Shown: one piece after another, positions 1 through 64,000 of the stretch
Layout: every line of letters starts with the position of its first letter
How positions within the stretch are numbered: the stretch's first letter is position 1
DNA from: Myxococcales bacterium
Lineage (GTDB): Bacteria > Myxococcota_A > UBA9042
Direction of reading: 5' to 3'
Assembly: GCA_009692425.1 (NCBI GenBank)
Contig: SHZF01000002.1
Location: forward strand, 64,992 to 128,991
Length of the DNA stretch: 64,000 nucleotides
Translations under genes and position numbers: made by a program
The notes under the pieces: model-generated
The model's input: only the letters and a program-made list of their open reading frames with translations
Databases searched by the model: none
What the model was told of the DNA's origin: nothing

Positions 1-2
1 TT

Positions 3-1166
3 TTCGTCGGCGCCGGCGTGACCCCGGTGACGCCCAGCGGCGGTGGGCCGGCGTGCGGCTCGCTGGTGTGCGACTACGTCGACGACGACTTCGTGTGCAC
101 GATGAAGGTGAAGTTCCCCGAAGCGCCCCAGGAACTGCAAGACCGCGTGCTGATTCGCGGCGCGCAGTTGCCGATGACCGACGAGACGAAGGCGTGGAAC
201 GTGCCACTGGGCGGCATCTGGTCGAACGTGATGCCGATCGACATCGACGCCGACGGCAAGATGGACGTTGTGGTGGGCGACGATTTCGGTGCCCACCGAC
301 TGCTCCACAACGTCGGCGGCAAGTTCACGGAATACCTGGCGGACATCGGCTTCCACAACTACGGCCATGCGATGGGCTGGAGCGTGGGCGACTTGAACGC
401 CGACGGCCTTGCCGACCTCGTCATGGCGGATGCGGGACCGAACCCCGTGTTCGTGCGCAAGGCCAAGGCCGACGCGGGCGTGCCGTTCACGTTCGTCGAC
501 GAGGGCGGCGCGCGCGGCGTGTGGGGGCCGACGTGGACGGCCAGCACGTGGTCGCCGCTGCTGGCCGACTTCGACCACGACGGCCGCGACGACCTGATGA
601 TGGGCGTGTCGATCGCGACGACGCTGGAGCAGTTCCCGTCCGCAGCGGCTGGATGTCTCGGCACGAAACAGAAGCCCTACGACGGTCACCCGAACCCGGA
701 CCTGCTTTTCCTGTCGAACGGCAGCGGTACGACGTTCAAGCCGCACAAGTTCCCGAACGGGCCGTATTCGCACTTTGCCATGGTGACGCAGGCCGTCATC
801 GACCTCGACGACGACGGTGACCTCGACCTCGTGCAGACGCGGCCCAACGTGAACATGACGGCGGGCGTGCGGATCATGCGCAACGACGTGCCGAAGCTGG
901 GCAAGTCGTTCGTCGTCAAGGTCACCGGCAAGGGCGGCAACCTCGACGCGCTCGGCACCGTCGTCAAGGCAACCATTGGGGGCGTCGTGCGCACGCGCTG
1001 GCTCAACGGCACGGGCGGTACGGGCGGCACGCGCAGCCGCATGGCTCACTTTGGCCTCGGCGGCGCGGAGAAGGCCACCGACGTCACGATTTTGTGGCCA
1101 GACGGCAAGCTGACGAAGCTCGGCGATGTCGCTGCGGGCCAGACCCAGGGGGCGACGTGGCCGTGA
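3..1166 (+). CDS. FG-GAP repeat / ASPIC-UnbV (CRTAC1-like) protein, 5'-truncated by window edge
   Basis: Frame is open from the window start (FVGAG matches DIFVGAG in the downstream paralog). DxDxDGxxD Ca-binding repeats (DIDADGKMD, DLNADGLAD, DFDHDGRDD, DLDDDGDLD); C-terminal GNLDALG...AHFGLG...ILWPDG ASPIC/UnbV signature. Confidence 0.85.
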   Translation, partial: FVGAGVTPVTPSGGGPACGSLVCDYVDDDFVCTMKVKFPEAPQELQDRVLIRGAQLPMTDETKAWNVPLGGIWSNVMPIDIDADGKMDVVVGDDFGAHRLLHNVGGKFTEYLADIGFHNYGHAMGWSVGDLNADGLADLVMADAGPNPVFVRKAKADAGVPFTFVDEGGARGVWGPTWTASTWSPLLADFDHDGRDDLMMGVSIATTLEQFPSAAAGCLGTKQKPYDGHPNPDLLFLSNGSGTTFKPHKFPNGPYSHFAMVTQAVIDLDDDGDLDLVQTRPNVNMTAGVRIMRNDVPKLGKSFVVKVTGKGGNLDALGTVVKATIGGVVRTRWLNGTGGTGGTRSRMAHFGLGGAEKATDVTILWPDGKLTKLGDVAAGQTQGATWP

Positions 1167-3268
1167 CCCGACCCCGTTCGCTTGCAGTGGCGCTCGTCGT
1201 CGCGTGGGCCGGCGCCGCCTGCACCACGGGGCCAGTCGCCGCGCCGGCCACGGAAACTTCGGCGCGGCTGTCCGACACGGCCGGGGGCGGTTCCACGTCC
1301 GACGGTGCCCCAGATGCGGTTGCCCCACTGGATGCGCCGCTGGACCTGGCGGACAACGACACACCCGTTGCCGTTGATTTCGACGCTGGCGCACCCCGGT
1401 CGGCGGACGCACTGGGCGACACCGAGCCGTTGGCGGACACGCCACCCGACGTGCCACCCACCGACTCCGTGATTGGCGACCCCACCGACAGCCAGACCGC
1501 CGAACTCGACGCTGCCGCCGACGCGCTCACTGACGACGCGGGCGATGCGGCCCCGTTCGACGCGATCGATGGCGTTGCGCTGGAGACTGCGAGCGCGCTC
1601 GACGCCCTCGACACCGGCCCCGCAGTCGATTCCGACGCTGTCCCGCTGCCCGATGCCGCCACGGCCGCCTGGGGCAAGCCGGTCATGCCGGCCGACCTGC
1701 CGCAAGCCGCCTTTGCCGATGTCACGCTCGCTTATGGCCTGACGCCTTCGGCAAGTGTGGCGCCGTGCGTGGCCGTCGCGGACTTCGACAACAACGGCCG
1801 CGAAGACTTCCTGATCGTGAAGTACAGCGGCCCCAAGGCGATCATCCACGCGGTGCTGCTCAGCGCCGCCGCGCCGGTGCATGTCGAGAGCCCCTTCGAC
1901 ACGGCCATCATCCAGCCCAACTTCGGCTGCTCGGTGGCCGACCTGAACGGGGACGCGAAGCCCGACCTGCTGGTCGGCGGCTACTCCGGTTCGGCGTTCT
2001 ACCTCGGCGACGGCGCTGGCGGCTTCGTCGACAAGAGCACCGAGTGGATGCCGTACATCACGGATTTCGCTGCCTTCAGCATCCAGCCCGCAGACCTCGA
2101 CGGCGACGGCGATCTCGACATTTTCGTCGGTGCCGGCTTCGACCCGCCAAGTTGCACGGCCTTGGACTGCAAGTTCACCGAGACCGACCTCGTGTGTATC
2201 GTCAATCCGCCGCCTCCCAATACGCCCAAGTTGCAGGATCGTGTGCTGATTCGCGGCCCCGGCCTGCCGTACGTCGACGAGACGCCGAAGTGGAACGTGC
2301 CCGGCGGCGGCACCCAGACCGTGGCGCTGGCGCTCGATGTGGACGACGACGGCAAGGTGGACCTGCTCGTGGGCGACGACTTCGGCGGCCACCGGTTGCT
2401 GCACAACAAAGGCGGTACCTTCGCGTCGTTTGCGACGGACATCGGATTCCACGCCTATGCCGGCGCGATGGGCTGGACGATCGGGGAGTTCGATGGCGAC
2501 GGACTGTTCGACGTCGTACTCGCAGAGTCCGGGCCCACGCCGCTCTACGTGCAAAAGGCACCTCAGGACGGAAAGCCATTTCAGGTCGAGGACAACGGCG
2601 GCGAGCTGGGCTCGTGGTGGCCGATGTGGGGCGCGAGCGCATGGGCTCCGCTGGCGGCCGATTTCGATCACGACGGCCAAGACGACCTCCAGTTGGGCGC
2701 GTCGGTGAATTTCTCTCCCGAAAAGGCGGCGGATTTCAAGGCGGTGTGCGGTTCGAGCAAGACGAATCCCAGCGCCAACCCGTTCGCCGGCGAGACGAGC
2801 ATCGACGTGTTGTTGCTGCGCAAGCCCGGCAAGGGGTTCACGCCGTTCGCGATGCCGGCCGGGCAGCACCCGCATGTCGTGATGCTGGAGCAGCGCCTGA
2901 TCGATCTCGATGCCGACGGAGACCTCGACATCGTGCAATCGCGGCCCGGGCCGTCGATGATGGCCTCGCGCAGCCGCATCTTGCGCAACGATTTGGTAAA
3001 ACAAGGGAAAAGTATCCAGATCGTCGTCAAGGGCAAGGGGCTCAACCAGGACGCCCTCGGCACAACGGTGACTGCGACGATCGGGGGCAAGACGCGCACG
3101 CGCTGGCTCAACGGCGGCAGTTGGGGTGCGACGCCGGCGCGGTTTGCCCACTTCGGCCTGGGGACCGACGCCAAGGCGACTGACGTGACGGTGCGCTGGC
3201 CCGACGGCTCGAAGACGCCGATCGGCGACGTGGTGGGCGGCGAGACGAAGGCGGCGACTTGGAAGTGA
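1163..3268 (+). CDS. Lipoprotein with Asp/Ala/Pro-rich linker, FG-GAP repeats and ASPIC-UnbV domain (tandem paralog of upstream gene)
   Basis: GTG start overlaps the upstream TGA (GTGA). Signal peptide ends WAGAAC; acidic low-complexity linker; multiple DxDxDGxxD motifs; NQDALG...AHFGLG...VRWPDG. Confidence 0.85.
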   Translation: MTRPRSLAVALVVAWAGAACTTGPVAAPATETSARLSDTAGGGSTSDGAPDAVAPLDAPLDLADNDTPVAVDFDAGAPRSADALGDTEPLADTPPDVPPTDSVIGDPTDSQTAELDAAADALTDDAGDAAPFDAIDGVALETASALDALDTGPAVDSDAVPLPDAATAAWGKPVMPADLPQAAFADVTLAYGLTPSASVAPCVAVADFDNNGREDFLIVKYSGPKAIIHAVLLSAAAPVHVESPFDTAIIQPNFGCSVADLNGDAKPDLLVGGYSGSAFYLGDGAGGFVDKSTEWMPYITDFAAFSIQPADLDGDGDLDIFVGAGFDPPSCTALDCKFTETDLVCIVNPPPPNTPKLQDRVLIRGPGLPYVDETPKWNVPGGGTQTVALALDVDDDGKVDLLVGDDFGGHRLLHNKGGTFASFATDIGFHAYAGAMGWTIGEFDGDGLFDVVLAESGPTPLYVQKAPQDGKPFQVEDNGGELGSWWPMWGASAWAPLAADFDHDGQDDLQLGASVNFSPEKAADFKAVCGSSKTNPSANPFAGETSIDVLLLRKPGKGFTPFAMPAGQHPHVVMLEQRLIDLDADGDLDIVQSRPGPSMMASRSRILRNDLVKQGKSIQIVVKGKGLNQDALGTTVTATIGGKTRTRWLNGGSWGATPARFAHFGLGTDAKATDVTVRWPDGSKTPIGDVVGGETKAATWK

Positions 3269-3358
3269 TGGGTGGTGCGTCGCTGGCGATTGCCGCCCGT
3301 CGTCACCTCCGCTACACTGTTCGGTCCCCCCGCTTCCACGCCGGGTGAGGTCGCCCCC

Positions 3359-3904
3359 ATGCCAACTGTCCACCGCCTCGCCCGCGCCGACGCAGAACCT
3401 GCCGTCGGGCGCGAATGCGATGCGCCCTGTACGCGCTGCAAGCTCGAATTGGCCCACACGATCGTTGCGATGGTCGGGCTCGAAGTAAAGCGGGTGCGCT
3501 GCAAGACCTGCGGCAGCGAGCACAACTACCGCTCGTCGCGTGAAGTCGCCGCCACCAAGCCGCGCGCCGAACGCACCCCGGTGCCGCCCGAGTCGGTGAC
3601 GGAGCACTTGCAGGCCGCTGCCGACCGCGGGCCTGGCAAGGCCAAGCCGGGCAACGCCGCCCAGCGCCGCGCCGATGCGGTCACCGCGACGCGCGCCCGC
3701 ATGGCTCGCATCGCGTGGACCAAGGCGATGGGCGACCGCGATCGCAGCCGCGCCGTGCGCTACGCCGCCAGCGTGACGATCGCCCCCGGCCAACTCGTCG
3801 ATCACAAGAACTTCGGCTACGGCGTCGTCGAGTCCGTGCAAGACGGCAAGGCCCGGTTGTTGTTCGAAGACGGCTGGCGCGTGCTGGTGATCTCGCGGAT
3901 CTAA
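3359..3904 (+). CDS. Hypothetical protein with N-terminal 4-Cys Zn ribbon and C-terminal Tudor/SH3-like domain
   Basis: ATG preceded by GTGAGG; CTRC...CKTC; C-terminal VDHKNFGYGVVESV...LLFEDG. Paralog at 38217-38840. Confidence 0.7.
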   Translation: MPTVHRLARADAEPAVGRECDAPCTRCKLELAHTIVAMVGLEVKRVRCKTCGSEHNYRSSREVAATKPRAERTPVPPESVTEHLQAAADRGPGKAKPGNAAQRRADAVTATRARMARIAWTKAMGDRDRSRAVRYAASVTIAPGQLVDHKNFGYGVVESVQDGKARLLFEDGWRVLVISRI

Positions 3905-3910
3905 GGGCCC

Positions 3911-6130
3911 GTGCAAGAATTACCGAATCGACTGCCTTTCTGCGAGTTGGATCGTGAAAGTTATTCGGCACGGTCCCTTGTCGCTGGTTGGGTCGCCAAG
4001 TTCGCGGCTGAATCCAACTCATCGCGACGTGAAGGCGATCGACTTACTCTTGCACGCATCCTGATCGCGTTGCGTCCGGTGTCGCCGCGCGCCCGAGTCG
4101 GTGGCCTTGCCGTCGTTGCTGGCCTGCTGTCGGTCGCGTGGTTGTGGCTTCCGAACCGCGCGCCGGCAGAGCGCCTGCCCAGCCTGCGTGACGCCCCATT
4201 TGCAGCATGGGTGGCCGCGCTCCCTGCGGGCGGCGCCGCGTCGAGCCGTGGCGCGCCCCTTGTCCTGGGGCCAGTTGAAGCCGGCGTGCGCATTCAAGCC
4301 GGGGCCTGCCGATTCGAGGTACTGGCGGCCGAACGCGCCCCGTCCGATGCGCTGCGCAGTCGCAATTTCGCCATCACCGCCGACCCGACACGGCGTGTGG
4401 ACGCCGTGTGCGATCCGGTGCGCCGTGCTCTGGTGGCCGGGCTCCAAGCCTGGGACGTCGCGCTGCCAGGCATCCGCGCCGGTGGCGAAGTGCCGGCGCG
4501 ATCGGCCCTCGATGCGGCGCTGGTCACCCTTGCCGCCTTTCTCGACGGGGTTGTCGCTGTCTGCGGCGTGGCCCTCGTGTTCGGGTTGGGCGCCCCGCTC
4601 CGGACCCTGTTCGTCGTCGTCGCAGCGCTCGCGTTTGCCGCGCGGGCCGCGTGGCCTCACGCCCTGACGGCCGTGGGGTTCGGCTACGAATGGTTCGCCG
4701 ACGCGGCGTTCCTGCACAGCGTGCCGCGCTACGGTCCGGGCGCGCCGGCGCTGTGGGGCAAGTTGCTGGGCCCGCTGACCCATGACCACGGCGCCGTGCT
4801 GTGGTTGCACGCCGCGCTGGGGTCGATCGCGTGCGGCATCTGGGCGGCGTTCGTTGCGACGGCGCGCGGCTCGCTGCGGGCGGGCTGGCTCGCCGGCGGC
4901 GCGCTCGCCTTGACGCCCCTGTTCTTGCGCGAGCACACCAGCGAATCGATGCACACGGCGGTTGTCCTGGGCCTCGGCCTGGCGGCTCTGGCGCTGGCGC
5001 AGCCCAGACCTGCGCGCGGCGTTGCGGCGGCGGCGTTCGTCTGGGCCGTCGGCTGGCGCGTCGATGTGGGACCTGCCGCGGTCCTCACCCTGTCGGCTCT
5101 GCACTGGGCCCGGCGCGAGCACCGCCCGGGGTCCGAAGCGGCGCTGCCCGGTCGTCCTGGGTCGCCCGCACGGTGGCTGCTGCCGGCGCTGGCGGCGGGT
5201 GCCGGGTTGGTCGCGCTGGCCGTCTTCGCGCAAGGCCGCCTTGCCGCTGACCTCCACCAAGGTAACCTCCCGCAACTGCAAAGCTATCTCTCAGGACTTG
5301 GCTCGCGCCTGGCGGGCGAGGCGTTGCCGTGGCGGGCTGACTGGTTTCCCGTCGGGGTGTGGCTCGCCGTGCTGCTCGCGATCGCGCAAGTGCCCGGTCG
5401 CGCGCCGTGGCGCTGGCTGGCCGTCGCCGCAAGCGGGCTGCCGTGGCTGCTGCTGTCGTGGCTGGACTTCAACGAAACGTCGCTGCCCCGGCTGCAGGCG
5501 CCGGCGGCGTGGCTGGCGGTCGTCGCGGCGGCGGGCCTGGCGGATCTCGCGCTGGAGAACGTGTCGCGCCCGCGTGTCGCCGCGACGGTGCTGGTCTTCG
5601 GCTTTGCGTCGAGCGCCGTTCTGACCTTGCCGCAAGTCCTGCGCCGCACGAACAGCCACCTCGAAGACGACCTGCTGCGCGAGGCGATCGCCGCCCTGCC
5701 GAACGAGCGTCCGTTCGTACTCGCGACACGCACCTACGCCGAAGGCCCGGCGATCGGCCTGCACCTGCACCAGCCGACGTACGCGCTGCAGCCGCCGGCA
5801 CTGCCGGGCACCGTCGTCACCGCGACCGCCATGCTCGAGGCCCTGCGTGCGGGAACGCTCCCGCACGGCGAGTTGTGGTTCCTGCGCAGTCTGCGTTGCT
5901 ACCTCGGTCCCGTCGGCTCGCCCGCCGCGGGCCGGGAGCATCCGGCGTGTGCGGCGCTGGCGGCATGGCCGGGAGCGGTGGCCGCGTTCGAGCGTGACGT
6001 GCCGAATCGGGGGGAGTCGCCGACGTTCGACGGCTACGGCAAGGCCCGCACGCTGCGCGTCGGCCTGTACCGCTTGCCGGAGACGCTCAATCGAACAGGA
6101 TCAGCCGCGGCAGTTTTGGCGCCGCCTTGA
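3911..6130 (+). CDS. Multi-pass membrane protein, possibly GT-C-like; start codon uncertain
   Basis: About 10 or more hydrophobic segments followed by a soluble C-terminal domain; no diagnostic motif recognised. Confidence 0.55.
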   Translation: MQELPNRLPFCELDRESYSARSLVAGWVAKFAAESNSSRREGDRLTLARILIALRPVSPRARVGGLAVVAGLLSVAWLWLPNRAPAERLPSLRDAPFAAWVAALPAGGAASSRGAPLVLGPVEAGVRIQAGACRFEVLAAERAPSDALRSRNFAITADPTRRVDAVCDPVRRALVAGLQAWDVALPGIRAGGEVPARSALDAALVTLAAFLDGVVAVCGVALVFGLGAPLRTLFVVVAALAFAARAAWPHALTAVGFGYEWFADAAFLHSVPRYGPGAPALWGKLLGPLTHDHGAVLWLHAALGSIACGIWAAFVATARGSLRAGWLAGGALALTPLFLREHTSESMHTAVVLGLGLAALALAQPRPARGVAAAAFVWAVGWRVDVGPAAVLTLSALHWARREHRPGSEAALPGRPGSPARWLLPALAAGAGLVALAVFAQGRLAADLHQGNLPQLQSYLSGLGSRLAGEALPWRADWFPVGVWLAVLLAIAQVPGRAPWRWLAVAASGLPWLLLSWLDFNETSLPRLQAPAAWLAVVAAAGLADLALENVSRPRVAATVLVFGFASSAVLTLPQVLRRTNSHLEDDLLREAIAALPNERPFVLATRTYAEGPAIGLHLHQPTYALQPPALPGTVVTATAMLEALRAGTLPHGELWFLRSLRCYLGPVGSPAAGREHPACAALAAWPGAVAAFERDVPNRGESPTFDGYGKARTLRVGLYRLPETLNRTGSAAAVLAPP

Positions 6131-8288
6131 CCGCGACCTCGAACTTGCGCAGTTCCTCGTCGAACATCGCCTGCACCCGCGTCTTGCGTTCGTCTTCGTC
6201 GAGCAGGATCGCATCGCGCAGCAGGTCCTTCTCCTGGCGGTCGCGCCCCTCGTCGAATTGCTGGCGCAGCGCGAACTGTTGGCCCAGTCGCTCTTCGCGG
6301 ATTCGCACGAAGACGGCGCGCACGCTGTAGCCGACCTCGCCGGTGCCGAACAGGATGTACATGAACGCGTTGACGACCGGCGTGCCCGAGTCGAGCAGTC
6401 CGATCACCACCTCGTCGACGGCCAACTCGAGCGCGACGTAGGCGATGGCGTTGGCGACAGCGACCGCGTTGGAAATCTCAACGATCGAATCCTGGCCGTC
6501 GTCGACCACCTTCACCTCGACCGGCGAGCTGAAATGCGACGGATCGTGGGTCAAGTTGACATGCAGAAACACGAATTTGACGTTCTTGCCCGTGTGGTGG
6601 TGGATGCGCCGCGCCTCACACTTCCTGCGCGCCTCGGGCGTCGGACTGCGCAGCGGAATGAGGACGACATAGTCGGCCTTCTTCAACTCGTTCCAACTGC
6701 GCTCGGAGCCACGGCTGTCGAATTCGATGCCGGCGACGCGCAATTCCGAGGCGCGCCGCCAGCGGCTCCACACACTCGCCACGACGACGGTGAGGATGAA
6801 CAGCGCGGCGATCTTGAAGCCATCCGGGCGCTCCGCTGAGTTCACGACCAGCACGTACACGAACACGACGAGGATGATGCGAAAGGCCCACGTCAGCAGT
6901 GCGGACGCCTTTTCGGCGAGCAGCACGGCGAACGTGTCCATCGTCATCAGCACGAGCACGCCGGTCGCATAGGCGCCGCCCTGGGCCTCGACGTCGGCCT
7001 CGAACCGCCAGTTCACCAGCAGGCAGATGCCGGTGAGCACGAGCACGAGCGGGCGGCGATACTCGATCCACCTCGGGCTCATGCCGAAGCGCGGCAGGTA
7101 GCGCGGCAGGATGTTGAGCAGGCCCGCCATCGCGCTGGCGCCGGCGAACCACAGGATGAGCAGCGTGTTGATGTCGTAGACCGTGCCGAACACGGGTCCG
7201 AGCAGCGTGTGGGCCAGGTACGACAACGCGCGCCCCGCGGCCAGGCCACCGGGAGCGAATTCCTTCAGCGGAACGAGCGTGGCCGTGACGATCGAACTGC
7301 CGACGAGGCCGAGGCTCATGATGATCGCGGCGGCGACCAGCATCTTGCGGGTGTTGCTCACACGCTCGGCGTCGTTGGCCGCCTTGACGTGCATCATGAC
7401 CGATACGCCGGTCTCAAAGCCCGACAGGCCGAGCGCGAGTTTGGGGAACACGAGCAGGCTGACCGCGGCCAGCATCCACGGTCCGCCACCGCCGAGGCCC
7501 CCCAGCGGACCGTGCTGCCCGCCCGGCTCGATCTGGTGGAGTTCGCTCAGCAGGTGCGCCGTGTCGAAGGCCTGGATCTTGGCCCACCACGCCGCGACCA
7601 GTTCGGGGTGCGCCTGCAGTTCGCGCAGGCCCGTGCCGATGATCACGGCGTTCAGCGCCATGTAGGGCACCGCGATGGCGATGGCGATGCCGATCGCTTC
7701 CTTGAACCCTTTGAGGAACACGGCTCCCAGAGCCAGGATCAGCACGGCCGTCAGCGTGACCGGGCCGAATGGCAGGTGCCCGGCAAAAATCGGGTTCGCC
7801 AGCACGTGGTGCGTCGCGTCGGCCGACGACAACGTGATCGTGATCACGAAATCGGTCATCGCGAACCCGAGCAGCACCAGCACGAGCGTCTTGCCGAGCC
7901 AGCCGAGCCGGCCCCAGCCGGTGGTCAGGCGCTCCGTCATCTTGAGCGAGCCCTCGCCGTGCGGCACGTGCTTGGCGACCATCGCGTAGACGGGCACGGC
8001 GGCGAAGAACGTGACGGCCACGAGGATCAGCGTCGCGATCGGGGCCACCGAGCCCGCCGCCATCACCGCGAGGCCCGGCGCATAGCCGAGTGAGCTGAAG
8101 TAGTCGACACCCGTCAGCCACAGGGTCGCGTACCACGGGGCGGCGTGCGGTGCAGCGGTCGCCGGGGGCTTGGCGCGCTTGTGCCCCGCGTCTAGGGTCG
8201 CCTCTCCTCCGGCAGGCGCAGGCCCAGCGGGCTGGCCGTCGCGCATCCAGTCGTGGATGCGCGCTCCAAAGGCAAGGGGCAGGGCCAT
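6087..8288 (-). CDS. APC-superfamily transporter, KimA/YdaO-like (probable K+ importer) with cytoplasmic C-terminal domain
   Basis: About 12 TM segments. DYFSSLGY resembles KimA DALSSVAY, TDFVITITLS resembles DYILTVAVS, LSGFET resembles LTGVEA, AYATGV resembles LYAVGV (KimA motifs recalled from memory). Confidence 0.75.
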   Translation of the reverse strand: MALPLAFGARIHDWMRDGQPAGPAPAGGEATLDAGHKRAKPPATAAPHAAPWYATLWLTGVDYFSSLGYAPGLAVMAAGSVAPIATLILVAVTFFAAVPVYAMVAKHVPHGEGSLKMTERLTTGWGRLGWLGKTLVLVLLGFAMTDFVITITLSSADATHHVLANPIFAGHLPFGPVTLTAVLILALGAVFLKGFKEAIGIAIAIAVPYMALNAVIIGTGLRELQAHPELVAAWWAKIQAFDTAHLLSELHQIEPGGQHGPLGGLGGGGPWMLAAVSLLVFPKLALGLSGFETGVSVMMHVKAANDAERVSNTRKMLVAAAIIMSLGLVGSSIVTATLVPLKEFAPGGLAAGRALSYLAHTLLGPVFGTVYDINTLLILWFAGASAMAGLLNILPRYLPRFGMSPRWIEYRRPLVLVLTGICLLVNWRFEADVEAQGGAYATGVLVLMTMDTFAVLLAEKASALLTWAFRIILVVFVYVLVVNSAERPDGFKIAALFILTVVVASVWSRWRRASELRVAGIEFDSRGSERSWNELKKADYVVLIPLRSPTPEARRKCEARRIHHHTGKNVKFVFLHVNLTHDPSHFSSPVEVKVVDDGQDSIVEISNAVAVANAIAYVALELAVDEVVIGLLDSGTPVVNAFMYILFGTGEVGYSVRAVFVRIREERLGQQFALRQQFDEGRDRQEKDLLRDAILLDEDERKTRVQAMFDEELRKFEVAVKAAPKLPRLILFD

Positions 8289-8291
8289 CGC

Positions 8292-8579
8292 CTAGTCCGC
8301 AGCGAAACCGGCGGTGGCCGCGTCGGGGCGGGCTGCGCTGGCGGCGACTTGGCGCTCGAAGCCCGCCTGCTGCTCACGGAACAAGGCTTCGGCGCGGGCG
8401 CGCCGTTCGGCCGGGTCGAGGTGGACGGCCGCGCGCAGTAACGCTTGCTCGCGCTGGCGGCGTTCCGCGGAAAACCTACGCAGGCTGATGCGCTGGCAGT
8501 CGAGCAGGCCGTCGTGATGGCCCGAGAGCCAGCCCGTGACCGCCCGGAGCGCGCGCCCCGCACGAGAATCGAAGGACAT
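8292..8579 (-). CDS. Small helical protein (95 aa) homologous to the C-terminal tail of the downstream transporter
   Basis: ATG with GGAGG about 12 nt upstream; stop codon 3 nt before the transporter ATG; 19 of 45 ungapped identities to the transporter tail by manual alignment. Confidence 0.7.
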   Translation of the reverse strand: MSFDSRAGRALRAVTGWLSGHHDGLLDCQRISLRRFSAERRQREQALLRAAVHLDPAERRARAEALFREQQAGFERQVAASAARPDAATAGFAAD

Positions 8580-8599
8580 GGTGGGAACGAACCTCCACG

Positions 8600-8760
8600 G
8601 TTTGCCGGTGGGCGCGCGCTTGCGGCCCAGGCGCGGTGAACGGCACCGAGCCCCTTGCTGTGGCCCTGCCTCGGTGATCGACACCGAGCGATGTGGCCCC
8701 GGCTCCCCGCTCCCTGGACGGGATTGGGCGGCTCCGGCCCCTGCGACGGGGTCGAAGCGG
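8600..8760 (-). promoter_or_regulatory. c-di-AMP (ydaO/yuaA) riboswitch-like structured leader, degenerate or variant
   Basis: Minus strand reads CGCCCAAUCCC-GUCCA-GGGAGCGGGGAGCC GGGGCCACAUC, then hairpin CUCGGUG/CACCGAG, GCAGGG ... CCGCAAGCG. This parallels the order of ydaO motifs, and the element lies upstream of a KimA-like gene. Confidence 0.4.
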
Positions 8761-8765
8761 CACGG

Positions 8766-8771
8766 ATTCTA
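8766..8771 (-). promoter_or_regulatory. Putative -10 element (TAGAAT) for the small ORF-transporter operon
   Basis: TANNNT hexamer immediately 5' of the structured leader. Confidence 0.35.
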
Positions 8772-8896
8772 CGCCGGTCCGGTCCCGGCGCAATGGGCAT
8801 TGCGAGGGGCAGGGTTGCAGGACCTCTGCCCAGCCGCCGCCCGCTCGCGTATACTGCCGCCCCCGCCGGCCCGGCGCCTGACCACGTGCCCTCACC

Positions 8897-10489
<1,593 letters not shown>

Positions 10490-10498
10490 TTTACAGTT

Positions 10499-11512
10499 CT
10501 AGGTGCCGCGGGCCATGTCGCGCAACTGGGCCACGCTCGTCTCGGGCAACAACAGCGCCGTCGGCGTAGCCAGGAACTTGCGCGCCCGCGGCCCGTCGCC
10601 CAGCGCCATGAGCGCCGCAGCTTGGACAGCAGCCATGTCGGCAGAAGCCGGCAATCGCTCCGCGTAACGCAGCGCATCTTCCCATTCACCCAGCCGCGCC
10701 GACGCGACCGCGAGCACGTGCCACACGTGGGTCAGTTCGGATTGCGACAGCCACGGCTCCGCGCGCGCCTGGTGGCTGAAGCGGATGGCGGCATCGTAGT
10801 CGCCGGTGTCGAAGGCAGCCCGCGCCTGGTCGAGCAGTTCGCGCACGCGGGCGTGCTTGTCGGTTTCGTGGCGCGCGGGGTCCACGTCGAGGGCCTTCAG
10901 CATCCGCCAGTTCTCGAGCGCGGCCATGCCGAGCATGATGCCCCCGAACATCCAGCCGCGCGTCAGCATCCAGGCGGCAACGAGGCCGCCGACGATGACG
11001 CCGGCCCGATAGGTGACGCGATCGGCGCGCAACGGCGTGCGGATCACCTTGCGCAGCCCGGTGCGGAGCAGCATGCCGCCGTCGAGGGGCATGATCGGCA
11101 ACAGGTTGTACAGGCCCCAGATCACGTTGATCTGCATGCCGACGTTGCACACGAGCGCGACCAGGCCGTCTGCCTGCGTGCCGGCGATGGCGAACCCGAT
11201 CGCGAGCACGAAATTCATCGCCGGGCCGGCCGCGACGATCAGGAACTCGTGCAGGGGGCGCTGCGCCGGCTGGTGGCGACAGAATCCGCCGAAGCCGGTC
11301 AGCACGACCTCCGGTTCGAGGCCGAGCAACTTGCTGACCGTGCCGTGGCCCAGTTCGTGCGCCAACGTCGAGAAGCTGCCGACGAGCACGGCCGCGATAC
11401 CGAATGCAACGCCGTGGTTGAACGCCCACATGAAAAGCATCGCGAGGATAAGGAAGTGCCAGCCCGACACCCATACCGGGATGCCCAGCAGCACGAAAAG
11501 CGGTCGCGTCAT
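10499..11512 (-). CDS. Site-2 protease (M50) family metallopeptidase with C-terminal TPR-like helices
   Basis: HELGH, AAGPAMN and NLLPIMPLDGG motifs; TM segments; helical C-terminal region. Start MTRPLF. Confidence 0.88.
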   Translation of the reverse strand: MTRPLFVLLGIPVWVSGWHFLILAMLFMWAFNHGVAFGIAAVLVGSFSTLAHELGHGTVSKLLGLEPEVVLTGFGGFCRHQPAQRPLHEFLIVAAGPAMNFVLAIGFAIAGTQADGLVALVCNVGMQINVIWGLYNLLPIMPLDGGMLLRTGLRKVIRTPLRADRVTYRAGVIVGGLVAAWMLTRGWMFGGIMLGMAALENWRMLKALDVDPARHETDKHARVRELLDQARAAFDTGDYDAAIRFSHQARAEPWLSQSELTHVWHVLAVASARLGEWEDALRYAERLPASADMAAVQAAALMALGDGPRARKFLATPTALLLPETSVAQLRDMARGT

Positions 11513-11546
11513 GGCTTCCCGGTCGGGCGGCGTCGGGCCGCGGCAC

Positions 11547-13592
11547 TCAATGTAGCACGGACGCTTGTTTCGGCACGGGGGGCTCCGCAGGTCCAGGCGC
11601 CCAGCCCGGCGCCGCTGGCGGGGCGGCTTCGGGCTCGGGCAGCCGCAACAGCCGCGGCATGTCGACCAGGCCGCGCGGAGCATGGCGCAAGGGCATCGGC
11701 GCCAGCATCCCCGGCGGCCGCTCTTCCGGCTGCGACGGGTCGGCGGCGCGGGCAGGGTCCGACGCGAACGGGTGGGCCGCCTCCAGGCACCGCAATGCAT
11801 CGAGCAGACCGGGACTGGGTGCTGCCGTGGCGTTGTCCACGGGTCCGAGCGGCGTCAGGCCCAGCTTTGCCCACAGGCACCGCTCCGCGTGCGGCACCGT
11901 CGCAAGCTCCGCAGCTGTCAGCGGCGGCGGCGGCGGCCACGGCGTCGGGTTTGGCACGCGGTACACCTGCCAACGCCCGCGTGCGTAGACGACAGGAAGC
12001 GCGCGCAGCTCCCCAGCGAAGGGTGGTGGCGCCGCAAACGGGTCGTGCCACGTGGCGATGTAGTCGTAGAAGCGGCCATGCTCCTCGAACGAAAACGTGC
12101 CGTGGTCGTCGCCGAGCGGCTGCGGGCGTGCGGCCCGGCTCCGCAGGCGCAGCGGCTGCAACATCGGGTCGGCAAAGGCCTGCGGCACATAGCCGCTCCC
12201 CGCCACATCCCACCACTCGCCGAGGTTGGTAAACGTCGGTTGCCGCAACCAGGCGCTGCCCGCCTGTCCGTGCAGTGTCAGAACGCTGGAACCATTGGGA
12301 ATCGAACGAAAGGCGTCGCGCATCCGGTCGTACTCGGCGCTCCCCAACGTCACGGCTTGCAGCGCGAGGATCGGCACGCCGGCGGCCACGACGCCGAACG
12401 CGATCGTTCCCGCCCAGGTGCGCTTGCGGGCCTGGGGCGGCGGCGCCAACACGCGCAACGGCAGGGCGCACACACCCACGATCGCGATCGCCTCAACCAA
12501 CCGCACGTTGACGTTGAAAAGCCACAGCGGCCGCAGCACCTGGCGCGGCAGCACGAAGTAGAGGACGGCCAACCCTGCCGTCGCGATCCCGAGGTAGCGG
12601 GCGCCGAGGTTATCCGCCGTATCATGGGGTTCTGACGCGTCGGCCAGTTCTAGTTCCGCCGCCTCGCGCTGGCCCTGCCGCACCGTGCCGAGCACCCACA
12701 GCGCCAGCGCGCCGAGCCAGACCGCACTGAGCATATCGCCCGGCCGCCGCAGCCACAGGTCGGCCATCGCCTCAAGGTGCTTGGGATGCGGCTGGAACTG
12801 GTCGAACATCCGGTCCACGGCCGCGCGCAACGCCGTCAGCGGCAACTGCGCTTCGACCGCGAACGCGTCGCGCCACTGGGAGCCAAAAGACGCGATGTCG
12901 ACCGAGCGCTGCGCCCACGGCAGCAGCAGTGCCACGGACGGCGCAATGCACGCGACCTCGCGCATCGGCCACAGGAGCGCCCGACTCCAGTGGCTGCGCG
13001 CTCCGAACACCGCCGCGAGCCCCGGCAGCAGCACCAGGCCGGCCAGCCAGAACGCGTAGTGCGTGACCGCCAGCAGGGACACGAGCACGGACACAACGAC
13101 GGCCTTCCACAGCGCCGGCGCACGCACCAGACTCAGGTGCGCCGCGAGCATTGCGATGAACAGCGGCAGGGCGAGCGCGACGTGGAAGTAGCCCCACATC
13201 ACGTCGGCGTTCCACATCCACGGCAGCACCGCGAGGACGAGCCACCGGCTGTGCCGGGCCTGGCGCAGCAACACGATCGCCGCCAACGGCAGCGCGGCCA
13301 ACGACAGAGCAATCACCGCCCGCGCGGCACCCTCGACCCCGAGCAGCGGCGCCAGCAGACCGACGAGGCGGTACCACAAGAAGTACGGCGTCGGCACGCC
13401 AAGGCGCTCGAAGGCGGCGGCATAGGCGGGCGTCGCGTCCCAGCGCTGCAGGATCGCTGCCACGCGCAGGTGCTGGCCCGCGTCGAGGAATGGCAGCACA
13501 TCGACCGTCGCCAGCGGGACAAGCGCCAGCGCCACGAACGCCGCGACGAGGCCCCAGAAGGCGAGGTGATAGCGGTCGGTGGGGGCCTGCAT
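11547..13592 (-). CDS. Multi-pass membrane protein, GT-C-like (putative glycosyltransferase)
   Basis: First TM followed by the LPFLDAGQH loop with an acidic residue; about 10 TM segments; soluble C-terminal domain; Pro-rich tail. Confidence 0.55.
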   Translation of the reverse strand: MQAPTDRYHLAFWGLVAAFVALALVPLATVDVLPFLDAGQHLRVAAILQRWDATPAYAAAFERLGVPTPYFLWYRLVGLLAPLLGVEGAARAVIALSLAALPLAAIVLLRQARHSRWLVLAVLPWMWNADVMWGYFHVALALPLFIAMLAAHLSLVRAPALWKAVVVSVLVSLLAVTHYAFWLAGLVLLPGLAAVFGARSHWSRALLWPMREVACIAPSVALLLPWAQRSVDIASFGSQWRDAFAVEAQLPLTALRAAVDRMFDQFQPHPKHLEAMADLWLRRPGDMLSAVWLGALALWVLGTVRQGQREAAELELADASEPHDTADNLGARYLGIATAGLAVLYFVLPRQVLRPLWLFNVNVRLVEAIAIVGVCALPLRVLAPPPQARKRTWAGTIAFGVVAAGVPILALQAVTLGSAEYDRMRDAFRSIPNGSSVLTLHGQAGSAWLRQPTFTNLGEWWDVAGSGYVPQAFADPMLQPLRLRSRAARPQPLGDDHGTFSFEEHGRFYDYIATWHDPFAAPPPFAGELRALPVVYARGRWQVYRVPNPTPWPPPPPLTAAELATVPHAERCLWAKLGLTPLGPVDNATAAPSPGLLDALRCLEAAHPFASDPARAADPSQPEERPPGMLAPMPLRHAPRGLVDMPRLLRLPEPEAAPPAAPGWAPGPAEPPVPKQASVLH

Positions 13593-13688
13593 CGCGTCCG
13601 GGCGGCCGGCAAGCTGCCGACGCGCGGGCCGAGTGTACGGTGGCGGCCGTGCGGGCTCCAGTGCCCTGGGCACTCACTCTCGGTGCCG

Positions 13689-14333
13689 TCAGGGCAGGGT
13701 GTCCGCCGTCGAGGGTCCCGCCAGCGCCGCCAGCGCATCCGCACCGTGCCGACCGAGCGACAGTTCGACCTCGATCCGAAACACCTCGTGGCGCGGGGCA
13801 GGCCGGCCGGCTGTCGGCCGCTGGCAGTCGGCGCCGCCGAGTTCGCCCACGCTCTCTGCATCCCACTGCAATTCACCCTCTGAGCGCAACAGCGGGAACG
13901 TCGCACAATCGAACGGCTTCAGTCCCGGCCACCCCAGCCCCAGCCGCTCGCTCGCCACCTGCAGCGCACAGCGCCAGTCGGCCATCAGCAGCACACAGCG
14001 CGGGGCGTTGGCCAACTCGGGCCGATCGATAAGTGCGGTCGGGATGCCCACGCCCGCCGGAAAGTCTGGATGTTCCCACGTCTCGTCGCCGAACCACTGG
14101 TCGGGATCCGTGCAACCGGGCTGCAAGAGCGGGATCACGTCAGCCGCGTGCGCCAGAATGCGCTGGGCCTGGTGGACATCGACCCAGATGCCGTTCGAGC
14201 AACACGCGGCGTGGCACTCGTCGATGCGGCAGCGCTCGCCCCGGGCCGGGTCGAACAGGGCCGGATCGACGCGCACGGTCTCGGCGCGGCGGCCCTGGAT
14301 GGCGTGGGCGTCGAGCCGCGAGAGTTCACTCAT
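13689..14333 (-). CDS. DUF3109/YkgJ-like cysteine-cluster protein
   Basis: CxxxxCxxxCC...RCVLL...CALQ...LKPFDCATFPL pattern; GGAG upstream of ATG. Confidence 0.75.
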   Translation of the reverse strand: MSELSRLDAHAIQGRRAETVRVDPALFDPARGERCRIDECHAACCSNGIWVDVHQAQRILAHAADVIPLLQPGCTDPDQWFGDETWEHPDFPAGVGIPTALIDRPELANAPRCVLLMADWRCALQVASERLGLGWPGLKPFDCATFPLLRSEGELQWDAESVGELGGADCQRPTAGRPAPRHEVFRIEVELSLGRHGADALAALAGPSTADTLP

Positions 14334-14507
14334 CGTTCAGTCTCCTATGGCGAGGCAGCGTACGGTCGGGCTCGCGCAGGCGCAAGATGGCCCCTGTGTC
14401 TCCTGCACAGCGCGACCGCACGTGCGGCACCGGACCGATTTTGGACTCGACACATCCACCCCCGCCTCCTACACTCCCGCGCCCCAACCACCGCCAGGAG
14501 CCCGCCC

Positions 14508-16097
14508 ATGACCGCCAGTCAACACGGCCTCGACCACCACGGCCTGCAACCCTCGGGCCGCGTCCACTGGAACGAAGACGGGCCGACCTTGCTGGAGCAC
14601 GCCATCCGCCGCAGCGAAGGGCGGCTTACGGCCCACGGCGCGTTCGTGGCGTTGACAGCTCCGCGCACCGGCCGCTCGCCCAACGACAAGTTCGTCGTGC
14701 AAGAGCCTGGCAGCCAAGACCGCATCTGGTGGGGCAAATTCAACCGGCCGACCACGCCTGCGGTGTTCGCGGCGATGCTCGGCAAGGTGCAGGCCTACCT
14801 GTCGGAGCGTCCGGAGCTTTTCGTGCAGGACCTTCACGTCGGCGCCGACCCCGCCGCCCAGATGCCGCTGCGCGTCGTGACCGAGAACGCGTGGCACGCT
14901 GCGTTTGCGCGCAACATGTTCATCCGGCCGGCGGCCGACCGTCTTGCAGGCCATGTGCCTGAATTCACGGTGCTCCACACCCCGCACCTGCAGGCTGCCG
15001 GCAAGGCCGACGGCGTGAATTCGGAAGCGTTCGCGCTCCTCGATTTCGACCGCAAGCTGATCCTGATCGGTGGCACGAAGTACGCCGGCGAAGTGAAGAA
15101 GTCGATCTTCACGGTGATGAACTACCTGTGCCCGCTCCAGGGAATCCTGCCGATGCACTGCTCGTCCAACGTGAAAGGCGACAACACCGCGATCTTCTTC
15201 GGCCTGTCGGGCACCGGCAAGACGACGCTGTCGGCGGACCCGAGCCGCGGCCTCATCGGCGACGACGAGCACGGCTGGGGCGACAGCGGCGTGTTCAACT
15301 TCGAGGGCGGTTGCTACGCCAAGATGATCAACCTGTCGCCTGAGGCCGAGCCGGACATCTTCGCGACCTCCCGGCGGTTCGGCACCATCCTCGAAAACGT
15401 GAAGTTGGACGACCAGCGGGTGCCGGACTTCTACGATTCGAGCATCGCGGAGAACAGTCGCGGATCATATCCAGTTGATTTCATTGCCAACAACGTGCCG
15501 TCAGGGCGCGGTGGCCACCCGCAGAACGTCATCTTCCTGACCGCCGACGCGTTCGGCGTCCTGCCGCCGGTGGCGCGCCTGACGCCCGATCAGGCCGCGT
15601 ACCACTTCATCAGCGGCTATACGGCGAAGGTGGCGGGCACCGAGGTCGGCGTGACGGAGCCGCAGCCGAACTTCTCAGCGTGCTTCGGCGGGCCGTTCAT
15701 GCCGATGCATCCTTCGGTATACGCCGAGCTGCTGATGAAGAAGATGACGCAGCACGGCAGCCAGGCGTGGCTCATCTCGACGGGCTGGACCGGCGGGCCG
15801 TACGGCGTCGGCAAGCGGATGTCGATCCAGCACACGCGCACGCTGCTCAACGCGGTGCTCGACGGCTCGCTCGCCAACGTGGTGTTCCGCAAGGACCCAC
15901 GCTTTGGCTTCGAGGTGCCAACGGCGTGCCCGGGCGTGCCCGCCGAAGTGCTCGACGCGCGCGCGACGTGGACCGACAAGGACGCCTACGACCGCTGCGC
16001 CGACAAGTTGGCCCGCATGTTCGGCGAGAACTTCCAGCAGTTTGCCGGGGGCTGCTCGGATGCCGTCAACAGCGCGGCCCCGCAGGCCGTCGGATGA
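14508..16097 (+). CDS. pckA: Phosphoenolpyruvate carboxykinase (ATP)
   Basis: TGRSPNDKF, YAGEVKKSIF, FFGLSGTGKTTLSAD, IGDDEHGW, FNFEGGCYAK, FLTADAFGVLPP; AGGAG RBS. Confidence 0.97.
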   Translation: MTASQHGLDHHGLQPSGRVHWNEDGPTLLEHAIRRSEGRLTAHGAFVALTAPRTGRSPNDKFVVQEPGSQDRIWWGKFNRPTTPAVFAAMLGKVQAYLSERPELFVQDLHVGADPAAQMPLRVVTENAWHAAFARNMFIRPAADRLAGHVPEFTVLHTPHLQAAGKADGVNSEAFALLDFDRKLILIGGTKYAGEVKKSIFTVMNYLCPLQGILPMHCSSNVKGDNTAIFFGLSGTGKTTLSADPSRGLIGDDEHGWGDSGVFNFEGGCYAKMINLSPEAEPDIFATSRRFGTILENVKLDDQRVPDFYDSSIAENSRGSYPVDFIANNVPSGRGGHPQNVIFLTADAFGVLPPVARLTPDQAAYHFISGYTAKVAGTEVGVTEPQPNFSACFGGPFMPMHPSVYAELLMKKMTQHGSQAWLISTGWTGGPYGVGKRMSIQHTRTLLNAVLDGSLANVVFRKDPRFGFEVPTACPGVPAEVLDARATWTDKDAYDRCADKLARMFGENFQQFAGGCSDAVNSAAPQAVG

Positions 16098-16897
16098 GTC
16101 CGTTGGTCGCGATCGCTCTCGGCACACTGGCCGCCGCCGCTTCTCCGACCGAGGCGGGCCCAACGGGTGCCTTCGCGACGGCACCGAAGCCGGCAGGGTT
16201 CCGCTATTCGATGGTCACCGAGGTGTGGGTGGAATCGCTGGGCGAGACCTACCTCTATGTGCGACGCGACAAGAAATCAACGTCGACGACTCCGGTGCCC
16301 GTGCCCGCGGACCGCGTGCTGCTGGCCCAATGTGTGACAGGCGGCACCCTCGACGACCTCGTGCCCGGTACGCTGATCACGGCGAAATTCGACAACCGCG
16401 GCGTGGTGCGGCCCGAGATCGTCATCATCAAGGCCAGCAGTGTCGAAGTGCTTGATGGCGCCAAGGTGCTCGATCGGGGCGGCAACAAGCTGTACGTGAT
16501 CACATCGGACGGCCAGTCGCGCGGCTTCGCACTGCCCGCCGGCCCCGGCAACTGGGCGGCGGCAGTTACGAACGGCAGCCCCGATGGCCTCAAGCCGGGC
16601 GTGGTCGTCCAGATCAAATACGACCCGAGTGGTAGGGCGGACCTGCGCATCACGTACCGCGACCCGCCGCCACCGGCACCGCCGGTCACAGCGGACAAGG
16701 GGTGTGGTTGTGGTGCCGTGCCGGGGCGCGTCGATGGCGCTGCGTTGGGTTTGGCGTTGAGTGGTGCGGTGCTGTGGTTGCGGGCTCGGCGGGGCAAGCG
16801 CAAGGATCGGGTGCACGTCGTTTCCGTCGCCCCGGCGCAGGCGCGGGGTCTGGCGAATGTCCAAGAAAATCATGGATTCATGCCTCCGCAGGAATGA
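16094..16897 (+). CDS. Exported hypothetical protein with MYXO-CTERM-like sorting signal
   Basis: ATGA overlap with the pckA stop; N-terminal signal peptide; Pro-rich linker then KGCGC...hydrophobic helix...RARRGKRK. Confidence 0.7.
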   Translation: MSPLVAIALGTLAAAASPTEAGPTGAFATAPKPAGFRYSMVTEVWVESLGETYLYVRRDKKSTSTTPVPVPADRVLLAQCVTGGTLDDLVPGTLITAKFDNRGVVRPEIVIIKASSVEVLDGAKVLDRGGNKLYVITSDGQSRGFALPAGPGNWAAAVTNGSPDGLKPGVVVQIKYDPSGRADLRITYRDPPPPAPPVTADKGCGCGAVPGRVDGAALGLALSGAVLWLRARRGKRKDRVHVVSVAPAQARGLANVQENHGFMPPQE

Positions 16898-16899
16898 CG
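16825..16899. repeat. Degenerate CGTC-type REP doublet (REPIN-like)
   Basis: Left arm CGTCGCCCCGGCGCAGGCGCGGGGTCT (16825-16851). Right arm TGGATTCATGCCTCCGCAGGAATGACG (16873-16899) is inverted and resembles CGTCATTCCCGCGAAGGCGGGAATCCA. Confidence 0.55.
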
Positions 16900-17158
16900 G
16901 ATCCGCAGCACAGCGACATCCAGCCCCCGCAGACAATTCATTCAATCCGCCACCGCTCCAACGCTTCGACGTCGGCCAGACCCTGCAAACGCCCGGCCGC
17001 GCAAGCAAGTCTGGCATGCAAGGGTGAGGACCTGGACCCACAACACGACCCGTGCGGGCGCCCGTAGCCACTGCCCCGATCCCCCGCTACACTGCCCACC
17101 GCGCCCGCCCGACCCGGGTCGCACAGTCGCCCGCACGGGTGCGGGGGAGCAGACTCCG

Positions 17159-18214
17159 ATGGCCCAGGACCGCGAATTCGAAGCCCTCGTCTCCACCATC
17201 GCCGACCGCGTGCGTGCCGAACTGTCGCGGCAGCAGGGCGGCAGCGCGCTGTCGATCCACGCCGGCACCCAGGCCAAGCCAGCGGGTGGCCACGACCATG
17301 GGCACGGCCCTGGCCACGGGCACGGACACGCGCATGACCACCCACATGGCGATGCGCGGCCCGGCACACCCTGCAAGGCTGGCAAAGGCGAGTGCACCGG
17401 CTGCGGTTGGTCGATTTCGCGCCGGCCCCACGACGTCAAGACGCTGGTCGAACTCGGCGCCCAACGCATCGGCGCGGCACCCGGCGTGCCCGCCGACCTG
17501 ATGCGCAAGGACCTCGCGCAGTACATCGACCACACGCTGCTGAAGGCCAACGCCAGCCGCGACGACCTCAAGAAGCTGTGCGAAGAGGCGCGGCTGCATC
17601 GGTTTGCCAGCGTGTGCGTCAACGCCGCCAATGTCTCGTATTGCGCGCGCGAGCTGCGCGGGTCGGGCGTGCCGGTGGTGGCGGTCGTCGGCTTTCCCCT
17701 GGGCGCGATGACGCCCGGAGCCAAAGCCTACGAGTCCAAAGAGGCCGTGCGCGACGGTGCCGAAGAGATCGACATGGTACTCAACATCGGCGCCATGAAG
17801 TCAAAGGATTATGCGCTGGTGCTCGACGACATCCGCAAGGTGGTCGAGGCGGCGGGCGGGCGCAAGGTCAAGGTGATCCTCGAAGTCGGCGAACTGACCC
17901 GCGACGAGAAGGTCATCGGCTGCGCGCTGGCGAAAGCGGGCGGCGCGGCGTTCGTGAAGACATCTACGGGCTTCGGGCCCGGCGGTGCGACGGCGGAGGA
18001 CATCGTGTTGATGAAAGCGCTCGTTGGTCCCGAACTGGAAGTGAAGGCGTCGGGCGGCGTGCGCACCGCCGACGACGTCGACGCGATGCTGAAGGCCGGG
18101 GCCACGCGCATCGGTGCTTCGGCTTCCGTCGCGATCGTGCGCGGCGCCACGGCGAAGGGCGACGGCAAGGGGGCTAGCGTGACGCCGATCAAGCGCGCGA
18201 CGGGCGGGTACTAG
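17159..18214 (+). CDS. deoC: Deoxyribose-phosphate aldolase with N-terminal extension of about 115 aa
   Basis: YIDHTLLK, VVGFPLG, GAEEIDMVLNIG, KVILE, FVKTSTGF, VKASGGVRT, GATRIGAS. Confidence 0.95.
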   Translation: MAQDREFEALVSTIADRVRAELSRQQGGSALSIHAGTQAKPAGGHDHGHGPGHGHGHAHDHPHGDARPGTPCKAGKGECTGCGWSISRRPHDVKTLVELGAQRIGAAPGVPADLMRKDLAQYIDHTLLKANASRDDLKKLCEEARLHRFASVCVNAANVSYCARELRGSGVPVVAVVGFPLGAMTPGAKAYESKEAVRDGAEEIDMVLNIGAMKSKDYALVLDDIRKVVEAAGGRKVKVILEVGELTRDEKVIGCALAKAGGAAFVKTSTGFGPGGATAEDIVLMKALVGPELEVKASGGVRTADDVDAMLKAGATRIGASASVAIVRGATAKGDGKGASVTPIKRATGGY

Positions 18215-18217
18215 GCG

Positions 18218-20377
18218 ATGCGCCCAGGAAGCTTTACGAATGGTTGGCGCAACGCCGACGCCAGGCAACCGACGGCGGCGCTCGCCGTCTTGGCAGTGTT
18301 CGGCGCAGCAACGGGTTGCGGGGAGACAGCGACTTCGACCGCAGATGCCAGCGTGCAGGATGCCGGCGCGGGACTGATCGACGGCGGCGCGTTCGACATC
18401 CACGCCGACCCGTGGCCGAAGGAAAAAGTCGGCGCGACGGCGCGCTACGACCTAGCAGGCAAGGGCTGGCACGACCAACCCTTCCCGACCGATCTGCGCC
18501 GCAAGGCGGACGGCAAGCCAGACATCGGCGGCTTCCCAGCCCCGACTGAGGGCTCGCCGGTGCAACTCCTCGACGACTATCTCAAGGCTGCCCAGTGGCG
18601 GCTCGACGGCTGGAGCATCCAGCCCACAATCTACGTGCCGTTCGACGCGCCGCTCGCCAAGCCGACGCCCGACACGACCCCCGGCGCGCCAAAGGGGGCC
18701 CTGCTGCCGTTGGGTACCGGCAAGCTCGAAAAACCCGTCGATACCGTCGTAGCCTCCTCGCCGTACGTGCTGGTCGACGTGACGCCGGCGAGCCCTGAGT
18801 ATGGCCAATTCGTGCCCGTCGCTGCCGCGCTTTCGCCGGCCAAGCGGGGCCAGTACCTGGAGCCCAACCTGTTGATCGCGCAGCCCGTGTGGGGGCGGCC
18901 GCTGAAGCCGAAGACGACGTACGCGTTCGTGGTGCGGCGCGGTTTTCGCGATGCCGCGGGCAGCGTGCTGGGCCGACCCGTCGCGTTGGCCGCTGCGCTC
19001 GATGGCGCGATGGCCGGCAAGCCGCCGACGACGGGTGACGCGGGCCAGTTGGCCAGCCTGCTCGCGCCGCTCGTCAAGCTGCTGCAAGACGGCAAGCTCG
19101 CGGTGCCGTACAAGGACATCGCGGCGGCCACGGTGTTCACGACCGGCAACCCGACCAGTCAGTTGACGGCGATGGCCGAGTGGGTGCGCACCAAGGCGAA
19201 GACGGCCGCAGTGACGGACTGGAAACGCGTCAAGGATGAAGCGGAATACACCTTATACACCGCGAGTTACGTGGCGCCCAACTTTCAGCAGGGCAAGTGT
19301 CCGTACGACGAGGACGGCGGTTTCGCGTTCGCCCCCGATGGGTCACCGACCGTGCAGCGCGACGAACCCCTGCGCGTGGCGCTCGTCGTGCCGAAGGACC
19401 GTCGCCTGGAGCAAGAGGCGAAGGTGCCGATCGTGCTGTCCGCGCACGGCACGGGCGGCAACTGGATGAGCTTTCTCAATTCGTCTGGCGTCAACATCGC
19501 CAAACAGTTGACCGGCATCGGTGCCGCCGTCATCAGCATCGACCAGCCGATGCACGGGCCGCGCTGCGACCCGCCGATCAAGGACCTCGAACTCGACCTC
19601 AAGACGTTCAATTTCCTCAACCTCGAGGCGGGCCTGTCTGGCTTCCGCCAGTCGGCACTCGACTCGGTGTTCCTGACGCGCATGGTGCGCGAGGGCAAGT
19701 TCCAGGTTCCGGAGGCGATCGCGCCCAACGGCGTGGCCGTCGGCTTCGATCCGCAGCGCATGGCGTTCATCGGCCACAGCCAGGGCGGCTTGTCCGGGGC
19801 GCTTGCGGCGGCGGTCGAGCCGAACCTGGGTGCGTACGTGCTGTCGGGAGCCGGCGCGGGCATCTCGCTGACGCTGCTGCTGCGCAAGGACCCGGCCGAC
19901 ATCTCCAAGGCGGTCGCCGCGTTCGCCAACCTCGACGATGGCGAGTTGACGGAGTTCCACCCGATCACGTCGCTCATCCAGATGCTCGCCGACGTCACCG
20001 ACCCGCTTGCCTATGGGCATCTGGTGTTCAAGCGTTCCAAGGGCGTGCGGCCGCCCCACATCTTGCTGACCGAGGGCCTCAAGGACGCCCAGACACCGTC
20101 CGCCACTTCCGAGGCCCTCGCTGCTGCGCTGGGCCTCGACGTGCTGGCGCCCATGGTACACCTGAACGACGCGATGAAGGTGCGCAAGACGAAGGTGCTC
20201 GACGGCCCGGTGAGCCTGAACCTGATTGCGGGCGAGTCGGCGGTGACCGGCATCGTGAGCCAGTGGGATGCGCTGGACCACTTCGTCATCTTCAAGTCGC
20301 CGGCCGCGGGCGCGCTGTACACGACGTTCCTGTCGAGCGCACTCGAAAGCGGCGACGCGACCGCGGTCCTCAAGTAG
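18218..20377 (+). CDS. Lipoprotein with alpha/beta-hydrolase (lipase-like) domain
   Basis: Signal ending AATGC; PFPTD N-terminal motif; HGTGG oxyanion loop; GHSQGG nucleophile elbow; late Asp and His candidates. Confidence 0.75.
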   Translation: MRPGSFTNGWRNADARQPTAALAVLAVFGAATGCGETATSTADASVQDAGAGLIDGGAFDIHADPWPKEKVGATARYDLAGKGWHDQPFPTDLRRKADGKPDIGGFPAPTEGSPVQLLDDYLKAAQWRLDGWSIQPTIYVPFDAPLAKPTPDTTPGAPKGALLPLGTGKLEKPVDTVVASSPYVLVDVTPASPEYGQFVPVAAALSPAKRGQYLEPNLLIAQPVWGRPLKPKTTYAFVVRRGFRDAAGSVLGRPVALAAALDGAMAGKPPTTGDAGQLASLLAPLVKLLQDGKLAVPYKDIAAATVFTTGNPTSQLTAMAEWVRTKAKTAAVTDWKRVKDEAEYTLYTASYVAPNFQQGKCPYDEDGGFAFAPDGSPTVQRDEPLRVALVVPKDRRLEQEAKVPIVLSAHGTGGNWMSFLNSSGVNIAKQLTGIGAAVISIDQPMHGPRCDPPIKDLELDLKTFNFLNLEAGLSGFRQSALDSVFLTRMVREGKFQVPEAIAPNGVAVGFDPQRMAFIGHSQGGLSGALAAAVEPNLGAYVLSGAGAGISLTLLLRKDPADISKAVAAFANLDDGELTEFHPITSLIQMLADVTDPLAYGHLVFKRSKGVRPPHILLTEGLKDAQTPSATSEALAAALGLDVLAPMVHLNDAMKVRKTKVLDGPVSLNLIAGESAVTGIVSQWDALDHFVIFKSPAAGALYTTFLSSALESGDATAVLK

Positions 20378-20549
20378 GACGCTGCGAAACTCCGTTTGGG
20401 CGGTTCGAAACTGCGGCCACCGAACGGCGCGCGGCCAGCATGCGTTGCCGGCGCCGATTGCCCCACCACCGCAGCGTCAGTCGGCTCATCTGCACGACGA
20501 ACGCGATCGTGCCGAGCGCGGCCATCACCTTGCCAAGCGTCGGGTCCAT
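20370..20549 (-). CDS. Possible small single-TM protein (59 aa)
   Basis: MDPTLGKVMAALGTIAFVVQM hydrophobic helix then a basic stretch; fills the gap downstream of the GATase gene. Confidence 0.3.
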   Translation of the reverse strand: MDPTLGKVMAALGTIAFVVQMSRLTLRWWGNRRRQRMLAARRSVAAVSNRPNGVSQRPT

Positions 20550-20633
20550 CGCGCATCCGGGCCGCACGGCGGCGGCGGCACAATCAAGGACGGGGCGCGG
20601 CGTGCGCAACCCAGCCCGCACTGACTCGCTCGA

Positions 20634-21323
20634 TCACGCCGCGCGAACGGTGGCTGCCAGCACATCGAGCCACGCCGCCAGCCACAGTTGCCCGCTGCCG
20701 CAGCCTGCGTCCCAGCCGGACTCCGGATGGAACTGCGAGGCCCAGATCGGCCGCTTGCGGTGGGCGATCGCTTCGACCGGCGACTCGGCGCTCGATGCGA
20801 CGACCGCGAACTCGGCCGGCACGCGCGTGAGGTGCTCGACGTGGCTCTCGAACACCTTGGCGCCGGCAGCGTCCCACCCGGCGAGACGGTTGTGTGCCGT
20901 GAGCGGAAGCCACACGGGCAGGTCGGCGGGGTGCAAAGTGACGTGCAACGGGCCGCGCACCTTGTACAGCCCTGCATAGTCGGTGCCGACCGCCGCCCCG
21001 GACACCGACCCGAGCGCGCCGCCCCACGCCAGCGCCAGCGCCTGCATGCCGCCGCAGACGCCGAGCACGGGGCCGGAGAACGTCTCGACAGCGCCGCGCA
21101 GCCACGGCAGAAAATCGCCGTCGTAGCGAGAGAACGGTGTACCTTGGGGGCCTAGGACGAGGCCGTCGCACGGCCCGATCGCCCCGCCTGCCAGCGCCGC
21201 GAACGGAACGACGTCGAGGGTCAGCGCGTGCGGCCCGAGTTCCGCGAGCGCCGCCGCGATGCGCGCGCAGCCCTGCGTCTCAGCCGGGTCGAGGTTCAAG
21301 TTGAGGACGACGATGGCAGGCAT
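20634..21323 (-). CDS. Class I glutamine amidotransferase-like protein
   Basis: PVLGVCGGMQ nucleophile Cys and SQFHPE His-Glu dyad. Confidence 0.9.
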   Translation of the reverse strand: MPAIVVLNLNLDPAETQGCARIAAALAELGPHALTLDVVPFAALAGGAIGPCDGLVLGPQGTPFSRYDGDFLPWLRGAVETFSGPVLGVCGGMQALALAWGGALGSVSGAAVGTDYAGLYKVRGPLHVTLHPADLPVWLPLTAHNRLAGWDAAGAKVFESHVEHLTRVPAEFAVVASSAESPVEAIAHRKRPIWASQFHPESGWDAGCGSGQLWLAAWLDVLAATVRAA

Positions 21324-21334
21324 GGCGCGGCGGC

Positions 21335-22855
21335 CTACATCCGGTATTCGAGCCCGATTGCGATGTGCAGGCCGCCCACCGCTTGCTCCTGGTCACTCAC
21401 CGAGTTGAAGGTGCCGACCGTCGAGACGCCGCCGCCGAAGCGCTCCAGCGTCACCATGCGCGAGCCACCGATCGCAGTCGTCAGGATGAGCGTTTCGCGC
21501 GCGCCGACCCCGTGCAGGTACGTGCGGGTGCCAAACTCCCCGAAGCTGTGACTCGGGCTGCCGCCGGCCGCGGTGAACAGGTTGATGCTGCGCCCGATCG
21601 GCATGTCGATCGACCCGTCGATCGCGCCGAACCGGAACTTGCCGCCATTGACGACGATCGTGTTCGTCAGGCGCAGGTTGAGGCCGTCTGCCGTCCCCAG
21701 CCGGAGGAACTGCAGGATCGTGGGCCCTCCACGCTCGCAGCGCACCAGGCGCGGCTGCAGCACTGTGCCCGGGGTCGGGGCAGCCTCGTCGGCGCCAGAG
21801 TCCGTCGTGCCATCGCACTCCCACGTCTGCGCACCGTAGACCGAGCGGAGCCAACCGGTGCCCACGCCGAACTCCGCGGTGTCGGCGTCATACCCGGCCA
21901 GCACCTGGAAATTCGCAAGGTTGACGCTGTGGGGCACGCTGATGCCGAGCGGAGCCAGCCGCATGTCGATGTGCAGCCAGTCCCAGTAGTGCCCCCACGC
22001 CAGTTCAGTAACGGAGCCGACGTCGATCTCGCCGAAATTGAACAGGGGCCGCAGCATCACCCGCGCGTACTGGTCGTAGCCCGCGCGCGGCGCGATGAGC
22101 GGTGTGCGCACCCACTCCTTCATCGACAGTTCGACCGTATCGCCGACGCCGGCCACGTCGCCGCGGTTCAACTCCGCAATCGCCTGCAGGCCCTCGACCT
22201 GGCGAACCTCGACGGTGGCCACCGGCGCATTCGAGACGATCTCCTCCTCCTTGCCCGTGAACAGGTTGAGGCGCATGGATTTGGCCTGGGACCGCACCAG
22301 CAACAGGTCGCCCGGCTTGACGGTGCCCGACTGGTCCAGTTCGACGAGCACGCTGCCGCGCTGCAGCGTGAGGACCTTGCCGAGCATGACGCGCACCGCC
22401 TTGCCGCTCGCGGTCGGGGCGCTGTCTGCCGTGGCCAGCGTGGAGCCCACCGCAACGGGCTGCGGCCGCCACGTAATGATCTGACCGCCGTCGCCGACCG
22501 TGAAGGCCTCGACCTTCTGCTCGGCAACCACCGCGAACACGACGCCATCGTGCACCCGCAGTTCGACAACCGGGGCGCCGAGGTCACGCTCGGACCGCTT
22601 CTGCGGCGTGCGGGGGGCGCTGACATCATAGGCAACGAGCTTGCCTTGCGCGGTCGCGCCGATGAGCAGGTTGCCAACGACGCGGTAGACGACGAGGTCG
22701 GCTGGCACCGCGACCCCAACGGATGTCGTCGTGCCTACGTTGGCAAGGGCCGGACTGGCGGCAGGAACGACCGGCTGACTGAAGGCGCTGCGCGGTGCAG
22801 CCGAGGCAAGCACGGCGACAACGGCGAAAAGGACCGCTTGGGGCTGGCTGACCAT
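21335..22855 (-). CDS. Exported hypothetical protein, C-terminal beta-rich (possibly outer-membrane) domain
   Basis: Signal peptide MVSQPQAVLFAVVAVLA; alternating beta-strand pattern in the C-terminal half ending GLEYRM; GAGAGG upstream. Confidence 0.6.
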   Translation of the reverse strand: MVSQPQAVLFAVVAVLASAAPRSAFSQPVVPAASPALANVGTTTSVGVAVPADLVVYRVVGNLLIGATAQGKLVAYDVSAPRTPQKRSERDLGAPVVELRVHDGVVFAVVAEQKVEAFTVGDGGQIITWRPQPVAVGSTLATADSAPTASGKAVRVMLGKVLTLQRGSVLVELDQSGTVKPGDLLLVRSQAKSMRLNLFTGKEEEIVSNAPVATVEVRQVEGLQAIAELNRGDVAGVGDTVELSMKEWVRTPLIAPRAGYDQYARVMLRPLFNFGEIDVGSVTELAWGHYWDWLHIDMRLAPLGISVPHSVNLANFQVLAGYDADTAEFGVGTGWLRSVYGAQTWECDGTTDSGADEAAPTPGTVLQPRLVRCERGGPTILQFLRLGTADGLNLRLTNTIVVNGGKFRFGAIDGSIDMPIGRSINLFTAAGGSPSHSFGEFGTRTYLHGVGARETLILTTAIGGSRMVTLERFGGGVSTVGTFNSVSDQEQAVGGLHIAIGLEYRM

Positions 22856-22868
22856 GGGGAAACCTCTC

Positions 22869-24533
22869 TCACCGGATCCAGATTTGCCCCTGCAGCACCG
22901 CGGTCGGCGGATTCGGCTGGGGCGTCCACGGATAGTGGTAATAGCCCGCGCCAGCGTGGATGCTCGGCGCGGCACCCTGGGATAGTCCGAAGCCGATGCC
23001 AGCGTCCTGGCTGTCTGACGCGTCGTTGTCCGCAGTAAAGCCGAAGCGGGCACCGCCATGTGAATTCGTGCCCGTGTGCCAGCCGAAGCGATGCCACGCG
23101 TAGGCGCCCCACACGCCACCGGCGGGGATCGATTTCCAAGTCGCGGTCAGCAGGTTGTTCGTGGCTTGCGCGGAACTCAGCGGTGCGCCGTTGGCGAGGT
23201 TCCGGGCCGTCTTGGCGGCATGGCTGACCGTCTCGCACGCATAGCCGACGCCGCTGTGGCGCAGGATGCACGCCCGCGTTTGCGTCGCCGCCAGTTTGTA
23301 GAAGGCGCGCGACACGGTATCGGCGTTGTCCAACGGCATGGGCACGGCGTCGCCCGGAACGTCGGTGTTGGTCCAGACCTCGTTGGTGTAGCCCCAGGGC
23401 GACTTGTCCGAGGTCTTGAGCGCGAGCGCCCAGCCGCCGCCCTTCTGGTCGCAGTACACCTTGAACGCCGGCGCCGCGTTGTCGGGCTTGAGCCAGTACA
23501 CGCCGTCGTCCGCCGCGCCAAGGTCGGCGAGGTCCTTGCACGACAGGCCCGGATTGCTCGCGTCGGTGCCCGCGCTAGCGACTTTAGCGAACACCTGCCA
23601 TTTCTTGCCGTTGCAGATCACGAGGGTGGTGGCGGCCGTGTTGTAGTATACTAGCCCAAGCGTGGCCGGCTCGCACGCGGCGACGTCCTTGTCGGCGTTC
23701 TGGAAGCGGAACAACAGCGCTTGGTTCATGTTGAACTGGACGTCTTTGCCAAACGCCTGTGCGCCGAGCCACGCGTTGTCCTTCGCCAGTGCGCCGTAGC
23801 CGGACAGGTCGGGACCACCGGCCAGGTCGGCGAACTGCCCCGACACCGCGACGGAGGCCAGTTGCTTGGTGCTGACGAGGTCTGCGGCAAACGTCGGCGC
23901 GACGGCCGTGGCCTTGACGCAACCGGAGCATTGCAAGCCCAATGCCAGCTTGGCCTCGTCGGTTGTCGCGGCAAAGTCGGCCACCTTGGCGCTGTCGGCG
24001 GACTTCGCGCTCCAGGCGGCGCCGCCTTTGGATTCCGAGCCCGCATACGCGAAGGCGACGTGTTGGGCCAACACCGCGCCTGCCGCCAGCATTGAGCCGT
24101 CGACGCACGCGCTGCACTGCAAGCTGGCTGCCACCTTGGCCGCCCGCGCCCAAACCGCTTGGGGCACATCGTGCAAGCGCACCCGCGGCAGTTCGGGGCC
24201 GGCGCCGACCGTGACGCCCAGCCAGCGCGCCTCGCCGTTGAAGACCTTGTCGGGCAAAGGAGTCTTCAGGTCGTCGAACAGTTCGACCGAGGCGAAGCCG
24301 CCCTGGACCGGTACCGCGATGAAGAGCTTTTCGGCCAATGGCGTGCCACCCGTTGCTGCGTCGTGGATCTGGACCGACATGCCATAGTCGCCGTCGGGCA
24401 CGGGGCCGCCGGCCAGCGTGCGCAGGAGGAGTTGGACGCCGAGGATGGGGGCGCCGGGCGCGGCCATGGCGGGCGCGGCGGCGCACAGCAGCAGCGCGAG
24501 CAGGCTGGCGAACGGGCGGGGCCGAGATAGCAT
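22869..24533 (-). CDS. Secreted protein with fibre-like stalk and C-terminal fibrinogen-like domain
   Basis: AAGGAGG RBS; signal peptide; LQCSACV and LQCSGCV repeats; GLSCKDL...DGVYWL...FKVYCD..GGGWAL fibrinogen-type motif. Confidence 0.75.
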   Translation of the reverse strand: MLSRPRPFASLLALLLCAAAPAMAAPGAPILGVQLLLRTLAGGPVPDGDYGMSVQIHDAATGGTPLAEKLFIAVPVQGGFASVELFDDLKTPLPDKVFNGEARWLGVTVGAGPELPRVRLHDVPQAVWARAAKVAASLQCSACVDGSMLAAGAVLAQHVAFAYAGSESKGGAAWSAKSADSAKVADFAATTDEAKLALGLQCSGCVKATAVAPTFAADLVSTKQLASVAVSGQFADLAGGPDLSGYGALAKDNAWLGAQAFGKDVQFNMNQALLFRFQNADKDVAACEPATLGLVYYNTAATTLVICNGKKWQVFAKVASAGTDASNPGLSCKDLADLGAADDGVYWLKPDNAAPAFKVYCDQKGGGWALALKTSDKSPWGYTNEVWTNTDVPGDAVPMPLDNADTVSRAFYKLAATQTRACILRHSGVGYACETVSHAAKTARNLANGAPLSSAQATNNLLTATWKSIPAGGVWGAYAWHRFGWHTGTNSHGGARFGFTADNDASDSQDAGIGFGLSQGAAPSIHAGAGYYHYPWTPQPNPPTAVLQGQIWIR

Positions 24534-24656
24534 GGTGCCTCCTTGGGGCCAGAGTGTGGACGATCGCCGTGCGCCGACGCAAGGCACGATTGATCCCCCG
24601 ACCCGCTGGCGATGGAGGCTGCGCGGCGATAGGCTGGCACCTGCGCCGGAGGCCCA

Positions 24657-27449
24657 ATGCGACAAATCCTGAACGATTTCGATGCACGTTGGCTCCTGCT
24701 GCTTGCCTGTCTCGGCGGCTGTGGCAACGAAGACGCCCCGGTCGTCGGCGGCGGCGTCGACCCGACCGACAGCCGCAGCGACGTGGGCGGTGCGCTCGAT
24801 GGAGCCCTCCCGACCGACACCGCCTCGGCTTCGACTGCGACGAAGGATGCCGACACAGCACTCAGTAGCGCTCCCGGCACCGACCCTGCTGCTGACGCTG
24901 CTGCAGACGTGCCTTCGGACTCCGCGCCGGCAGACACCGCTCCCGTCGATGCCGGCTGCACGTCTGTAGCGGCCTGCCCGGCCGGCCCTACGCCATGCCA
25001 GGTCGCGACTTGCCTGGGTGGTGCGTGCGGCCTGGCGGTGGCCGCGGACGGCATCCCGTGCACCGACGGCAATGCGTGCTCTGTCGGCGATGCGTGCAAG
25101 AACGGCACGTGCCAGCCCGGCGCGCCGGTGGCCTGCAACGACGGCAACCCGTGCACCGCCGATTCGTGTGCCGCGGCAGTCGGCTGCCTCTCCCAGGAGA
25201 CGACCCAGACCTGCGACGACAACAACCTCTGCACCGGCGGCCCCGGCGCGGGCGGCCAGGGCGGCGATGCCTGCGCCGGCGGCAACTGTGTGCCCGGCCC
25301 GGCGCTCGATTGCCAAGACACCAACCCTTGCACGACCGACAGTTGCAGTCCGTCCGTCGGCTGCGTCCACGCGCCCAGCAGCCAGCCCTGCCAGGACGGC
25401 AACGCGTGCACCGTCGGCGACACTTGCCTCAACAGCGCTTGCGGTCCCGGCGCGGCGACAGTTTGCAACGACGGCAACCCCTGCACCGACGATGCGTGCC
25501 AGCCGGGGGTCGGCTGCGCGTTCAGCCCCAGTTCCAAGCTCTGCGACGACAACAACGCGTGCACGTCGGGCGACCTCTGCAAGAGTGGCACCTGCGTTGC
25601 CGGCGTGCCGCCTGCGTGCGACGACCAGAACCCGTGCACGACGGAAACCTGCGACCCCAGCCAGGGCTGCAAGAACATTGCCAACTCGCTGCCTTGCGAC
25701 GACGGGAGCGCATGCACGGCAGGCGACCTGTGCAATGGCGGCAGTTGCGTTCCCGGCAAGCCCGTCACCTGCAACGACGGCAACCCGTGCACCGACGATG
25801 GCTGCGCCAAGGCGAGCGGCTGCAGCTTTCAGGCCAGCACGGCAACATGTGACGACGGCAACGGCTGTAGCCTGCTCGATGCGTGCAAGGACGGCGTGTG
25901 CCTGTCCGGCGTCGCCAAGGCCTGCGACGACGCCAACGACTGCACCACCGACGCCTGTGTGCCGGCCAAGGGCTGCGTATCTACCGCCAACGGTCTGCCC
26001 TGCAACGACGGGAGTGTGTGCTCGGTGGGTGACGTGTGTCAGGGTGGCTCGTGCGTGCCGGGCAAGGCGGTCGCGTGCCAGGACGGCAGCCCGTGCACGA
26101 ACGACGCGTGCGACCCGGGCAAGGGCTGCGTGTTCCCGGTCAACGCGGCCCCGTGCAGTGACGGCAACGTCTGTACGCTCGGCGACGGGTGCACGGGCGG
26201 CCTGTGCGGTGCCGGCTCGCTGAAGGTTTGCGACGACGCCAACTTGTGCACCAGCGACGCCTGCCACCCGCTCGACGGTTGCGTGGCACCGGCCAACGCG
26301 CTGCCGTGCGACGACGGCTCGGCCTGTACCAATGGAGACGCTTGCGCGGGCGGCAAGTGCGTCCCCGGCAAGGCCGTCGCGTGCATCGACGGCAACCTCT
26401 GCAGCGACGACACGTGCGACGCGGGCGTAGGCTGCGTGTTTCCGCCCAATGCCGTCACCTGCAGCGACGCCAACGCGTGCACGGGCGGCGATGTCTGCCA
26501 GGCCGGCGGTTGCGTCGGCAAGGCCTTGAACTGCGACGACGGCAACGGATGCACGAGCGACTACTGCGACGCCCAGAAAGGCTGCCAGACGCTCGTCAAC
26601 GCGGCGGTGTGCAGCGACGGTTCCGCGTGCACCGCCGGCGACGTCTGCACGGGCGGGGCTTGCAAGGGCAACGCCATCAACTGCGACGACGCCAATGCCT
26701 GCACCATCGATGCTTGCGACCTCGCCAAGGGCTGCACGCAGACCCACGCTGGCGACGGCGCGACCTGCCCCGGCGGCACGTGCAAGGCGGGCGATTGCCT
26801 GCTCAGCGGGCTCATCGCCCACTACGCGTTCGACGAAGGCAGCGGCCTCAAGTTCCTCGACAGTTCCGGCAACGGCAACGACGGCACCCACAACGCGGCC
26901 TACGTGCTCGGCAAGAAGGGCAAGGCGCTGTCTTTCGGCGGCAGCGCGCTCGGCAAGGTCCAAGGTGCAGGCCCGACGTTCACCTGGGGCGCGGAGAACG
27001 CCGACTACAGCGTTGCCTACTGGATCTTCATCGTCGCCGCGCAGCCCAACTGGGTCGCTCCGTTCCACAAGTCGAACCTGGGTGGTGGCGATTGCTGCCA
27101 GGGCGGCCAGCGTGCGCCCGCCCAATTCTTTATCCCGGGCAAGACGAACCTGATCTGCGTGATGGCGACGGCCGCCGCCGCCAACCACTACAACGGCGTC
27201 GGCACGGGGAACTTGCCGATCGGGCAATGGACGCACTTTGCGGCGGTGCACGCCGATGGAGCGCAGTTGTTGTACCTGAACGGCAAGCTGGTGCTGACGG
27301 ATGTGCTGGGGAGTGCCACCGTGGGCGGGCCGGGGTTGCTGTTCCTGGGCGGCGACGGGTACTACAGCGCGCTGAACGGGTACATGGATGAGGTCAAGAT
27401 CTACAGCCGGGCATTGACGGCGGGCGAAGTGGCGGCAGATGCGCTGTAG
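24657..27449 (+). CDS. Lipoprotein with tandem Cys-rich repeats and C-terminal LamG-like domain
   Basis: GGAGG RBS; lipobox CLGGC; 11 repeats of about 51 aa with 8 Cys each (CxDGNxCTxGDxCxxGxC...CxDGNPCTxDxC...GC); GLIAHYAFDEG...WTHFAAV...GYMDEVKIYSRALT. Confidence 0.88.
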   Translation: MRQILNDFDARWLLLLACLGGCGNEDAPVVGGGVDPTDSRSDVGGALDGALPTDTASASTATKDADTALSSAPGTDPAADAAADVPSDSAPADTAPVDAGCTSVAACPAGPTPCQVATCLGGACGLAVAADGIPCTDGNACSVGDACKNGTCQPGAPVACNDGNPCTADSCAAAVGCLSQETTQTCDDNNLCTGGPGAGGQGGDACAGGNCVPGPALDCQDTNPCTTDSCSPSVGCVHAPSSQPCQDGNACTVGDTCLNSACGPGAATVCNDGNPCTDDACQPGVGCAFSPSSKLCDDNNACTSGDLCKSGTCVAGVPPACDDQNPCTTETCDPSQGCKNIANSLPCDDGSACTAGDLCNGGSCVPGKPVTCNDGNPCTDDGCAKASGCSFQASTATCDDGNGCSLLDACKDGVCLSGVAKACDDANDCTTDACVPAKGCVSTANGLPCNDGSVCSVGDVCQGGSCVPGKAVACQDGSPCTNDACDPGKGCVFPVNAAPCSDGNVCTLGDGCTGGLCGAGSLKVCDDANLCTSDACHPLDGCVAPANALPCDDGSACTNGDACAGGKCVPGKAVACIDGNLCSDDTCDAGVGCVFPPNAVTCSDANACTGGDVCQAGGCVGKALNCDDGNGCTSDYCDAQKGCQTLVNAAVCSDGSACTAGDVCTGGACKGNAINCDDANACTIDACDLAKGCTQTHAGDGATCPGGTCKAGDCLLSGLIAHYAFDEGSGLKFLDSSGNGNDGTHNAAYVLGKKGKALSFGGSALGKVQGAGPTFTWGAENADYSVAYWIFIVAAQPNWVAPFHKSNLGGGDCCQGGQRAPAQFFIPGKTNLICVMATAAAANHYNGVGTGNLPIGQWTHFAAVHADGAQLLYLNGKLVLTDVLGSATVGGPGLLFLGGDGYYSALNGYMDEVKIYSRALTAGEVAADAL

Positions 27450-27679
27450 GCGACGTTTTTCGCGCCGTCCCTACTTGCCGGGACCGCAGCCGAACGGCTC
27501 GGGCGAGGTGGCGGCGACGTCGCGAGCGCACGTTTGGCAGCGCGGCCGGCAAGAACACGGCGATGCCTCCCGGTCCCGAGGACCCGACGCAGGCCGAGCG
27601 CGACGAGTTTGGCAACCCAGCAACGAAAACGGCGCCAGTTCAAGACCACCGGGATGTCGAGTTGTTTTCGTCGGCGCCC

Positions 27680-28376
27680 TTACTCCCCCAAATAGGCCGC
27701 CTGCACCCGCGCATCCGCCAAAAGCCGCGCGGCATCATCGACCATCGTCACCTGGCCCGTCTCCAGCACGTAGCCCCGGTGCGCGGTCTTCAGCGCCATC
27801 CGTGCATTCTGCTCCACCAGCAGGATCGTCGTGCCGGCCTCGTTCAGCGTGCGGATCACCTCAAAAATCCGCTTCACGATCAACGGTGCCAGCCCCAGCG
27901 ACGGCTCATCCAACAAAAGCAGCCGCGGCCGGGCCATCATCGCGCGCCCGACCGCCAACATCTGCTGCTCTCCACCCGACAGCGTGCCCGCCACTTGTTG
28001 GGCGCGTTCCAGCAGGATCGGGAACAGCCCGTAGACCCGCTCGAAATCGGCCCGGATGCCGTCCTTGTCCTTGCGCGTGAACGCCCCCATCTCGAGGTTC
28101 TCGGCGACCGTCATGCGGGGAAACACGCGGCGGCCCTCCGGCGCCATCACCAATCCACGCCGCACGATGTCGTGGGCCGGCACGCGCGCGAGGTCCTCGC
28201 CGTCGAAACGGACACTGCCCGACTTCGGCTTGAGCAGGCCCGCGATGCAGTTCAGGGTGGTGGTCTTGCCTGCGCCGTTCGCGCCGATCAACGTGACGAT
28301 TTCGCCGGAGCGCACGTCGAGCGTGACACCGTTGACCGCCAGGATGGCACCGTAGGCCGCATGCAGGTCGCGCACT

Positions 28377-28384
<8 letters not shown>
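27680..28384 (-). CDS. livF: Branched-chain amino acid ABC transporter ATP-binding protein
   Basis: GANGAGKTT, PEGRRVF, LSGGEQQML, LLLDEPSLGLAP, VEQNA. Confidence 0.93.
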
Positions 28385-29809
<1,425 letters not shown>

Positions 29810-29813
<4 letters not shown>

Positions 29814-30925
29814 GCGGGACCGCCGCTCGATTCATGCAGTTCTTCGCGCACCCGCGACGACGGCCACAGGCCTTCAGGGCGCCAGCGCATCATCAGGACC
29901 AGGGCCACGCCAAACACGATCCAGCGCCAGTTGCTGAACGATGCCATGACATGACTGGACTCCCCGCCGATGGCCTGCTGTACCAGCCGCGTCAGCAACG
30001 GCGACGCCACGTTGTCGAAGCCCAGCAGCAGCAACGCTCCCAGCAACGCGCCGCGCAGGGAGCCGAGGCCGCCGATGATGAGGCAGCACAGGACCATGAT
30101 GCTGTAGTTGAAATCGTACGTGTTCGGTTCCGCCGTCGTTGTCAGGTTCGTCGCGTAGAGGCACCCCGCCGCGCCCGCCAAAGCTGCGCCGCCCGCAAAT
30201 GCCGCCAGCTTGATGCGCGCCGGGTCCAAGCCCATGCAGGCTGCCGCCAGCGCGTCCTCCCGCAGCGCCACGAAGCGGCGGCCCGCGCGCGACTGCTCCA
30301 GCAACCGGAAACACACGACGGCAGCGACGAGGCAGCCCAACGCCAGATAGTACATCGTGCGGAGCTGGCCCTCCGAAGCGCCGCCCGCGCCGCCCAACTG
30401 TTCGCGCAGGGCCGGGGGCAGCCACGGCTCGGGGATGGGATTGAGGCCGCGCGGGCCGTCGGTGATGTTCTCCAGGTTCAGCAGCACCACGCGCATCACC
30501 TCGCCGAAGCCGAGCGTGACGATGGCGAGGTAATCGCCGCGCAGGCGCAGCGTCGGCGCTCCCAGCAAAAGGCCTGCCGCACCGGCGGCGACCGGGGCCA
30601 ACAACAGCGCGCCCCACAGGCCGACCTGGAACGGGTACTTCTCGACCGTGACCACGCCCGTCGTCATCGCACCGATCGCGAAGAACGCCGCGACGCCCAG
30701 TTGCAAGAGGCCCGCGTAGCCGACCTGCACGTTCAGCGCGAGTGCCAGCAGGCCGAAGATGAACACGTTGACGAGCTGGCGGTCGATGCGCACGGCCTGG
30801 CCCGTCGCCGCTTCGATGCCCCAGTCGAGCACGGGCAGGAACGGATAGGCCAGCAGGATCGCCAACGCAATCGTTTCGAAGCGCAGCCAGCGCCGCCAGG
30901 GCAGGGTTCCGCCAGCCGGAGCCAT
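29810..30925 (-). CDS. livM: Branched-chain amino acid ABC transporter permease
   Basis: LNVQVGYAGLLQLG, LRLRGDYLAIVTLGFGE, IIGGLGS. Confidence 0.92.
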
Positions 30926-30928
30926 CGG

Positions 30929-31897
30929 TTACACCTTCTCCCGCGCGGTCGAGCCGAGCAGGCCCGCGGGCCGGAACACCAGGATCACGATGAGGATGCC
31001 GAACAGCACCGCCGGCTGCCACTGCGCGCCGATGAACTGGTCGGAGAACGCGCGCACCAGCCCCAGCACCAGGCCGCCGAGCACCGCGCCGGGGATGTTG
31101 CCGATGCCGCCGACGACCGCCGCCGTGAACGCATACAGGCCGTTCTGGTAGCCCATCTGGTAGTGGATCGTGTTGATGTAGAGGCTGTACACGACGGCAG
31201 CGACGCCCGCCAACGCGCCGCCGATCAGGAACGTCGCTCCGACCACTTTGTCGACGTCGATGCCCATGAGTCGCGCGGCGTTCGGGTCCTGTGCGGTCGC
31301 CCGCATCGCCTTGCCGAGTTTCGTATGGCGCACGAGGCCGTAGAGCGCGGCCATGATCACGACCGACGCGCCCATGACGAGCAGGTCCTTGGGGAGCAGG
31401 GTCAGCTTCGTTTCCACGCCGAACAAGCTCGCCGCCAGGTTCGTCTGGGGCAGGATGTCTGGAAAGGCCTTGGGCGCCGCCGCCTGGCCACCGCCGCCGA
31501 ACACGGCCATGGCACTGCCACCCCAGAACAGGCCCACGTTCTGCAAGATGAACGACACACCGATCGCCGACACGAGCGGCGCGAGCTTCGGTGCCCGCCG
31601 CAGCGGCCGATACACGACCCGGTCGATGGCATAGTTCAGGCCGCCGGCAAACAGCGCGCACGCGACCACGATGCCCAGCAGGAGCGCAGCCAGCGTGCCG
31701 GGCGGGGTCTGCTGCGTCACGTCGAGGGCGCCGACCAACGTCAAGGCGAGGAACGCCGCCAGCATGAACACGTCGCCGTGGGCGAAATTGATGAACTCCA
31801 GAATGCCGTACACCATCGTGTAGCCCAAGGCCACGAGCGCGAACACCATGCCGTTGGTCAGGCCGATGATAAGTTGCTGTGCGATGGTGTCGAACAC
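30929..31897 (-). CDS. livH: Branched-chain amino acid ABC transporter permease
   Basis: GTG start; ALVALGYTMVYGILEFINFAHGD, GKAMRA, AFTAAVVGGIG. Confidence 0.93.
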   Translation of the reverse strand: MFDTIAQQLIIGLTNGMVFALVALGYTMVYGILEFINFAHGDVFMLAAFLALTLVGALDVTQQTPPGTLAALLLGIVVACALFAGGLNYAIDRVVYRPLRRAPKLAPLVSAIGVSFILQNVGLFWGGSAMAVFGGGGQAAAPKAFPDILPQTNLAASLFGVETKLTLLPKDLLVMGASVVIMAALYGLVRHTKLGKAMRATAQDPNAARLMGIDVDKVVGATFLIGGALAGVAAVVYSLYINTIHYQMGYQNGLYAFTAAVVGGIGNIPGAVLGGLVLGLVRAFSDQFIGAQWQPAVLFGILIVILVFRPAGLLGSTAREKV

Positions 31898-31925
31898 GGG
31901 TCGAGATCGCCTTTCGCCGCCGGAA

Positions 31926-33257
31926 CTAGGGCGCGGCGGGCCCTGCAGCCGGGGCGGTCCCAGCGGCCGGAGCCTCGACGGCGCCACCCAGCAGGGCTGC
32001 AAACTTGAACTTGCCGGCTTCCACGCCCGAGCCCGACATCGTCGTCAGTGTGGTGTCGCCGTTGGCGTCAAATTTCCACGAGCCGAGCGCCCCGCCCTTG
32101 GCCTCGTACTTCTCCATGGCGGCGCGGATGGTCTCGCGGTCCTTCGAACCCACCTGGCCCAGCACCTCGAGTGCGACCTTGGCCGCGACGTAGCCGTAGA
32201 CCGCGTAGGCCTCGGGCTCGCCGCCGTACTTGGCGCGGTAGCTGTCGACGAACTCCTTGCCCTTGCCGACCATCTGCTCCGGGGGCACGCCGCCGAACGT
32301 GATGAAGGCGCGGCCGTTCACATTCTCCTGGCCCGCCGCGTTGATGAAGGCGTCTTCGCGGCAGCCGTCGGGCGCCATCAGCTTGGCGCGCATGCCGACG
32401 GCGATGATGTCCTTGGCGATCTGGCCGGCGTTGGTCTGCGTGGTGCCGCCGTAGAACACGAAGTCGGGGTCGAGCGCCTTGATTTTCGTCATCAGCGAGC
32501 GGTACTCCTGTGCCTTGGGGTCCATGCCCTCGTGGCCGAGCACCTTGACGCCGTAGCTCTCAGCGTTGGCCTCGAATACGTCCGCGATGCCCTTGCCGTA
32601 CAGGCCGCGGTCGTCGAGCACGTAGGCGGTCTTGCCGCCCATCTTCTGCATCCACTCGGCGCCGGCGCGACCTTGGATGTCGTCGGCGGGCACCACGCGG
32701 AAGTAGCTGACCTTGCCCGACGGCCGGTAGACGGCGGGCTCGTTCGGCTCGCCCATGCCGGGCTTCGTCAGGCCCGTATAGGTGTTGGCCGGCGAAATCA
32801 TGACGAGCGCGGCCTTGTTGAGGATCGGCATCGCGATCTTGGCCGCGCCCGAGTTGTACGTGCCGAGGTAGGCGACGACGTTCGGGTCGTTGACGGCCTT
32901 GTCGGCATTGGCGGCCTCGACTTCGGGGTCCCAGTCGCCCTTCTTGGCCGAAGCGTCGTCCCAGTCCTCGTAGACGACCGTGAAGGGGCCGACCTTGCCG
33001 CCGGTCTCTTCGACCGCCATCTTGATGCCGTTGACGATGGTCGTGGTCTGCGCGTTGGCCGAGCCGGTGCGCGGCAGGCTGGAGACGATCTTGACCACGT
33101 TCGGGGCGCCGCCTGCGGGTGACGAGGGAGCCGCTGCAAGCTCCGGGGGCTTTTCGGTGCCTGGCACCAACACTTCAACGGGCTTCTTGCCGCAGCCGAG
33201 CGTGGCCAGCAGGGCCAGGGCGGTCGCCGCCGTGTGGAAAAAGGTTCGCCGTTGCAT
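31926..33257 (-). CDS. livK: Branched-chain amino acid ABC transporter substrate-binding lipoprotein (LivK/LivJ-like)
   Basis: GAGGAG RBS; QRRTFF (Tat-like) signal with lipobox LGC; GTYNSG, ISPANT, YFRVVPADDIQG, YGKGIA. Confidence 0.88.
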   Translation of the reverse strand: MQRRTFFHTAATALALLATLGCGKKPVEVLVPGTEKPPELAAAPSSPAGGAPNVVKIVSSLPRTGSANAQTTTIVNGIKMAVEETGGKVGPFTVVYEDWDDASAKKGDWDPEVEAANADKAVNDPNVVAYLGTYNSGAAKIAMPILNKAALVMISPANTYTGLTKPGMGEPNEPAVYRPSGKVSYFRVVPADDIQGRAGAEWMQKMGGKTAYVLDDRGLYGKGIADVFEANAESYGVKVLGHEGMDPKAQEYRSLMTKIKALDPDFVFYGGTTQTNAGQIAKDIIAVGMRAKLMAPDGCREDAFINAAGQENVNGRAFITFGGVPPEQMVGKGKEFVDSYRAKYGGEPEAYAVYGYVAAKVALEVLGQVGSKDRETIRAAMEKYEAKGGALGSWKFDANGDTTLTTMSGSGVEAGKFKFAALLGGAVEAPAAGTAPAAGPAAP

Positions 33258-33490
33258 GATCGTGTCTCCTCGTCGTGGCGCGGCGGACTCTAGGGCATGG
33301 CGGCCCAAGGGGCAACCCGAAAGGGCAACCCGGATCCGCCGATATGGACCCATCTCGGCGGACCCGGAATGACTTGGGGTGGTACATTCGGGGCAAGCGC
33401 TAGCTTGGCCCAGCCGGCTCAGCCGCCACCACCGGCTTGGGGGCCCGTCGTCTCCGGCCAGGTTCACGACACGCATCCAAGTGCCCGGGC

Positions 33491-33850
33491 CTAGCGCGGG
33501 GAATTCCGACAACACCTTGCTCGCCGCGCGGAATTGAGGCAGTCCGTGTCACCGCCGGAGCCGCATTGCACGACCGTGGCGGGGTTCACCTTGCACGACA
33601 GTGGGAACGTCGCCTTGTCGCAATACAGCGACCCATTCCAGGGTTGCCGTCGTCGAGCGGCGTGCAGTCGGCGGCGAGGTGGCATGAACAGAGGTCGGTG
33701 CCGCCTGCACACGGGTCGCCCACGCTGCACAACTGGCCATCTTCGCATGGCGAGCCATCGGGTCCGGGCACACCCTTGCACTTGCCGGCCTTGGAGTCGC
33801 ACGCCGTCTGCAAGCACGGGCCGAGTTGCGCCGAAAGCGGCGGATCGGGG
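33491..33850 (-). pseudogene. Frameshifted remnant of a Cys-rich repeat protein
   Basis: One frame reads ...PDGSPCEDGQLCSVGDPCAGG...DCTPLDDGNP and continues in another frame as NGSLYCDKATFPLSCKVNPATVVQC. The shift is near 33640; no signal peptide. Confidence 0.6.
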
Positions 33851-33856
33851 GTCAGC

Positions 33857-35266
33857 CTACCACTTGCCCATGCGCACCAGAGTCGCCACCGTCGTCCAGC
33901 CCAGCATGAAGACGAGCGCGACGACGCCCACCCACAAGAATTGCATCACCGTGCGTCGCGCCGGCCGCCACAAGTGGGTCGGCTCCTGGGCGTTGCGCAG
34001 CCGAACCGGGTCGAAGGCGGGGCTGGCCACGGCCGGCAGCATCATGACCGGCACGGCCAGGGGCATCGACGCCGGCGCGCCCACACCCGGCGGTGCCCCT
34101 TCGAGGTCGGCGCGCTGGGCGGCGGACAGGCTGGCGCGCGGCACGTTTATGGACGGCACGCGCACGCCATCGCGCAGCAGTGCCGACCGCCGTAGGTTCG
34201 TCGCGCTGCGTTCGAGTTCCAGGGGCGACGCGGCGGCCACCGACAACTGCGAGGGCACATATTCGTCGCCACGCATCTTGGCCATCGGCGGCGTCGCGAT
34301 CGCGCTCTGGGGCAGGGCTCCCGCCGGCGCCCGCGCCAGGACCGAGGAGACGTAAGAGGCCAGCTGCGCCGGCCCGTAGCCCGGCGCCGACGCCAGCAGC
34401 CAAGTCTCCAAGTCTACCGCCAGCGCCGCCATGGTCTGGTAGCGCCGCGCGACGTCGCGCTCGAGCGCGGTGTGTACAATCCGCGAGAGTTCCATCGGCA
34501 TGCCGGGCGCCAGGTTGTGCACCTGGGCGATCGGGTCGTCGCGCACCGCGCGCAAGATCGCGAAGGGCGACGCGGCGCCGAGCGCGCGGAACAGCGGCCG
34601 GCCGCTGAAAAGCTCCCACATGCAGATGCCGAGGCTGAATACGTCGGAGCGCGCGTCGATGGCGTCGGCCGAAGCCTGCTCGGGACTCATGTAGGCGTAC
34701 TTGCCCTTGATGATGCCCGCCATCGTCTGCTGGATGCGGCTCGCGACCTTGGCGACTCCGAAATCGATGAGCCGCACCTCGCCGTCGCGCGCAATCAACA
34801 CGTTCTGCGGGCTCACGTCGCGGTGGACGATGCCGAGCCGCACGCCGTTCTCGTCATGTAACTCGTGGGCGTAGCCCAAGCCGCGCGCCATCGCCAGGCT
34901 CACGCACGCCACCGCCGCAGGGTCGAGCCGGCCGCCGCGCGACTCGACGACGTTCGCCAGTGTGCCGAGGTCGATGCCATCGACGTACTCCATGATGAAG
35001 AAGTACGCGCCGTCGTGGCACCCCAGTTCGAAGGTCTGCGCGATGTTCTCGTGCGAGAACCGCATGCAGAGCTTGGCTTCCTGCACGAGCATCTCGACCG
35101 CACTCGGGTCTTCGCTCAACTGCGCGTGCATGCGCTTCAGCGCGACGAGCCGACCTTCGCCGCGCCGCGACGCTGCGGTGGCGAGGAACACCTCAGCCAT
35201 GCCGCCGCGGCCCAACCGGCGGAGCAGTTCGTAGGGGCCGAAGGGTTGGGGGAATTCGCTGCGCAC
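33857..35266 (-). CDS. Hanks-type Ser/Thr protein kinase with C-terminal TM helix
   Basis: LGRGGMAEV, VALK, HRDVSPQN, DFG, GKYAYMSPEQ, SDVFSLG. Confidence 0.93.
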   Translation of the reverse strand: MRSEFPQPFGPYELLRRLGRGGMAEVFLATAASRRGEGRLVALKRMHAQLSEDPSAVEMLVQEAKLCMRFSHENIAQTFELGCHDGAYFFIMEYVDGIDLGTLANVVESRGGRLDPAAVACVSLAMARGLGYAHELHDENGVRLGIVHRDVSPQNVLIARDGEVRLIDFGVAKVASRIQQTMAGIIKGKYAYMSPEQASADAIDARSDVFSLGICMWELFSGRPLFRALGAASPFAILRAVRDDPIAQVHNLAPGMPMELSRIVHTALERDVARRYQTMAALAVDLETWLLASAPGYGPAQLASYVSSVLARAPAGALPQSAIATPPMAKMRGDEYVPSQLSVAAASPLELERSATNLRRSALLRDGVRVPSINVPRASLSAAQRADLEGAPPGVGAPASMPLAVPVMMLPAVASPAFDPVRLRNAQEPTHLWRPARRTVMQFLWVGVVALVFMLGWTTVATLVRMGKW

Positions 35267-35422
35267 GGCACGGCAGCGTAGCCGTCGCAGACAGGAGCGG
35301 CAAGGGCGCTAGCTGGCCCGTGGGGGCTTCGTATCTTGAACGGAGGAGCAGACTGCTGCACCATCCCTGCAACCCGTTCGTGATGGATCGTTTCGATCAC
35401 GCCATCATGAGATCTTTGAAGT

Positions 35423-36736
35423 TCAAAGGATACGGGGCAATTTCAGATTCTCTGGCAATCGATCTGGGTTGCCGCGCTGCTCCGTGTCGTCCGCTTCGTC
35501 GGCGCCATCCTCCTCCGCGTCCGGGGCGTCGCCCTCCGCGTCGTCGTCGTCCCGCGAGCGCGCATCCGCCCACCAGCCCCAGGCGCCAAACGTCGACACC
35601 TGCAGCGTCTGCAGCAGCCACACGGCGAGGGCGAACGCGACCGTGCGGGGGGCGTCGGCGCGCACGCCGTACAATCCAGCGGGCAGCAGCAAGAAGTACC
35701 AGAACGACCCGACATTGCCGGGACTGTTGGGGATCATCATCCCGACCACGATGCACGCCATCATCGCGTAGCCGGCAATCACCGGCATGTGCACCTCAAA
35801 GCCGCGCGCCAGCAACCAGACACCCAGCCCGTTGACGCCCCAGTAGACGACCGTCAGCGCGACGAACTGCACGAGGTGCCACGGACTCTTGAGCACGACC
35901 AGGCCATCGACGAACGCTTCGGCCAAGGCCGCCACTTTTTCGGCGACCTTGGTGCTAAGCGGCGTCAACACGGCCCGCGTGGTCCGCAGCGTCCAATCGC
36001 GCGCCACCAGCATCGCGGCGAGCCCGCCGAGCGCCATGGTGAACACGGCAAATGCGACCCACGCGCCGACGCGGACCTCGGGGTTGCGGCTCAGCGTCTC
36101 GGGATGCACCTGGATCAATGCGGCGAACAGCAGGAGCGTCACGGTCAGCCCGTCCATCACGCGTTCGATCGCGATGGTGCCGAGTCCGGTGCCGAAGCCG
36201 ATGCCGGTCGAGCGTGCCAGCATCAAGGGCCGCGCCAGTTCGCCCAGCCGCAACGGCAGCAGGAACACCGCCATGAAGCCCACGGCGCCCACGCGATTGA
36301 GCACCGAGACGCGCACATCTTCGTAGGGCTGCAGCAGCGGTCGCCAACGCAGAACCCGCAACCAGTGGATCGCAAACAGCAGCACCAGGTACGCCGCAAC
36401 GTGCGTCAAGCGCACCGACCACAGCACGCCGCCATGTTCCGCGCGCCGCAGCAGCAGGGTCCAAGCCCCGCGACCGTCGAGTCCGACCGTCAATGTGCCG
36501 CCGAACAGGTCGTCCAGCGGCCAGGACCGCGCCGACAGCCACGTGAACAGCACACCGAGCAACAGCCCCGCGACCCAGCGCAGGCCGTTGGACTGCCATG
36601 GCGGAGCGTGACGATGCGGCAGCAGCACACCGACCACGCCCAACGCGACCGGAGCGTCCGCAGCAGGGCGGGCGCCGGCGTGCGGCTTTGGCGAGGCGGC
36701 GCGGTCGGGCGCGACGCGGTCGGGCAGGTCGGGCAC
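35423..36736 (-). CDS. Lysylphosphatidylglycerol synthase TM-domain (UPF0104, flippase-like) protein
   Basis: RVLRWRPLL, LPLRLGELAR, IERVMD, IPNSPGNVG. Confidence 0.85.
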   Translation of the reverse strand: MPDLPDRVAPDRAASPKPHAGARPAADAPVALGVVGVLLPHRHAPPWQSNGLRWVAGLLLGVLFTWLSARSWPLDDLFGGTLTVGLDGRGAWTLLLRRAEHGGVLWSVRLTHVAAYLVLLFAIHWLRVLRWRPLLQPYEDVRVSVLNRVGAVGFMAVFLLPLRLGELARPLMLARSTGIGFGTGLGTIAIERVMDGLTVTLLLFAALIQVHPETLSRNPEVRVGAWVAFAVFTMALGGLAAMLVARDWTLRTTRAVLTPLSTKVAEKVAALAEAFVDGLVVLKSPWHLVQFVALTVVYWGVNGLGVWLLARGFEVHMPVIAGYAMMACIVVGMMIPNSPGNVGSFWYFLLLPAGLYGVRADAPRTVAFALAVWLLQTLQVSTFGAWGWWADARSRDDDDAEGDAPDAEEDGADEADDTEQRGNPDRLPENLKLPRIL

Positions 36737-36742
36737 GAGCGC

Positions 36743-38068
36743 CTACAGCAGGAAAACGTGGGCGCGATCCCCAGTCACGTGCTTGGCCGCATTGCGGGTG
36801 TCGACCACCAGCCGGGAGCGTCGCACGATGGCCGGAAAGTCGAAGACCCTGTGGTCTGTCGTGATCACCACGAGGTCGTAGCCCTCCAGCCCGTCGAGAT
36901 TGGCGATGCCGGTCAGGTCGTGGCCGTCGTGGCGCACGCGCGGCACGTGGGGGTCGAAGTAGGCGACGTCGGCGCCTTTGCGCTGGAGCAGTTCGATGAC
37001 CGTCAGCGCCGGGCTCTCGCGGTAGTCCTCGATGTCCTTCTTGTAGGCGACACCGAGCACCAGCACCTTGGCACCCTTGAGCGCGCGGCTCTGATCGTTG
37101 AGTGCGTCCTGGCAGCGCTGCACGACGTGTGCGGGCATGCCGGTGTTGATCGCGTCCGCGAGTTCGATGAAGCGGGCCTGGTAGTTGAGCGACCGCAGCT
37201 TCCATGACAAGTAGAGCGGATCGATCGGAATGCAGTGGCCGCCAAGGCCGGGACCCGGATAGAATGGCATGAAACCAAATGGTTTTGTCGCTGCGGCGTC
37301 GATGACCTCGAACGTGTTCAGCTCAAGCTTGTGGCACATCAGGGCGACTTCGTTGACCAATCCGATGTTGACCGCGCGAAACGTGTTCTCGAGCAGCTTG
37401 ACCATCTCGGCCGTGTCCGGGCTCGAGACCACGCGCACCGTGTCGATGAAGGCGGAGTACAGCGCGTGCACCGCTTCGCCACACGCTGGCGTCAGGCCGC
37501 CGACGATCTTGGGGGTGTTGCGTACACCGTACTTCGCGTTGCCCGGATCGATGCGCTCAGGACTGAACGCTACGTGGAAATCGACTCCCGCACGGAGCCC
37601 GCTGCCCTGTTCGAGCATGACGACCATCACCTCGCGCGTGAAGCCGGGGTAGGTCGTCGATTCGAGCACGCAGAGCTGGCCGCGCCGCATGTGGGGCGTG
37701 ATCGCGTCCAACGCCTTGACGATGTAGCTGTTGTCCGGATCGCGCGACTTCGATAGCGGCGTCGGCACGCAGATCACGATCGCGTCCGCCTGCTGGATCA
37801 CGTCGAAGGTCGTGTGGGCGCTGAGCGTGCCCGCCGCCACCAACGGCGCAAGGTCCGCGCTCGTGACGTCGCCGATATCGCTGATGCCGGCATTGATCCG
37901 GTCGACGCGGGTCTTCTGCACGTCGATGCCCAGCGTGCGCAGGCCGATGGCGGCGCAGCGTTGGGCAAGCGGCAGGCCGACGTAGCCCAAGCCGACGACA
38001 GCCACCTTGGCGGTGCGCTTTTCAATGCGATCGCGGAATGTGGTGGCGTGGGACGCGGTGAGGCTCAC
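36743..38068 (-). CDS. Nucleotide-sugar (UDP-GlcNAc/ManNAc-type) dehydrogenase
   Basis: VVGLGYVGLP, ICVPTP, LESTTYPG, FSPER, KLLENTFR, GGHCIP, LGVAYK. Confidence 0.92.
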   Translation of the reverse strand: MSLTASHATTFRDRIEKRTAKVAVVGLGYVGLPLAQRCAAIGLRTLGIDVQKTRVDRINAGISDIGDVTSADLAPLVAAGTLSAHTTFDVIQQADAIVICVPTPLSKSRDPDNSYIVKALDAITPHMRRGQLCVLESTTYPGFTREVMVVMLEQGSGLRAGVDFHVAFSPERIDPGNAKYGVRNTPKIVGGLTPACGEAVHALYSAFIDTVRVVSSPDTAEMVKLLENTFRAVNIGLVNEVALMCHKLELNTFEVIDAAATKPFGFMPFYPGPGLGGHCIPIDPLYLSWKLRSLNYQARFIELADAINTGMPAHVVQRCQDALNDQSRALKGAKVLVLGVAYKKDIEDYRESPALTVIELLQRKGADVAYFDPHVPRVRHDGHDLTGIANLDGLEGYDLVVITTDHRVFDFPAIVRRSRLVVDTRNAAKHVTGDRAHVFLL

Positions 38069-38216
38069 GGGGGCTCCGATTCTGGCGGGGTGATCCGCCA
38101 CCTCCAGCTTTCCGGAGGCGGCAAAACCGGGCGCCGTTGTCCATGGCAGCCGCCTAGGCGGCGGAGCGTGGGATTGTAGCGGCGACGCGCGGTGGGTCAA
38201 TGTGGCGGCGGATGGG

Positions 38217-38840
38217 TCAGCGGTCCAGCGCGCTGCGGGCCAGTGCCATCTCCAGTACGGTCTCCGCGTCGCGAAATAGCACCAGACAGGCGTTCGCGTG
38301 CACGACTCGCTCGACGATGCCGAGCCCGTGGGCCTTGTGCAGCAGCACATCGCCGATGCCGTAGGTCCGCGTGACTTGATACGGCTTGCCGTCGCGCCAA
38401 CTGAGGTTGGCCGTCAGCGAACGCCAGCGTTCCGCGGTCGTCGAACTGACCCCGGAGGCCGGCGCGTCGGTTCCCGCGGCCGCCGTGGCCGTCGGGCGGG
38501 CGCTTGCCGCCAGGCGGGTACGAACCTCTTCGGCCAGCGCGGGCCCATTGAGGGCTTCGAGGGCCTTGAGCGGCGCATCGAAATCGCCACCCTTGCGCCG
38601 ACCGCGCGACGACACTTCGGGCGGCCCCGCCATCTTGCTGCGCTGGAGCTGCTGCAGCTTCTTGATCGCCTTCAGCCGAAACGCATCGACGCTGACCTCG
38701 GGGCGCCAGGCGAACTGATTTCGGCACGTGCGGCAGGTCGCCAACATCACGGAGTGCCCGTCCGTGGCGGCCACGATCTGGTACGTGTTCAGCTTGCAGC
38801 GCGGGCAGTGCCCGTCGATCTCGTCCCCGATCTTGTACAT
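38217..38840 (-). CDS. Hypothetical protein with N-terminal Zn ribbon and C-terminal Tudor/SH3-like domain (paralog of 3359-3904)
   Basis: IGDEIDGHCPRCK...CRTC; YGIGDVLLHKAHGLGIVERV...VLFRD. Confidence 0.72.
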   Translation of the reverse strand: MYKIGDEIDGHCPRCKLNTYQIVAATDGHSVMLATCRTCRNQFAWRPEVSVDAFRLKAIKKLQQLQRSKMAGPPEVSSRGRRKGGDFDAPLKALEALNGPALAEEVRTRLAASARPTATAAAGTDAPASGVSSTTAERWRSLTANLSWRDGKPYQVTRTYGIGDVLLHKAHGLGIVERVVHANACLVLFRDAETVLEMALARSALDR

Positions 38841-39081
38841 GGCGAAAGTCCTGAGGTTCGAGGCGGCGTCCGGTGGCGACACAGGGGCCCCCGCTGTTCG
38901 GTGCAGGCACGGGCCGGACGCCGAAAAGGTACTGGCAATCTGCAAGCTTTGGCGCGGGCTCTGCGCGCTCCCATGCGGCGGTGCGCACTGCGACACCCCC
39001 GGTCTCCATCGGCACGCCGGGTTGGCCGCGGCCGTGGCGGGCGGCATGGTCCAGCCCGGGCGCGTGCAGTAGAATCGCCCC

Positions 39082-40821
39082 ATGCGCGCCCCGAATCAAC
39101 CCCAAATCGACGGCGAAGCGGCGGACCCGGCCGAGGTGGGCCTCGCAGTCCGCGCCTTCGACTCCGACGCAGGCCCAACGTCGCAGGAGCCTCCGCTGCA
39201 TGAGCCGCCCGATTGGCTGACTGGTGCGCTCGACGCCGACGATGTGCCGTTCTTCGATGCCGGTGGGGCGCCGGTTGCCCCCATCGAGACAGCGCCGGAC
39301 GGTGTGCCGCACTCCGCGAACACTCCCGGTCCGGCAACGCTACCCGCGGCGCCAGCGTCGCAAGCGGGCACCGGGCCCCACGCACGCTCCCACACCTTCC
39401 CCGCTGGCAGGCGCAACGAACGGGCTGCCGGCGGTGGCGGCCTTGGCGAGCCGCCGCCCTCGCCGCCGGCTGACATCGTGGCTGAGCGCGGCGTGATCGC
39501 CAGTTGCCTGCTCGACCCGAACAGTGTCGCGCTGGCCCAGACCCACGTGCGCCACGCTGACTTCTACGATCGTCGCCATGCGCTCGTGTTTCGCGCGATC
39601 GAGGAACTGTCGCTCGCCGGGCGCGACGCCGACCTCGTCAGCGTGTTCGAGACGCTGGGGCGCATGGGCGAGGCCGACAAGGTGGGGTTCACCTACCTCG
39701 TCGAGTTGAGCAACCATCCGTCGGCCGTGCTGTCGCTGGAGCCCTCCGCCCGCCGCGTCGCCAAGCTGGCGGCCGTGCATCGCCTCGCGGCCGTGGCGCA
39801 GCGGCTGGCGACCGACGCCTTTCGGCCCGGACTCGACCCCGACGAATACATCATCAGCGCGGAGGGGGCCCTGCGCACCGCGTTGCAGGATTCGGTCAAG
39901 GGTGGCGCCCACCGCGTCGGCGACATTGCGCCCGGCGTGTACCAGCGCGCGATGGAAGCTGGCCAGCGCAAGGGCCAACTGACCGGCATCTCGACCGGCT
40001 ATCGCGACATCGATCGCATGACGCACGGCCTGCACCCGAGCGACCTCATCGTGCTTGCGGCGCGGCCCGGCGTAGGCAAGACGTCGTTTGCGATGAACCT
40101 GGCGCTGCACGTCGCATTCGGCCGCAAGCGCGATGCCAAGGACGAGTGGGACCACCCAGGCGTGCTCGTGTTCTCGCTCGAAATGGGCAAGGAGCAACTC
40201 GTGCAGCGGCTCATCTCGGCCCGCTCCGGGGTGCCGCTGACCAGCCTGCGCACGGGCGACATGAACGTCGACGAGCAGATCGAGGTGCGCAACGCCGTGG
40301 CCGATCTGAACGAATTGCCGTTCTTCATCGACGACACGCCCGGCCTCACCTCGATCGATGTGCGCGCCCGGGCCAAGCGGGTCGCCCAGGGGCCGCACGG
40401 GCTCGACCTCATCGTCATCGACTACCTACAGCTCATGCGCGGCGCCACGCAGAACCGCAACGCGAACCGCGAGGAGCAAGTCAGCGAGGCGTCGCGCTCG
40501 CTCAAGGGCCTGGCGAAGGAACTGGGCTGCACCGTGATGGCGCTCAGCCAGTTGAACCGCTCCGTCGAACGCGAGAAGGACCATCGCCCCAAACTGGCCG
40601 ACCTGCGCGAGTCGGGCGCGATCGAGCAGGATGCCGACATCGTGGCCTTCATCTACCGCGAATACATGTACACGAAGAATCCCGAGGACGAGAACAAGGC
40701 GACGCTCCTGATCGCCAAGCACCGCTCCGGAGAACTCGGCGACATCGCGCTGCACTTCGAGGGGCGGCTGACGAAGTTCACGACCGTCGCCAACGTGAAC
40801 GACCAGTACGCGGGCTATTGA
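39082..40821 (+). CDS. dnaB: Replicative DNA helicase
   Basis: AERGVI, GISTGY, AARPGVGKT, FSLEM, IDYLQLM, ALSQLNR, DLRESGAIEQDAD, IAKHRSG. Confidence 0.96.
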   Translation: MRAPNQPQIDGEAADPAEVGLAVRAFDSDAGPTSQEPPLHEPPDWLTGALDADDVPFFDAGGAPVAPIETAPDGVPHSANTPGPATLPAAPASQAGTGPHARSHTFPAGRRNERAAGGGGLGEPPPSPPADIVAERGVIASCLLDPNSVALAQTHVRHADFYDRRHALVFRAIEELSLAGRDADLVSVFETLGRMGEADKVGFTYLVELSNHPSAVLSLEPSARRVAKLAAVHRLAAVAQRLATDAFRPGLDPDEYIISAEGALRTALQDSVKGGAHRVGDIAPGVYQRAMEAGQRKGQLTGISTGYRDIDRMTHGLHPSDLIVLAARPGVGKTSFAMNLALHVAFGRKRDAKDEWDHPGVLVFSLEMGKEQLVQRLISARSGVPLTSLRTGDMNVDEQIEVRNAVADLNELPFFIDDTPGLTSIDVRARAKRVAQGPHGLDLIVIDYLQLMRGATQNRNANREEQVSEASRSLKGLAKELGCTVMALSQLNRSVEREKDHRPKLADLRESGAIEQDADIVAFIYREYMYTKNPEDENKATLLIAKHRSGELGDIALHFEGRLTKFTTVANVNDQYAGY

Positions 40822-42623
40822 CCCGTCCGGAGCCTCCGTTGCCCGCCACCGCCGCCCCGCCGTTCCCGGCCCACCGCCTGCGCCTGCTTGAGACGATCCG
40901 CACCTCGATCGTGGGCGACGACCGCGTGATCGAGGGACCGTTCGGTCCACGCCGCGTCACGTACGCTGACTACACCGCATCGGGGCGCTCGCTCTCGTTC
41001 ATCGAGGATTTTCTGCGCGACGAGGTGATGCCGCTCTATGCCAACACGCACACAGAGTCGTCGGGCACGGGACGCCAGACCGGGCGCTTTCGCGAAGATG
41101 CCCGCGCATTGATCCACCGGGCCGTGGGCGGCGGGCCCGACGACCTCGTCGTGTTCACGGGCTCCGGTGCGACGGCCGCAATCAACAAGCTGGTCGGCCT
41201 GCTCGGCCTGCGGTTGCCTGCCGAACTGGATGCACGCTGGGGCCTGCGTGGGCACATCCCGACCGTCGCGCGGCCGGTCGTGTTCATCGGGCCGTACGAA
41301 CACCATTCCAACGAACTGCCGTGGCGCGAGAGCATCGCCGACGTCGTCACGATCGACGAGGACGCCGACGGTCATCCCGACCTCGCGCATCTCGACGCCG
41401 AGTTGCGCCGCTACACGGATCGCCCCCTGAAGATCGGTTCATTTTCCGCCGCTTCGAATGTAACCGGCATCGGTTCGCAGACGTGGGCGATCTCGACGCT
41501 GCTCCACCGCCACGGCGCGCTCGCCCTGTGGGACTTCGCCGCCGCCGCGCCTTATGTGCCGATCGACGTCAACCACGTCGGCTCCGGCGCCGATGCCGGG
41601 CTGGCCTACAAGGACGCAGTCTTCCTGTCGCCGCACAAGTTCATCGGCGGCCCCGGTACCCCGGGCGTGCTCGTCGCCAAGCGCCACCTGTTCCGCTCGG
41701 CCGTGCCCACGGCGCCGGGCGGCGGCACGGTGGCCTACGTCAATCCGGTCGAGCATCGCTACCTCGACGACCCCGTCCAGCGCGAAGAAGCCGGCACGCC
41801 CGCGATCCTGGAGGCCATCCGCGCCGGCCTCGTGTTCCAACTGAAGGAAGCCGTCGGCGCCGACCTGATCCGCGAGCGGGAGGAGCATTTCCTGCGCCGC
41901 GCCATCGACGCCTGGCAGCGCCACCCCAACGTGCGCATCCTGGGCAATCTGGACGCGTGGCGCCTGTCGATCGTGAGCTTCATGGTGCGCCACCGCGACG
42001 GCTGGCTGCACCACAACTACGTGGTCGCGCTGCTGAACGACCTGTTCGGCATTCAGGCGCGCGGCGGGTGCTCGTGCGCGGGCCCGTACGGCCATCGCCT
42101 GCTTGGCATCGATCTGACGACGAGCCACGCGTTCGAGCAGGAGATCCTGCGCGGCTGCGAAGGCATCAAGCCCGGCTGGGTGCGGGTCAACTTCAATTAC
42201 TTCATCGGCGAGACGCCGTTCGACTTTCTCGTGCGCGCCGTCGAATTCATTGCCGACCACGGCTGGAAGTTGCTGCCGCTCTATGCGTTCGACCCCTGGA
42301 CCGGCTTGTGGCGGCACAGGGCCATCGACGCGGCGCCGCTGCTGCGCCTGCACGACATCCGCTACGACGGCGGCCGCCTGGAGTACCGGGCGCGCCACGC
42401 TACCGAGCCGGAGTTCGCCTTGGCCGGGTACCTCGACCTCGCCCACGGCATCGTGGCGCATACCGTCGAGGGTCTGGAACGTGCCGGAGCGGAACAGCCG
42501 GCGTCCCCGTTGGACCCGCCTGACGACCCTGCCGCACTCCGGCCGCTCAGCGCCGACTACCGCCGCTTGCGCTGGTTTCCGCTGCCCGACGAGGTACGCA
42601 TGGAACTGGCGCGCGCACCCTGA
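40818..42623 (+). CDS. Aminotransferase class V / cysteine desulfurase-like PLP enzyme
   Basis: TTG start overlapping the dnaB TGA; YADYTASG, EHHSN, ASNVTG, SPHKF (PLP Lys), EAGTP, RGGCSCAGPY. Confidence 0.9.
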   Translation: MTRPEPPLPATAAPPFPAHRLRLLETIRTSIVGDDRVIEGPFGPRRVTYADYTASGRSLSFIEDFLRDEVMPLYANTHTESSGTGRQTGRFREDARALIHRAVGGGPDDLVVFTGSGATAAINKLVGLLGLRLPAELDARWGLRGHIPTVARPVVFIGPYEHHSNELPWRESIADVVTIDEDADGHPDLAHLDAELRRYTDRPLKIGSFSAASNVTGIGSQTWAISTLLHRHGALALWDFAAAAPYVPIDVNHVGSGADAGLAYKDAVFLSPHKFIGGPGTPGVLVAKRHLFRSAVPTAPGGGTVAYVNPVEHRYLDDPVQREEAGTPAILEAIRAGLVFQLKEAVGADLIREREEHFLRRAIDAWQRHPNVRILGNLDAWRLSIVSFMVRHRDGWLHHNYVVALLNDLFGIQARGGCSCAGPYGHRLLGIDLTTSHAFEQEILRGCEGIKPGWVRVNFNYFIGETPFDFLVRAVEFIADHGWKLLPLYAFDPWTGLWRHRAIDAAPLLRLHDIRYDGGRLEYRARHATEPEFALAGYLDLAHGIVAHTVEGLERAGAEQPASPLDPPDDPAALRPLSADYRRLRWFPLPDEVRMELARAP

Positions 42624-42626
42624 GGC

Positions 42627-43205
42627 TCACTCGCAGACGAGACCGCAGTGCTTGGCGGCGAGGCTCACGCAGCCCGGCTTCGGCGGCGCCTCGACCACGA
42701 AGCACAGGTTGCCGCCGGCGCCCGTGGCCGGGACGCACGCATCGATGCTGCACGGATTGTTGTCGTTGCAGTCGAGCTGCGGTTGCGCCGGTTTGCAGGC
42801 GCCGCCCGCGCACTTGGCGAAAAGGGTGCACTTGTTGCCGTCGTCGCAGGTGCCGCTGCTGTCTGCGTGCGTGCAGCCCAACGCGGCAGTACAGGAGTCG
42901 AGCGTGCAACGATTGCCGTCATTGCAATCGGGCTGCGCGCCGCCAGCCTGGCACGCCATGTCGGCACACTTGTTGCCGACCGTGCACCCGTTGCCATCGC
43001 TGCACGTCACCGCCCCGGACAACGGCGTTGCCACGCACCGCCCAGGTCGCAGTACCACGAGCCGGCCCAGAGGTTGGCAACTCCTTGCGCGCCCACATCG
43101 AGCGCGGGGGAACCCGTGTCGGTGGCGGTGTTGGCCGGTGGCCTTGCACATGCCGCGGCGCAGGACACCCCAGTGACGAGAGCCGGAGTCCAGTTGTGCG
43201 CCCAA
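42627..43205 (-). pseudogene. Fragment of Cys-rich repeat protein, probably truncated
   Basis: Two CxDGNxCT...CNDxNxCxxDxC units like those at 24657-27449. The N-terminal part is non-repeat and lacks a signal peptide. Confidence 0.5.
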
Positions 43206-43265
43206 CTGTTGCCTATGCTCGCCCGGACTGGCTGGATGCGTCGTCTGCCAACGGCGCCCGACAGT

Positions 43266-44501
43266 CTACTCGGCCTCGATCGCCAGCGCATGGCGCCGCT
43301 CCACATATCCGTACGGCGCCGGGACCAGTTCGATCAGCGTGTGCAACGGCACTTCCACAAAGGGCGCCCGTTCGCGCGGCAGGTCCATGAAATAAGAGTA
43401 CAACGCCCGCAGCACCGCCTGGTGGGCGACGATGACTACGGGTCTGCGCTGCCGCTCGCACTCGATGATCACGGGCTCGAGCCTTTCAATTACGTCCTCA
43501 TAGCTCTCGCCGCGCGGGTAGCGGTAGCGCAGCTTGTCCTTGCGGCGGGCCGCGTACTCGTCGGGCATGCGCTCGGCGATCTCCCGATAGGTCAGGCCAT
43601 CGCAGACGCCGGCATCGATTTCGTCGAGCGCCCGCCAAGGCATCGCCGGCACCGCCAGCGGTGCACACGTCGCGATCGTGCGCCGCAGTGTGCTGCACCA
43701 GACGACCGGTGGCTCCATCGCCTGGCGCCGCACGAATCGCGCCAGTTGCGCGGCGTAGCGGTGCCCGCGTGGGCTGAGATCCGGGTCGCCGCCGATGCGG
43801 TCTTCGACGTTGTGGGTCGATTCGCCGTGGCGCGTCAGCCAGATCGGCCGCCGCACCACGTGCAGGTTGATCAGCAGCGACACGAGGCGCGCGGGCAGGT
43901 AGCCCTCGATGCGGTGCAGCACGACGATGCGCCCGACGTCGATGAGCCGCACGGAACTGGCCGGCTCGTCGGCATGGACCGGCTCGTACACTTTGGCGTA
44001 GTGGTCGATACGCTGGCGAAAATCGCGCACTGCGTCTTCTGGATCGATCCCGGCGTAGTCGGGCGACGACAGCTTCGTCTCGCGGATGTTCGCCTCCAGG
44101 ATCGACGGGTCCTCACACACGGATTCGACGAACACGACCGTACACCCTGCCGCCGAGCAGCGCGCCCGTACCTGGTCTCTACGGGAGCGGGTCGTGTTCG
44201 TGGCGTCGTAGAGTGCGACCTCGCCGCCCAACCGCATGAAGCCGAGCAGGTCGGCGAGAGCCAGTTCCGCCATTTCGGAGCGGGCACGCGCACCCTCGTC
44301 GTTGCGCGGGTCGAAGAAATCGGCGCGGTGGCCCGCACCCAGCCATTTGCGGCGGTAGTCCCCGGCGTTGAAGACTTGGGCGTTGTAGCCGAGCCACGCC
44401 AGGTAGCGCGCGATCTTGCGGGCGATCCAGGTCTTGCCGCGGGCGGGCAGGCCGACCATGCACAGCACAAGGCGCGTAGGTTCAGGGGCGGACTTCGCCA
44501 T
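43266..44501 (-). CDS. Bifunctional 6-phosphofructo-2-kinase/fructose-2,6-bisphosphatase (eukaryotic PFKFB-like)
   Basis: Kinase motifs MVGLPARGKT, FNAGDYRR, DATNTT, KLSSPDY. Phosphatase motifs RHGES, EIDAG, YRYPRGESYED, HQAVLR. 411 aa. Confidence 0.93.
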   Translation of the reverse strand: MAKSAPEPTRLVLCMVGLPARGKTWIARKIARYLAWLGYNAQVFNAGDYRRKWLGAGHRADFFDPRNDEGARARSEMAELALADLLGFMRLGGEVALYDATNTTRSRRDQVRARCSAAGCTVVFVESVCEDPSILEANIRETKLSSPDYAGIDPEDAVRDFRQRIDHYAKVYEPVHADEPASSVRLIDVGRIVVLHRIEGYLPARLVSLLINLHVVRRPIWLTRHGESTHNVEDRIGGDPDLSPRGHRYAAQLARFVRRQAMEPPVVWCSTLRRTIATCAPLAVPAMPWRALDEIDAGVCDGLTYREIAERMPDEYAARRKDKLRYRYPRGESYEDVIERLEPVIIECERQRRPVVIVAHQAVLRALYSYFMDLPRERAPFVEVPLHTLIELVPAPYGYVERRHALAIEAE

Positions 44502-44503
44502 CG

Positions 44504-45361
44504 TCAGTCCTTTCGGTCTGGCAGGGATCGGGCCCAGGCCAGATCGGCGGCGCGGGCGTGCTCCATGACACGGCGCACCACCTCGCTGCCTGCCTCCGTA
44601 CGCGGCAGCAGGTGGCCGACGCGGGGCAGGGAGACCGCCACCAGCCCCGGTCCCATGGACCCCGTCAATTCGGCGAGGACGGCACGGCACGGGACCGTGC
44701 GGTCCGCCGCGCCGTGCAGCGCCAGCACGGGGCACGGCAAGGGGCCGAGCCCGCGCCGCACCACATCCTGCAGGTCTTCGAGTTCAGTTACGGCATTCAA
44801 TGGGATCGCGTCGTAACACGGCGGCCGCGCGGCGCCGGGCAGGTCGGGAGCGTCCTTGCCGAGCACCTCGGGCCAGCCGAGTCGGGTCAACGCCGCCGCC
44901 GCGACGCGCTGCCACCCTGGCAGGTGAAGGGCTGTGGCGAGCAGCGCAACCGACGCGAGGGGCCGCCGCGCGGGACCGCCCACCTGCGGCCGCCGGTGGC
45001 GCGCCAGCAGCAGCGCCAGCAGCGCTCCCATCGACAGCCCGCACAGGTGAATGCGGTCGCAGCGGGTGTCCAGCCACGCGAGCGCCGCGTCGGCCGACGC
45101 CAGCCAATCGCGCCACCCCGTGCCTTGCAGCGCGCGCACCGACGTCGCGTGCCCTGCCAACACCGGCAAGGCGACGCTGAACCCGTGCGTCACAAATGCG
45201 TCGGCAAGCGGGCGTACCTCCCACGGCGACCCGGTCAAGCCGTGCAGGACCAACGCACCCGCACGCCCGCCGGAGTGCGCCAGCGGCTCGGCGCCCGTCG
45301 GGCAGCGGACGGGAACGCGCAACGCGGCCGGCAATTCCAGCAGATCGGTGGGTTCAGTCAC
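44504..45361 (-). CDS. Alpha/beta-hydrolase, carboxylesterase-like
   Basis: LHGLTG, GLSMG, HGAADRTV, late GH. Confidence 0.85.
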   Translation of the reverse strand: MTEPTDLLELPAALRVPVRCPTGAEPLAHSGGRAGALVLHGLTGSPWEVRPLADAFVTHGFSVALPVLAGHATSVRALQGTGWRDWLASADAALAWLDTRCDRIHLCGLSMGALLALLLARHRRPQVGGPARRPLASVALLATALHLPGWQRVAAAALTRLGWPEVLGKDAPDLPGAARPPCYDAIPLNAVTELEDLQDVVRRGLGPLPCPVLALHGAADRTVPCRAVLAELTGSMGPGLVAVSLPRVGHLLPRTEAGSEVVRRVMEHARAADLAWARSLPDRKD

Positions 45362-46439
45362 GGTCGCGTGCTCCCGCCGCCGCAGCGCCCCGCCGGTGCG
45401 GGCGGCGTGCCCCTGTTCGGTGCGCCTCCACCGTCCCCGCCACCAGCCAAAGCGGGCGTCCGCCTGCGACGACCCGGACAAACAAGGCATCTTCGGCGAG
45501 CGGCAGCGTGTCCGCCGCGCTCCGGTGGGGCAACGCAAAGCCCGCGCGCCAGCCTGGGCAGTCGCGTGCCAGCACGGCTCCGAGGCGCTGGAAAGTCCGC
45601 CGTGCCGCCGCCACGCCGCCGAGGCGGTCGCCCCACGGCGGATTGCACACAACGAATGCAGGAAGAGCCGTCGGAATCGGCTGGTGTGCGACGTCCCCCG
45701 TCACCCACCGGATCGCGTGCGCCACTCCCGCCCTCTCGGCATTGCGCTGGGCCCGCGCTACGCAGTCTGGATCGATGTCGCCGGCGCACACCGGGGGACC
45801 CTGCGCGGTTGCCTTCGCACCGCACGCCGCTTCGATCGCGAGCGTGCCGCTGCCCGTCATCGGGTCCCACAGCGCGCCGTTCCCGTGCCAGCCGACCAGC
45901 CGCAACAGCGCGGCCGCCACGTCCTCCCGCAGGGGCGCCGCGCCGGGCTCCTGGCGCCAGCCGCGCCGGGCCAGCAGGCCTCCGCCGGCGTCGATCGATA
46001 GCTCCACGCGGTCGCCGTCCGCCCGCGCCAGCACCACCAACTCGCCGCGCGCACCGGTCGCGGCGCCGACCCGCGCGTCCACCGCGCTGCGGGCCCCGAG
46101 CTGGCGCAGCAGTTCGGCCTGCATCCAGCGCATGCGATCCGGCGCTGCGCCGCGGCCGCTCCACGCCAGGCGAACGGCCTCGACCGGCGCCGGCACGTCG
46201 TGCCATGGCAGCCCGTCGACGAGTTGCGCGGCGTCCGTCACCGTGCGCAGCCGGCCGACACCCGCCCGGCGCCACAAGTGTGCACAACAGCGCAAGCGTC
46301 CCGCCACCGCGACAAGGTCGGCCGGCAGCGCGCGAAACGCCACGCCACCTGGCTCCGGGCTGCCGGGGAGGCCCAGATCGCCGAGTTCGGCGCACGCAAG
46401 CCCCTCGAGGCCGGGCAACGTCGCCGCGAACCAGTGCAC
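45354..46439 (-). CDS. RlmL/UPF0020-type RNA methyltransferase
   Basis: PGLE N-terminus, RRGWR, APLREDVAAALL, WDPMTGSGT, NPPWG. Confidence 0.82.
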   Translation of the reverse strand: MHWFAATLPGLEGLACAELGDLGLPGSPEPGGVAFRALPADLVAVAGRLRCCAHLWRRAGVGRLRTVTDAAQLVDGLPWHDVPAPVEAVRLAWSGRGAAPDRMRWMQAELLRQLGARSAVDARVGAATGARGELVVLARADGDRVELSIDAGGGLLARRGWRQEPGAAPLREDVAAALLRLVGWHGNGALWDPMTGSGTLAIEAACGAKATAQGPPVCAGDIDPDCVARAQRNAERAGVAHAIRWVTGDVAHQPIPTALPAFVVCNPPWGDRLGGVAAARRTFQRLGAVLARDCPGWRAGFALPHRSAADTLPLAEDALFVRVVAGGRPLWLVAGTVEAHRTGARRPHRRGAAAAGARDRD

Positions 46440-46595
46440 ATCGGGCGTCGCGACGGGGTGCGCGAAAGGGCTCGTGGGCTGGGGCGGCAGGCCTCCCTGC
46501 TGCGGGTTTTGATTGACGGTGTGGGGGTCGATCGCTAGACTCCTGCGCCCGCTCGGCGCGGGGCAGCAGCTACCGGCCGTCCTGAGGCGCTACCC

Positions 46596-49241
46596 ATGTT
46601 CGCACGTTCGACCGTCGTCGTCACCACGGGCACCTGCCTGACCCTCGCCGCGCTGGCGTGCAGTTCGACCCAATCCCCGGCACCCGGCGCCGCCCAGTGC
46701 CTGCCGGGCACGGTGGGCTGCGCCAATCCCGGCACTGGCGACGTGGGCGGCTCAGGCCGCGGGGTGGACGCGGGCGTGACCGGCGGCGACGCGTCACCCA
46801 CCGGTGACGACGCCGGCAACGACGGAGCGGGTACTGGCGCAGACGGAGCGGCATTCAATACCGACGGCGGCAGCACAAGTCCCAAGCCCGACGCCAGCGC
46901 GCCCCCCGACGTACCCACACAGCCGTCGTCGAAGTTTACAGGGTATCCGTCTGCCGAACTCCAACTGCGCATCGTCGGGCCGAGCGGTCGCGGCCACGCC
47001 ACGGTGTCGGGCCAGATCATCGAAGTCGCTGCCGTCCTGTTCGGCAACGCCGACGAGGTCGTGTGGTCGACGACGACGGGCGCCAAGGGCAACGCGCACA
47101 ACGCTCCGTTCCTGCAGACCGACCCGATCAAGCTGGTGCCGGGCGACAACGTGGTGACGCTCACGGCATCGAACAAGGCCGAGGTCGTGACCGATCGCAT
47201 CGTCGTGACATACAATCCGCTGTTTTCCTTTCAAGACCGCTTGCGCGTCAACCCGCGTGTGCTGAAGCGCGGCAAGGCCACAGCGGTGACTGCCGTCATC
47301 AGCCTCGGCAAGGCTACCAACATCGTCAAGGGCAGCGCGAAGCTGTTTCGCGTCGATGCCGATGGCGCGGCCATCACCACGCTCGGCGCCCTGGCCGACG
47401 AAGGCGTGCTGTCCGACGGCGACGAAATCAAGGCCGACGGCCTGTACTCCAAGAAGGTGACGCTCAACGAAGCCAGCGTCGGCACGGCGCGGCTGCGCGT
47501 CTCCATCGACGTGGCGGGGATCGACGGCAAGACGATCGTGGCCTACAGCGACATCGCGGAGATCGACGTCGTGGACGACATCGCGCAGGCAGACTGCGAC
47601 GCCGCTCTGGCGGCATTGGGTACCGCAAAAGCCGACGCGGGCAAAGCCGCCAGCCCCGATGCTGCCCGCAAGGCCGCCATCGACGCGCTGAAGGCCAACC
47701 CCACTGTCCTCGACGCCGGACCGGCGAGCGACGGTTTCGGCCAGGCCGGCACGGGGGCTTGGGTGCGGTTCAAGTCTGGCCTGCTCGGCATCGTGCGGCT
47801 GGGCGCGGCGACCAACCGCGGTGGTGGCGGCGACGGCGACGGCCCCACGCGTGCCATGGGTGGCCTGGTTGGCGACGAAGGCCTGCAGACGGTCGAAGTC
47901 GGCTCCAAGCGTGCACTCCTGCTCAACCCGTTCGCGACGGCGCTGGGCACCACGGAAGTGGCCCACGCCAGCAAGCTGATGGCGGACCTCGCGTGCCCGG
48001 CCTACACGGTCGACAGTGCGGCCGACGCCCTGGCAGATTTGTCGAAGCTGCGCCGGATGTTCGACTACGGCATCACGGCCATCGCCACCCATGGCGAAGC
48101 GGCGTTCAAGGGCGTGCCGTGGCCCGACAAGCAGGCGCTGGGTTGGCGCCATCCCGGCTCGCAGGAGGCCCTGTTCACCGGCCACGTCGTCAGTTGTGGC
48201 TACTTCGCGTCCGTGGGCAGCCCGAAGAAGTGCAGCGAGAGCACACCCTGCGGCCCGGAGGCCGAGTGCGTAGTCAACCAGGTGGGAGGCACCGGCGACT
48301 GTATCGACCACCTTACGGCAGACCTGCGCAAGGGCCGTGTGGCGCTCACGTCGGACGGCACGTACGCGGTGCTTCCCGCCTTCATCGGTCGCCATGCCGA
48401 GCAGCGCCACCCGCAGAGCCTGGCCTACCTGGGCGGCTGCCGCAGCCTGTTCAACGGCACGCTGGCGGGCGAACTGTTCGCCGCAGGAGCTGCCGCCGTC
48501 GCCGGCTTCAATGGCTACGTCTCGAACGAATTTGCCACGAAATGGGGCAAGACCATGTTCGCCAACCTGATCGAGCAGAAGCAACTGTCGGGCAGCGCGC
48601 ACGCCCAGGTCGATGACCCGGCCAATCCCGGCTCGTGGTTCGGCCTCGTCGGCGCGCAGAACCTGAACGCGGCAAACATCGAAATCATGAATTCCAGTTG
48701 GGAATCCGGCAACATCCAAGGCTGGCTCAAGACCGGCGACGGCCGCGTCGTCGCCAAGCTCGGCTCCGCGATTCCGGTCGACGGCAAGTACATGGGCATC
48801 CTGTCCACGGGCCTCGGCTACACGACGCAGAAGGGAGAACTCGACCAGCGCTTCTGCATCCCGGCGGGCAAGGGCAAATTCTCCGTATGGTGGAAATTCT
48901 ACAGCGAGGAGTTCACCGAGTACTGCGGCAGCAAGTTCCAGGACGCCCTCGTCATCAAGTTCGAAGGCAAGCCCGGCAACAAGACCGTGGTCGATGCAAA
49001 GGTCGACGACCTGTGCGCGAAATCGAACTGCAGCGGCTGCGGCGGCCAGTACAAGGGGCTGACGGCGGCCGATGTCAGCTTCGACCAGGGCGGGGTGTAC
49101 ATGACGCCCTGGGTGCAATCGACGGCCGACATCACGCCGTTCGCAGGCAACGGCAACGTACGGCTGCGCCTGCTTGCGACCGACGTGGGCGACTCCGTGT
49201 ACGACACCGCGATCCTGGTCGACAAGCTGGAATTCGAGTAG
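46596..49241 (+). CDS. Large lipoprotein with Ig-like domains, a possible clan CD (CHAT/caspase-like) domain and a C-terminal beta-sandwich
   Basis: Lipobox ALAC; DEIKADGLYS motif; IATHG ... AYLGGCRS ... LFAAGAAAVAGF. Confidence 0.65.
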   Translation: MFARSTVVVTTGTCLTLAALACSSTQSPAPGAAQCLPGTVGCANPGTGDVGGSGRGVDAGVTGGDASPTGDDAGNDGAGTGADGAAFNTDGGSTSPKPDASAPPDVPTQPSSKFTGYPSAELQLRIVGPSGRGHATVSGQIIEVAAVLFGNADEVVWSTTTGAKGNAHNAPFLQTDPIKLVPGDNVVTLTASNKAEVVTDRIVVTYNPLFSFQDRLRVNPRVLKRGKATAVTAVISLGKATNIVKGSAKLFRVDADGAAITTLGALADEGVLSDGDEIKADGLYSKKVTLNEASVGTARLRVSIDVAGIDGKTIVAYSDIAEIDVVDDIAQADCDAALAALGTAKADAGKAASPDAARKAAIDALKANPTVLDAGPASDGFGQAGTGAWVRFKSGLLGIVRLGAATNRGGGGDGDGPTRAMGGLVGDEGLQTVEVGSKRALLLNPFATALGTTEVAHASKLMADLACPAYTVDSAADALADLSKLRRMFDYGITAIATHGEAAFKGVPWPDKQALGWRHPGSQEALFTGHVVSCGYFASVGSPKKCSESTPCGPEAECVVNQVGGTGDCIDHLTADLRKGRVALTSDGTYAVLPAFIGRHAEQRHPQSLAYLGGCRSLFNGTLAGELFAAGAAAVAGFNGYVSNEFATKWGKTMFANLIEQKQLSGSAHAQVDDPANPGSWFGLVGAQNLNAANIEIMNSSWESGNIQGWLKTGDGRVVAKLGSAIPVDGKYMGILSTGLGYTTQKGELDQRFCIPAGKGKFSVWWKFYSEEFTEYCGSKFQDALVIKFEGKPGNKTVVDAKVDDLCAKSNCSGCGGQYKGLTAADVSFDQGGVYMTPWVQSTADITPFAGNGNVRLRLLATDVGDSVYDTAILVDKLEFE

Positions 49242-49299
49242 CCGTCAGGTGTGTGCGGGTGGCAGAGGTCGGCAAATCGGTGCCCGCTTGCGGGCGCGC

Positions 49300-49328
49300 T
49301 TGACCCGCGCGTGCCGCCCCCCTAGCTT
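49300..49328 (+). promoter_or_regulatory. Sigma70-like promoter TTGACC-N17-TAGCTT, 6 nt before ATG (possible leaderless mRNA)
   Basis: Direct reading of the hexamers and spacing; no SD before ATG 49335. Confidence 0.5.
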
Positions 49329-49334
49329 GAAGCC

Positions 49335-50516
49335 ATGACGGGGGTGGCTTCGCAGGAACGGAACCGAGGAATGCGACGGCGGCGCATGGGTCTGTCGCAC
49401 GCCGCCGCATTGGCTCGCAGTGGCTGCGCAATTGTCGTTGGGTTGGGCTTTGTCCTCGCGATGTTCGCCATGCTGGCCGCGGCGTTGCACGACGGTACGC
49501 CGGCCCGCCCCTCCGGGCTCATCGCGCACATGGGTCACCCGCGGTCGCAGACGAACCGCGGACCCGCCGCCGTGCCCGTGCCGAAGCGGCGCTCGCGTTT
49601 GCAACTCGTCGCCACGCCGACGCCGCCCAAGCCCAAGGTCGCGCCCGCCGAGGAGCGGCTCACTGGTCAGGTCGTCGAGACGGCCCGACCCCAGGTCGAA
49701 GAACACGCGCCGCTGGCCCAGTACCTCGGCCGCTACGACATGCGGGTCGCGCGCGAGGTCAAGGCCCGCTCGCGCCGATTGCCCAGCGAAGTCCCGGGTC
49801 GCCTCGAGGTCGCGCACGCGTCGAAGGTGCAGAGCCCGCAGTCTACGAGCCCGGAGCCGACCCGCATTCCCGAACGCGCGCCACTGCGACCGGTCGAGGT
49901 CGCGCCGGTCGCGCCGCAAGCGCCAGCCCACAACGGCAGCGCGCCGACACTCGGAACTGCACCCGCGCCCCCGACCGAAGCGAGCCCGGGGAGTCCCAGT
50001 CCCGCCGTGGTGCGCCGGCCGAGCGACGCATTGCTGCTGCCGGCCACGTCGCCGGGCAACGTGCTTCACAACCTGCAAGCCTTGGCGGGTTCGCCCGGCA
50101 CGCTGGACTATCTCCCCGACGTCGATGAACTGGGCGACACGAACCTGTTGAATACGAGAAAATTTCGCTACTGGGACTTCTTCCAACGCGTCAAGGACCG
50201 CGTTGCCGGCGAGTGGGAGCCGGGCCAAGTCTGGAGCACGCGCGATCCGAGCGGCGTCAAGTACGGCGTCAAGGACCGGTTGACCGTGTTGCGTGTCACG
50301 CTCGACCCCGAAGGCGCGCTGAAGCGAGTGGCCATCGCGCGCCGGTCTGGGCTGGAGTTCCTTGACGAGGAGGCCGAACGCGCCTTTGCTGCCGCCGGGC
50401 CCTTTCCGAATCCCCCGGTGGGCCTGCGCAACGACCGTGGCGAAATCGAATTCCAGTTCGGCTTCATGTTCGAGATCGCCACGCAGAAGTTCAGGTTCCA
50501 GCGACTGAATCCGTGA
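49335..50516 (+). CDS. TonB family protein (TM anchor, Pro-rich linker, TonB C-terminal domain)
   Basis: N-terminal TM; FFQRVKDRVAGEW, VTLDPEG, RSGLEFLDEEA, GPFPNPP. Confidence 0.82.
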   Translation: MTGVASQERNRGMRRRRMGLSHAAALARSGCAIVVGLGFVLAMFAMLAAALHDGTPARPSGLIAHMGHPRSQTNRGPAAVPVPKRRSRLQLVATPTPPKPKVAPAEERLTGQVVETARPQVEEHAPLAQYLGRYDMRVAREVKARSRRLPSEVPGRLEVAHASKVQSPQSTSPEPTRIPERAPLRPVEVAPVAPQAPAHNGSAPTLGTAPAPPTEASPGSPSPAVVRRPSDALLLPATSPGNVLHNLQALAGSPGTLDYLPDVDELGDTNLLNTRKFRYWDFFQRVKDRVAGEWEPGQVWSTRDPSGVKYGVKDRLTVLRVTLDPEGALKRVAIARRSGLEFLDEEAERAFAAAGPFPNPPVGLRNDRGEIEFQFGFMFEIATQKFRFQRLNP

Positions 50517-51709
50517 CCGCGACTGCCCACCGACCTGTCGGCGAAGGTGTCCTCTGCTGCCGCCGCCGCCGCCACGCGCGCACGTGGCTCGCTGCGTGGT
50601 CGGTTGCGCTGGCCTTGGCGCTGCCGTGTCTGGCCCTGGGCAAGCCGTCCGTTGCCGACACGGCGCCGATGCGCCTGCACGTTCATCTTCACGGGATCGA
50701 CGAAGACCGCCGCCCTCCGCTCGAACGCCTGAGCCGCGACGCAGTGCGCCGGGTCGAAGAAGACCTCGTGGCCCGGCTGCACGGCGACCTGCACATCGAC
50801 TTCGTCGGCAGTCCTGCCGATTTCAAGTCCGTCATGGACGCCCACGGTGTCGTCGGCTGGCCCGAGGCTTGGATCGCTGGGCTCGCGTTGCTCGGGCAGG
50901 ATCGCGTCATCGTCCAGGTCGGCGGCCCGGGCGCGCTGAAGACCGCCGAGACCGTCCGGCACGAGATGGCCCACGTGGCCCTGCACGCGCTGTCAGGCGG
51001 CGGCTGGACGCCGCGTTGGTATCACGAGGGCGTCGCCATGTGGCTGGCAGGCGAGGCGACGTATGAGCGGCTCAAGGAGGCCGCAGGTGCAGGCGCATTC
51101 GGCACCCTCGACAGCCTCGCCGACCTTGACGGCAGCTTCGACCCGCAAGGCAACCAGGTGGCGGTGGAGCGTTCGTATGCTGTCGCGGCCGGCTTCGTGC
51201 GGTTTTCCGTCGTGCGGATGGGCGACCGGCGCGCGATCGTGCAGCTCCACGAGCGGATGATGCGGGGCCTCGATTTTCGTGCCGCCTGGACGGCGACGTT
51301 CGGCATGGCGCCCGAAGCCTTGTTTGCCCTCTACGTCACGCACCTGGGCACGCATGGCTCCGCCTGGACGGTGGCCTTGTCCGATGGGCTGATCTGGGGG
51401 CTTGTCTCGGTGCTGGCGCTGCTGGCGACGGCGACGGCATGGCGGCACCGCCCGCGCTACGAACCGGACGACGAGCCGCTCGACTTGGAGGCGATCGCCG
51501 AGGCCGGCCGCGCCGCATTGGATCGGCCCTGGCTTCGCCGCGACTTTGCCGCCGCGCCCTTGCAAATCGACGCGACCGACAACGCACAATGGCCGCCTGC
51601 GCCCGATGGCACCGCTGCCCCGGCGCCCGACGCGTCACCTGACGCCATGCTGGGCCCAAGCCGCGTTGCGCCCGACACCGTTGACGGTCTGCGCGAGCCC
51701 CGCCTATAA
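50513..51709 (+). CDS. Peptidase MA-like (gluzincin) metalloprotein with C-terminal TM helix
   Basis: RHEMAH ... PRWYHEGVA ... RSYA; signal peptide. Confidence 0.82.
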   Translation: MTATAHRPVGEGVLCCRRRRHARTWLAAWSVALALALPCLALGKPSVADTAPMRLHVHLHGIDEDRRPPLERLSRDAVRRVEEDLVARLHGDLHIDFVGSPADFKSVMDAHGVVGWPEAWIAGLALLGQDRVIVQVGGPGALKTAETVRHEMAHVALHALSGGGWTPRWYHEGVAMWLAGEATYERLKEAAGAGAFGTLDSLADLDGSFDPQGNQVAVERSYAVAAGFVRFSVVRMGDRRAIVQLHERMMRGLDFRAAWTATFGMAPEALFALYVTHLGTHGSAWTVALSDGLIWGLVSVLALLATATAWRHRPRYEPDDEPLDLEAIAEAGRAALDRPWLRRDFAAAPLQIDATDNAQWPPAPDGTAAPAPDASPDAMLGPSRVAPDTVDGLREPRL

Positions 51710-51710
51710 C
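51681..51710 (+). promoter_or_regulatory. Sigma70-like promoter TTGACG-N18-TATAAC
   Basis: Near-consensus hexamers about 65 nt upstream of ATG 51775. Confidence 0.4.
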
Positions 51711-51774
51711 CCGTCCATCTACCGGAGCCTGGGAGCCCTCACGGTGCTCCCCACCGCCGCCCTCGGCGGCCCCC

Positions 51775-52992
51775 ATGGTCGAACCTGGTGCCATCGTTCA
51801 CTCCTTGCACGCGCGGCTGTTGGCGCGGGCCCACGTGCGCGTGCTCGTCGCCGCAGTCGGGTATGGCCAGAAGCAGTTTGACCGCGCGCTCGTGCACCGG
51901 GCGGCGACGGCGTTCCTGGGTGTCGAAGTCGTCGATCGCGCCGACCTGGAGGCGGTGCTCGATGAGCGCGAGGCCCACGCCCAGTTCTTGCCGTGGCTGT
52001 TGTGGGACGCTCCCCGCGGCCCGCGGAAACCGCCGCTGGCCGCCGACCTGCGCGACCGCTTTCGTACTGGCGTCGAACGCACCGTCCTGGATGGGCTGCT
52101 GACCGTCAGGCCCGACGCCTATTGCGTCGCTTGCGTCGATGCCGCGGGCGTCGTGCTGGAGCGCCTGGCAGATGGCTCGCGCACGCACCTCAGCGAGCCG
52201 ACGCTGCGCGCGGTGGCGGCCGTCGGCGAAATCTACATCGCCCGCATCCTCCACGTCGGCGACATCGCGCTGCTCGATGCGGTGCACGCGTGCATGCCGG
52301 CCGCCGCACGTCCCCAACTCGAAAAGGCCGCCGTGCGGGCGGCGCGCGGCTCCCGCAGCAAGGCCCTGCCGACGCTGATTGCGGCGTGCCAGCAGGTAGC
52401 ACAGCGCCTTGCCCGGTTGCAGCCTGGGTTGGCCGAAGTGCGTGGACAAATGCACGCCACGTTGGTTTTTGCGTTGACGCCGGGCGCCGACGTGACCGCG
52501 CGCCTGGATGGCCTCGCCGCGTCGGGCGAACTCGAGAGGCTGCGCGGCCGGCTCTCGATCCGGCACCCCGCGATCGGGCCGGTGGGCACCGTGCTGCGCT
52601 TGAGCGACGGCCGTCTGTTGGCATCGACGTCTGCGCCGTGGCGGGCGCGCAGCCTGCGGATCGCTGTCGAGCGTGCGGTGCCGGGCGTGCGCTACGTGTG
52701 CACTCTGTTTCGCGATCTCGGTCCACTGTTCGATCTCGGCCGCCGTGAGGAACTGCCGCGCCACGAACTGCGCAGGCTGGCGGAGGATTGGCTCGGCGAG
52801 TGCCTGCTCACATTCTCGGATACCCCGCACGTGTGGCTCGACGGCGCCACGCCGCGCGAGGCCGTGCGCACGGCGTCGGGTCGCACGCAGGTCCAGGCGT
52901 GGCTGCGGGACGTGGAGCGCGTCGGCGAGGTGGCGGGTCCAGCCTGTCGGGCTGCGGTCGATTCGCTGCGGCAGGAACTTGCACTCGCTTGA
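51775..52992 (+). CDS. Hypothetical protein with C-terminal MbcA/ParS(Xre)-like motif
   Basis: DTPHVWLDGATPREAV...GRTQVQAWL at the C-terminus; otherwise unrecognised. Confidence 0.55.
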   Translation: MVEPGAIVHSLHARLLARAHVRVLVAAVGYGQKQFDRALVHRAATAFLGVEVVDRADLEAVLDEREAHAQFLPWLLWDAPRGPRKPPLAADLRDRFRTGVERTVLDGLLTVRPDAYCVACVDAAGVVLERLADGSRTHLSEPTLRAVAAVGEIYIARILHVGDIALLDAVHACMPAAARPQLEKAAVRAARGSRSKALPTLIAACQQVAQRLARLQPGLAEVRGQMHATLVFALTPGADVTARLDGLAASGELERLRGRLSIRHPAIGPVGTVLRLSDGRLLASTSAPWRARSLRIAVERAVPGVRYVCTLFRDLGPLFDLGRREELPRHELRRLAEDWLGECLLTFSDTPHVWLDGATPREAVRTASGRTQVQAWLRDVERVGEVAGPACRAAVDSLRQELALA

Positions 52993-53007
52993 TCGCCCTG
53001 GGCACCG

Positions 53008-53268
53008 TCAAGAACCGTCCGGCTCGAACGCCTTGCAGAACTCCGGGATTCCGTCGGTTCGCACGATCTCGAGCAGCGCAAGCGTCGGGGTGTGCAGCGC
53101 GGCGTTCGGCCAGCCCAGACTGCAGGTGCCGATTGACGCCACGACATAGGCGCAATCGTCGCAGCGGAATTGCAGTGCCAGCGCGCTCGCCTCGGCCCGA
53201 AACTGTGCGTTGACATCCGTCCGCTTTTCTCCGCTGTGCAACAACCGCGGCTGGAAGGCTTGCTTCAA
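53008..53268 (-). CDS. Small 4-Cys protein (about 86 aa)
   Basis: TTG overlapping the upstream TGA; FRCDDCAY...CSLGWP...FCKAFE. Confidence 0.55.
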   Translation of the reverse strand: MKQAFQPRLLHSGEKRTDVNAQFRAEASALALQFRCDDCAYVVASIGTCSLGWPNAALHTPTLALLEIVRTDGIPEFCKAFEPDGS

Positions 53269-54011
53269 CGTACGGACTCCTCGCGATCGAGCGCCTTGCG
53301 CGCCGCCGCTACGAGCGCCGCCTCTGCGGGCGCCAAGGCGGTGCGCTCCGCCTCGATCAGCATTGCGTTGCCCCGCCTGCGTCCCTGGGCCAGCGCGCGC
53401 AGCACCGCGACGTGGACGCCTCCGCGCTCGCCCGCCAGTTCTGGCCCGCTGGCCCGCCAGTCTCCCGCCGCCTGAACCCGCACTACAGCGAGCGCGACGC
53501 GCGCCAGGGCGTCCTGACCGATGCCGCCAAGGCTGGCCACGAACGGCAGCGCAAGGTCCGGCCGTCCGGCGCGCACGCACGAATCGACGCCGAGGGCGCG
53601 GAACAAGCGCGCGGCTACCAGCACTTCTGCGGTGATCTCGAAAAGTGGCGTCGGGCCGCGCACATTGGCCGTCAGGAATCTGTCGATGCCGGCAAGGTCG
53701 GCGTCTGCCCGCTGCGCCCCGAAGAAAACGCCGGCTGCGGTGCGCATCCGCTCGGCCCGCAGGGTCGCTGTCGCCGTGCAGGCTACGCTCCAGTTGGCGC
53801 GGGCGTGGGCTACGGCGGACAGTCGCAGCGCCGGCGGGGCGTCTTGCGGGCGCGCCAGGCGAGGCCGCAGCGGTTGGATCTGGGCCAGCAGATCAACGGA
53901 TGGAGCCGCCGCGCTGGCGTCGTGGCCCCACAGGACACCGAATGCGGCCGCGATCGCCGCAGAGGAACCTGCAGCGCGCGCGATGCTCCGAAACGGTCCA
54001 ACTCCCCTCAT
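53265..54011 (-). CDS. Hypothetical exported protein; start uncertain
   Basis: Signal-like segment ending ASAA; Ala/Arg-rich helical body; fills the gap between flanking genes. Confidence 0.45.
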   Translation of the reverse strand: MRGVGPFRSIARAAGSSAAIAAAFGVLWGHDASAAAPSVDLLAQIQPLRPRLARPQDAPPALRLSAVAHARANWSVACTATATLRAERMRTAAGVFFGAQRADADLAGIDRFLTANVRGPTPLFEITAEVLVAARLFRALGVDSCVRAGRPDLALPFVASLGGIGQDALARVALAVVRVQAAGDWRASGPELAGERGGVHVAVLRALAQGRRRGNAMLIEAERTALAPAEAALVAAARKALDREESVR

Positions 54012-54290
54012 GATCCTCCGCCCCGACGCTCCGGCCGCCTTGACAGCCCACTGCAGCATCCTAACGTGCGCCCGCCGCGCTGGACAGGCGGTGGATGCCG
54101 ATCTGGCTCCGCCGTCCGCGTGCGGTCAGGCTCGCGGGCCTCGGGAGCGGGCGTGTGCTGGGGGTGCCAGGGCCGGCGCGCCGGGCCGGGAATACCTCAG
54201 CGCTCCGACCGGTTCCCGCCCGCCCACGGCTCCTGCGAGGTCCGTGCTTTGCAGGTGTTCGGTCGGCCGACGCCGTTTGCAGGAGATAGA

Positions 54291-55253
54291 ATGACGCCCC
54301 ATCCGGTCATCCAAGTGCGCGACTTGGTCAAGCGCTACCCGACGAAGACGGCGCTGGACGGCGTCTCATTCGACGTACACGCTGGCGAGATCCTTGGCCT
54401 GCTCGGACCCAACGGCGCGGGCAAGTCCACGAGCATGAAGATCTTGACGTCCTACCTGTCGCCCAGCTCCGGCAAGGTGACGGTGGACGGCATCGACCTC
54501 GACGTCGATCCGGTCGGCGTGCGCGCCCTGCTGGGCTACCTGCCCGAATCGACGCCCCTGTACCTTGACATGGTGGCCTACGACTACCTGATGTGGATCG
54601 GCGAGATGCGCGGCTTCGATCGCGCCACCTGCCACCGCCGCATCGCCGAAGTCGCCAGCGTCGTCGGGATCAAGGAAGTCATCGGCATGCAGATCGGCCA
54701 GCTGTCGAAGGGCTACAAGCAGCGCGTAGGTCTCGCCCAGGCGCTGCTGCACAATCCGAAAATCCTCATCCTCGACGAGCCGACTTCGGGCCTCGACCCC
54801 AACCAGATCGTCGAAATTCGCAACCTGATTCGGGATCTCGGCAAGTCGCACACCGTGATCCTGTCGAGCCACAATCTCGCCGAGGTGCGCCAGGTCTGCG
54901 ACCGCATCGTGATCATCCACCGCGGCAAGGTCGTGGCCGACGGCTCGGTCGACGAACTGGAAGGCAAGGTCGGCGCGTCGCACAAGCTCGTCGTCGGCGT
55001 GGCTCCGGCGGCCGGTGCGCCGACCAGCGCCGTCGCAGCCCTGCTGGCGGGACTGCCGCGCGTCAAGGCTGCGATCTTCACACACGACGTCCGGGCGCCG
55101 GTACCGCACGCGGTGTACGACGTCGAGGCCGACGCCGACGTGAGGCCAGAACTCGCCGACGCGATCGGCAAGGCCGGCCACACCATCGTCGAACTGCGCC
55201 GCAAATCGATGGACTTGGAAGCGATCTTCCAGCAGTTGACGCACGACGTCTGA
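54291..55253 (+). CDS. ABC transporter ATP-binding protein, GldA-like
   Basis: AGGAG RBS; GPNGAGKST, LSKGYKQRVGLAQA, ILDEPTSGLDPNQI. Confidence 0.92.
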   Translation: MTPHPVIQVRDLVKRYPTKTALDGVSFDVHAGEILGLLGPNGAGKSTSMKILTSYLSPSSGKVTVDGIDLDVDPVGVRALLGYLPESTPLYLDMVAYDYLMWIGEMRGFDRATCHRRIAEVASVVGIKEVIGMQIGQLSKGYKQRVGLAQALLHNPKILILDEPTSGLDPNQIVEIRNLIRDLGKSHTVILSSHNLAEVRQVCDRIVIIHRGKVVADGSVDELEGKVGASHKLVVGVAPAAGAPTSAVAALLAGLPRVKAAIFTHDVRAPVPHAVYDVEADADVRPELADAIGKAGHTIVELRRKSMDLEAIFQQLTHDV

Positions 55254-55284
55254 TCGCGCCACTGCCGTCTTGAGGAGACTGACC

Positions 55285-56112
55285 ATGAGCAACACCGCTA
55301 CGGAATCGCTGGCGCCATCGCCCACGCGCGGGGCGTCCGCAACCGCGATCGCCACGCCGCGCCCGCCGCGGGCCTCGTCAATGCGGCCGGTCATCACGAT
55401 CGCGCGCCGCGAAATGGCCGCGACGTTCGATTCGCCGATCGCGTACATCGCCGGTACCGTGTTCCTTGTCGTGACCGGGTTGCTGTTCTTTTTTGGTGTG
55501 AGCGGAGCCGACGATTTCTTCGCCGCCCGCGAGGCCACGCTGCGGCCCCTGTTCGAGTACGCGCCGTGGGTGCTCGCCGTCATCCTGCCGGCCGTCACCA
55601 TGCGGTTGCTGGCCGAGGAGAAGAAGGCGGGGACGCTCGAACTGCTCGTGACGCTGCCCGTCACCGACCTGCAGATCGTGCTGGGCAAGCTGCTCGGCGC
55701 CGTCGGCTTTTTGGCGGTGGCGTTGCTCTTGACCGGTGTGTTCCCACTGCTCGTCGCCATGAAGGGCGCTCCCGACCTCGGCGCAGTGGCTGGCGGTTAT
55801 CTGGGGCTGTTTCTCGTAGGCACGGCGTTCTTGTCGTTGGGGCTGATGACATCGACGTGGACCCACAACCAGATCGTCGCATTCATCGTCGGACTGCTCC
55901 TGTGCGCCTTCTTCTGGACGGCCACGGACGCGCTGCTCAAGGCCGTATTCGATCCGGTTCCGTCGGTGCTCCAGCTGCTGAATTTTCAGAACCAATTCAG
56001 CGATTTCTCCAAGGGAGTCGTCGACCTGCGCAATGTTCTGTACTTCGTTGCTGTGACTGCCGTGGGCGTCGCGGTTTCGACCTACTCGCTGCAATCGCGC
56101 CAGTGGAAGTGA
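55285..56112 (+). CDS. ABC-2 permease, GldF-like
   Basis: GAGGAG RBS; FDSPIAY, TMRLLAEEKKAGTLELL, IVLGK, NQIVAF. Confidence 0.9.
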   Translation: MSNTATESLAPSPTRGASATAIATPRPPRASSMRPVITIARREMAATFDSPIAYIAGTVFLVVTGLLFFFGVSGADDFFAAREATLRPLFEYAPWVLAVILPAVTMRLLAEEKKAGTLELLVTLPVTDLQIVLGKLLGAVGFLAVALLLTGVFPLLVAMKGAPDLGAVAGGYLGLFLVGTAFLSLGLMTSTWTHNQIVAFIVGLLLCAFFWTATDALLKAVFDPVPSVLQLLNFQNQFSDFSKGVVDLRNVLYFVAVTAVGVAVSTYSLQSRQWK

Positions 56113-56183
56113 GCGCTTTCCACTTCTGACACCCCCCTGCGCTGTCCGGCCATCCGTTGCGGTGGCACCCGACGAGGCAATCC

Positions 56184-58688
56184 ATGGCAACCGCTACTCC
56201 CGCCAGCCCGGCCGCCGCTCCGGCGACCCGCAGCCGCACCGACGCCGTCGTCATGCTCGGCGCCACGATCGGCATCGCCGTGGTCATCAACGCGCTGGCG
56301 TTGCAGACATCGGTCCGCCTGGATCTGACCGAACAGAAGATCCATACGCTTTCGGACGCCAGCGTCGCGGCGGCCCAGGCGCTCGACAACGTCGCCGTCA
56401 CCGTCTACGTGTCGAAGAAGCTGCCGGAAACGATCCCGACCCCGCAGGGCAAGGTTCCCTTGCGCGGCATTGAGCGGTCGTTTCGCGACAAGATCGACGA
56501 GTACCTGCGCGCGTCGGGCGGCCACATGAGCATCGCCTACGCCGACGACAACAGCCCCGGCGTCGGCACGATCGAGGAGCAGGGCGAAGCGGCGAAGCTC
56601 GAGCCGTTTTCGTCCACGGAGGCCGAAGTCACCGGCGGCCAGCTGAAATTCGCGCGCTTCGTCATGGGCGCCACCTTTCACTACAAGACCGTGCACGAGG
56701 TGCTGCCCAAGGCCCTCCAGCCGGGTTTCTATGAGTTTGAGATCACGAAGATCCTCTTGCGGCTGAAGGAAAAACACGACAACGCTGAGTTGATGAAGGA
56801 GCCGCTGGCGCATGGCAAGGCGCTGTTCGAGGGCGTGAAGGCGTGCAACGAGGCGGTGCAAAAGGCTGCGAAGGTCGACGAAAAAGAAGCCGACACGACG
56901 GCCGGGCTCAACCTGAAGGCCGCGACCGACCCCACCCAGAAGAGGCTGGACGCGCTCAAGCTGGCCCGCCCCGACCTCGACAAGGTGTGCAAGCCCGTCG
57001 GCGATCTCGTCACGAAGGAGGGCGGACCGCTGAAGGGCAAGAACCAGTTCGGCGACAACCTTGTGCAGGCAGCCAACCAGTTCCGCGAGGCTTGGGACGA
57101 CTTGGCGCAGACCGTCGGGCCGGCCGGCAGCGCGGAGCCCGACAAGAAAGCCGTGATGCCGCCGCACATCGTGGTGCCGCAGCTCGTCAACGTGCTCGAG
57201 CAGCTGTTTCGCGAAGTGGACCGCGCGCACCAGACGCTGACCGACAGTCCGGGGCGCAAGCAGATCGGCTTCCTGTGCGGCCACGACGAATTCTGCCCGT
57301 TCGGCGAGGCCGAGCCCTTCGTGCAGGAGCAGCTCGCCATGATGATGGCGCAGAACAACCCGATGATGAAGCAGATCGTCCAGGCCGCCACCCAGATCGC
57401 GCAAGGCATCGACGAGACGAACGGGCGCATTGGCGACAACCTGTTCACGAAGCGCGGCTACTCGATCCGGCGCGTCGATCCAGGCGAGCCGATCGGCAGC
57501 GACATCAGCGCCTTGATCGTGTATGCGCCGCGCAAGGCCGTCAGTGAATACACCAAGTTCCAACTCGACCAGTTCCTGCTCTCGGGTCGCGCGGTCGTGA
57601 TGCTGGCGCAGGAATGGGAAGTCGCACTGATGAACATGGCCGCGTCCGACGACATCGGCAACGACATGCGCACCGACTACACCGCGATGACGGCAACCAC
57701 ATCCAACTTGGGCGACATCCTCAAGGGGTGGGGCATCGAGCTGAAGAAGGAGCCAATCCTCGATTCCGAGCACGTCGATACCGTGCGCGTCATGCAGCTC
57801 GTCAACCGGGGTGGGCTGCAATTCCAGACGCAGCAGGATTTTCCCTACGGTCTGATTCCGGTCGCCGTCGATTTCGACCGCAGCCATCCGCTGACGCGTT
57901 CGCTCTCCAACCTCGCCCTGCCGTACACCACGAGCCTCGAAGTCACGACGGCCCTGCGCAACGACAAGCGCTTCGAGGTCGTCGACGTGATCAAGAGCTC
58001 CAAGACGTCGGTGCGCAAGGCCCCGCCGATTCCGGTGATTCCGCCGGCGCTGAACGAACTCGTCAAACGCACGCCGCCGACCGGGCCGCACACGCTGGCG
58101 CTGTACGTGCGCGGTCCCTTCCCGTCGCTGTTTGCGGGCAAGGAACTGCCGAAACGGCCCAAGCGTGAAGACAAGGGCAAGGACCCAATGGGCATGGAGC
58201 GCCCCAAGGACACGGACGAAAACGTCGACAACGACTGGGCGTTGGCCAAGCGCCAGTTTCGGGCCGAGGGCTCCGGCAAGCTGCTCGTGGTCGCGTCAAA
58301 CCTGGGCATCGAAGGGCTCAGCCGCGCCACGGTGCTCAGCGGCTTCGACCTGTCCAAACTGACGCAGTTTTCGGCGGACACGATCAAGCTGTACCAGCAG
58401 TGGCAGGCCGGTTTCCAGAACTGGCAGATTCGCATTGGCCAAGTATCGCACCTGCTCGGTGACAACCTGCAGTTTCTCTACAACGTGCTCGACTGGGCCA
58501 GTTCGCACGAAGCGCTGGTCGCGATCCGATCGAAGGGCGACACGCGTCGACCGCTGGAGCAGATCGAGAATGACGACGCCCGCCGGTTGCGTCTCGGGGC
58601 CTTGTTGGGCGCGCCCCTTCTTCTGGTGGGCGCAGGCCTGGCGCGCTGGCGGATGCGCCGGCGCCGCGATGCGGCGTTGCAGGTGTAG
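56184..58688 (+). CDS. GldG-like ABC auxiliary protein with large insertions
   Basis: RLDLTEQKIHTLS, EFEIT, IGFLCGHDE, LDQFLLSG, NVLDW...IRSK, C-terminal TM followed by RRRR. Confidence 0.82.
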   Translation: MATATPASPAAAPATRSRTDAVVMLGATIGIAVVINALALQTSVRLDLTEQKIHTLSDASVAAAQALDNVAVTVYVSKKLPETIPTPQGKVPLRGIERSFRDKIDEYLRASGGHMSIAYADDNSPGVGTIEEQGEAAKLEPFSSTEAEVTGGQLKFARFVMGATFHYKTVHEVLPKALQPGFYEFEITKILLRLKEKHDNAELMKEPLAHGKALFEGVKACNEAVQKAAKVDEKEADTTAGLNLKAATDPTQKRLDALKLARPDLDKVCKPVGDLVTKEGGPLKGKNQFGDNLVQAANQFREAWDDLAQTVGPAGSAEPDKKAVMPPHIVVPQLVNVLEQLFREVDRAHQTLTDSPGRKQIGFLCGHDEFCPFGEAEPFVQEQLAMMMAQNNPMMKQIVQAATQIAQGIDETNGRIGDNLFTKRGYSIRRVDPGEPIGSDISALIVYAPRKAVSEYTKFQLDQFLLSGRAVVMLAQEWEVALMNMAASDDIGNDMRTDYTAMTATTSNLGDILKGWGIELKKEPILDSEHVDTVRVMQLVNRGGLQFQTQQDFPYGLIPVAVDFDRSHPLTRSLSNLALPYTTSLEVTTALRNDKRFEVVDVIKSSKTSVRKAPPIPVIPPALNELVKRTPPTGPHTLALYVRGPFPSLFAGKELPKRPKREDKGKDPMGMERPKDTDENVDNDWALAKRQFRAEGSGKLLVVASNLGIEGLSRATVLSGFDLSKLTQFSADTIKLYQQWQAGFQNWQIRIGQVSHLLGDNLQFLYNVLDWASSHEALVAIRSKGDTRRPLEQIENDDARRLRLGALLGAPLLLVGAGLARWRMRRRRDAALQV

Positions 58689-58745
58689 CGGGCGGCAGCC
58701 CAACCAGGAACGGGGCGCGATGGCGTTCGACAGCAGAGGGAGTCC

Positions 58746-60677
58746 ATGAAGCGATCGACATGGTACGTGGTCGGAACGTTTGCAGTCCTGCTCGCGGCTT
58801 ATGCCGCCATGTCGTGGCGCCCGAAGGCCGATACGCCGCCGCCGCTCTCCATCGACGGCTACATTGGCAACCTGTCGGAACAGGACGCGCGCAGCCAGGC
58901 CAAGGACACTCCGCCGCCGGTCAAGCGGATCGTGATCCGGCGCAAGGATGAGGAGATCACCCTCGACCGGCTGCCACCCGCCAGCAAGGACAAGCCCGAG
59001 GCCGTCACCGAGTTGAAGTGGACCGCCAAGCGGGTCGCCCACGGCAAGACGACGGAGACGAAGGCGCAGGGCTTTCGGGCGCAGAGCATGTCGGAAACGC
59101 TGATGCGATCCATCCGGTCGTCGCACACGCGCAAGGTGAGCGCAGCCGAATTGAAAGACTATGGACTGGACGCCGACCACCGCATCGAAGTTGAGTGGAC
59201 CCTCGACAACCGCACCGTCAAGATTCGCCTCGGGTTGCTGCAAAAGCCAGAAGAGGGGGACCCGAGCACGTGGGTGCAGGCCGCGGGGGTGGACGATGTC
59301 GTCTACCAGGTGGCGGCGCGCGACCTGCGCACCAGCTTCGATGTGACCTGGAGCGACCTGCGCGACCGTTCGGTGTTGAGCCTCAAGCTCGAAGACGTTG
59401 ACCGCATCGAAATCGAGAACCCTGCGGACGCCAAGGCGAAGAAGGTCGTGGCGCAGCGCCCAGGCCTATCCGACGTCCAGCGCAAGGAACTGGCCGACAA
59501 GAAGCAGGAACGGGACGCCAACGAAGGCTGGGCGCTCCAGGAGCCGGCGGGCGTCGTCACCGGCGACATCGGCGACTGGTTGAAGGCGATCGATCGGTTC
59601 AGTGTGAGCGAATTCATCGACTCCGCTACGGTGGCCGACAAGAAGCTCGACACGGGCTTGGACGATCCCGCGACCCGCGTGGTCGTCACGGTGACCGCAG
59701 GCAAGGACAAGACCGTGATCGTGTTCGGTCGCACCGACGCCGAGCGCCCCAACAAGGAAGCCTATGCCCGCATCGAGGGTCGCGACGAACTGTACCTCGT
59801 GGCGTCGTACACGAAGGACCAGATCGTGCAGACCTTGGACCAGTTGCGCGACCGTCGGCTGCTCGGCGCGCGCCACGGCAAGGACGCGACAGCCTTCAAG
59901 CTGACGTCCGGCGCGATGCGGCTCGACGGCACGCGCGGTCCCGCGGGCTGGACGCTGGCGGGCGCCGAGGTGCGGCCGAGTGCTGCGGCGATCGACACGT
60001 TCCTGGGTGACCTGGACGCACTCAAGGTGGACTTTGCCGCACCCGAGGCTCCCACGGCGACGGGTCTCGACGCTCCCGGGGCCACTGCGGAATTTCAGTT
60101 TGGCGGCGAGACGGTGCGCTTCGACCTTGGCAAGGAGGTCGATGGCAATACATGGGGACGGTCGTTCGCCGGTGGCCAGCCTGGCGACACGTTCAAACTC
60201 AGTTCGTGGAACGCCGGCAAGCTCAAGAAGACCGGCGCTGACCTTGCCGACAAGCACCTGATCGAGGTGGCCCGCGACGACATTGCAGAACTGTGGCTGA
60301 CACCGCCCGCTGCTGCCGATGCGGTGCACCTTGTGCGCGACGTAACGGGCAGCGGCTGGTCCGGAGACGGCGGAGGAAAGCGTGGGAAAATCAAGGAGGA
60401 CGCGGCCAACGACCTGATCCGCGCGGTGGCCGACGCCGAATGGTCCGCCGTGCACGCGGATAAGGCTCCGGCAAGTGTGGGGTTGGATGGGGGACATTTC
60501 AGCGTAAAGGTGCGCACCCGGGCTGGGAAAGAGGCAGAAATCCGCCTTTCTGAACAGAAGGCGGGCGAGGATCCCTACGTCGTAGCGGTCGTGGCCGGCA
60601 AGATGGACAAGGTCGCGGCAATCGGGTCGTGGGCGGCTGGCAATCTGCGCAAGGTCGCGAAAGACTTCTTTGAGTGA
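58746..60677 (+). CDS. DUF4340-like protein with repeated domains
   Basis: N-terminal TM; recurring (Y/T/V)GLD and LRDR motifs; position after a GldG-like gene. Confidence 0.72.
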   Translation: MKRSTWYVVGTFAVLLAAYAAMSWRPKADTPPPLSIDGYIGNLSEQDARSQAKDTPPPVKRIVIRRKDEEITLDRLPPASKDKPEAVTELKWTAKRVAHGKTTETKAQGFRAQSMSETLMRSIRSSHTRKVSAAELKDYGLDADHRIEVEWTLDNRTVKIRLGLLQKPEEGDPSTWVQAAGVDDVVYQVAARDLRTSFDVTWSDLRDRSVLSLKLEDVDRIEIENPADAKAKKVVAQRPGLSDVQRKELADKKQERDANEGWALQEPAGVVTGDIGDWLKAIDRFSVSEFIDSATVADKKLDTGLDDPATRVVVTVTAGKDKTVIVFGRTDAERPNKEAYARIEGRDELYLVASYTKDQIVQTLDQLRDRRLLGARHGKDATAFKLTSGAMRLDGTRGPAGWTLAGAEVRPSAAAIDTFLGDLDALKVDFAAPEAPTATGLDAPGATAEFQFGGETVRFDLGKEVDGNTWGRSFAGGQPGDTFKLSSWNAGKLKKTGADLADKHLIEVARDDIAELWLTPPAAADAVHLVRDVTGSGWSGDGGGKRGKIKEDAANDLIRAVADAEWSAVHADKAPASVGLDGGHFSVKVRTRAGKEAEIRLSEQKAGEDPYVVAVVAGKMDKVAAIGSWAAGNLRKVAKDFFE

Positions 60678-60920
60678 TTGCACACGAGGGAGTCGCTTTC
60701 TCCAGCCCGACGCACTGCCGCCGCGGGGTTTCGCAGCGCCCCGCCACAGACTGGCACAGACGCCAAGTGACCGGTTTCGTATGGATTCAGTCCGACAGAC
60801 GCCAACTGTACGACTTCGTGCGCTTCTGTCGTGTCTGCGGATCCACACTGCATTGCGCGGCGAAATGTCCCGCAAAGGTTGCTTGTCGCGGCCCACACAG
60901 ACGACTACCATCCGGCGCCG

Positions 60921-61829
60921 ATGATTCGTCTGCACCAAGTCAGCAAGAGCTACGGGCACGGAACCACCACCGTGCACGCCCTGCGCGACGTGACGCTGCA
61001 CATTGGTGCAGGCGAGTTCGTTGCGATCATGGGCCCGTCCGGCAGCGGTAAGTCCACGTTGCTCAACATCTTGTCTGCCCTCGACGTGCCCACCACTGGG
61101 ACCGTCGCACTGGCCGGGCGAGATGTGGCTGCGCTGTCCGACGATGAGGTCACGCGCTTCCGTCGCGACCGAATCGGACTGATTTTCCAGTTCTTCAATC
61201 TTCTGCCGACGATGACGGCGGTCGAAAATGTGTTGCTGCCTGTTCTGCTGGGCCGACGCGCTACTGCACAGGACGAAGCGCGTGCCGTGACACTGTTGGA
61301 GCGCGTTGGCCTTGGGCACCGACTCCAGCACAGACCGGGCGAACTGAGCGGCGGTGAGATGCAGCGGGTGGCGGTTGCGCGGGCATTCGTGACGGCGCCG
61401 CCGATTCTGCTGGCCGACGAACCCACGGGGAACCTCGACTCCACTTCCGGCGCGGAGGTGTTGCGTTTGCTGCGGCAGGAGGCCGACGAGCGCGGCACGA
61501 CCGTGGTGATGGTGACACACGACGCGCAGGCGGCCCGCGTCGGCACTCGTCTGGTTGTCATTCGCGATGGGCGGGTTCACGATGATAGGCAGACCGTAGG
61601 CCTGCCGGGCCATGGGGAGTTCGGCAACCCTGCAGTATCGTACGCCGATGGCATGGCTGACGACCGCAACAGGCAGGACCAACCCCAAGGCTCGCACGCT
61701 CACAGCAGTTCGGGCAATCACAGTAGTTCGGGCGATTCCGACAGTTCGGGCGATTCCGACAGTTCGGACGATCACGACAGGCCGGCGAGTTCCAAGCGCC
61801 CGGCGATTCAACTGGAGGCGATGGGATGA
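60921..61829 (+). CDS. LolD/MacB-type ABC ATP-binding protein with low-complexity C-terminal tail
   Basis: MGPSGSGKST, FQFFNL, LSGGEMQRV, LADEPTGNLD, VTHD. Confidence 0.9.
   Translation: MIRLHQVSKSYGHGTTTVHALRDVTLHIGAGEFVAIMGPSGSGKSTLLNILSALDVPTTGTVALAGRDVAALSDDEVTRFRRDRIGLIFQFFNLLPTMTAVENVLLPVLLGRRATAQDEARAVTLLERVGLGHRLQHRPGELSGGEMQRVAVARAFVTAPPILLADEPTGNLDSTSGAEVLRLLRQEADERGTTVVMVTHDAQAARVGTRLVVIRDGRVHDDRQTVGLPGHGEFGNPAVSYADGMADDRNRQDQPQGSHAHSSSGNHSSSGDSDSSGDSDSSDDHDRPASSKRPAIQLEAMG
61701..61772 (+). repeat. Four imperfect 18-bp tandem repeats (HSSSGN/HSSSGD/SDSSGD/SDSSDD)
   Basis: cacagcagttcgggcaat cacagtagttcgggcgat tccgacagttcgggcgat tccgacagttcggacgat. Confidence 0.85.
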
Positions 61830-62827
61830 AGTACGAATTCAAGATGCACGGCGTCTCGGTGCGCAGCACGGGCGCCGGCCAGGTGGCACTTTCCCTGGAT
61901 GCGGGCGGCGTCGTTCTCGACACCCACGATTTTGTCGCGCTGTCGCGCATGTTGCAGGCCGTCGCCCTCGTGCAGAGCAGCGCAGCACCGGACGGAGCGC
62001 GCCAACCTGGGCAGCCTGCCCAGCAAGATGGCGCCGGCCCTGCAGCTGCCGTGGTCATCTCTGTGCCCGCCCGCTCCCCCGGTCGCCCCGCGACGGACGC
62101 AACGGGTGGCACGCCCGTCACAGCGGCGCAGGCGACGGGGCCGGCGGCCGCCGTTCGGGGTCCGGGTCGCCCGCGCACCAGCGTGGCAGGCAGCAGCGCT
62201 CCGGCCAAGGCTCCCGCTCCGGCCAAGGCGGCTGCGCAGCCCGATCACACCAGCACGGCGCCGACCGGGCCGGGTCCTGGGCGGCCGCGGCGCGCGGTCC
62301 TCGGTCATGGCCTCGCGATGCCGGGCGATGCAAGCGCCAAGGTGCGGCGCAAGCCGGGTCCCAAGCCGAGGGTTCGCGATGCCAGCGCGCCCTTGCCGGC
62401 CGCGCCGGGCCGTCTCCGCCAGGCGACGCTCGGTGTCGTGGCGACCGGTGCGCCGCCGCCCCGGGAGGGCCCGGCACGCGGGCGTCGGCGTGTTGTGGCA
62501 CCCGGCGAAGACACCGCGGCGCGACGTGGCGGCCCGCGCTTCATCGATCTCGTCGATGGGTGGATGAAACTGAACCCCGGCGCCAAGACCCGTGAGGAGA
62601 TCGTGCGCGCAGCGATCGACAACGGCTGGACCGAGGTCGCCAAGGCCAAGCACCTCGTCGACACGACGATTCCGCGCTTTCGCGAGATTTTCCTGAAGAA
62701 CACGGATGGCTCGTATGTGCGCCGTGCCGAGAAGGAACTTCGCCTGCCCGCAGTCCCTGGCAAGGTGAACCGCCGACGGGGCGGCGTCGAGACGCGCGTG
62801 GCGGGCACGACGACCGAGGCCCAGTAG
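61826..62827 (+). CDS. Basic, disordered protein with AT-hook-like motifs and possible C-terminal winged helix
   Basis: GGAGG RBS and ATGA overlap; SPGRP, RGPGRPR, GPGRPRR, RRKPGPKPR; folded C-terminal segment RFIDLVDGW...EEIVRAAIDNGW. Confidence 0.6.
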   Translation: MKYEFKMHGVSVRSTGAGQVALSLDAGGVVLDTHDFVALSRMLQAVALVQSSAAPDGARQPGQPAQQDGAGPAAAVVISVPARSPGRPATDATGGTPVTAAQATGPAAAVRGPGRPRTSVAGSSAPAKAPAPAKAAAQPDHTSTAPTGPGPGRPRRAVLGHGLAMPGDASAKVRRKPGPKPRVRDASAPLPAAPGRLRQATLGVVATGAPPPREGPARGRRRVVAPGEDTAARRGGPRFIDLVDGWMKLNPGAKTREEIVRAAIDNGWTEVAKAKHLVDTTIPRFREIFLKNTDGSYVRRAEKELRLPAVPGKVNRRRGGVETRVAGTTTEAQ

Positions 62828-62901
62828 GCTATCGGGCCAGCCGGCGCGGAGAAGGCCCCGGCGCGAAGAATCCAACGTACCGTTGCGGGACGCGGTTCCG
62901 A

Positions 62902-63999
62902 CTACTTGAACGCCGGCTCGCGGTCCGTTGCAGGAAAGTGGAACGCCAACGGCAAGTGGACGCGCGCCGCCCACGATGCTTCGTTGTGTTTGGCCCCCTG
63001 CGCGACGTGCCAGCCGAGCGTGCCGCCCATGACCAGACCGAGGCCGACGAGCGCGTCCTTCACCTGCGTCGCGCCCGCCAGCCCGTCTTGAATCGTCCCC
63101 GCATCGATCCAGATGCGGAGCGAGGTGTCCGTCGGCCAGGCCTTCGGCAGCCAGCCCTGGACCGCACCGCCGTTCCACCACCACGACCCGCTCATGCACA
63201 CGGCACCGCCCCACACCTGCGGGTGACCGACCGCGCCGTACAGCGAGACCAGCCCGCCGAGCGACGAACCGCCGAGCACATGCGCCTGCCGTTCGGGGCG
63301 CAGGCGGTATTTCGCATGGACCGCCGGGAGCAACTTCCCCTGCAGCCAGTCGAGGTAGGCGAGGCCCCCACCTCCGTCGCCAACCGACACGTCGTGGCTC
63401 GGGGTATACTCATAGATGCGCTTGGGCCCCGCGTGGTCGACTCCCACGATCACGAGTTCTGCCACCTTGGCCGCGAGGATTCCGGCGTGGGCCGCAGCGC
63501 CCACCTGCCACGACACGCCGAAGCTGGCGGTCGCGTCTTCGAAGACGTTCTGGCCGTCGTGCAGCAACAGCAACGGGTAGGTGGCCAGCGTGTTCTCGTC
63601 GTAGCCAGGTGGCAACCACACGCGCACCGTGCGCGCCGCGCCCAAGGAGCCTGGCAAGCTAAAGTCCTCCCGCCGTGGAGCGGCCATCGCGGGATCGAAC
63701 CAGGGCCACAAAGCCGCGTCCTTCCCCCCATGCACGACCCAGTTCGGCCCGACCGCCCAAGCCCCCGCGCGCATCGGCTTGACGCGCCAGCTGCCCACCG
63801 TCGCAGGCAAAATGAATTTCGCCACGCCCGCCGCGACGGAGGTCGGCGCCAGGTCGGTCGTCCACGACAGCGGCGCATTGTCGCCACGCAACACGATCCC
63901 GGCCGCCTTGGGGTGGTACACGGACACGAATGTTGCGGGCGCCAGCGGCGAGTCGCTGCGCAGTCGCGCGTCGCCGTCGTTGATGTCCGGCCCCGCCCG
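62902..63999 (-). CDS. Putative esterase (alpha/beta-hydrolase), 5'-truncated by window edge
   Basis: VWLPPGY, LHDGQN, GGSSLGG, HNEASWAAR; frame stays open to the window end. Confidence 0.88.
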   Translation of the reverse strand, partial: RAGPDINDGDARLRSDSPLAPATFVSVYHPKAAGIVLRGDNAPLSWTTDLAPTSVAAGVAKFILPATVGSWRVKPMRAGAWAVGPNWVVHGGKDAALWPWFDPAMAAPRREDFSLPGSLGAARTVRVWLPPGYDENTLATYPLLLLHDGQNVFEDATASFGVSWQVGAAAHAGILAAKVAELVIVGVDHAGPKRIYEYTPSHDVSVGDGGGGLAYLDWLQGKLLPAVHAKYRLRPERQAHVLGGSSLGGLVSLYGAVGHPQVWGGAVCMSGSWWWNGGAVQGWLPKAWPTDTSLRIWIDAGTIQDGLAGATQVKDALVGLGLVMGGTLGWHVAQGAKHNEASWAARVHLPLAFHFPATDREPAFK

Positions 64000-64000
64000 C

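Follow-up and report, generated by a model that had tools for sequence, protein, structure and literature searches.

KdpF, AcrZ, MgtS and SgrT are short proteins which are encoded near, or co-regulated with, a transporter and act on that transporter. Most consist of one membrane helix, and they are not known to share sequence with the transporters they act on. The locus described here lies in a window of 64,000 nucleotides from a Myxococcales bacterium (contig SHZF01000002.1, positions 64,992 to 128,991; positions below are those of the window). It likewise holds a short open reading frame (ORF), P0001, beside a transporter gene, P0002, but unlike those proteins its predicted product looks soluble and is paralogous to a segment of the transporter presumed to be its target.

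KimA of Bacillus subtilis is a K+/H+ symporter of the KUP family (6s3k, 8b70, 8b71), which forms a homodimer via its cytoplasmic domains (PMC6994465). KimA and P0002 share the same layout, in which an alpha/beta domain in the cytoplasm comes after a LeuT-fold membrane domain (for the KimA domain, see PMC6994465). They differ in that identity is only 13-15%, that P0002 gives no K_trans match, that P0002 carries a helical hairpin as an insert, which is missing also in the tail-less tier of its own family, and that no c-di-AMP riboswitch was found upstream of the P0002 locus (Rfam, 5500-9500). No small partner of KimA is described in the sections of PMC6994465 drawn on here. The soluble RCK subunit of MthK is a free copy of the protein's own cytoplasmic domain and co-assembles with the tethered copy (PMC2151542). 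That free copy is identical in sequence, is translated from a start codon inside the one gene that encodes both forms and comprises the whole domain, whereas P0001 is a separate upstream ORF with an identity of 23/58, comprises the hairpin only and is assembled with its parent in a model only. MicroProteins of plants and animals are small single-domain proteins that share ancestry with one domain of a larger protein and bind it to exert their effect (PMC9638782). In size and descent P0001 fits this description, with 95 amino acids and homology to one element of its larger neighbour. The concept comes from eukaryotes, where it applies mostly to transcription factors, whereas the presumed target here is a membrane transporter of a bacterium, the product of the adjoining gene.

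The reading favoured here, with a rough probability of 0.45, is that P0001 encodes a young, microprotein-like partner of the transporter, which would be translated, coupled to the transporter gene, bound to its product and able to affect transport.

Organization of the locus

The features of the locus are as follows.

6087..8288, minus strand: membrane transporter P0002, 733 aa, with an APC/LeuT-fold membrane domain and a KimA-like cytoplasmic C-domain
6093..6107, minus strand: last beta-strand of the transporter, residues 728-732, which returns the chain to the C-domain
6126..6335, minus strand: helical hairpin of the transporter, residues 652-721, parent of the small ORF (AF2 helices 652-693 and 698-721)
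8289..8291, minus strand: GCG spacer from the stop of the small ORF to the transporter ATG; no Shine-Dalgarno (SD)-like site before ATG 8288
8292..8579, minus strand: small ORF P0001, 95 codons and TAG (ATG 8579, TAG 8294-8292)
8331..8513, minus strand: hairpin-homologous part of the small ORF, residues 23-83 (HMM and BLASTP)
8592..8596, minus strand: GGAGG SD-like site of the small ORF, read from the sequence, 12 nt before the ATG
8580..8896, minus strand: non-coding leader of 317 nt that separates the small ORF from the divergent prfC, with no recognisable RNA element
8897..10489, plus strand: prfC (release factor 3), divergent neighbour (Pfam GTP_EFTU, RF3_C, EF-G_D2)

The GGAGG ribosome binding site noted in the initial annotation is present at 8596-8592, at a spacing from the ATG which is long. 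The small ORF ends 3 nt before the transporter ATG, as had been stated, with only GCG (8291-8289) in between. The same three bases, GCG, are also found directly 3' of the transporter's own stop codon. GC content by codon position was.79/.58/.83 in the small ORF, which is coding-like, and flat in 8580-8896. The leader had also been described as riboswitch-like. A riboswitch or structured leader was rejected, as there was no Rfam match at E<=1 in 5500-9500, including none to the ydaO-type c-di-AMP riboswitch, and no excess stability: the fold of 8560-8896 had a z of -1.1, and 14 of 100 shuffles were as stable. No sigma-70-like promoter or terminator was found inside the leader. In G013 the divergent neighbour is the same prfC (76% identical), at a gap of approximately 170-200 nt, depending on the start chosen, versus 608 nt here. 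The search for sequencing runs gave four of freshwater DNA and none of RNA. Contigs of X1 and X2 reproduce 7425-9000 with at most one differing letter per spanning piece. They show no diverged strain over the small ORF; they may be the source samples and do not count as independent support.

The transporter and its hairpin

The AF2 model of P0002 had a pLDDT of 89.2 and a pTM of 0.84, and the N-terminus of the protein lines up with the starts of its homologues. The top three Foldseek matches were the KimA entries 8b70, 8b71 and 6s3k (E 1e-12 to 2.5e-10, approximately 620-630 columns), among at least 302 PDB matches at E<=0.001. The model also matched chains of ApcT, AdiC, LAT and CAT with a TM(target) of 0.65-0.76 and an rmsd of about 5-6 Å, in line with the 5+5 inverted-repeat LeuT fold of the APC superfamily. 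Strands and helices at 521-647, together with strand 728-732, make up the C-domain and give the two-domain arrangement of KimA. The modelled fold of the transporter is of the APC/LeuT type and KimA-like, in agreement with the earlier assignment. In the Atlas, the closest clusters bear the names amino-acid transporter or APC permease. Searches by sequence gave no Pfam match (AA_permease_2, AA_permease or K_trans) at E<=1 apart from two noise matches, nothing meaningful in NCBIfam and no match to PDB chains, and precomputed Pfam domains were found for 0 of the 120 listed homologues.

The hairpin is a two-helix insert of about 55 aa placed ahead of the last beta-strand of the KimA-like cytoplasmic domain. 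Of 66 aligned homologues, 41 have it and the other 25 show a clean gap of about 53 residues in its place. The last strand, 728-732, is conserved whether or not a homologue has the hairpin, and P727 is invariant in alignment A1; the strand is not kept in the small ORF. The initial annotation regarded this region as a C-terminal tail. The description as a helical element near the C-terminus holds, but the element is not a free end, since the hairpin is followed by the conserved last strand.

Homology of the small ORF to the hairpin

BLASTP with composition adjustment aligned the small ORF with the transporter at 23/58 identities and an E-value of 2e-8, which widens the ungapped alignment first reported. 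In that alignment of 45 residues (small ORF 36-80, transporter 678-722, nt 6257-6123) a recount by hand gave the same 19 identities. The homologous segment covers residues 664-725, approximately, of the 733-aa neighbour, to which the small ORF is about 40% identical. A profile HMM was built from 39 tails of other organisms, leaving out the transporter's own tail and the closest one. It scored P0001 at 36.8 bits and P0003, the only known homologue of P0001 (68-72% identity), at 33.4 bits, and the best of 1000 residue shuffles at 4.6 bits. The likeness is thus due to homology and not to composition, because the scores far exceed those of the shuffles, which was the significance test that had been called for. 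Judged by its sequence, the small ORF shares true homology with the helical segment close to the transporter C-terminus and is a free-standing copy of it, as had been proposed. The proposed extension of the match upstream, GRALRAV against GYSVRAV, falls outside the significantly aligned part (HMM alignment 23-83). The reported contrast of an acidic tail and a basic copy was borne out: net charge, counted by hand over the 45-residue segments, was -4 in the tail versus +2 in the small ORF, and -2 versus +3 for transporter 664-725 and small ORF 23-83.

Helices were predicted at residues 6-18, 27-50 and 56-83 of the small ORF. The AF2 model had a pLDDT of 69 overall and of 77-84 over the hairpin, which is formed by helices 27-50 and 56-83. 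The tree position of the small ORF among the tails is a long branch on a polytomy. In pairwise comparison the small ORF was closest to the tail of P0005 (25/47) and not to its own tail (22/54), which gives no firm dating. No hairpin relative other than the transporter's own was found in the genome, and no short protein resembling transporter residues 655-733 was found at E<=0.001. P0124 (191 aa) was considered as a free hairpin copy and rejected, being the C-terminal fragment of a transporter.

The main rival reading, doubtful but deserving of consideration, is that the transporter gene was once duplicated in tandem, that the upstream duplicate was then largely deleted, and that the ORF is its decaying, functionless remnant. 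The frame would then be open only because stops are rare in 69%-GC DNA and the two lineages are close. The many long spurious ORFs in the region indeed show that frames easily stay open. When the transporter was compared with 8289-8900 by tblastn, the known hairpin was the only match (E 7e-7), and no vestige of the preceding parts of a duplicated gene was seen. The composition of the small ORF agrees with decay: Ala (22%) and Arg (17%) are enriched, and GC at codon position 2 is.58 versus.32 in the parental tail, both of which are expected from relaxed selection under GC pressure. The loss of the conserved last strand points the same way.

Distribution

A word search of 5.8 billion proteins and HMMER on 1.84 billion representatives gave P0003 as the only homologue of the small ORF. 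The ORF was absent upstream of the transporter in 5 of 5 orthologues and absent from 36 other genomes of the family, and the transporter therefore does not need it. Conserved adjacency to tail-bearing transporters, which had been suggested as a check, does not extend beyond the genus, with one other copy only. DNA encoding P0003 was not found in two metagenome scans. Weak matches of P0001 in family genomes (L025, L028, L029, L030 and L003) lacked similarity to the transporter and were set aside as Ala/Arg-rich chance matches. The confinement to the genus is in line with a remnant, as is the pseudogenisation of the transporter that occurs in the family, G003 retaining fragments only.

Divergence between the two copies

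The small ORF was found to evolve about five times faster than the parental hairpin, with tree branches of 0.38 and 0.07, and to do so unevenly. Its identity between the two copies is below the 79% of the least conserved 95-residue window when the transporters of the closest lineages are compared, P0003 and the transporter P0004 being presumed to lie side by side in one organism. That the small ORF is the fastest-evolving stretch of the locus again fits a remnant. The pattern of the differences argues against one. The frame is intact in both copies despite 28-32% divergence, and the sole indel (5 aa) is in frame. Divergence is clustered and not uniform (runs test, p = 0.006): identities were 17/18 in residues 1-18, 6/14 in 19-32, 32/36 in 33-68, 7/21 in 69-89 and 6/6 in 90-95. 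The small ORF is also better conserved than the unconstrained, disordered linker of the transporter, which showed 14/27 identities and a 5-aa indel between the closest lineages.

Twelve hairpin columns are at least 80% conserved in the 39 foreign tails. The small ORF keeps eight of these (F, R, E, L, R, R, F, F), and 11 of the 12 are identical between P0001 and P0003. The Phe/Arg/Leu core is thus kept in both copies, which is not readily explained by decay. The four conserved columns that are lost were all acidic (D to S, D to R, D to A and E to Q), and this loss can be counted on the side of decay. Fisher tests on the conserved columns were not significant (p 0.15 and 0.19).

The 17/18 identity of the N-terminal residues, which lie outside the part significantly aligned to the tail, would also suit a protein that works elsewhere, for example with another partner via the conserved helix 6-18, the likeness to the hairpin being merely historical. 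The replaced acidic residues would then form a different surface. This is highly improbable, as the genome holds no hairpin relative besides the transporter's own, nothing points to another partner, and the tight coupling to the transporter gene argues for a common task.

Possible translational coupling

No SD-like site precedes the transporter ATG at 8288, where the junction reads TAG-GCG-ATG, while the orthologous transporters have SD-like sites 6-13 nt before their own starts. The missing SD and this junction suggest that translation of the transporter is coupled to that of the small ORF, and that both products come from one message. They also weigh against a functionless remnant, since the upstream frame probably must be read. 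In the local RNA fold, the region of the transporter ATG is paired with the 3' part of the small ORF (z -1.96).

An explanation for these features could be that the ORF is a coupling leader only: it would be translated into an inert peptide, and ribosomes would open the RNA stem and restart 3 nt after the TAG. The pairing of the ATG region and the junction without an SD, set against the SD sites of the orthologues, are what such a leader would show, and the two copies do not differ in their last six codons, where the ORF overlaps the presumptive initiation region. The explanation is nevertheless distinctly unlikely. It leaves unexplained both the mid-peptide block with 32/36 identities and the core residues kept in the hairpin, and the fold is only marginally above shuffles (9 of 200 as stable).

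Model of the complex

Models of the small protein with the transporter, with a partner alignment of two rows only, gave ipSAE values of 0.73, 0.67 and 0.70 (median 0.70), and the best control gave 0.00. In calibration, 58 of 80 solved complexes attained the mark for this score, as did 2 of 110 mismatched pairs. The runs shared at least 85% of contacts, with a partner pLDDT of at least 71. The pairing of the small protein with the tail, anticipated in the initial annotation, is thus predicted by the structure model and its controls. The modelled contacts are symmetric in homologous numbering: transporter residue 713 faces residue 67 of the small protein (equivalent to 709'), and transporter residue 709 faces residue 71 (equivalent to 713'). 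The small hairpin may dock on the parental hairpin. The score may also come from likeness alone, the small protein being a relative of a hairpin that packs on itself. Predicted interface positions were no less variable than others (7/32 versus 9/28 by hand count, residues 23-82).

Proposed origin and significance

The reading as a microprotein-like partner is favoured by the homology, the kept frame, the clustered divergence, the kept core, the missing SD of the transporter and the complex model. Counted against it are the availability of two sequences only, the fast divergence, the Ala/Arg richness, the long SD spacing and the variable interface, and it is put forward tentatively. In the proposed course of events, the 3' end of the transporter gene would have been partially duplicated and placed directly ahead of the same gene in an ancestor of the genus. 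The duplicate would survive as a translated ORF of 95 codons, whose product is a two-helix hairpin. This hairpin would keep the hydrophobic and Arg core, and would have lost the anchoring last strand and the four family-conserved acidic residues. The ORF would be coupled to the translation of the transporter, both being read from one message. The small hairpin would dock antiparallel on the transporter hairpin in a pseudo-two-fold four-helix bundle, and this docking would imitate, or compete with, a hairpin-hairpin contact between protomers. The protein would be the bacterial counterpart of a microProtein whose target is its own parent. That P0001 is a newly born microprotein of dimerisation-hairpin origin, which is made in fixed proportion through coupling, caps its parent and sets the oligomeric or regulatory state of the transporter, is unlikely.

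Should the ORF be only a remnant, the locus would be no more than a scar left by an ordinary duplication. If the small protein binds its parent, the locus shows the birth of a regulatory subunit from its own target, caught in the act. An element that associates with itself would then have been duplicated in part, and the copy would have lost its anchor, changed its charge and become translationally coupled, all within one genus, and the unmodified orthologues would serve as controls provided by nature. The locus further points to a very large family of KimA-like APC transporters for which there is no Pfam model.

Locus organization and translation

The small ORF P0001 lies directly upstream of the gene for the transporter P0002, and the spacer between the P0001 stop codon and the transporter ATG consists of GCG only. 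The following features were found at the locus.

8579 (ATG) to 8294-8292 (TAG), minus strand: small ORF P0001, 95 codons
8288 (ATG) to 6089-6087 (stop), minus strand: transporter P0002, 733 codons
8897-10489: prfC, divergent neighbour upstream of P0001
3911-6130, plus strand: 739-codon ORF without Pfam family, convergent with the transporter
10499-11800, minus strand: predicted M50-family peptidase with TPR repeats at the C-terminus, convergent with prfC

The GC content of P0001 at codon positions 1/2/3 was.79/.58/.83, which is coding-like, and in the same comparison the 317 nt separating P0001 from prfC were flat at ~.73. A GGAGG is located 12 nt upstream of the P0001 ATG. The convergent 739-codon ORF (GC by codon position.77/.58/.81) overlaps the 3' end of the transporter by 44 nt (6087-6130) with its own 3' end.

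Shine-Dalgarno (SD)-like sites (AAGGAAG, GGAGG, GAGG, GGAG) were present upstream of the likely starts of five orthologue transporters. Unlike these, P0002 has no SD-like site before its start. In the RNA fold prediction, its ATG region is base-paired with codons near the 3' end of P0001 through a stem at 8240-8360 (minus strand; z -1.96; 9 of 200 shuffles as stable). These two features suggest termination-reinitiation coupling of the transporter to the small ORF, and translation of the latter would therefore be required. It is unlikely that P0001 acts as a coupling leader only. A second tight hairpin was predicted near the same region, inside the first 20 codons of the transporter. The initial annotation had described a riboswitch-like leader; searches for a riboswitch or another structured leader were negative.

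The transporter and its hairpin

P0002 belongs to no family in Pfam or NCBIfam and had no sequence match in the PDB. A word search scored at least 8000 candidates, each with E≤0.001. Homologues among the 120 matches listed were unnamed or called hypothetical, and those listed in the close identity tier with organism names came from Myxococcota or 'Deltaproteobacteria' assemblies. The P0002 family (6087-8288, minus strand; homologues P0004-P0123) looks like a very large unannotated transporter family. An AF2 model built from 66 homologues was confident (pLDDT 89.2, pTM 0.84), and Foldseek placed B. subtilis KimA at the top (E 1e-12 to 2.5e-10 over about 620-630 columns), followed by NKCC1/NCC, ApcT, AdiC and LATs. 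Based on model and ranking, P0002 is predicted to have an APC/LeuT fold with a KimA-like cytoplasmic domain. The earlier label 'KimA/APC' fits the fold; as a statement on family membership or on K+ it would be putative.

A segment of ~53 residues between a conserved helix and a conserved last strand is carried by 41 of 66 aligned homologues, all in the tier at least 54% identical to P0002. The other 25 (24 from the 46-50% tier, and P0063) are without exactly that segment and retain the last strand. In the P0002 model the segment folds into two helices (652-693 and 698-721) arranged as a hairpin, with a strand (728-732) after them. P0063 (656 aa, 64% identical to P0002) is missing exactly the hairpin with the last strand retained, which suggests that the fold can do without the hairpin, barring an assembly or gene-calling artefact.

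Origin of the small ORF

P0001 residues 29-85 aligned to transporter residues 670-727 with 23/58 identities (BLASTP with composition adjustment, E 2e-8). An HMM of 39 tails from other organisms, excluding the tails of P0002 and its closest relative, scored P0001 at 36.8 bits and its only known homologue of similar length, P0003, at 33.4 bits, compared to 4.6 bits for the best of 1000 shuffles. The similarity first noted in the sequence is thus real and passed the shuffle test. The 19 identities counted in an ungapped alignment of 45 residues were correct, and the proposed extension (GRALRAV/GYSVRAV) falls outside the significantly aligned region. P0001 matches the hairpin alone and does not retain the strand motif or the invariant Pro in it, and no further transporter pieces were detectable upstream. 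Judged by sequence, P0001 is a true paralogue of the transporter's hairpin.

P0001 extends through to the end of the parental segment, and in both genes the stop codon is followed by GCG. This fits a tandem gene duplication via GCG microhomology, after which most of the upstream copy would have been lost. The event is not recent, because 34, 31 and 24 of 57 bases are common to P0001 and the parental tail DNA at codon positions 1, 2 and 3. A tree of tails gave no placement for P0001, because its long branch attaches to a polytomy; the nearest tail in pairwise comparison was that of the homologue P0005 (25/47).

Two tail-bearing paralogues, P0067 (714 aa) and P0072 (711 aa), share the largest-contig figure 201046. 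If both sit on a single contig, as may be the case, they would provide a precedent for duplication of the transporter gene. At G003:C115:67914-68594 only two adjacent transporter fragments (residues 44-114 and 365-514) were found, a degraded transporter copy in a family member.

Distribution and divergence

In a word search of 5.8 billion proteins, the sole homologue of comparable length was P0003, a 100-aa protein with 68% identity to P0001 by BLASTP and 72% in a two-row alignment. When a profile of the two sequences was run exhaustively against 1.84 billion representatives with HMMER, it matched P0001 itself and P0124; the latter was rejected as a free copy, being a C-terminal fragment of a transporter. 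No short proteins matching transporter residues 655-733 were found. Among 41 genomes, G000 (the genome of P0001) included, five others contained full-length transporter orthologues (63-64% identity). The small ORF was absent from the 1.5 kb upstream of all five, and in these genomes P0001 and P0003 matched transporter tails only. Across all 37 family genomes, G000 among them, P0001 had no full-length match other than itself; ten others matched via the tail of a 746-923-codon frame, and the remaining weak matches were rejected as chance. In genome G013 prfC is likewise the divergent neighbour, with a gap of roughly 170-200 nt, depending on the start chosen, compared to 608 nt here. Since the ORF is missing at the orthologue loci and only two sequences are known, it is a genus-level insertion, and the conserved adjacency to tail-bearing transporters proposed as a check in the initial annotation was not observed beyond the genus.

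Identities between the closest lineages (P0003 and P0004, the closest homologue of P0002, taken as one lineage)
Whole transporter, P0002 vs P0004: 654/728
Parental tail: 78/84
Least conserved 95-residue transporter window: 79%
Disordered N-terminal linker of the transporter: 14/27 and a 5-aa indel
Small ORF, P0001 vs P0003: 68/95 and a 5-aa in-frame indel

As 68/95 is between the values for transporter stretches and the linker, the small ORF appears intermediate between constrained and unconstrained protein. Changes were clustered (runs test, p 0.006), with identities of 17/18 (residues 1-18), 6/14 (19-32), 32/36 (33-68), 7/21 (69-89) and 6/6 (90-95). Foreign tails conserve 12 columns of the hairpin. 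P0001 retains eight of these (Phe, Arg, Leu, Glu), its replacements being exactly the four acidic ones, and 11/12 are identical in P0001 and P0003. Several observations point away from selection. P0001 is Ala/Arg-rich and GC at codon position 2 rose from.32 in the parental tail to.58, as drift under GC pressure gives; Fisher tests on the conserved columns were not significant; and predicted interface positions vary about like others (7/32 vs 9/28, hand count). That P0001 is a decaying remnant is a possible, if doubtful, explanation.

Model of the complex and proposed role

AF2 predicted helices at residues 6-18, 27-50 and 56-83 of P0001 (pLDDT 69 overall, 77-84 over the hairpin). Modelled with transporter residues 515-733, P0001 scored 0.73, 0.67 and 0.70 (median 0.70), and the highest-scoring of three controls reached 0.00. 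Likeness alone may, however, be enough for the paralogue of a self-packing element to succeed in such a test. In calibration 58 of 80 solved complexes attained that mark, as did 2 of 110 mismatched pairs. At least 85% of contacts were common to the runs, with partner pLDDT of at least 71. In the modelled interface the two hairpins (transporter 664-728, small protein 23-82) pack against each other with antiparallel second helices, and the contacts are symmetric in homologous numbering (713 with 709', 709 with 713'), like a two-fold hairpin homodimer. The model thus supports the earlier suggestion that the small protein pairs with the tail. A function elsewhere is very improbable. KimA is described as a homodimer formed via its cytoplasmic domains (PMC6994465); by analogy, the hairpins of two protomers could conceivably meet in a contact that the small protein would mimic or obstruct.

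The initial interpretation, an accessory subunit or decoy, stands in part: P0001 is a real hairpin paralogue, plausibly translated and coupled to the transporter, with a modelled pairing, but it is fast-evolving and known from only two sequences. The favoured reading, with a probability of roughly 0.45, is that its product is a young microprotein-like partner of the transporter. In literature searches directed at such parallels, the nearest known cases were MthK, with its soluble RCK subunit (PMC2151542), and the eukaryotic microProteins (PMC9638782).

Follow-up and report, generated by a model that had tools for sequence, protein, structure and literature searches.

A rearranged leader of possible ydaO-class descent ahead of a predicted KimA-like transporter operon in a Myxococcales bacterium

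The rare riboswitch variants known so far keep the fold of the class from which they derive, and they appear as weak members of the parent model. For the FMN and the guanine classes, sections of PMC6298564 and PMC9295807, respectively, describe rare variants of the parent class whose ligand specificity is altered. In Bacillus subtilis, KimA and KtrAB are under the negative control of a c-di-AMP riboswitch, as set out in a section of PMC7288161. The titles and abstracts covered by our literature search contained neither a variant class of the c-di-AMP riboswitch nor a c-di-AMP riboswitch in Myxococcota.

Here we analyse the leader of a minus-strand operon in a 64,000-nucleotide stretch of DNA from a Myxococcales bacterium (the whole of this stretch, with a G+C content of 69%, is hereafter the window). 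An earlier note on this DNA had read the leader as a variant ydaO-like riboswitch, either decayed or altered in ligand specificity. Its setting and a 5' half that reads P1-J-P2-J-P3 speak for that claim, but the family models stay at noise level and the leaders of the nearest genomes differ. The reading that we prefer, and to which we give about an even chance, is that the leader is a rearranged, probably degenerate and non-canonical descendant of a c-di-AMP (ydaO-class) riboswitch; the comparative base for it is a single sequence.

The operon is separated by a spacer of 317 nt from the divergent prfC gene (table 1). Within this spacer, the TTGCGC/TAGAAT pair is likely to be a sigma-70-type promoter, as predicted from its sequence. 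A consensus promoter scan did not list this pair, and a similar -10 box (TAGAAT, TACAAT, TAAGAT or TAACAT) occupies the same place in the leaders of the transporter gene in relatives. The leader extends on the minus strand from about 8765 to about 8580, roughly 180 nt. The 17-nt core (CUUCGACCCCGUCGCAG) of its 5' hairpin agrees by eye, in length and in closing bases, with the first hairpin of relatives, for example CUCCGCGACCCGCGGAG in L089. The leader recurs almost unchanged in two DNA sequencing runs of one study, which may be its source; one of these runs has an A>G at 8762. Two runs from a different study leave the leader uncovered, and no RNA sequencing run containing the locus was found.

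Table 1. Features of the operon, its leader and the neighbouring gene. Coordinates are those of the window.
Feature	Position	Strand	Basis or remark
prfC (release factor 3), divergent neighbour	8897..10489	plus	GTP_EFTU and RF3_C domains
First operon gene, 95-aa ORF	8292..8579	minus	
Second operon gene, 733-aa membrane protein	6087..8288	minus	starts 3 nt past the stop codon of the first gene
Promoter-like TTGCGC (8793-8788), 16-nt spacer, TAGAAT (8771-8766)	8766..8793	minus	read from sequence
5' hairpin, just past the presumed transcription start and outside the ydaO-like module	8733..8766	minus	minimum-free-energy fold
CGCCCAAUCCC-GUCCA-GGGAGCGGGGAGCC	8730-8701	minus	read from sequence
ydaO-like 5' half: CGCC (P1 5' strand), CAAU, P2 CCC-GUCCA-GGG, AG, CGGGGAGCC	8701..8730	minus	
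GGGGCCACAUC, counterpart of canonical GGGGC(G/U)NAUC (P5 5' strand and junction)	8690..8700	minus	
Perfect 7-bp stem CUCGGUG/CACCGAG, P6-like	8688-8682 with 8676-8670	minus	also in minimum-free-energy fold
GCAGGG	8669-8664	minus	read from sequence
CUCGGUGCCGUUCACC	8650-8635	minus	read from sequence
CCGCAAGCG	8626-8618	minus	read from sequence
Direct repeat copy 1: 7-bp hairpin (8688-8670) and GCAGGGCC (P7-like start)	8659..8689	minus	repeat search
Direct repeat copy 2: 5-bp hairpin CGGUG-CCGUU-CACCG and CCUGGGCCGCA	8621..8651	minus	repeat search and fold
Degraded 3' core candidate GCGCGCCCACCGGCAAACCGUGGAGGUUC	8589..8617	minus	ungapped part of local alignments
Shine-Dalgarno GGAGG, inside the 3' core candidate	8596-8592	minus	
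AUG start of the first gene	8579	minus	

We consider the small first ORF a real gene, and its AUG the real start, because it combines homology to the transporter tail, a coding-like composition and a counterpart elsewhere. Residues 29-85 of its product share homology with residues 670-727, in the C-terminal tail of the 733-aa transporter (E 2e-8), and the codon-position G+C of the ORF is 0.78/0.57/0.83. The counterpart, P0122 (100 aa), is 68% identical with an in-frame gap of 5 residues, and the first 14 and last 6 residues of the two proteins are the same. The N-terminus shows weak similarity to that of the transporter (E 0.085 in a small set), and the ORF may represent an internally deleted paralogue of the transporter.

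The 733-aa protein has no sequence match in Pfam, NCBIfam or PDB, AA_permease_2 and the K+ transporter families included. Its homologues are abundant (at least 8000 candidates at E <= 0.001); among the 120 listed, none carries a Pfam entry and the sole name given is "hypothetical protein". Profile comparison by hhalign connects it to the riboswitch-controlled KimA-like proteins (93%, E 3e-7, 187 N-terminal columns). An AlphaFold2 model (pLDDT 83.6, pTM 0.78) retrieves the KimA structures 8b70, 8b71 and 6s3k at Foldseek ranks 1-3 (E 2e-12 to 6e-11, about 640 columns), followed by cation-chloride cotransporters and ApcT. By this modelled structure the protein is a KimA-like transporter of the APC fold, with a membrane domain of the APC/LeuT type, a C-terminal domain in the cytosol and a helical tail specific to its clade. 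The operon had been described before as one for K+ transport, which agrees with the KimA-like fold and profile but not with the sequence, which places the protein in no K+ transporter family; from the model we infer that K+ would be its substrate.

The genome encodes one diadenylate cyclase of the CdaA type (CdaA_N and DAC domains), so that on this point the c-di-AMP context supposed earlier is in place. At E<=1e-5 the genome contains no match to the KimA-like (AA_permease_2) protein controlled by canonical switches in a sister genus. Canonical RF00379 switches lie on the same strand in 11 among the 80 homologous loci listed, all 11 belonging to Acidobacteriota according to their record titles. 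They are found directly upstream of the homologue at six loci (L006, L010, L015, L039, L048 and L058), 2.2 kb upstream at one (L040), and just downstream of it, before the next gene, at four (L023, L075, L078 and L080). A covariance model made from six canonical acidobacterial switches (R1) found no canonical switch at 22 loci, namely 21 homologous loci from other genomes of the phylum and the window's own; an ancestral switch at the transporter gene in this lineage is thus unsupported. Elsewhere in the class, the Rfam model recovered 16 canonical members (63-89 bits) from 107 genomes, one per genome in 16 of them, and within the same family these are confined to a single genus (6/6). The canonical switches of the class (L111-L126) precede KimA-like (AA_permease_2) or Kup genes.

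A transporter with 89% identity, P0001 (728 aa), is encoded, like P0122, in a sister organism. No protein above 65% identity was present in whole-genome searches of the class (107 genomes) and of the phylum (401 genomes), and contig searches of genomes and metagenomes with the single 733-aa protein returned no relative. A back-translated pattern hit three loci on metagenome contigs, and an alignment-based genome search gave, among the matches listed, mostly distant phyla. In the nearest genomes examined the transporters are 62-65% identical, and their leaders cannot be aligned with the one described here. Most relatives have a short leader, of about 85 nt, whose first hairpin is conserved, and that of L085, which shares the prfC synteny, measures only about 40 nt. 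Two loci of a sister genus, L084 and L100, have a long leader whose first 27 nt are identical at 24/27 positions to P1-P2 of the canonical switch of a sister genus; the L084 leader has no Rfam match at E<=1. Identity is 81% between the two long leaders and 59% between the fourfold sites of the gene next to them, a difference in sequence conservation by which this leader is judged to be under purifying selection. The comparison of relatives' leaders thus indicates several non-canonical leaders for the transporter gene in this lineage, at least one of them constrained. A homology between these long leaders and ours, suspected by eye, was dropped, the pairwise z being below 1 and BLAST with L084 missing the genome.

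With regard to the leader itself, the motifs recognised earlier (TAGAAT, the P2-like stem, the 7-bp stem, GCAGGG and the distal stretch) all lie on the minus strand as placed, and the absence of P4 is upheld, no P4 hairpin preceding GGGGCCACAUC. By eye, the interval between the AAU and AG-CGGGG blocks is filled exactly by the P2 hairpin, and the 7-bp hairpin begins one base past GGGGCCACAUC. The latter has one extra base with respect to the canonical element, and CGGGGAGCC has one G fewer than the canonical CGGGGGA.CC, the G-run comprising four G instead of five. As for the 3' core, the stretch first compared with it proved not to be the best counterpart; the best match lies further 3', at 8617-8589, and so beyond the boundary at 8600 of the feature originally delimited. 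Set against the canonical ..GAGCCCG.CAGCUAACC.CG.AGGC.., this candidate core has four mismatches in 19 specified positions. Two of these fall within CAGCUAAC, which reads CGGCAAAC in the leader; CAGCUAAC is invariant in the 11 aligned acidobacterial members and present in each of the 27 canonical members. If the 8617-8589 core is used, P3 (6 bp in the class) pairs at 4/6 positions and P1 (3-4 bp in the class) forms three pairs, one of them G-U. The GGAGG falls where canonical members have the 3' strands of P3 and P1.

The plan of the aptamer is further disrupted by a direct repeat of 31 nt with 81% identity between the copies and a start-to-start spacing of 38, which Tandem Repeats Finder did not report. 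The perfect stem described before is the first copy and the poorly matched 3' core the second. The second junction of the class runs GGGG-(N)NAUC, P6 hairpin, (U)A, P7 hairpin GGGN...NCCC, GAN, CCC, and the leader has GGGGCCACAUC, the 7-bp hairpin and GCAGGGCC in this region. The region being duplicated, it is ambiguous which copy would form P6/P7 and the 3' strand of P5, and the second-junction region is paired differently by the Vienna fold and by a covariance model (R2) of 23 canonical switches from Acidobacteriota and the window's own class. When constrained to a ydaO-like fold the leader lies 17.2 kcal/mol above its minimum free energy, compared with 8.7 for canonical L112 and 5.1 for canonical L122; the minimum-free-energy fold is itself not unusually stable (z -1.48). 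In canonical members of the class the P7 loop takes part in a pseudoknot, which by reading pairs CUUCUCG with CGAGGAG-type sequences. By the same kind of reading, no partner for either candidate P7 loop was seen 3' of 8589.

Searches with family models were uniformly at noise level. No Rfam family reached its gathering threshold (38 bits for RF00379) anywhere in the 64-kb window, and at E<=10 RF00379 matched neither 8400-9000 (601 nt) nor the 191-nt leader alone, nor any part of the 4.94-Mb genome (96% complete). Model R1, which gives 53-73 bits to canonical high-G+C members, did not exceed 2 bits on the leader when its filters were off. Model R2, also with filters off, matched the 5' half (8732-8679) with 7.2 bits and the rest (8678-8587) with 7.0 bits, in the correct strand and order. 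On 32.8 kb of control loci the same model produced 29 matches of 7.7-13.6 bits, so these matches on the leader are noise. With nhmmer and canonical profiles at E<=1000 the leader was absent among 171 and 291 genome matches, and there was no match when the leader was searched alone or in versions lacking one repeat copy. Hence none of the covariance models (RF00379, R1 and R2) scores the leader above noise, the first of the outcomes that the earlier note had itself named as speaking against a ydaO-like switch.

What remains is a resemblance below the level of family models. Local alignments of the leader with the canonical L119, L112, L122, L111 and L123 are colinear, and for the last three they run from the P1 5' strand to the 3' core; L119, L122 and L111 align best. 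The top pairwise z-scores against canonical members are 3.3-3.5, a level reached by 1/200 shuffles. Since five control leaders of the same gene family attain 1.7-3.0 against some canonical member, a z of 3.5 is marginal. Pairwise z-scores and partial R2 matches of comparable size thus also arise in unrelated leaders and in coding DNA. A relaxed pattern of the 5' half occurs at 12 sites in 9.89 Mb (both strands) and GGGGC.{1,3}A[TG][CT] at 2149. The first followed by the second within 60 nt occurs at a single site, the leader, for a combined pattern that had been loosened after the leader was inspected. The 3' core with at most four mismatches in 19 specified positions has 39 sites in the same 9.89 Mb, one of which is downstream of the pattern site in the leader. 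Position weight matrices of four blocks, built from canonical members alone, score 7.2 (block 0), 1.2 (block 1) and 3.8 bits (block 2) in the leader, and the scores of blocks 0 and 1 are each equalled at about 13,000-15,000 of 9.9 million positions. Block 3 reaches -12.5 bits at its best placement (8617-8589), as against +43 to +49 in canonical members. The matrix blocks rank at about 4e-4 to 1.5e-3 per position, or about 1 in 700, and the leader is outside the genome's best 12 ungapped chains. We estimate that block chains as good as that of the leader arise about six times per genome by chance, and therefore with a probability of about 2e-4 in one pre-named 300-nt leader. The leader's resemblance to ydaO is only partly beyond chance.

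The most serious alternative is accordingly that the leader is an ordinary G+C-rich 5' UTR, with hairpins and short ydaO-like words that resemble the aptamer by accident and have no link to c-di-AMP. We regard this as unlikely, though deserving of weight. In its favour, every model-based search is at noise level, some six chains of equal quality are expected per genome, and control leaders reach z 2-3. Furthermore, elsewhere in the family the transporter gene has different leaders, devoid of the motif, and BLAST with the L084 leader does not find the genome. What such an accident leaves unexplained is the place of the resemblance: the chain is on the right strand and in the very leader where the context predicts ydaO, with the low single-place probability given above. 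The P2 and P6-like hairpins stand exactly at their positions in the class, and the relaxed 5' and middle pattern is unique in the genome.

If the leader is a rearranged ydaO descendant, as we prefer, the P1 5' strand, AAU, P2, AG and the G-run would have been kept in order, then GGGGC..AUC with its hairpin and AGGG, and finally the 3' core, the last bases of which would now serve as the Shine-Dalgarno sequence. P4 would have been lost and the 31-nt internal duplication gained, P1 and P3 being left weak and several invariant junction bases changed. The canonical two-site c-di-AMP pocket most likely no longer forms. The present role of the leader would be that of a structured 5' UTR, and residual control, if any, would consist in hiding GGAGG (8596-8592) in the P3/P1-like 3' strand, by which translation would be turned off.

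A switch that still works, in atypical form, is a doubtful proposition. In this scenario c-di-AMP would close P3/P1 over GGAGG, so that neither the small ORF nor, through coupling, the importer would be translated, in the manner of canonical switches ahead of K+ uptake genes. The gene context and the cyclase suit it, as does the overlap of the candidate 3' strand with the Shine-Dalgarno sequence. The junction bases AAU, AG and AUC are kept, by reading, and kept bases match the contacts A9, G23-G26 and A45 given for one solved structure by a table in PMC7288161, in a numbering that is not mapped base by base. Moreover, since neither a canonical switch nor a match to the KimA-like query occurs in the genome, the leader would provide the only RNA link known there between c-di-AMP and K+ uptake. 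Yet two bases of the invariant CAGCUAAC are changed to give CGGCAAAC and the G-run is one base short; P3 is paired at 4/6 positions, P1 has three pairs including a G-U, and by reading the P7 loop has no visible pseudoknot partner. The internal duplication and a threaded fold 17 kcal/mol above the minimum free energy also weigh against it.

Two further scenarios invoke another ligand. The leader and those of L084 and L100, all of which are without the canonical CAGCUAA junction, might form a Myxococcota offshoot of ydaO that senses another signal and gates the Pfam-less KimA-like transporter, which we judge highly improbable. Least probable of all is that the leader on its own is a ydaO-derived aptamer retuned to a different nucleotide messenger or an ion-related signal: the changed positions do include junction bases invariant in all 27 canonical members compared, and non-canonical forms can be functional here since the ydaO-like leader of the same gene in L084/L100 is under purifying selection, but ours is invisible to models, structurally disrupted, a single example and without detectable similarity to that leader. 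Between the two options raised at the outset, a decayed switch fits better and altered ligand specificity less well, because what distinguishes the leader is the missing P4, the duplication, the weak P1 and P3 and the negative score of the 3' core, not a few changes in the pocket.

Should the preferred reading of a degenerate ydaO descendant be true, the leader would illustrate a rarely documented stage in the life of a riboswitch: duplication, deletion and point changes are taking a recognisable aptamer apart, and its 3' end survives as the ribosome-binding site for a new, small gene at the head of the operon. Should the offshoot scenario hold, the c-di-AMP riboswitch scaffold would thereby gain its first natural variant class. 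The analysis also brings to light a very large Pfam-less family of transporters, KimA-like by the predicted fold, which in Acidobacteriota lies within the c-di-AMP riboswitch regulon. The Myxococcota branch of this family has several other conserved leaders in the canonical switch's stead, among them at least one without an Rfam family (L084 scanned) that evolves under purifying selection. A new regulatory RNA is better sought in these other Myxococcota leaders than in the single sequence described here.

Compared with the RF00379 class as a whole, the leader shares the setting: the operon that follows encodes a KimA-like transporter, and the genome a diadenylate cyclase. It also shares the order of blocks, from the P1 5' strand to AGGG and then to a 3' core that is rich in C and stops close to the ribosome-binding site. 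It differs in having no family-model match at any threshold tried, no P4 and a 31-nt repeat, as well as a shorter G-run, an extra base in the P5/P6 junction, weak P3 and P1 and a P7 loop for which no pseudoknot partner is visible. The canonical switches of the same class (L111-L126) resemble it in high G+C, in phylogenetic neighbourhood and in the kind of gene controlled; they score 53-89 bits, in contrast to at most 7 for the leader, and by reading they pair the P7 loop with the 3' tail over a GAGGAG-type ribosome-binding site, a pairing that the leader lacks. The likeness to the FMN and guanine-class variants, in the parts of those reports that describe them, is the idea that an established aptamer scaffold may come to respond to another signal once bases of its pocket have changed. 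Known variants of this kind retain the architecture of their parent class, whereas the leader does not. Finally, the 733-aa protein is only 13-14% identical to KimA of B. subtilis (6s3k, 8b70 and 8b71) and has no AA_permease_2 match by Pfam, yet in its modelled structure it shares with KimA the APC-fold membrane and cytosolic C-terminal domains, to which it adds a helical tail, about 50 residues long, that is peculiar to the Myxococcota clade.

The transporter encoded by the second gene of the operon, a protein of 733 aa, belongs to a very large family, all 8000 of the 8000 scored candidates having E <= 0.001, which spans Myxococcota, Acidobacteriota, Streptomyces, Chloroflexia and cyanobacteria and for which no Pfam domain was found. 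On the evidence of modelled structure, the family is KimA-like by fold. Among 80 homologous transporter loci, a canonical c-di-AMP riboswitch adjoins the family member in 11, all of which (11/11) are from Acidobacteriota. Because a KimA-like fold is combined with a canonical c-di-AMP riboswitch beside these 11/80 loci, we put forward the family as a candidate for an unrecognised group of K+ (or cation) importers belonging to the c-di-AMP regulon. At four loci of Pyrinomonadaceae type (L023, L075, L078 and L080) the riboswitch lies immediately 3' of the KimA-like homologue, and therefore controls the next downstream gene.

Canonical RF00379 elements, members of the Rfam c-di-AMP (ydaO) riboswitch family, occur in 16 of the 107 genomes of the window's class, one per genome, and within the window's own family they are confined to a single genus, where all six genomes (6/6) have one. 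The genes at these 16 loci were read by script, taking at each locus the first ORF 3' of the switch with a length of 80 codons or more. By reading, this ORF is KimA-like at 11 loci and Kup-like at two (L115 and L123), and it appears unrelated at the remaining three (L113, L122 and L126). Pfam, run on L117 and L115, returned AA_permease_2 for the former and K_trans for the latter.

The first gene of the operon, of 95 aa, resembles a stand-alone copy of the helical tail at the C-terminus of the transporter itself, except that the final LPRLILFD strand is missing. One other organism has conserved it, as a 100-aa counterpart (P0122). It could be what is left of a partial duplication, or its product could be a small protein that partners the transporter. 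In the leader ahead of this gene, an A>G difference on the plus strand at window position 8762 (U>C in the 5' hairpin of the leader) was seen in one of the two sequencing runs that contain this DNA, in a single contig at a depth of about 6. Elsewhere in the window, two paralogous secreted-looking proteins have in common a long C-terminal region (...HRLLHN.GG.F...DFDHDG.DD...RTRWLNG...HFGLG...), which we take to be putative FG-GAP/ASPIC-type repeats.

Positions of the genes and RNA elements discussed
Feature	Position	Strand	Occurrence
733-aa transporter	window 6087-8288	-	
95-aa first gene	window 8292-8579	-	
Paralogous secreted-looking proteins	window 18-1166; 1094-3268	+	
Riboswitch 3' of KimA-like homologue	L023, L075, L078, L080: about 4500-4700		
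Short leader	~85-100 nt ahead of start codon (L089-L093, L095, L097, L003, L082, L083, L094)		most homologues in the family
Long leader before homologous transporter gene	L084:3727-3973; L100:1758-1978	-	two genomes, one sister genus

Immediately 3' of a TACAAT/TAGAAT box, the short leaders of other homologues open with a hairpin (CUCCGC-loop-GCGGAG) whose stem differs between loci with matching changes on both sides; a conserved stretch, GGACCGCC...GGCGGAACGAAG, comes next. No known family was matched among the scanned loci L082, L083 and L003.

We regard the long leader of L084 and L100 (~220-245 nt) as a candidate for a regulatory RNA under constraint; BLAST detected it in only 2 of the class's 107 genomes. 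The two copies are 81% identical, compared with 59% for the gene's fourfold sites; the first hairpin carries compensatory changes at two pairs, and there is one variable internal hairpin region. The Rfam scan, which covered the L084 copy, gave no match at E<=1. The first 27 nt of this leader are identical at 24 of 27 positions to the P1-P2 helices of a canonical c-di-AMP switch from another genus of the family, and beyond them the leader differs from that switch.

Follow-up and report, generated by a model that had tools for sequence, protein, structure and literature searches.

Gene Organization at the Locus

The window, that is, the whole 64,000-nucleotide stretch of DNA that was analyzed, carries on its minus strand a gene for a protein with the two domains of 6-phosphofructo-2-kinase/fructose-2,6-bisphosphatase (PFK-2/FBPase-2). 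An open reading frame at 43266..44735 (minus strand) contains an in-frame ATG at 44501, and 43266–44501 translates to 411 amino acids plus a stop codon. This product is referred to as P0001. The features of the locus are as follows:

45354..46439, minus strand: RlmL/UPF0020-type RNA methyltransferase gene, first in an apparent three-gene transcription unit (Pfam PF01170 and RlmL_1st)
44504..45361, minus strand: alpha/beta-hydrolase (esterase-like) gene, directly upstream of the PFK-2 gene (Pfam Abhydrolase_6/Hydrolase_4)
44508..44514, minus strand: GAAAGGA, a ribosome-binding-like site 6 nt upstream of the PFK-2 ATG, within the 3' end of the esterase gene (read from the sequence)
43266..44501, minus strand: PFK-2/FBPase-2 gene (P0001), stop codon included, 411-aa translation (Pfam PF01591 and PF00300; PDB matches)
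43857..44477, minus strand: kinase (6PF2K) domain, residues 9–215 (Pfam), with Walker A G17–T24 (K23), R50/R51, D99–N102, R107/R108, K143, and R164
43302..43844, minus strand: phosphatase (His_Phos_1, FBPase-2) domain, residues 220–400 (Pfam), with R224, H225 (RHGES), N231, R274, E294, Y305, R319, K323, R327, and H360

The stop codon of the esterase gene (TGA, 44504–44506) lies 2 nt before the PFK-2 ATG, and GAAAGGA may serve as the ribosome-binding site of the PFK-2 gene. The start of the esterase gene is uncertain, its reading frame being open to 45652; the end of the methyltransferase frame (45354) adjoins or overlaps that start. In this genome, the 2-nt gap and the ribosome-binding-like site inside the esterase gene bear out the tight coupling to esterase and RNA methyltransferase genes that a preliminary description of this DNA had claimed.

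Domains and Active-Site Residues

Both halves of the protein are recognized by Pfam. The 6PF2K model (PF01591) covers residues 9–215 with 229.8 bits against a cut-off of 27, matching profile positions 12–221 of 223. His_Phos_1 (PF00300) follows the kinase on the same polypeptide at residues 220–400, with 141.7 bits against a cut-off of 21.7. When compared with PDB chains by phmmer, P0001 matches human PFKFB3 over query residues 10–399 (E 2.9e-118), well outside what chance would give, and the PFKFB3, PFKFB4, PFKFB2, and PFKFB1 chains all match over the full length (E 3e-118 to 6e-110). Chains of the isolated rat FBPase-2 domain (1c7z and 1fbt) match residues 218–399 (E 4e-61). The eight motifs listed in the preliminary description are all present in the 411-aa translation. 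In the kinase, they are GLPARGKT (17–24), FNAGDYRR (44–51), DATNTTRSRR (99–108), and KLSSPDY (143–149); in the phosphatase, they are RHGES (224–228), EIDAG (294–298), YRYPRGESYEDVIERLEPVI (326–345), and HQAV (360–363). The domain matches and the residue conservation described below thus bear out the earlier view that kinase and phosphatase are both present, in the eukaryotic order and with intact catalytic motifs.

Conservation of these residues among bacteria is nearly complete. Each of K23, R50, R51, D99, T101, R108, K143, and R164 in the kinase is kept in 227/227 bacterial sequences, as is each of R224, H225, N231, R274, E294, Y305, R319, K323, R327, and H360 in the phosphatase. The wider kinase set (G17–T24, R50, R51, D99, T101, N102, R107, R108, K143, R164, and Y168) is found in 225–227 of the 227; for the residues marked in the kinase domain above, which do not include Y168, the figure is 226–227. 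In an alignment of 15 bacterial and eukaryotic sequences, the listed kinase and phosphatase residues are invariant, except K143 and Y168. The roles that we assume for the catalytic and fructose 6-phosphate (F6P)-binding residues of the kinase are those assigned in the literature on the rat and human enzymes. They comprise the Walker A motif (GxxxxGKT), the aspartate of DATN, and Arg, Lys, and Tyr residues that bind F6P; the phosphatase set consists of the RHG histidine as phospho-acceptor, a second His, the catalytic Glu, and Arg, Lys, Tyr, and Asn residues for the 2- and 6-phosphates. In rat-liver/testis numbering, we take the kinase residues to be K51, R78/R79, D128, R136/R137, K172, and R193, and the phosphatase residues to be R257, H258, N264, R307, E327, Y338, R352, K356, R360, and H392. 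Only 16 residues precede the Walker A glycine G17 and 11 follow the phosphatase domain; regulatory N- and C-terminal tails with kinase target sites, which are an isoform feature and do not define the family, are absent from P0001. As far as a sequence can speak for an enzyme, its domains, their order, and its residue sets confirm P0001 as a member of the PFK-2/FBPase-2 (PFKFB) family.

The Gene Is Native to Its Genome

The GC content of the gene is 67.5%, versus 68.6% for the window, and its GC3 is 85%, versus 82–87% for its neighbors, in line with the host-like GC reported earlier. The gene has no introns. Logan contigs from four freshwater metagenome runs belonging to two studies, all of them DNA contigs, span the region and bridge both gene junctions; one of these contigs comes from the second study. 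No RNA run is listed for this stretch. The preliminary description had argued against contamination and had named a chimeric contig as a finding that would refute it. The matching GC and GC3 and the independent contigs across both junctions uphold that argument, and the contig is not chimeric, both junctions being bridged in separate runs and studies. Eukaryotic contamination or a chimera, for which only the 50–55% identity of P0001 to plant, algal, amoebozoan, and fungal enzymes named PFK-2/FBPase-2 speaks, has a negligible probability and is refuted by these observations, by the 2-nt gap to a bacterial-type upstream gene that harbors the ribosome-binding-like site, and by orthologues on closed bacterial chromosomes such as those of Sorangium cellulosum So ce56 (NC_010162) and Minicystis rosea (CP016211). 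The PFK-2/FBPase-2 gene is native to this genome.

Distribution and Existing Annotation

Full-length homologues occur in 22 of the 24 other genomes of the source family, an uncultured freshwater family, whereas the gene was found in 0/16 genomes searched from sister families of the same class. Across the phylum, PF01591 scores above its cut-off in 65/301 genomes, a patchy distribution, and in none of the 14 control genomes. A collection of species-representative genomes yields 575 matching stretches, the best 80 of which include cultured Sorangium cellulosum So ce56, Chondromyces, Minicystis, and Polyangium. Among the matches listed and the genomes searched, the bacterial carriers are Myxococcota-type genomes only. 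These counts do not fit the sporadic deltaproteobacterial homologues mentioned in the preliminary description. They show that the gene is widely conserved across Myxococcota-type bacteria and has been retained for a long time in a bacterial phylum.

NCBI already names proteins in such genomes 6-phosphofructo-2-kinase/fructose-2,6-bisphosphatase. P0001 is therefore a further member of an annotated family, and the window's copy adds little to the many deposited. The automatic JGI name, "broad specificity phosphatase PhoE/predicted kinase", undersells the protein, because its NCBIfam histidine-phosphatase matches fall below their cut-offs and lack the kinase half.

Gene Neighborhood

The genes flanking the PFK-2 gene were compared across 87 other loci by tblastn (E<=1e-5) in flanks of 1.5–3 kb per side, shorter at contig ends. 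Neither the esterase nor the methyltransferase was found near the gene at any of them (0/87). Neighbors differ among 12 diverse loci and include PTPS, TMEM260-like, ECH, PHO4, serpin, PBP, and Hsp33 genes, among others, with no carbohydrate-metabolism gene linked to the PFK-2 gene at any of the 12; these surroundings offer no clue to function. A functional linkage to the esterase and methyltransferase is ruled out by these unrelated neighbors and by the 0/87 count. The linkage is peculiar to this genome; it counts only against contamination and is silent on function. A Ser/Thr kinase gene lies within the flanks of 27/87 loci, 15 of which are Sorangium species with one common arrangement. After such loci are collapsed, about one kinase remains per 30 kb, a figure that we take to be close to the kinase density of large myxobacterial genomes, and the adjacency was treated as chance.

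Phylogeny and Origin

In a careful tree, 32/32 bacterial rows join a green-plant clade and a stramenopile clade in a cluster of 48 rows (UFBoot 80/SH-aLRT 90). This cluster excludes the sequences of opisthokonts, amoebozoans, red algae, CRuMs, and jakobids. The bacterial stem is very short (0.06–0.07 changes per column), and the midpoint root falls among eukaryotes. A constraint that keeps the 32 bacterial rows together, on a single side of one branch, lowers lnL by 5.0 and is not rejected (p-AU 0.397). The single-gene tree conflicts with the eukaryotic species tree, Holozoa appearing in three places, and the attachment point of the bacteria is unreliable for this reason. The bearing on where the eukaryotic enzyme came from, as proposed in the preliminary description, is real; however, the tree leaves either direction of transfer possible, since a single bacterial clade is not rejected. 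The family probably reached Myxococcota, or left it, by an ancient inter-domain transfer.

We place roughly even weight on a transfer from eukaryotes to bacteria, in which some early eukaryote, perhaps from the line that gave rise to green algae or to stramenopiles, would have donated the fused gene to an ancestor of several Myxococcota lineages, with the bacteria subsequently stripping it to its catalytic core and retaining it. The grouping of the bacterial rows with the green-plant and stramenopile clades, with other eukaryotes outside, is consistent with such a donation, as are the midpoint root among eukaryotes and the presence of the gene across eukaryotic supergroups. The bacterial distribution points the same way: among the matches listed, only Myxococcota-type genomes carry the gene, and they do so patchily (65/301, with 0/14 controls). 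However, the cluster is only moderately supported and has unsettled inner forks, the bacteria nest inside no single named eukaryotic group, and the disagreement with the species tree makes the attachment point unreliable. In addition, the bacterial crown and the eukaryotic clades are about equally deep in their diversity.

The opposite direction appears doubtful. The fused enzyme would have arisen in, or been held by, Myxococcota and entered the stem of the eukaryotes before their last common ancestor (LECA), making control by fructose 2,6-bisphosphate (Fru-2,6-P2) a bacterial invention. A root on the bacterial branch requires all 32 bacterial rows on one side, the arrangement that the constraint left unrejected, and both the very short stem and the bare two-domain core of the bacterial proteins, which lack lineage-specific inserts and tails, would agree with it. 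In a 2026 phylogenomic study, Myxococcota is given as a donor of ~3.9% of the inferred LECA proteome, with stems that are late and short (PMC13468126), and a second study reports narrower links for Myxococcota (PMC12872458). Nevertheless, "fructose" and "phosphofructo" have 0 occurrences in the main texts of these two papers. The sampled bacterial diversity does not enclose the eukaryotes, and the free maximum-likelihood tree joins the bacteria to only part of the eukaryotes. Furthermore, no separate-domain precursors were seen in bacteria, where the other matches are generic His_Phos_1 proteins of ~30% identity.

Predicted Activity and Possible Targets

P0001 is most likely an enzyme that both synthesizes and hydrolyzes Fru-2,6-P2, because both active sites are essentially invariant in the 227 bacterial sequences. 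The N-terminal P-loop kinase domain would transfer the gamma-phosphate of ATP to O-2 of F6P, affording Fru-2,6-P2, and the C-terminal histidine-phosphatase domain would return Fru-2,6-P2 to F6P via a phospho-His225 intermediate. The ratio of kinase to phosphatase activity would then set the cellular level of Fru-2,6-P2, which may act as a regulator of the F6P/fructose 1,6-bisphosphate (F1,6BP) cycle. Control of the enzyme by metabolites or by expression seems likelier than phosphorylation of tails, because P0001, unlike the isoforms of animals, plants, and fungi, has no regulatory tails at its N- and C-termini. Our search of the full-text literature, in which some phrasings probably miss the printed "2,6", returned no enzyme assay, metabolite measurement, or expression data for a bacterial member.

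The known allosteric site for Fru-2,6-P2 in eukaryotic PFK-1 sits in a duplicated, fused enzyme. The single phosphofructokinase (PFK) of this genome is instead a single-unit bacterial type of 373 aa. It scores 201.7 bits against TIGR02478 (6PF1K_euk; cut-off 708), so the duplicated, fused form is absent, and it passes the NCBIfam ATP-dependent subfamily model NF002872 (354.8 bits versus a cut-off of 253). Its activation by Fru-2,6-P2 is possible. PFK is near-universal, occurring in 40/41 genomes, and its co-occurrence with the PFK-2 gene therefore says nothing either way. The genome also encodes one class I fructose-1,6-bisphosphatase (FBPase; NF006778, 433.7 bits versus a cut-off of 368), and GlpX was not found in this 96%-complete genome. 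Fru-2,6-P2 is a competitive inhibitor of class I FBPases that occupies their active site (PMC5639204). The class I FBPase is thus a plausible target, and competitive inhibition of this single enzyme is the most plausible action of the predicted product. Co-occurrence with the PFK-2 gene is not strict, however: a class I FBPase is present in 19/24 family genomes, and it was found in 0/3 genomes (94–95% complete) of genus g5, all of which carry the PFK-2 gene.

The absence of eukaryote-type PFK-1 from the genome, the failure to find a class I FBPase in any of the three g5 genomes that keep the PFK-2 gene, and the lack of linked carbohydrate-metabolism genes in 12 loci would also suit an active enzyme whose product exerts no allosteric control over PFK or FBPase in these bacteria. 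The enzyme might act on a related sugar phosphate, or Fru-2,6-P2 might have a different function, for instance as a signal in development or carbon storage. We consider this improbable, as none of the residues described as contacting F6P or Fru-2,6-P2 in the enzymes of rat and human varies, which leaves little room for a changed substrate. Judged from its sequence, P0001 is very probably a genuine, native PFK-2/FBPase-2 of minimal length (411 aa) whose product would be Fru-2,6-P2, regulating the F6P/F1,6BP cycle. A bolder proposal joins this function to a bacterial origin: the fused enzyme, together with Fru-2,6-P2 control of glycolysis and gluconeogenesis, would be a myxobacterial invention inherited by pre-LECA eukaryotes, and present-day Polyangia-type bacteria would still use a minimal circuit without tails to act on a simple PFK and a class I FBPase. 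The p-AU of 0.40, the very short stem, and active sites frozen in 227 bacterial sequences allow this proposal, although we hold it to be rather unlikely.

Implications

The recent literature continues to treat regulation by Fru-2,6-P2 as specific to eukaryotes, for example a 2026 preprint (PMC12873801) that cites Michels and Rigden 2006. The present analysis identifies an intact enzyme with both active sites strictly conserved as a lasting trait of a large group of bacteria. This group includes cultured, genetically accessible Sorangium, so that bacterial use of Fru-2,6-P2 is directly testable at the bench. Because the bacterial and eukaryotic sequences are related in a nearly star-like way, this family also offers a useful single-gene case on which to test the contribution to the eukaryotic ancestor that has been proposed for Myxococcota.

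Comparison with Known Systems

Generic bacterial histidine phosphatases (PhoE/GpmB/CobC/PspA, His_Phos_1) share the RHG fold family with the C-terminal half of P0001 but lack the kinase half. The best NCBIfam matches of P0001 are CobC and PspA models, which score far below their cut-offs (e.g., 85 versus 163 bits) and cover residues 220–385 only. Giant-virus-like marine homologues (cluster P0371/P0403) have the same minimal architecture (~408 aa) but are only 38–40% identical to P0001 and form a clade of their own on a long stem (100/99), close to other eukaryotic lineages. Their contigs have 24% GC and a high coding density, with genes for Rpb3/11, Rpb5, and mitochondrial carriers. These proteins, one of which NCBI names Methylobacterium, were considered as a second bacterial clade and rejected because the contigs look like giant viruses.

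Animal PFKFB enzymes (human PFKFB3, PDB 2AXN/6IC0; rat testis PFKFB4, 1BIF; liver PFKFB1, 1K6M) have the same domains in the same order as P0001, which can be aligned with them over residues 10–399 with three small gaps (E 3e-118). The Walker A motif, the F6P-binding arginines, the RHG histidine, the Glu, and the second His are identical. In contrast to the animal enzymes, P0001, at 411 aa, has ~10 residues before the Walker A strand and ~10 after the phosphatase, without regulatory tails, and it has RHGES (Ser) where PFKFB3 has RHGEN. Plant F2KP and other long eukaryotic forms (CBM20- or AMPK-CBM-fused) are named 6-phosphofructo-2-kinase/fructose-2,6-bisphosphatase in their sources, are 51–55% identical over 97% of P0001, and are among the nearest eukaryotic clades in the tree. 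Plant F2KP differs by a ~330-aa N-terminal extension with a starch-binding module and by small inserts, both of which the bacterial proteins lack. The plant target of Fru-2,6-P2 is a PPi-dependent PFK (PMC12965863), whereas the PFK of this genome passes the ATP-dependent model NF002872. Further counterparts are the Polyangia orthologues (Sorangium cellulosum So ce56, Minicystis rosea, Chondromyces apiculatus, and Polyangium spp.) and those of many Myxococcota metagenome-assembled genomes. Their gene neighborhood differs, but they have the same length and architecture, 57–69% identity, and the same invariant residues, and they form one clade with P0001 in the tree.

Identity and Genomic Setting

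The PFK-2/FBPase-2 gene of the window is real, and the observation that drew attention to it is right. The gene, the two domains of its product, and its upstream neighbors are as follows.

43266..44735, minus strand: open reading frame of the PFK-2/FBPase-2 gene, start ATG at 44501, 411 residues to the stop by translation (protein P0001)
P0001 residues 9–215: 6PF2K domain (Pfam, 229.8 bits)
P0001 residues 220–400: His_Phos_1 domain, following 6PF2K (Pfam, 141.7 bits)
Upstream of the PFK-2 gene: alpha/beta-hydrolase gene, its TGA stop 2 nt ahead of the ATG (read from the sequence)
Within the last codons of the hydrolase gene, ahead of the PFK-2 ATG: GAAAGGA site (read from the sequence)
Upstream of the hydrolase gene: RlmL-type methyltransferase gene (Pfam)

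A phmmer search of all PDB chains with P0001 returns human PFKFB3 as the best match (E 2.9e-118, query residues 10–399), with the next matches to chains of the rat testis enzyme, PFKFB2, and liver PFKFB1 and to an isolated FBPase-2 domain. Each motif quoted in the preliminary description, which had claimed a complete enzyme with intact motifs, is found at its expected place in P0001. The family is without an NCBIfam model, and P0001 matches only generic histidine-phosphatase models, far under their cut-offs, which accounts for the automatic JGI name “broad specificity phosphatase PhoE/predicted kinase.”

The gene has a GC content of 67.5% and a GC3 of 85%, as compared to 68.6% GC for the window and a GC3 of 82–87% for adjacent genes. 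Logan contigs from four freshwater metagenome runs (X1–X4, two studies) cover the region, with 30/30 bins in X1 and X2 and 26/30 in X3 and X4. Single contigs span the downstream junction in X1 (42062–44024) and X2 (42675–44451) and the upstream junction in X1 (44424–44856) and in X4, from the second study (44376–44595); X1 and X2 are possibly source samples of the assembly, so that only X4 is clearly independent. A contaminant or chimeric contig is ruled out for practical purposes by the neighbor-like GC and GC3, the 2-nt gap to the hydrolase stop, and the bridged junctions. The gene is thus native and host-like, as had been proposed.

Several other features of the surroundings were recorded. 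Downstream of the PFK-2 gene, after a gap of 60 nt, a 192-residue Cys-rich protein is encoded (42627–43205, minus strand) that carries Dictyostelium CTDC repeats (PF00526); proteins with similar repeats are encoded close to PFK-2 in 5 of the 87 other loci (L003, L011, L013, L014, and L017). An 881-residue open reading frame with a Gly/Asp/Ala-rich N-terminal region (46596–49241, plus strand) is divergent from the methyltransferase gene and gave no match at E ≤ 0.001 in a Pfam search. A DnaB helicase with a Pro/Ala-rich N-terminal extension of ~125 residues (39082–40821, plus strand) is followed by a class V aminotransferase-family gene (40146–42623, plus strand), and DnaB likewise lies <3 kb from the PFK-2 gene in L012, a locus of the same family.

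Active-Site Conservation

An alignment of 15 proteins, 8 bacterial and 7 eukaryotic, contains 72 invariant columns. On the kinase side these include Walker A, R50/R51, D99–N102, R107/R108, and R164, and on the phosphatase side R224-H225-G226, N231, R274, E294, Y305, R319, K323, R327, and H360. The same residues and K143 are kept in 226–227 of 227 bacterial sequences (107 translated loci and 120 database proteins, the sets partly overlapping), with N102 in 225; position 24 is Thr or Ser. With offsets of 28/29 (kinase) and 33 (phosphatase), these positions presumably match the rat-enzyme residues that bind ATP, F6P, and fructose-2,6-bisphosphate (Fru-2,6-P2). Because both active sites stayed unchanged as the family radiated and overall identity fell to ~53%, the sequences offer strong evidence that both reactions would be in use. 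We infer the chemistry of these reactions to be Fru-2,6-P2 synthesis and hydrolysis, and P0001 is almost certainly an active enzyme.

Distribution among Bacteria

The assembly holding the window measures 4.94 Mb and is 96% complete. Within the family, 22 of the 24 other genomes have a full-length homologue (53–69% identity), free of internal stops save one TAG in G007. Genome G009 has two fragments at contig ends, and the search found none in G001 (84% complete). The 16 genomes searched from 12 further families of the class gave no full-length homologue. Of 301 genomes drawn from across the phylum, 65 carry PF01591 above its cut-off, mostly within about ten families; none of 14 named control genomes does.

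In a collection holding one genome per prokaryotic species, at least 575 relatives occur among the 599 pattern matches listed. The 80 best-scoring ones come from Myxococcota-type records, among them the closed chromosomes of Sorangium cellulosum So ce56 and So0157-2, 13 further Sorangium strains, Minicystis rosea, Chondromyces apiculatus, Polyangium, Byssovorax, and Sandaracinaceae. Other labels appear on four of these records (Enterobacteriaceae, Rhodobacterales, Proteobacteria, and “bacterium” MAGs); two of the four, L068 and L090, were placed in the tree and fall inside the same clade as the Myxococcota-type rows. The record names point to Myxococcota as the phylum to which the window belongs. 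In a 5.8-billion-protein collection, 5071 of 8000 scored candidates match. The name 6-phosphofructo-2-kinase/fructose-2,6-bisphosphatase is already in use for several NCBI entries (Deltaproteobacteria, Sorangiineae, Myxococcota, and Polyangiaceae MAGs). As far as annotation goes, the family is therefore a known one, and it is far from sporadic, contrary to the preliminary description; the window copy joins a family whose members from hundreds of genomes, model myxobacteria included, have already been deposited and named.

Phylogeny and Direction of Transfer

Searching with a profile built from ten eukaryotic sequences gave 2341 representative clusters at E ≤ 1e-30. From the top 150, 12 were removed because they covered less than 345 of the 411 core positions. 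A FastTree run on 191 rows provided an overview ahead of a careful tree of 91 rows (IQ-TREE, LG+C20+F+G4, PMSF, 411 columns; support as UFBoot/SH-aLRT). The latter comprised 32 bacterial rows (of 227), 6 giant-virus-like rows, and 53 eukaryotic or unnamed rows, of which 22 were named via source labels and one further came from a marine transcriptome (MMETSP); row choice was biased toward named rows and short branches.

In the careful tree, the main bacterial clade holds 29 rows (98/98, stem 0.073). A second clade (99/99) holds three rows from two other families (L097, L098, and L102, in genomes G084, G153, and G284), and could be a second acquisition or merely a divergent branch. A 48-row cluster (80/90) with open internal branching takes in both of these clades along with one of green plants (100/99) and one of stramenopiles (100/94); opisthokont, amoebozoan, red-algal, CRuMs, jakobid, and other sequences fall outside it. 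In the quick tree, the 31 bacterial rows are all united in a single clade (SH-aLRT 93, stem 0.061). When the 32 rows of the careful tree are constrained to one clade, the log-likelihood drops by 5.0 units, which is not enough to reject such a clade (p-AU 0.397). A single ancient inter-domain transfer would suffice to explain the tree.

The shape of the free tree somewhat favors a eukaryote-to-bacterium direction. Little trust should be placed in the point where the bacteria attach, because at several points the eukaryotic part of this single-gene tree clashes with the species tree. A myxobacterial origin of the eukaryotic enzyme, which would require a root on the bacterial stem, is a less favored but viable reading, consistent with the one-sided grouping of the 32 bacterial rows allowed by the same test. 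In two 2026 studies (PMC13468126, PMC12872458), Myxococcota are reported to have been a donor to the ancestor of eukaryotes; the main text of neither mentions PFK-2/FBPase-2.

A ~408-residue PFK-2/FBPase-2 (the P0371/P0403 cluster) is also encoded on marine contigs (L112, 10001–11227, together with L111 and L113–L119) with 24% GC and 90% coding density. Its neighbors include Rpb3/11, Rpb5, two mitochondrial-carrier proteins, NUDIX, PS decarboxylase, and DAHP synthase, and the contigs look like a giant virus (Nucleocytoviricota). One cluster member is labeled Methylobacterium sp. in NCBI, probably a mislabel.

Candidate Targets of Fru-2,6-P2

The host genome encodes one PFK (373 residues from the likely start), which passes the NCBIfam ATP-dependent subfamily model and is nearest the mixed ATP/PPi subfamily TIGR02483, yet under that cut-off. 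PFK occurs in 40 of 41 genomes, so its co-occurrence is not discriminating. The host also has one class I FBPase, passing an equivalog model; a GlpX-type FBPase was not found in this genome. The E. coli FBPase is inhibited by Fru-2,6-P2. The host class I FBPase is the most plausible predicted target because Fru-2,6-P2 is a competitive active-site inhibitor of such enzymes in mammals and Leishmania (PMC5639204). However, class I FBPase (PF00316) was not found in any of the three genomes of genus g5 in the same family (G004, G014, and G020; 94–95% complete), which keep the PFK-2 gene, and this speaks against the simple target picture. The best PFK match in these genomes is stronger than in others (E about 1e-107), a possible sign of another type of PFK.

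No carbohydrate genes lie beside the PFK-2 gene in the 12 loci scanned, whose neighborhoods are variable. A eukaryote-like Ser/Thr protein kinase gene lies <3 kb away in 27 of 87 loci, including L039 (890–2263, minus strand), L022 (5526–7142), L056 (4185–5555, minus strand), and L066 (5669–7315). Animal PFK-2/FBPase-2 is controlled by phosphorylation. Fifteen of the 27 loci are from Sorangium species with one common arrangement, and the adjacency is probably chance in kinase-rich genomes.

Comparison with Known Systems

A full-text search, mostly of open-access papers, found no literature joining the enzyme name with myxobacterial names. A 2026 preprint, in its passage citing Michels and Rigden 2006, states that F26BP regulation of PFK “appears to be a eukaryote-specific mechanism” (PMC12873801), and the relevant passages of two 2025 reviews on PFKs and glycolysis treat Fru-2,6-P2 for eukaryotes only. 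Compared with the eukaryotic system, the host PFK lies far from the fused PFK-1 model, and P0001 is free of regulatory tails, with 16 residues preceding the Walker A glycine (G17) and 11 following the phosphatase domain.
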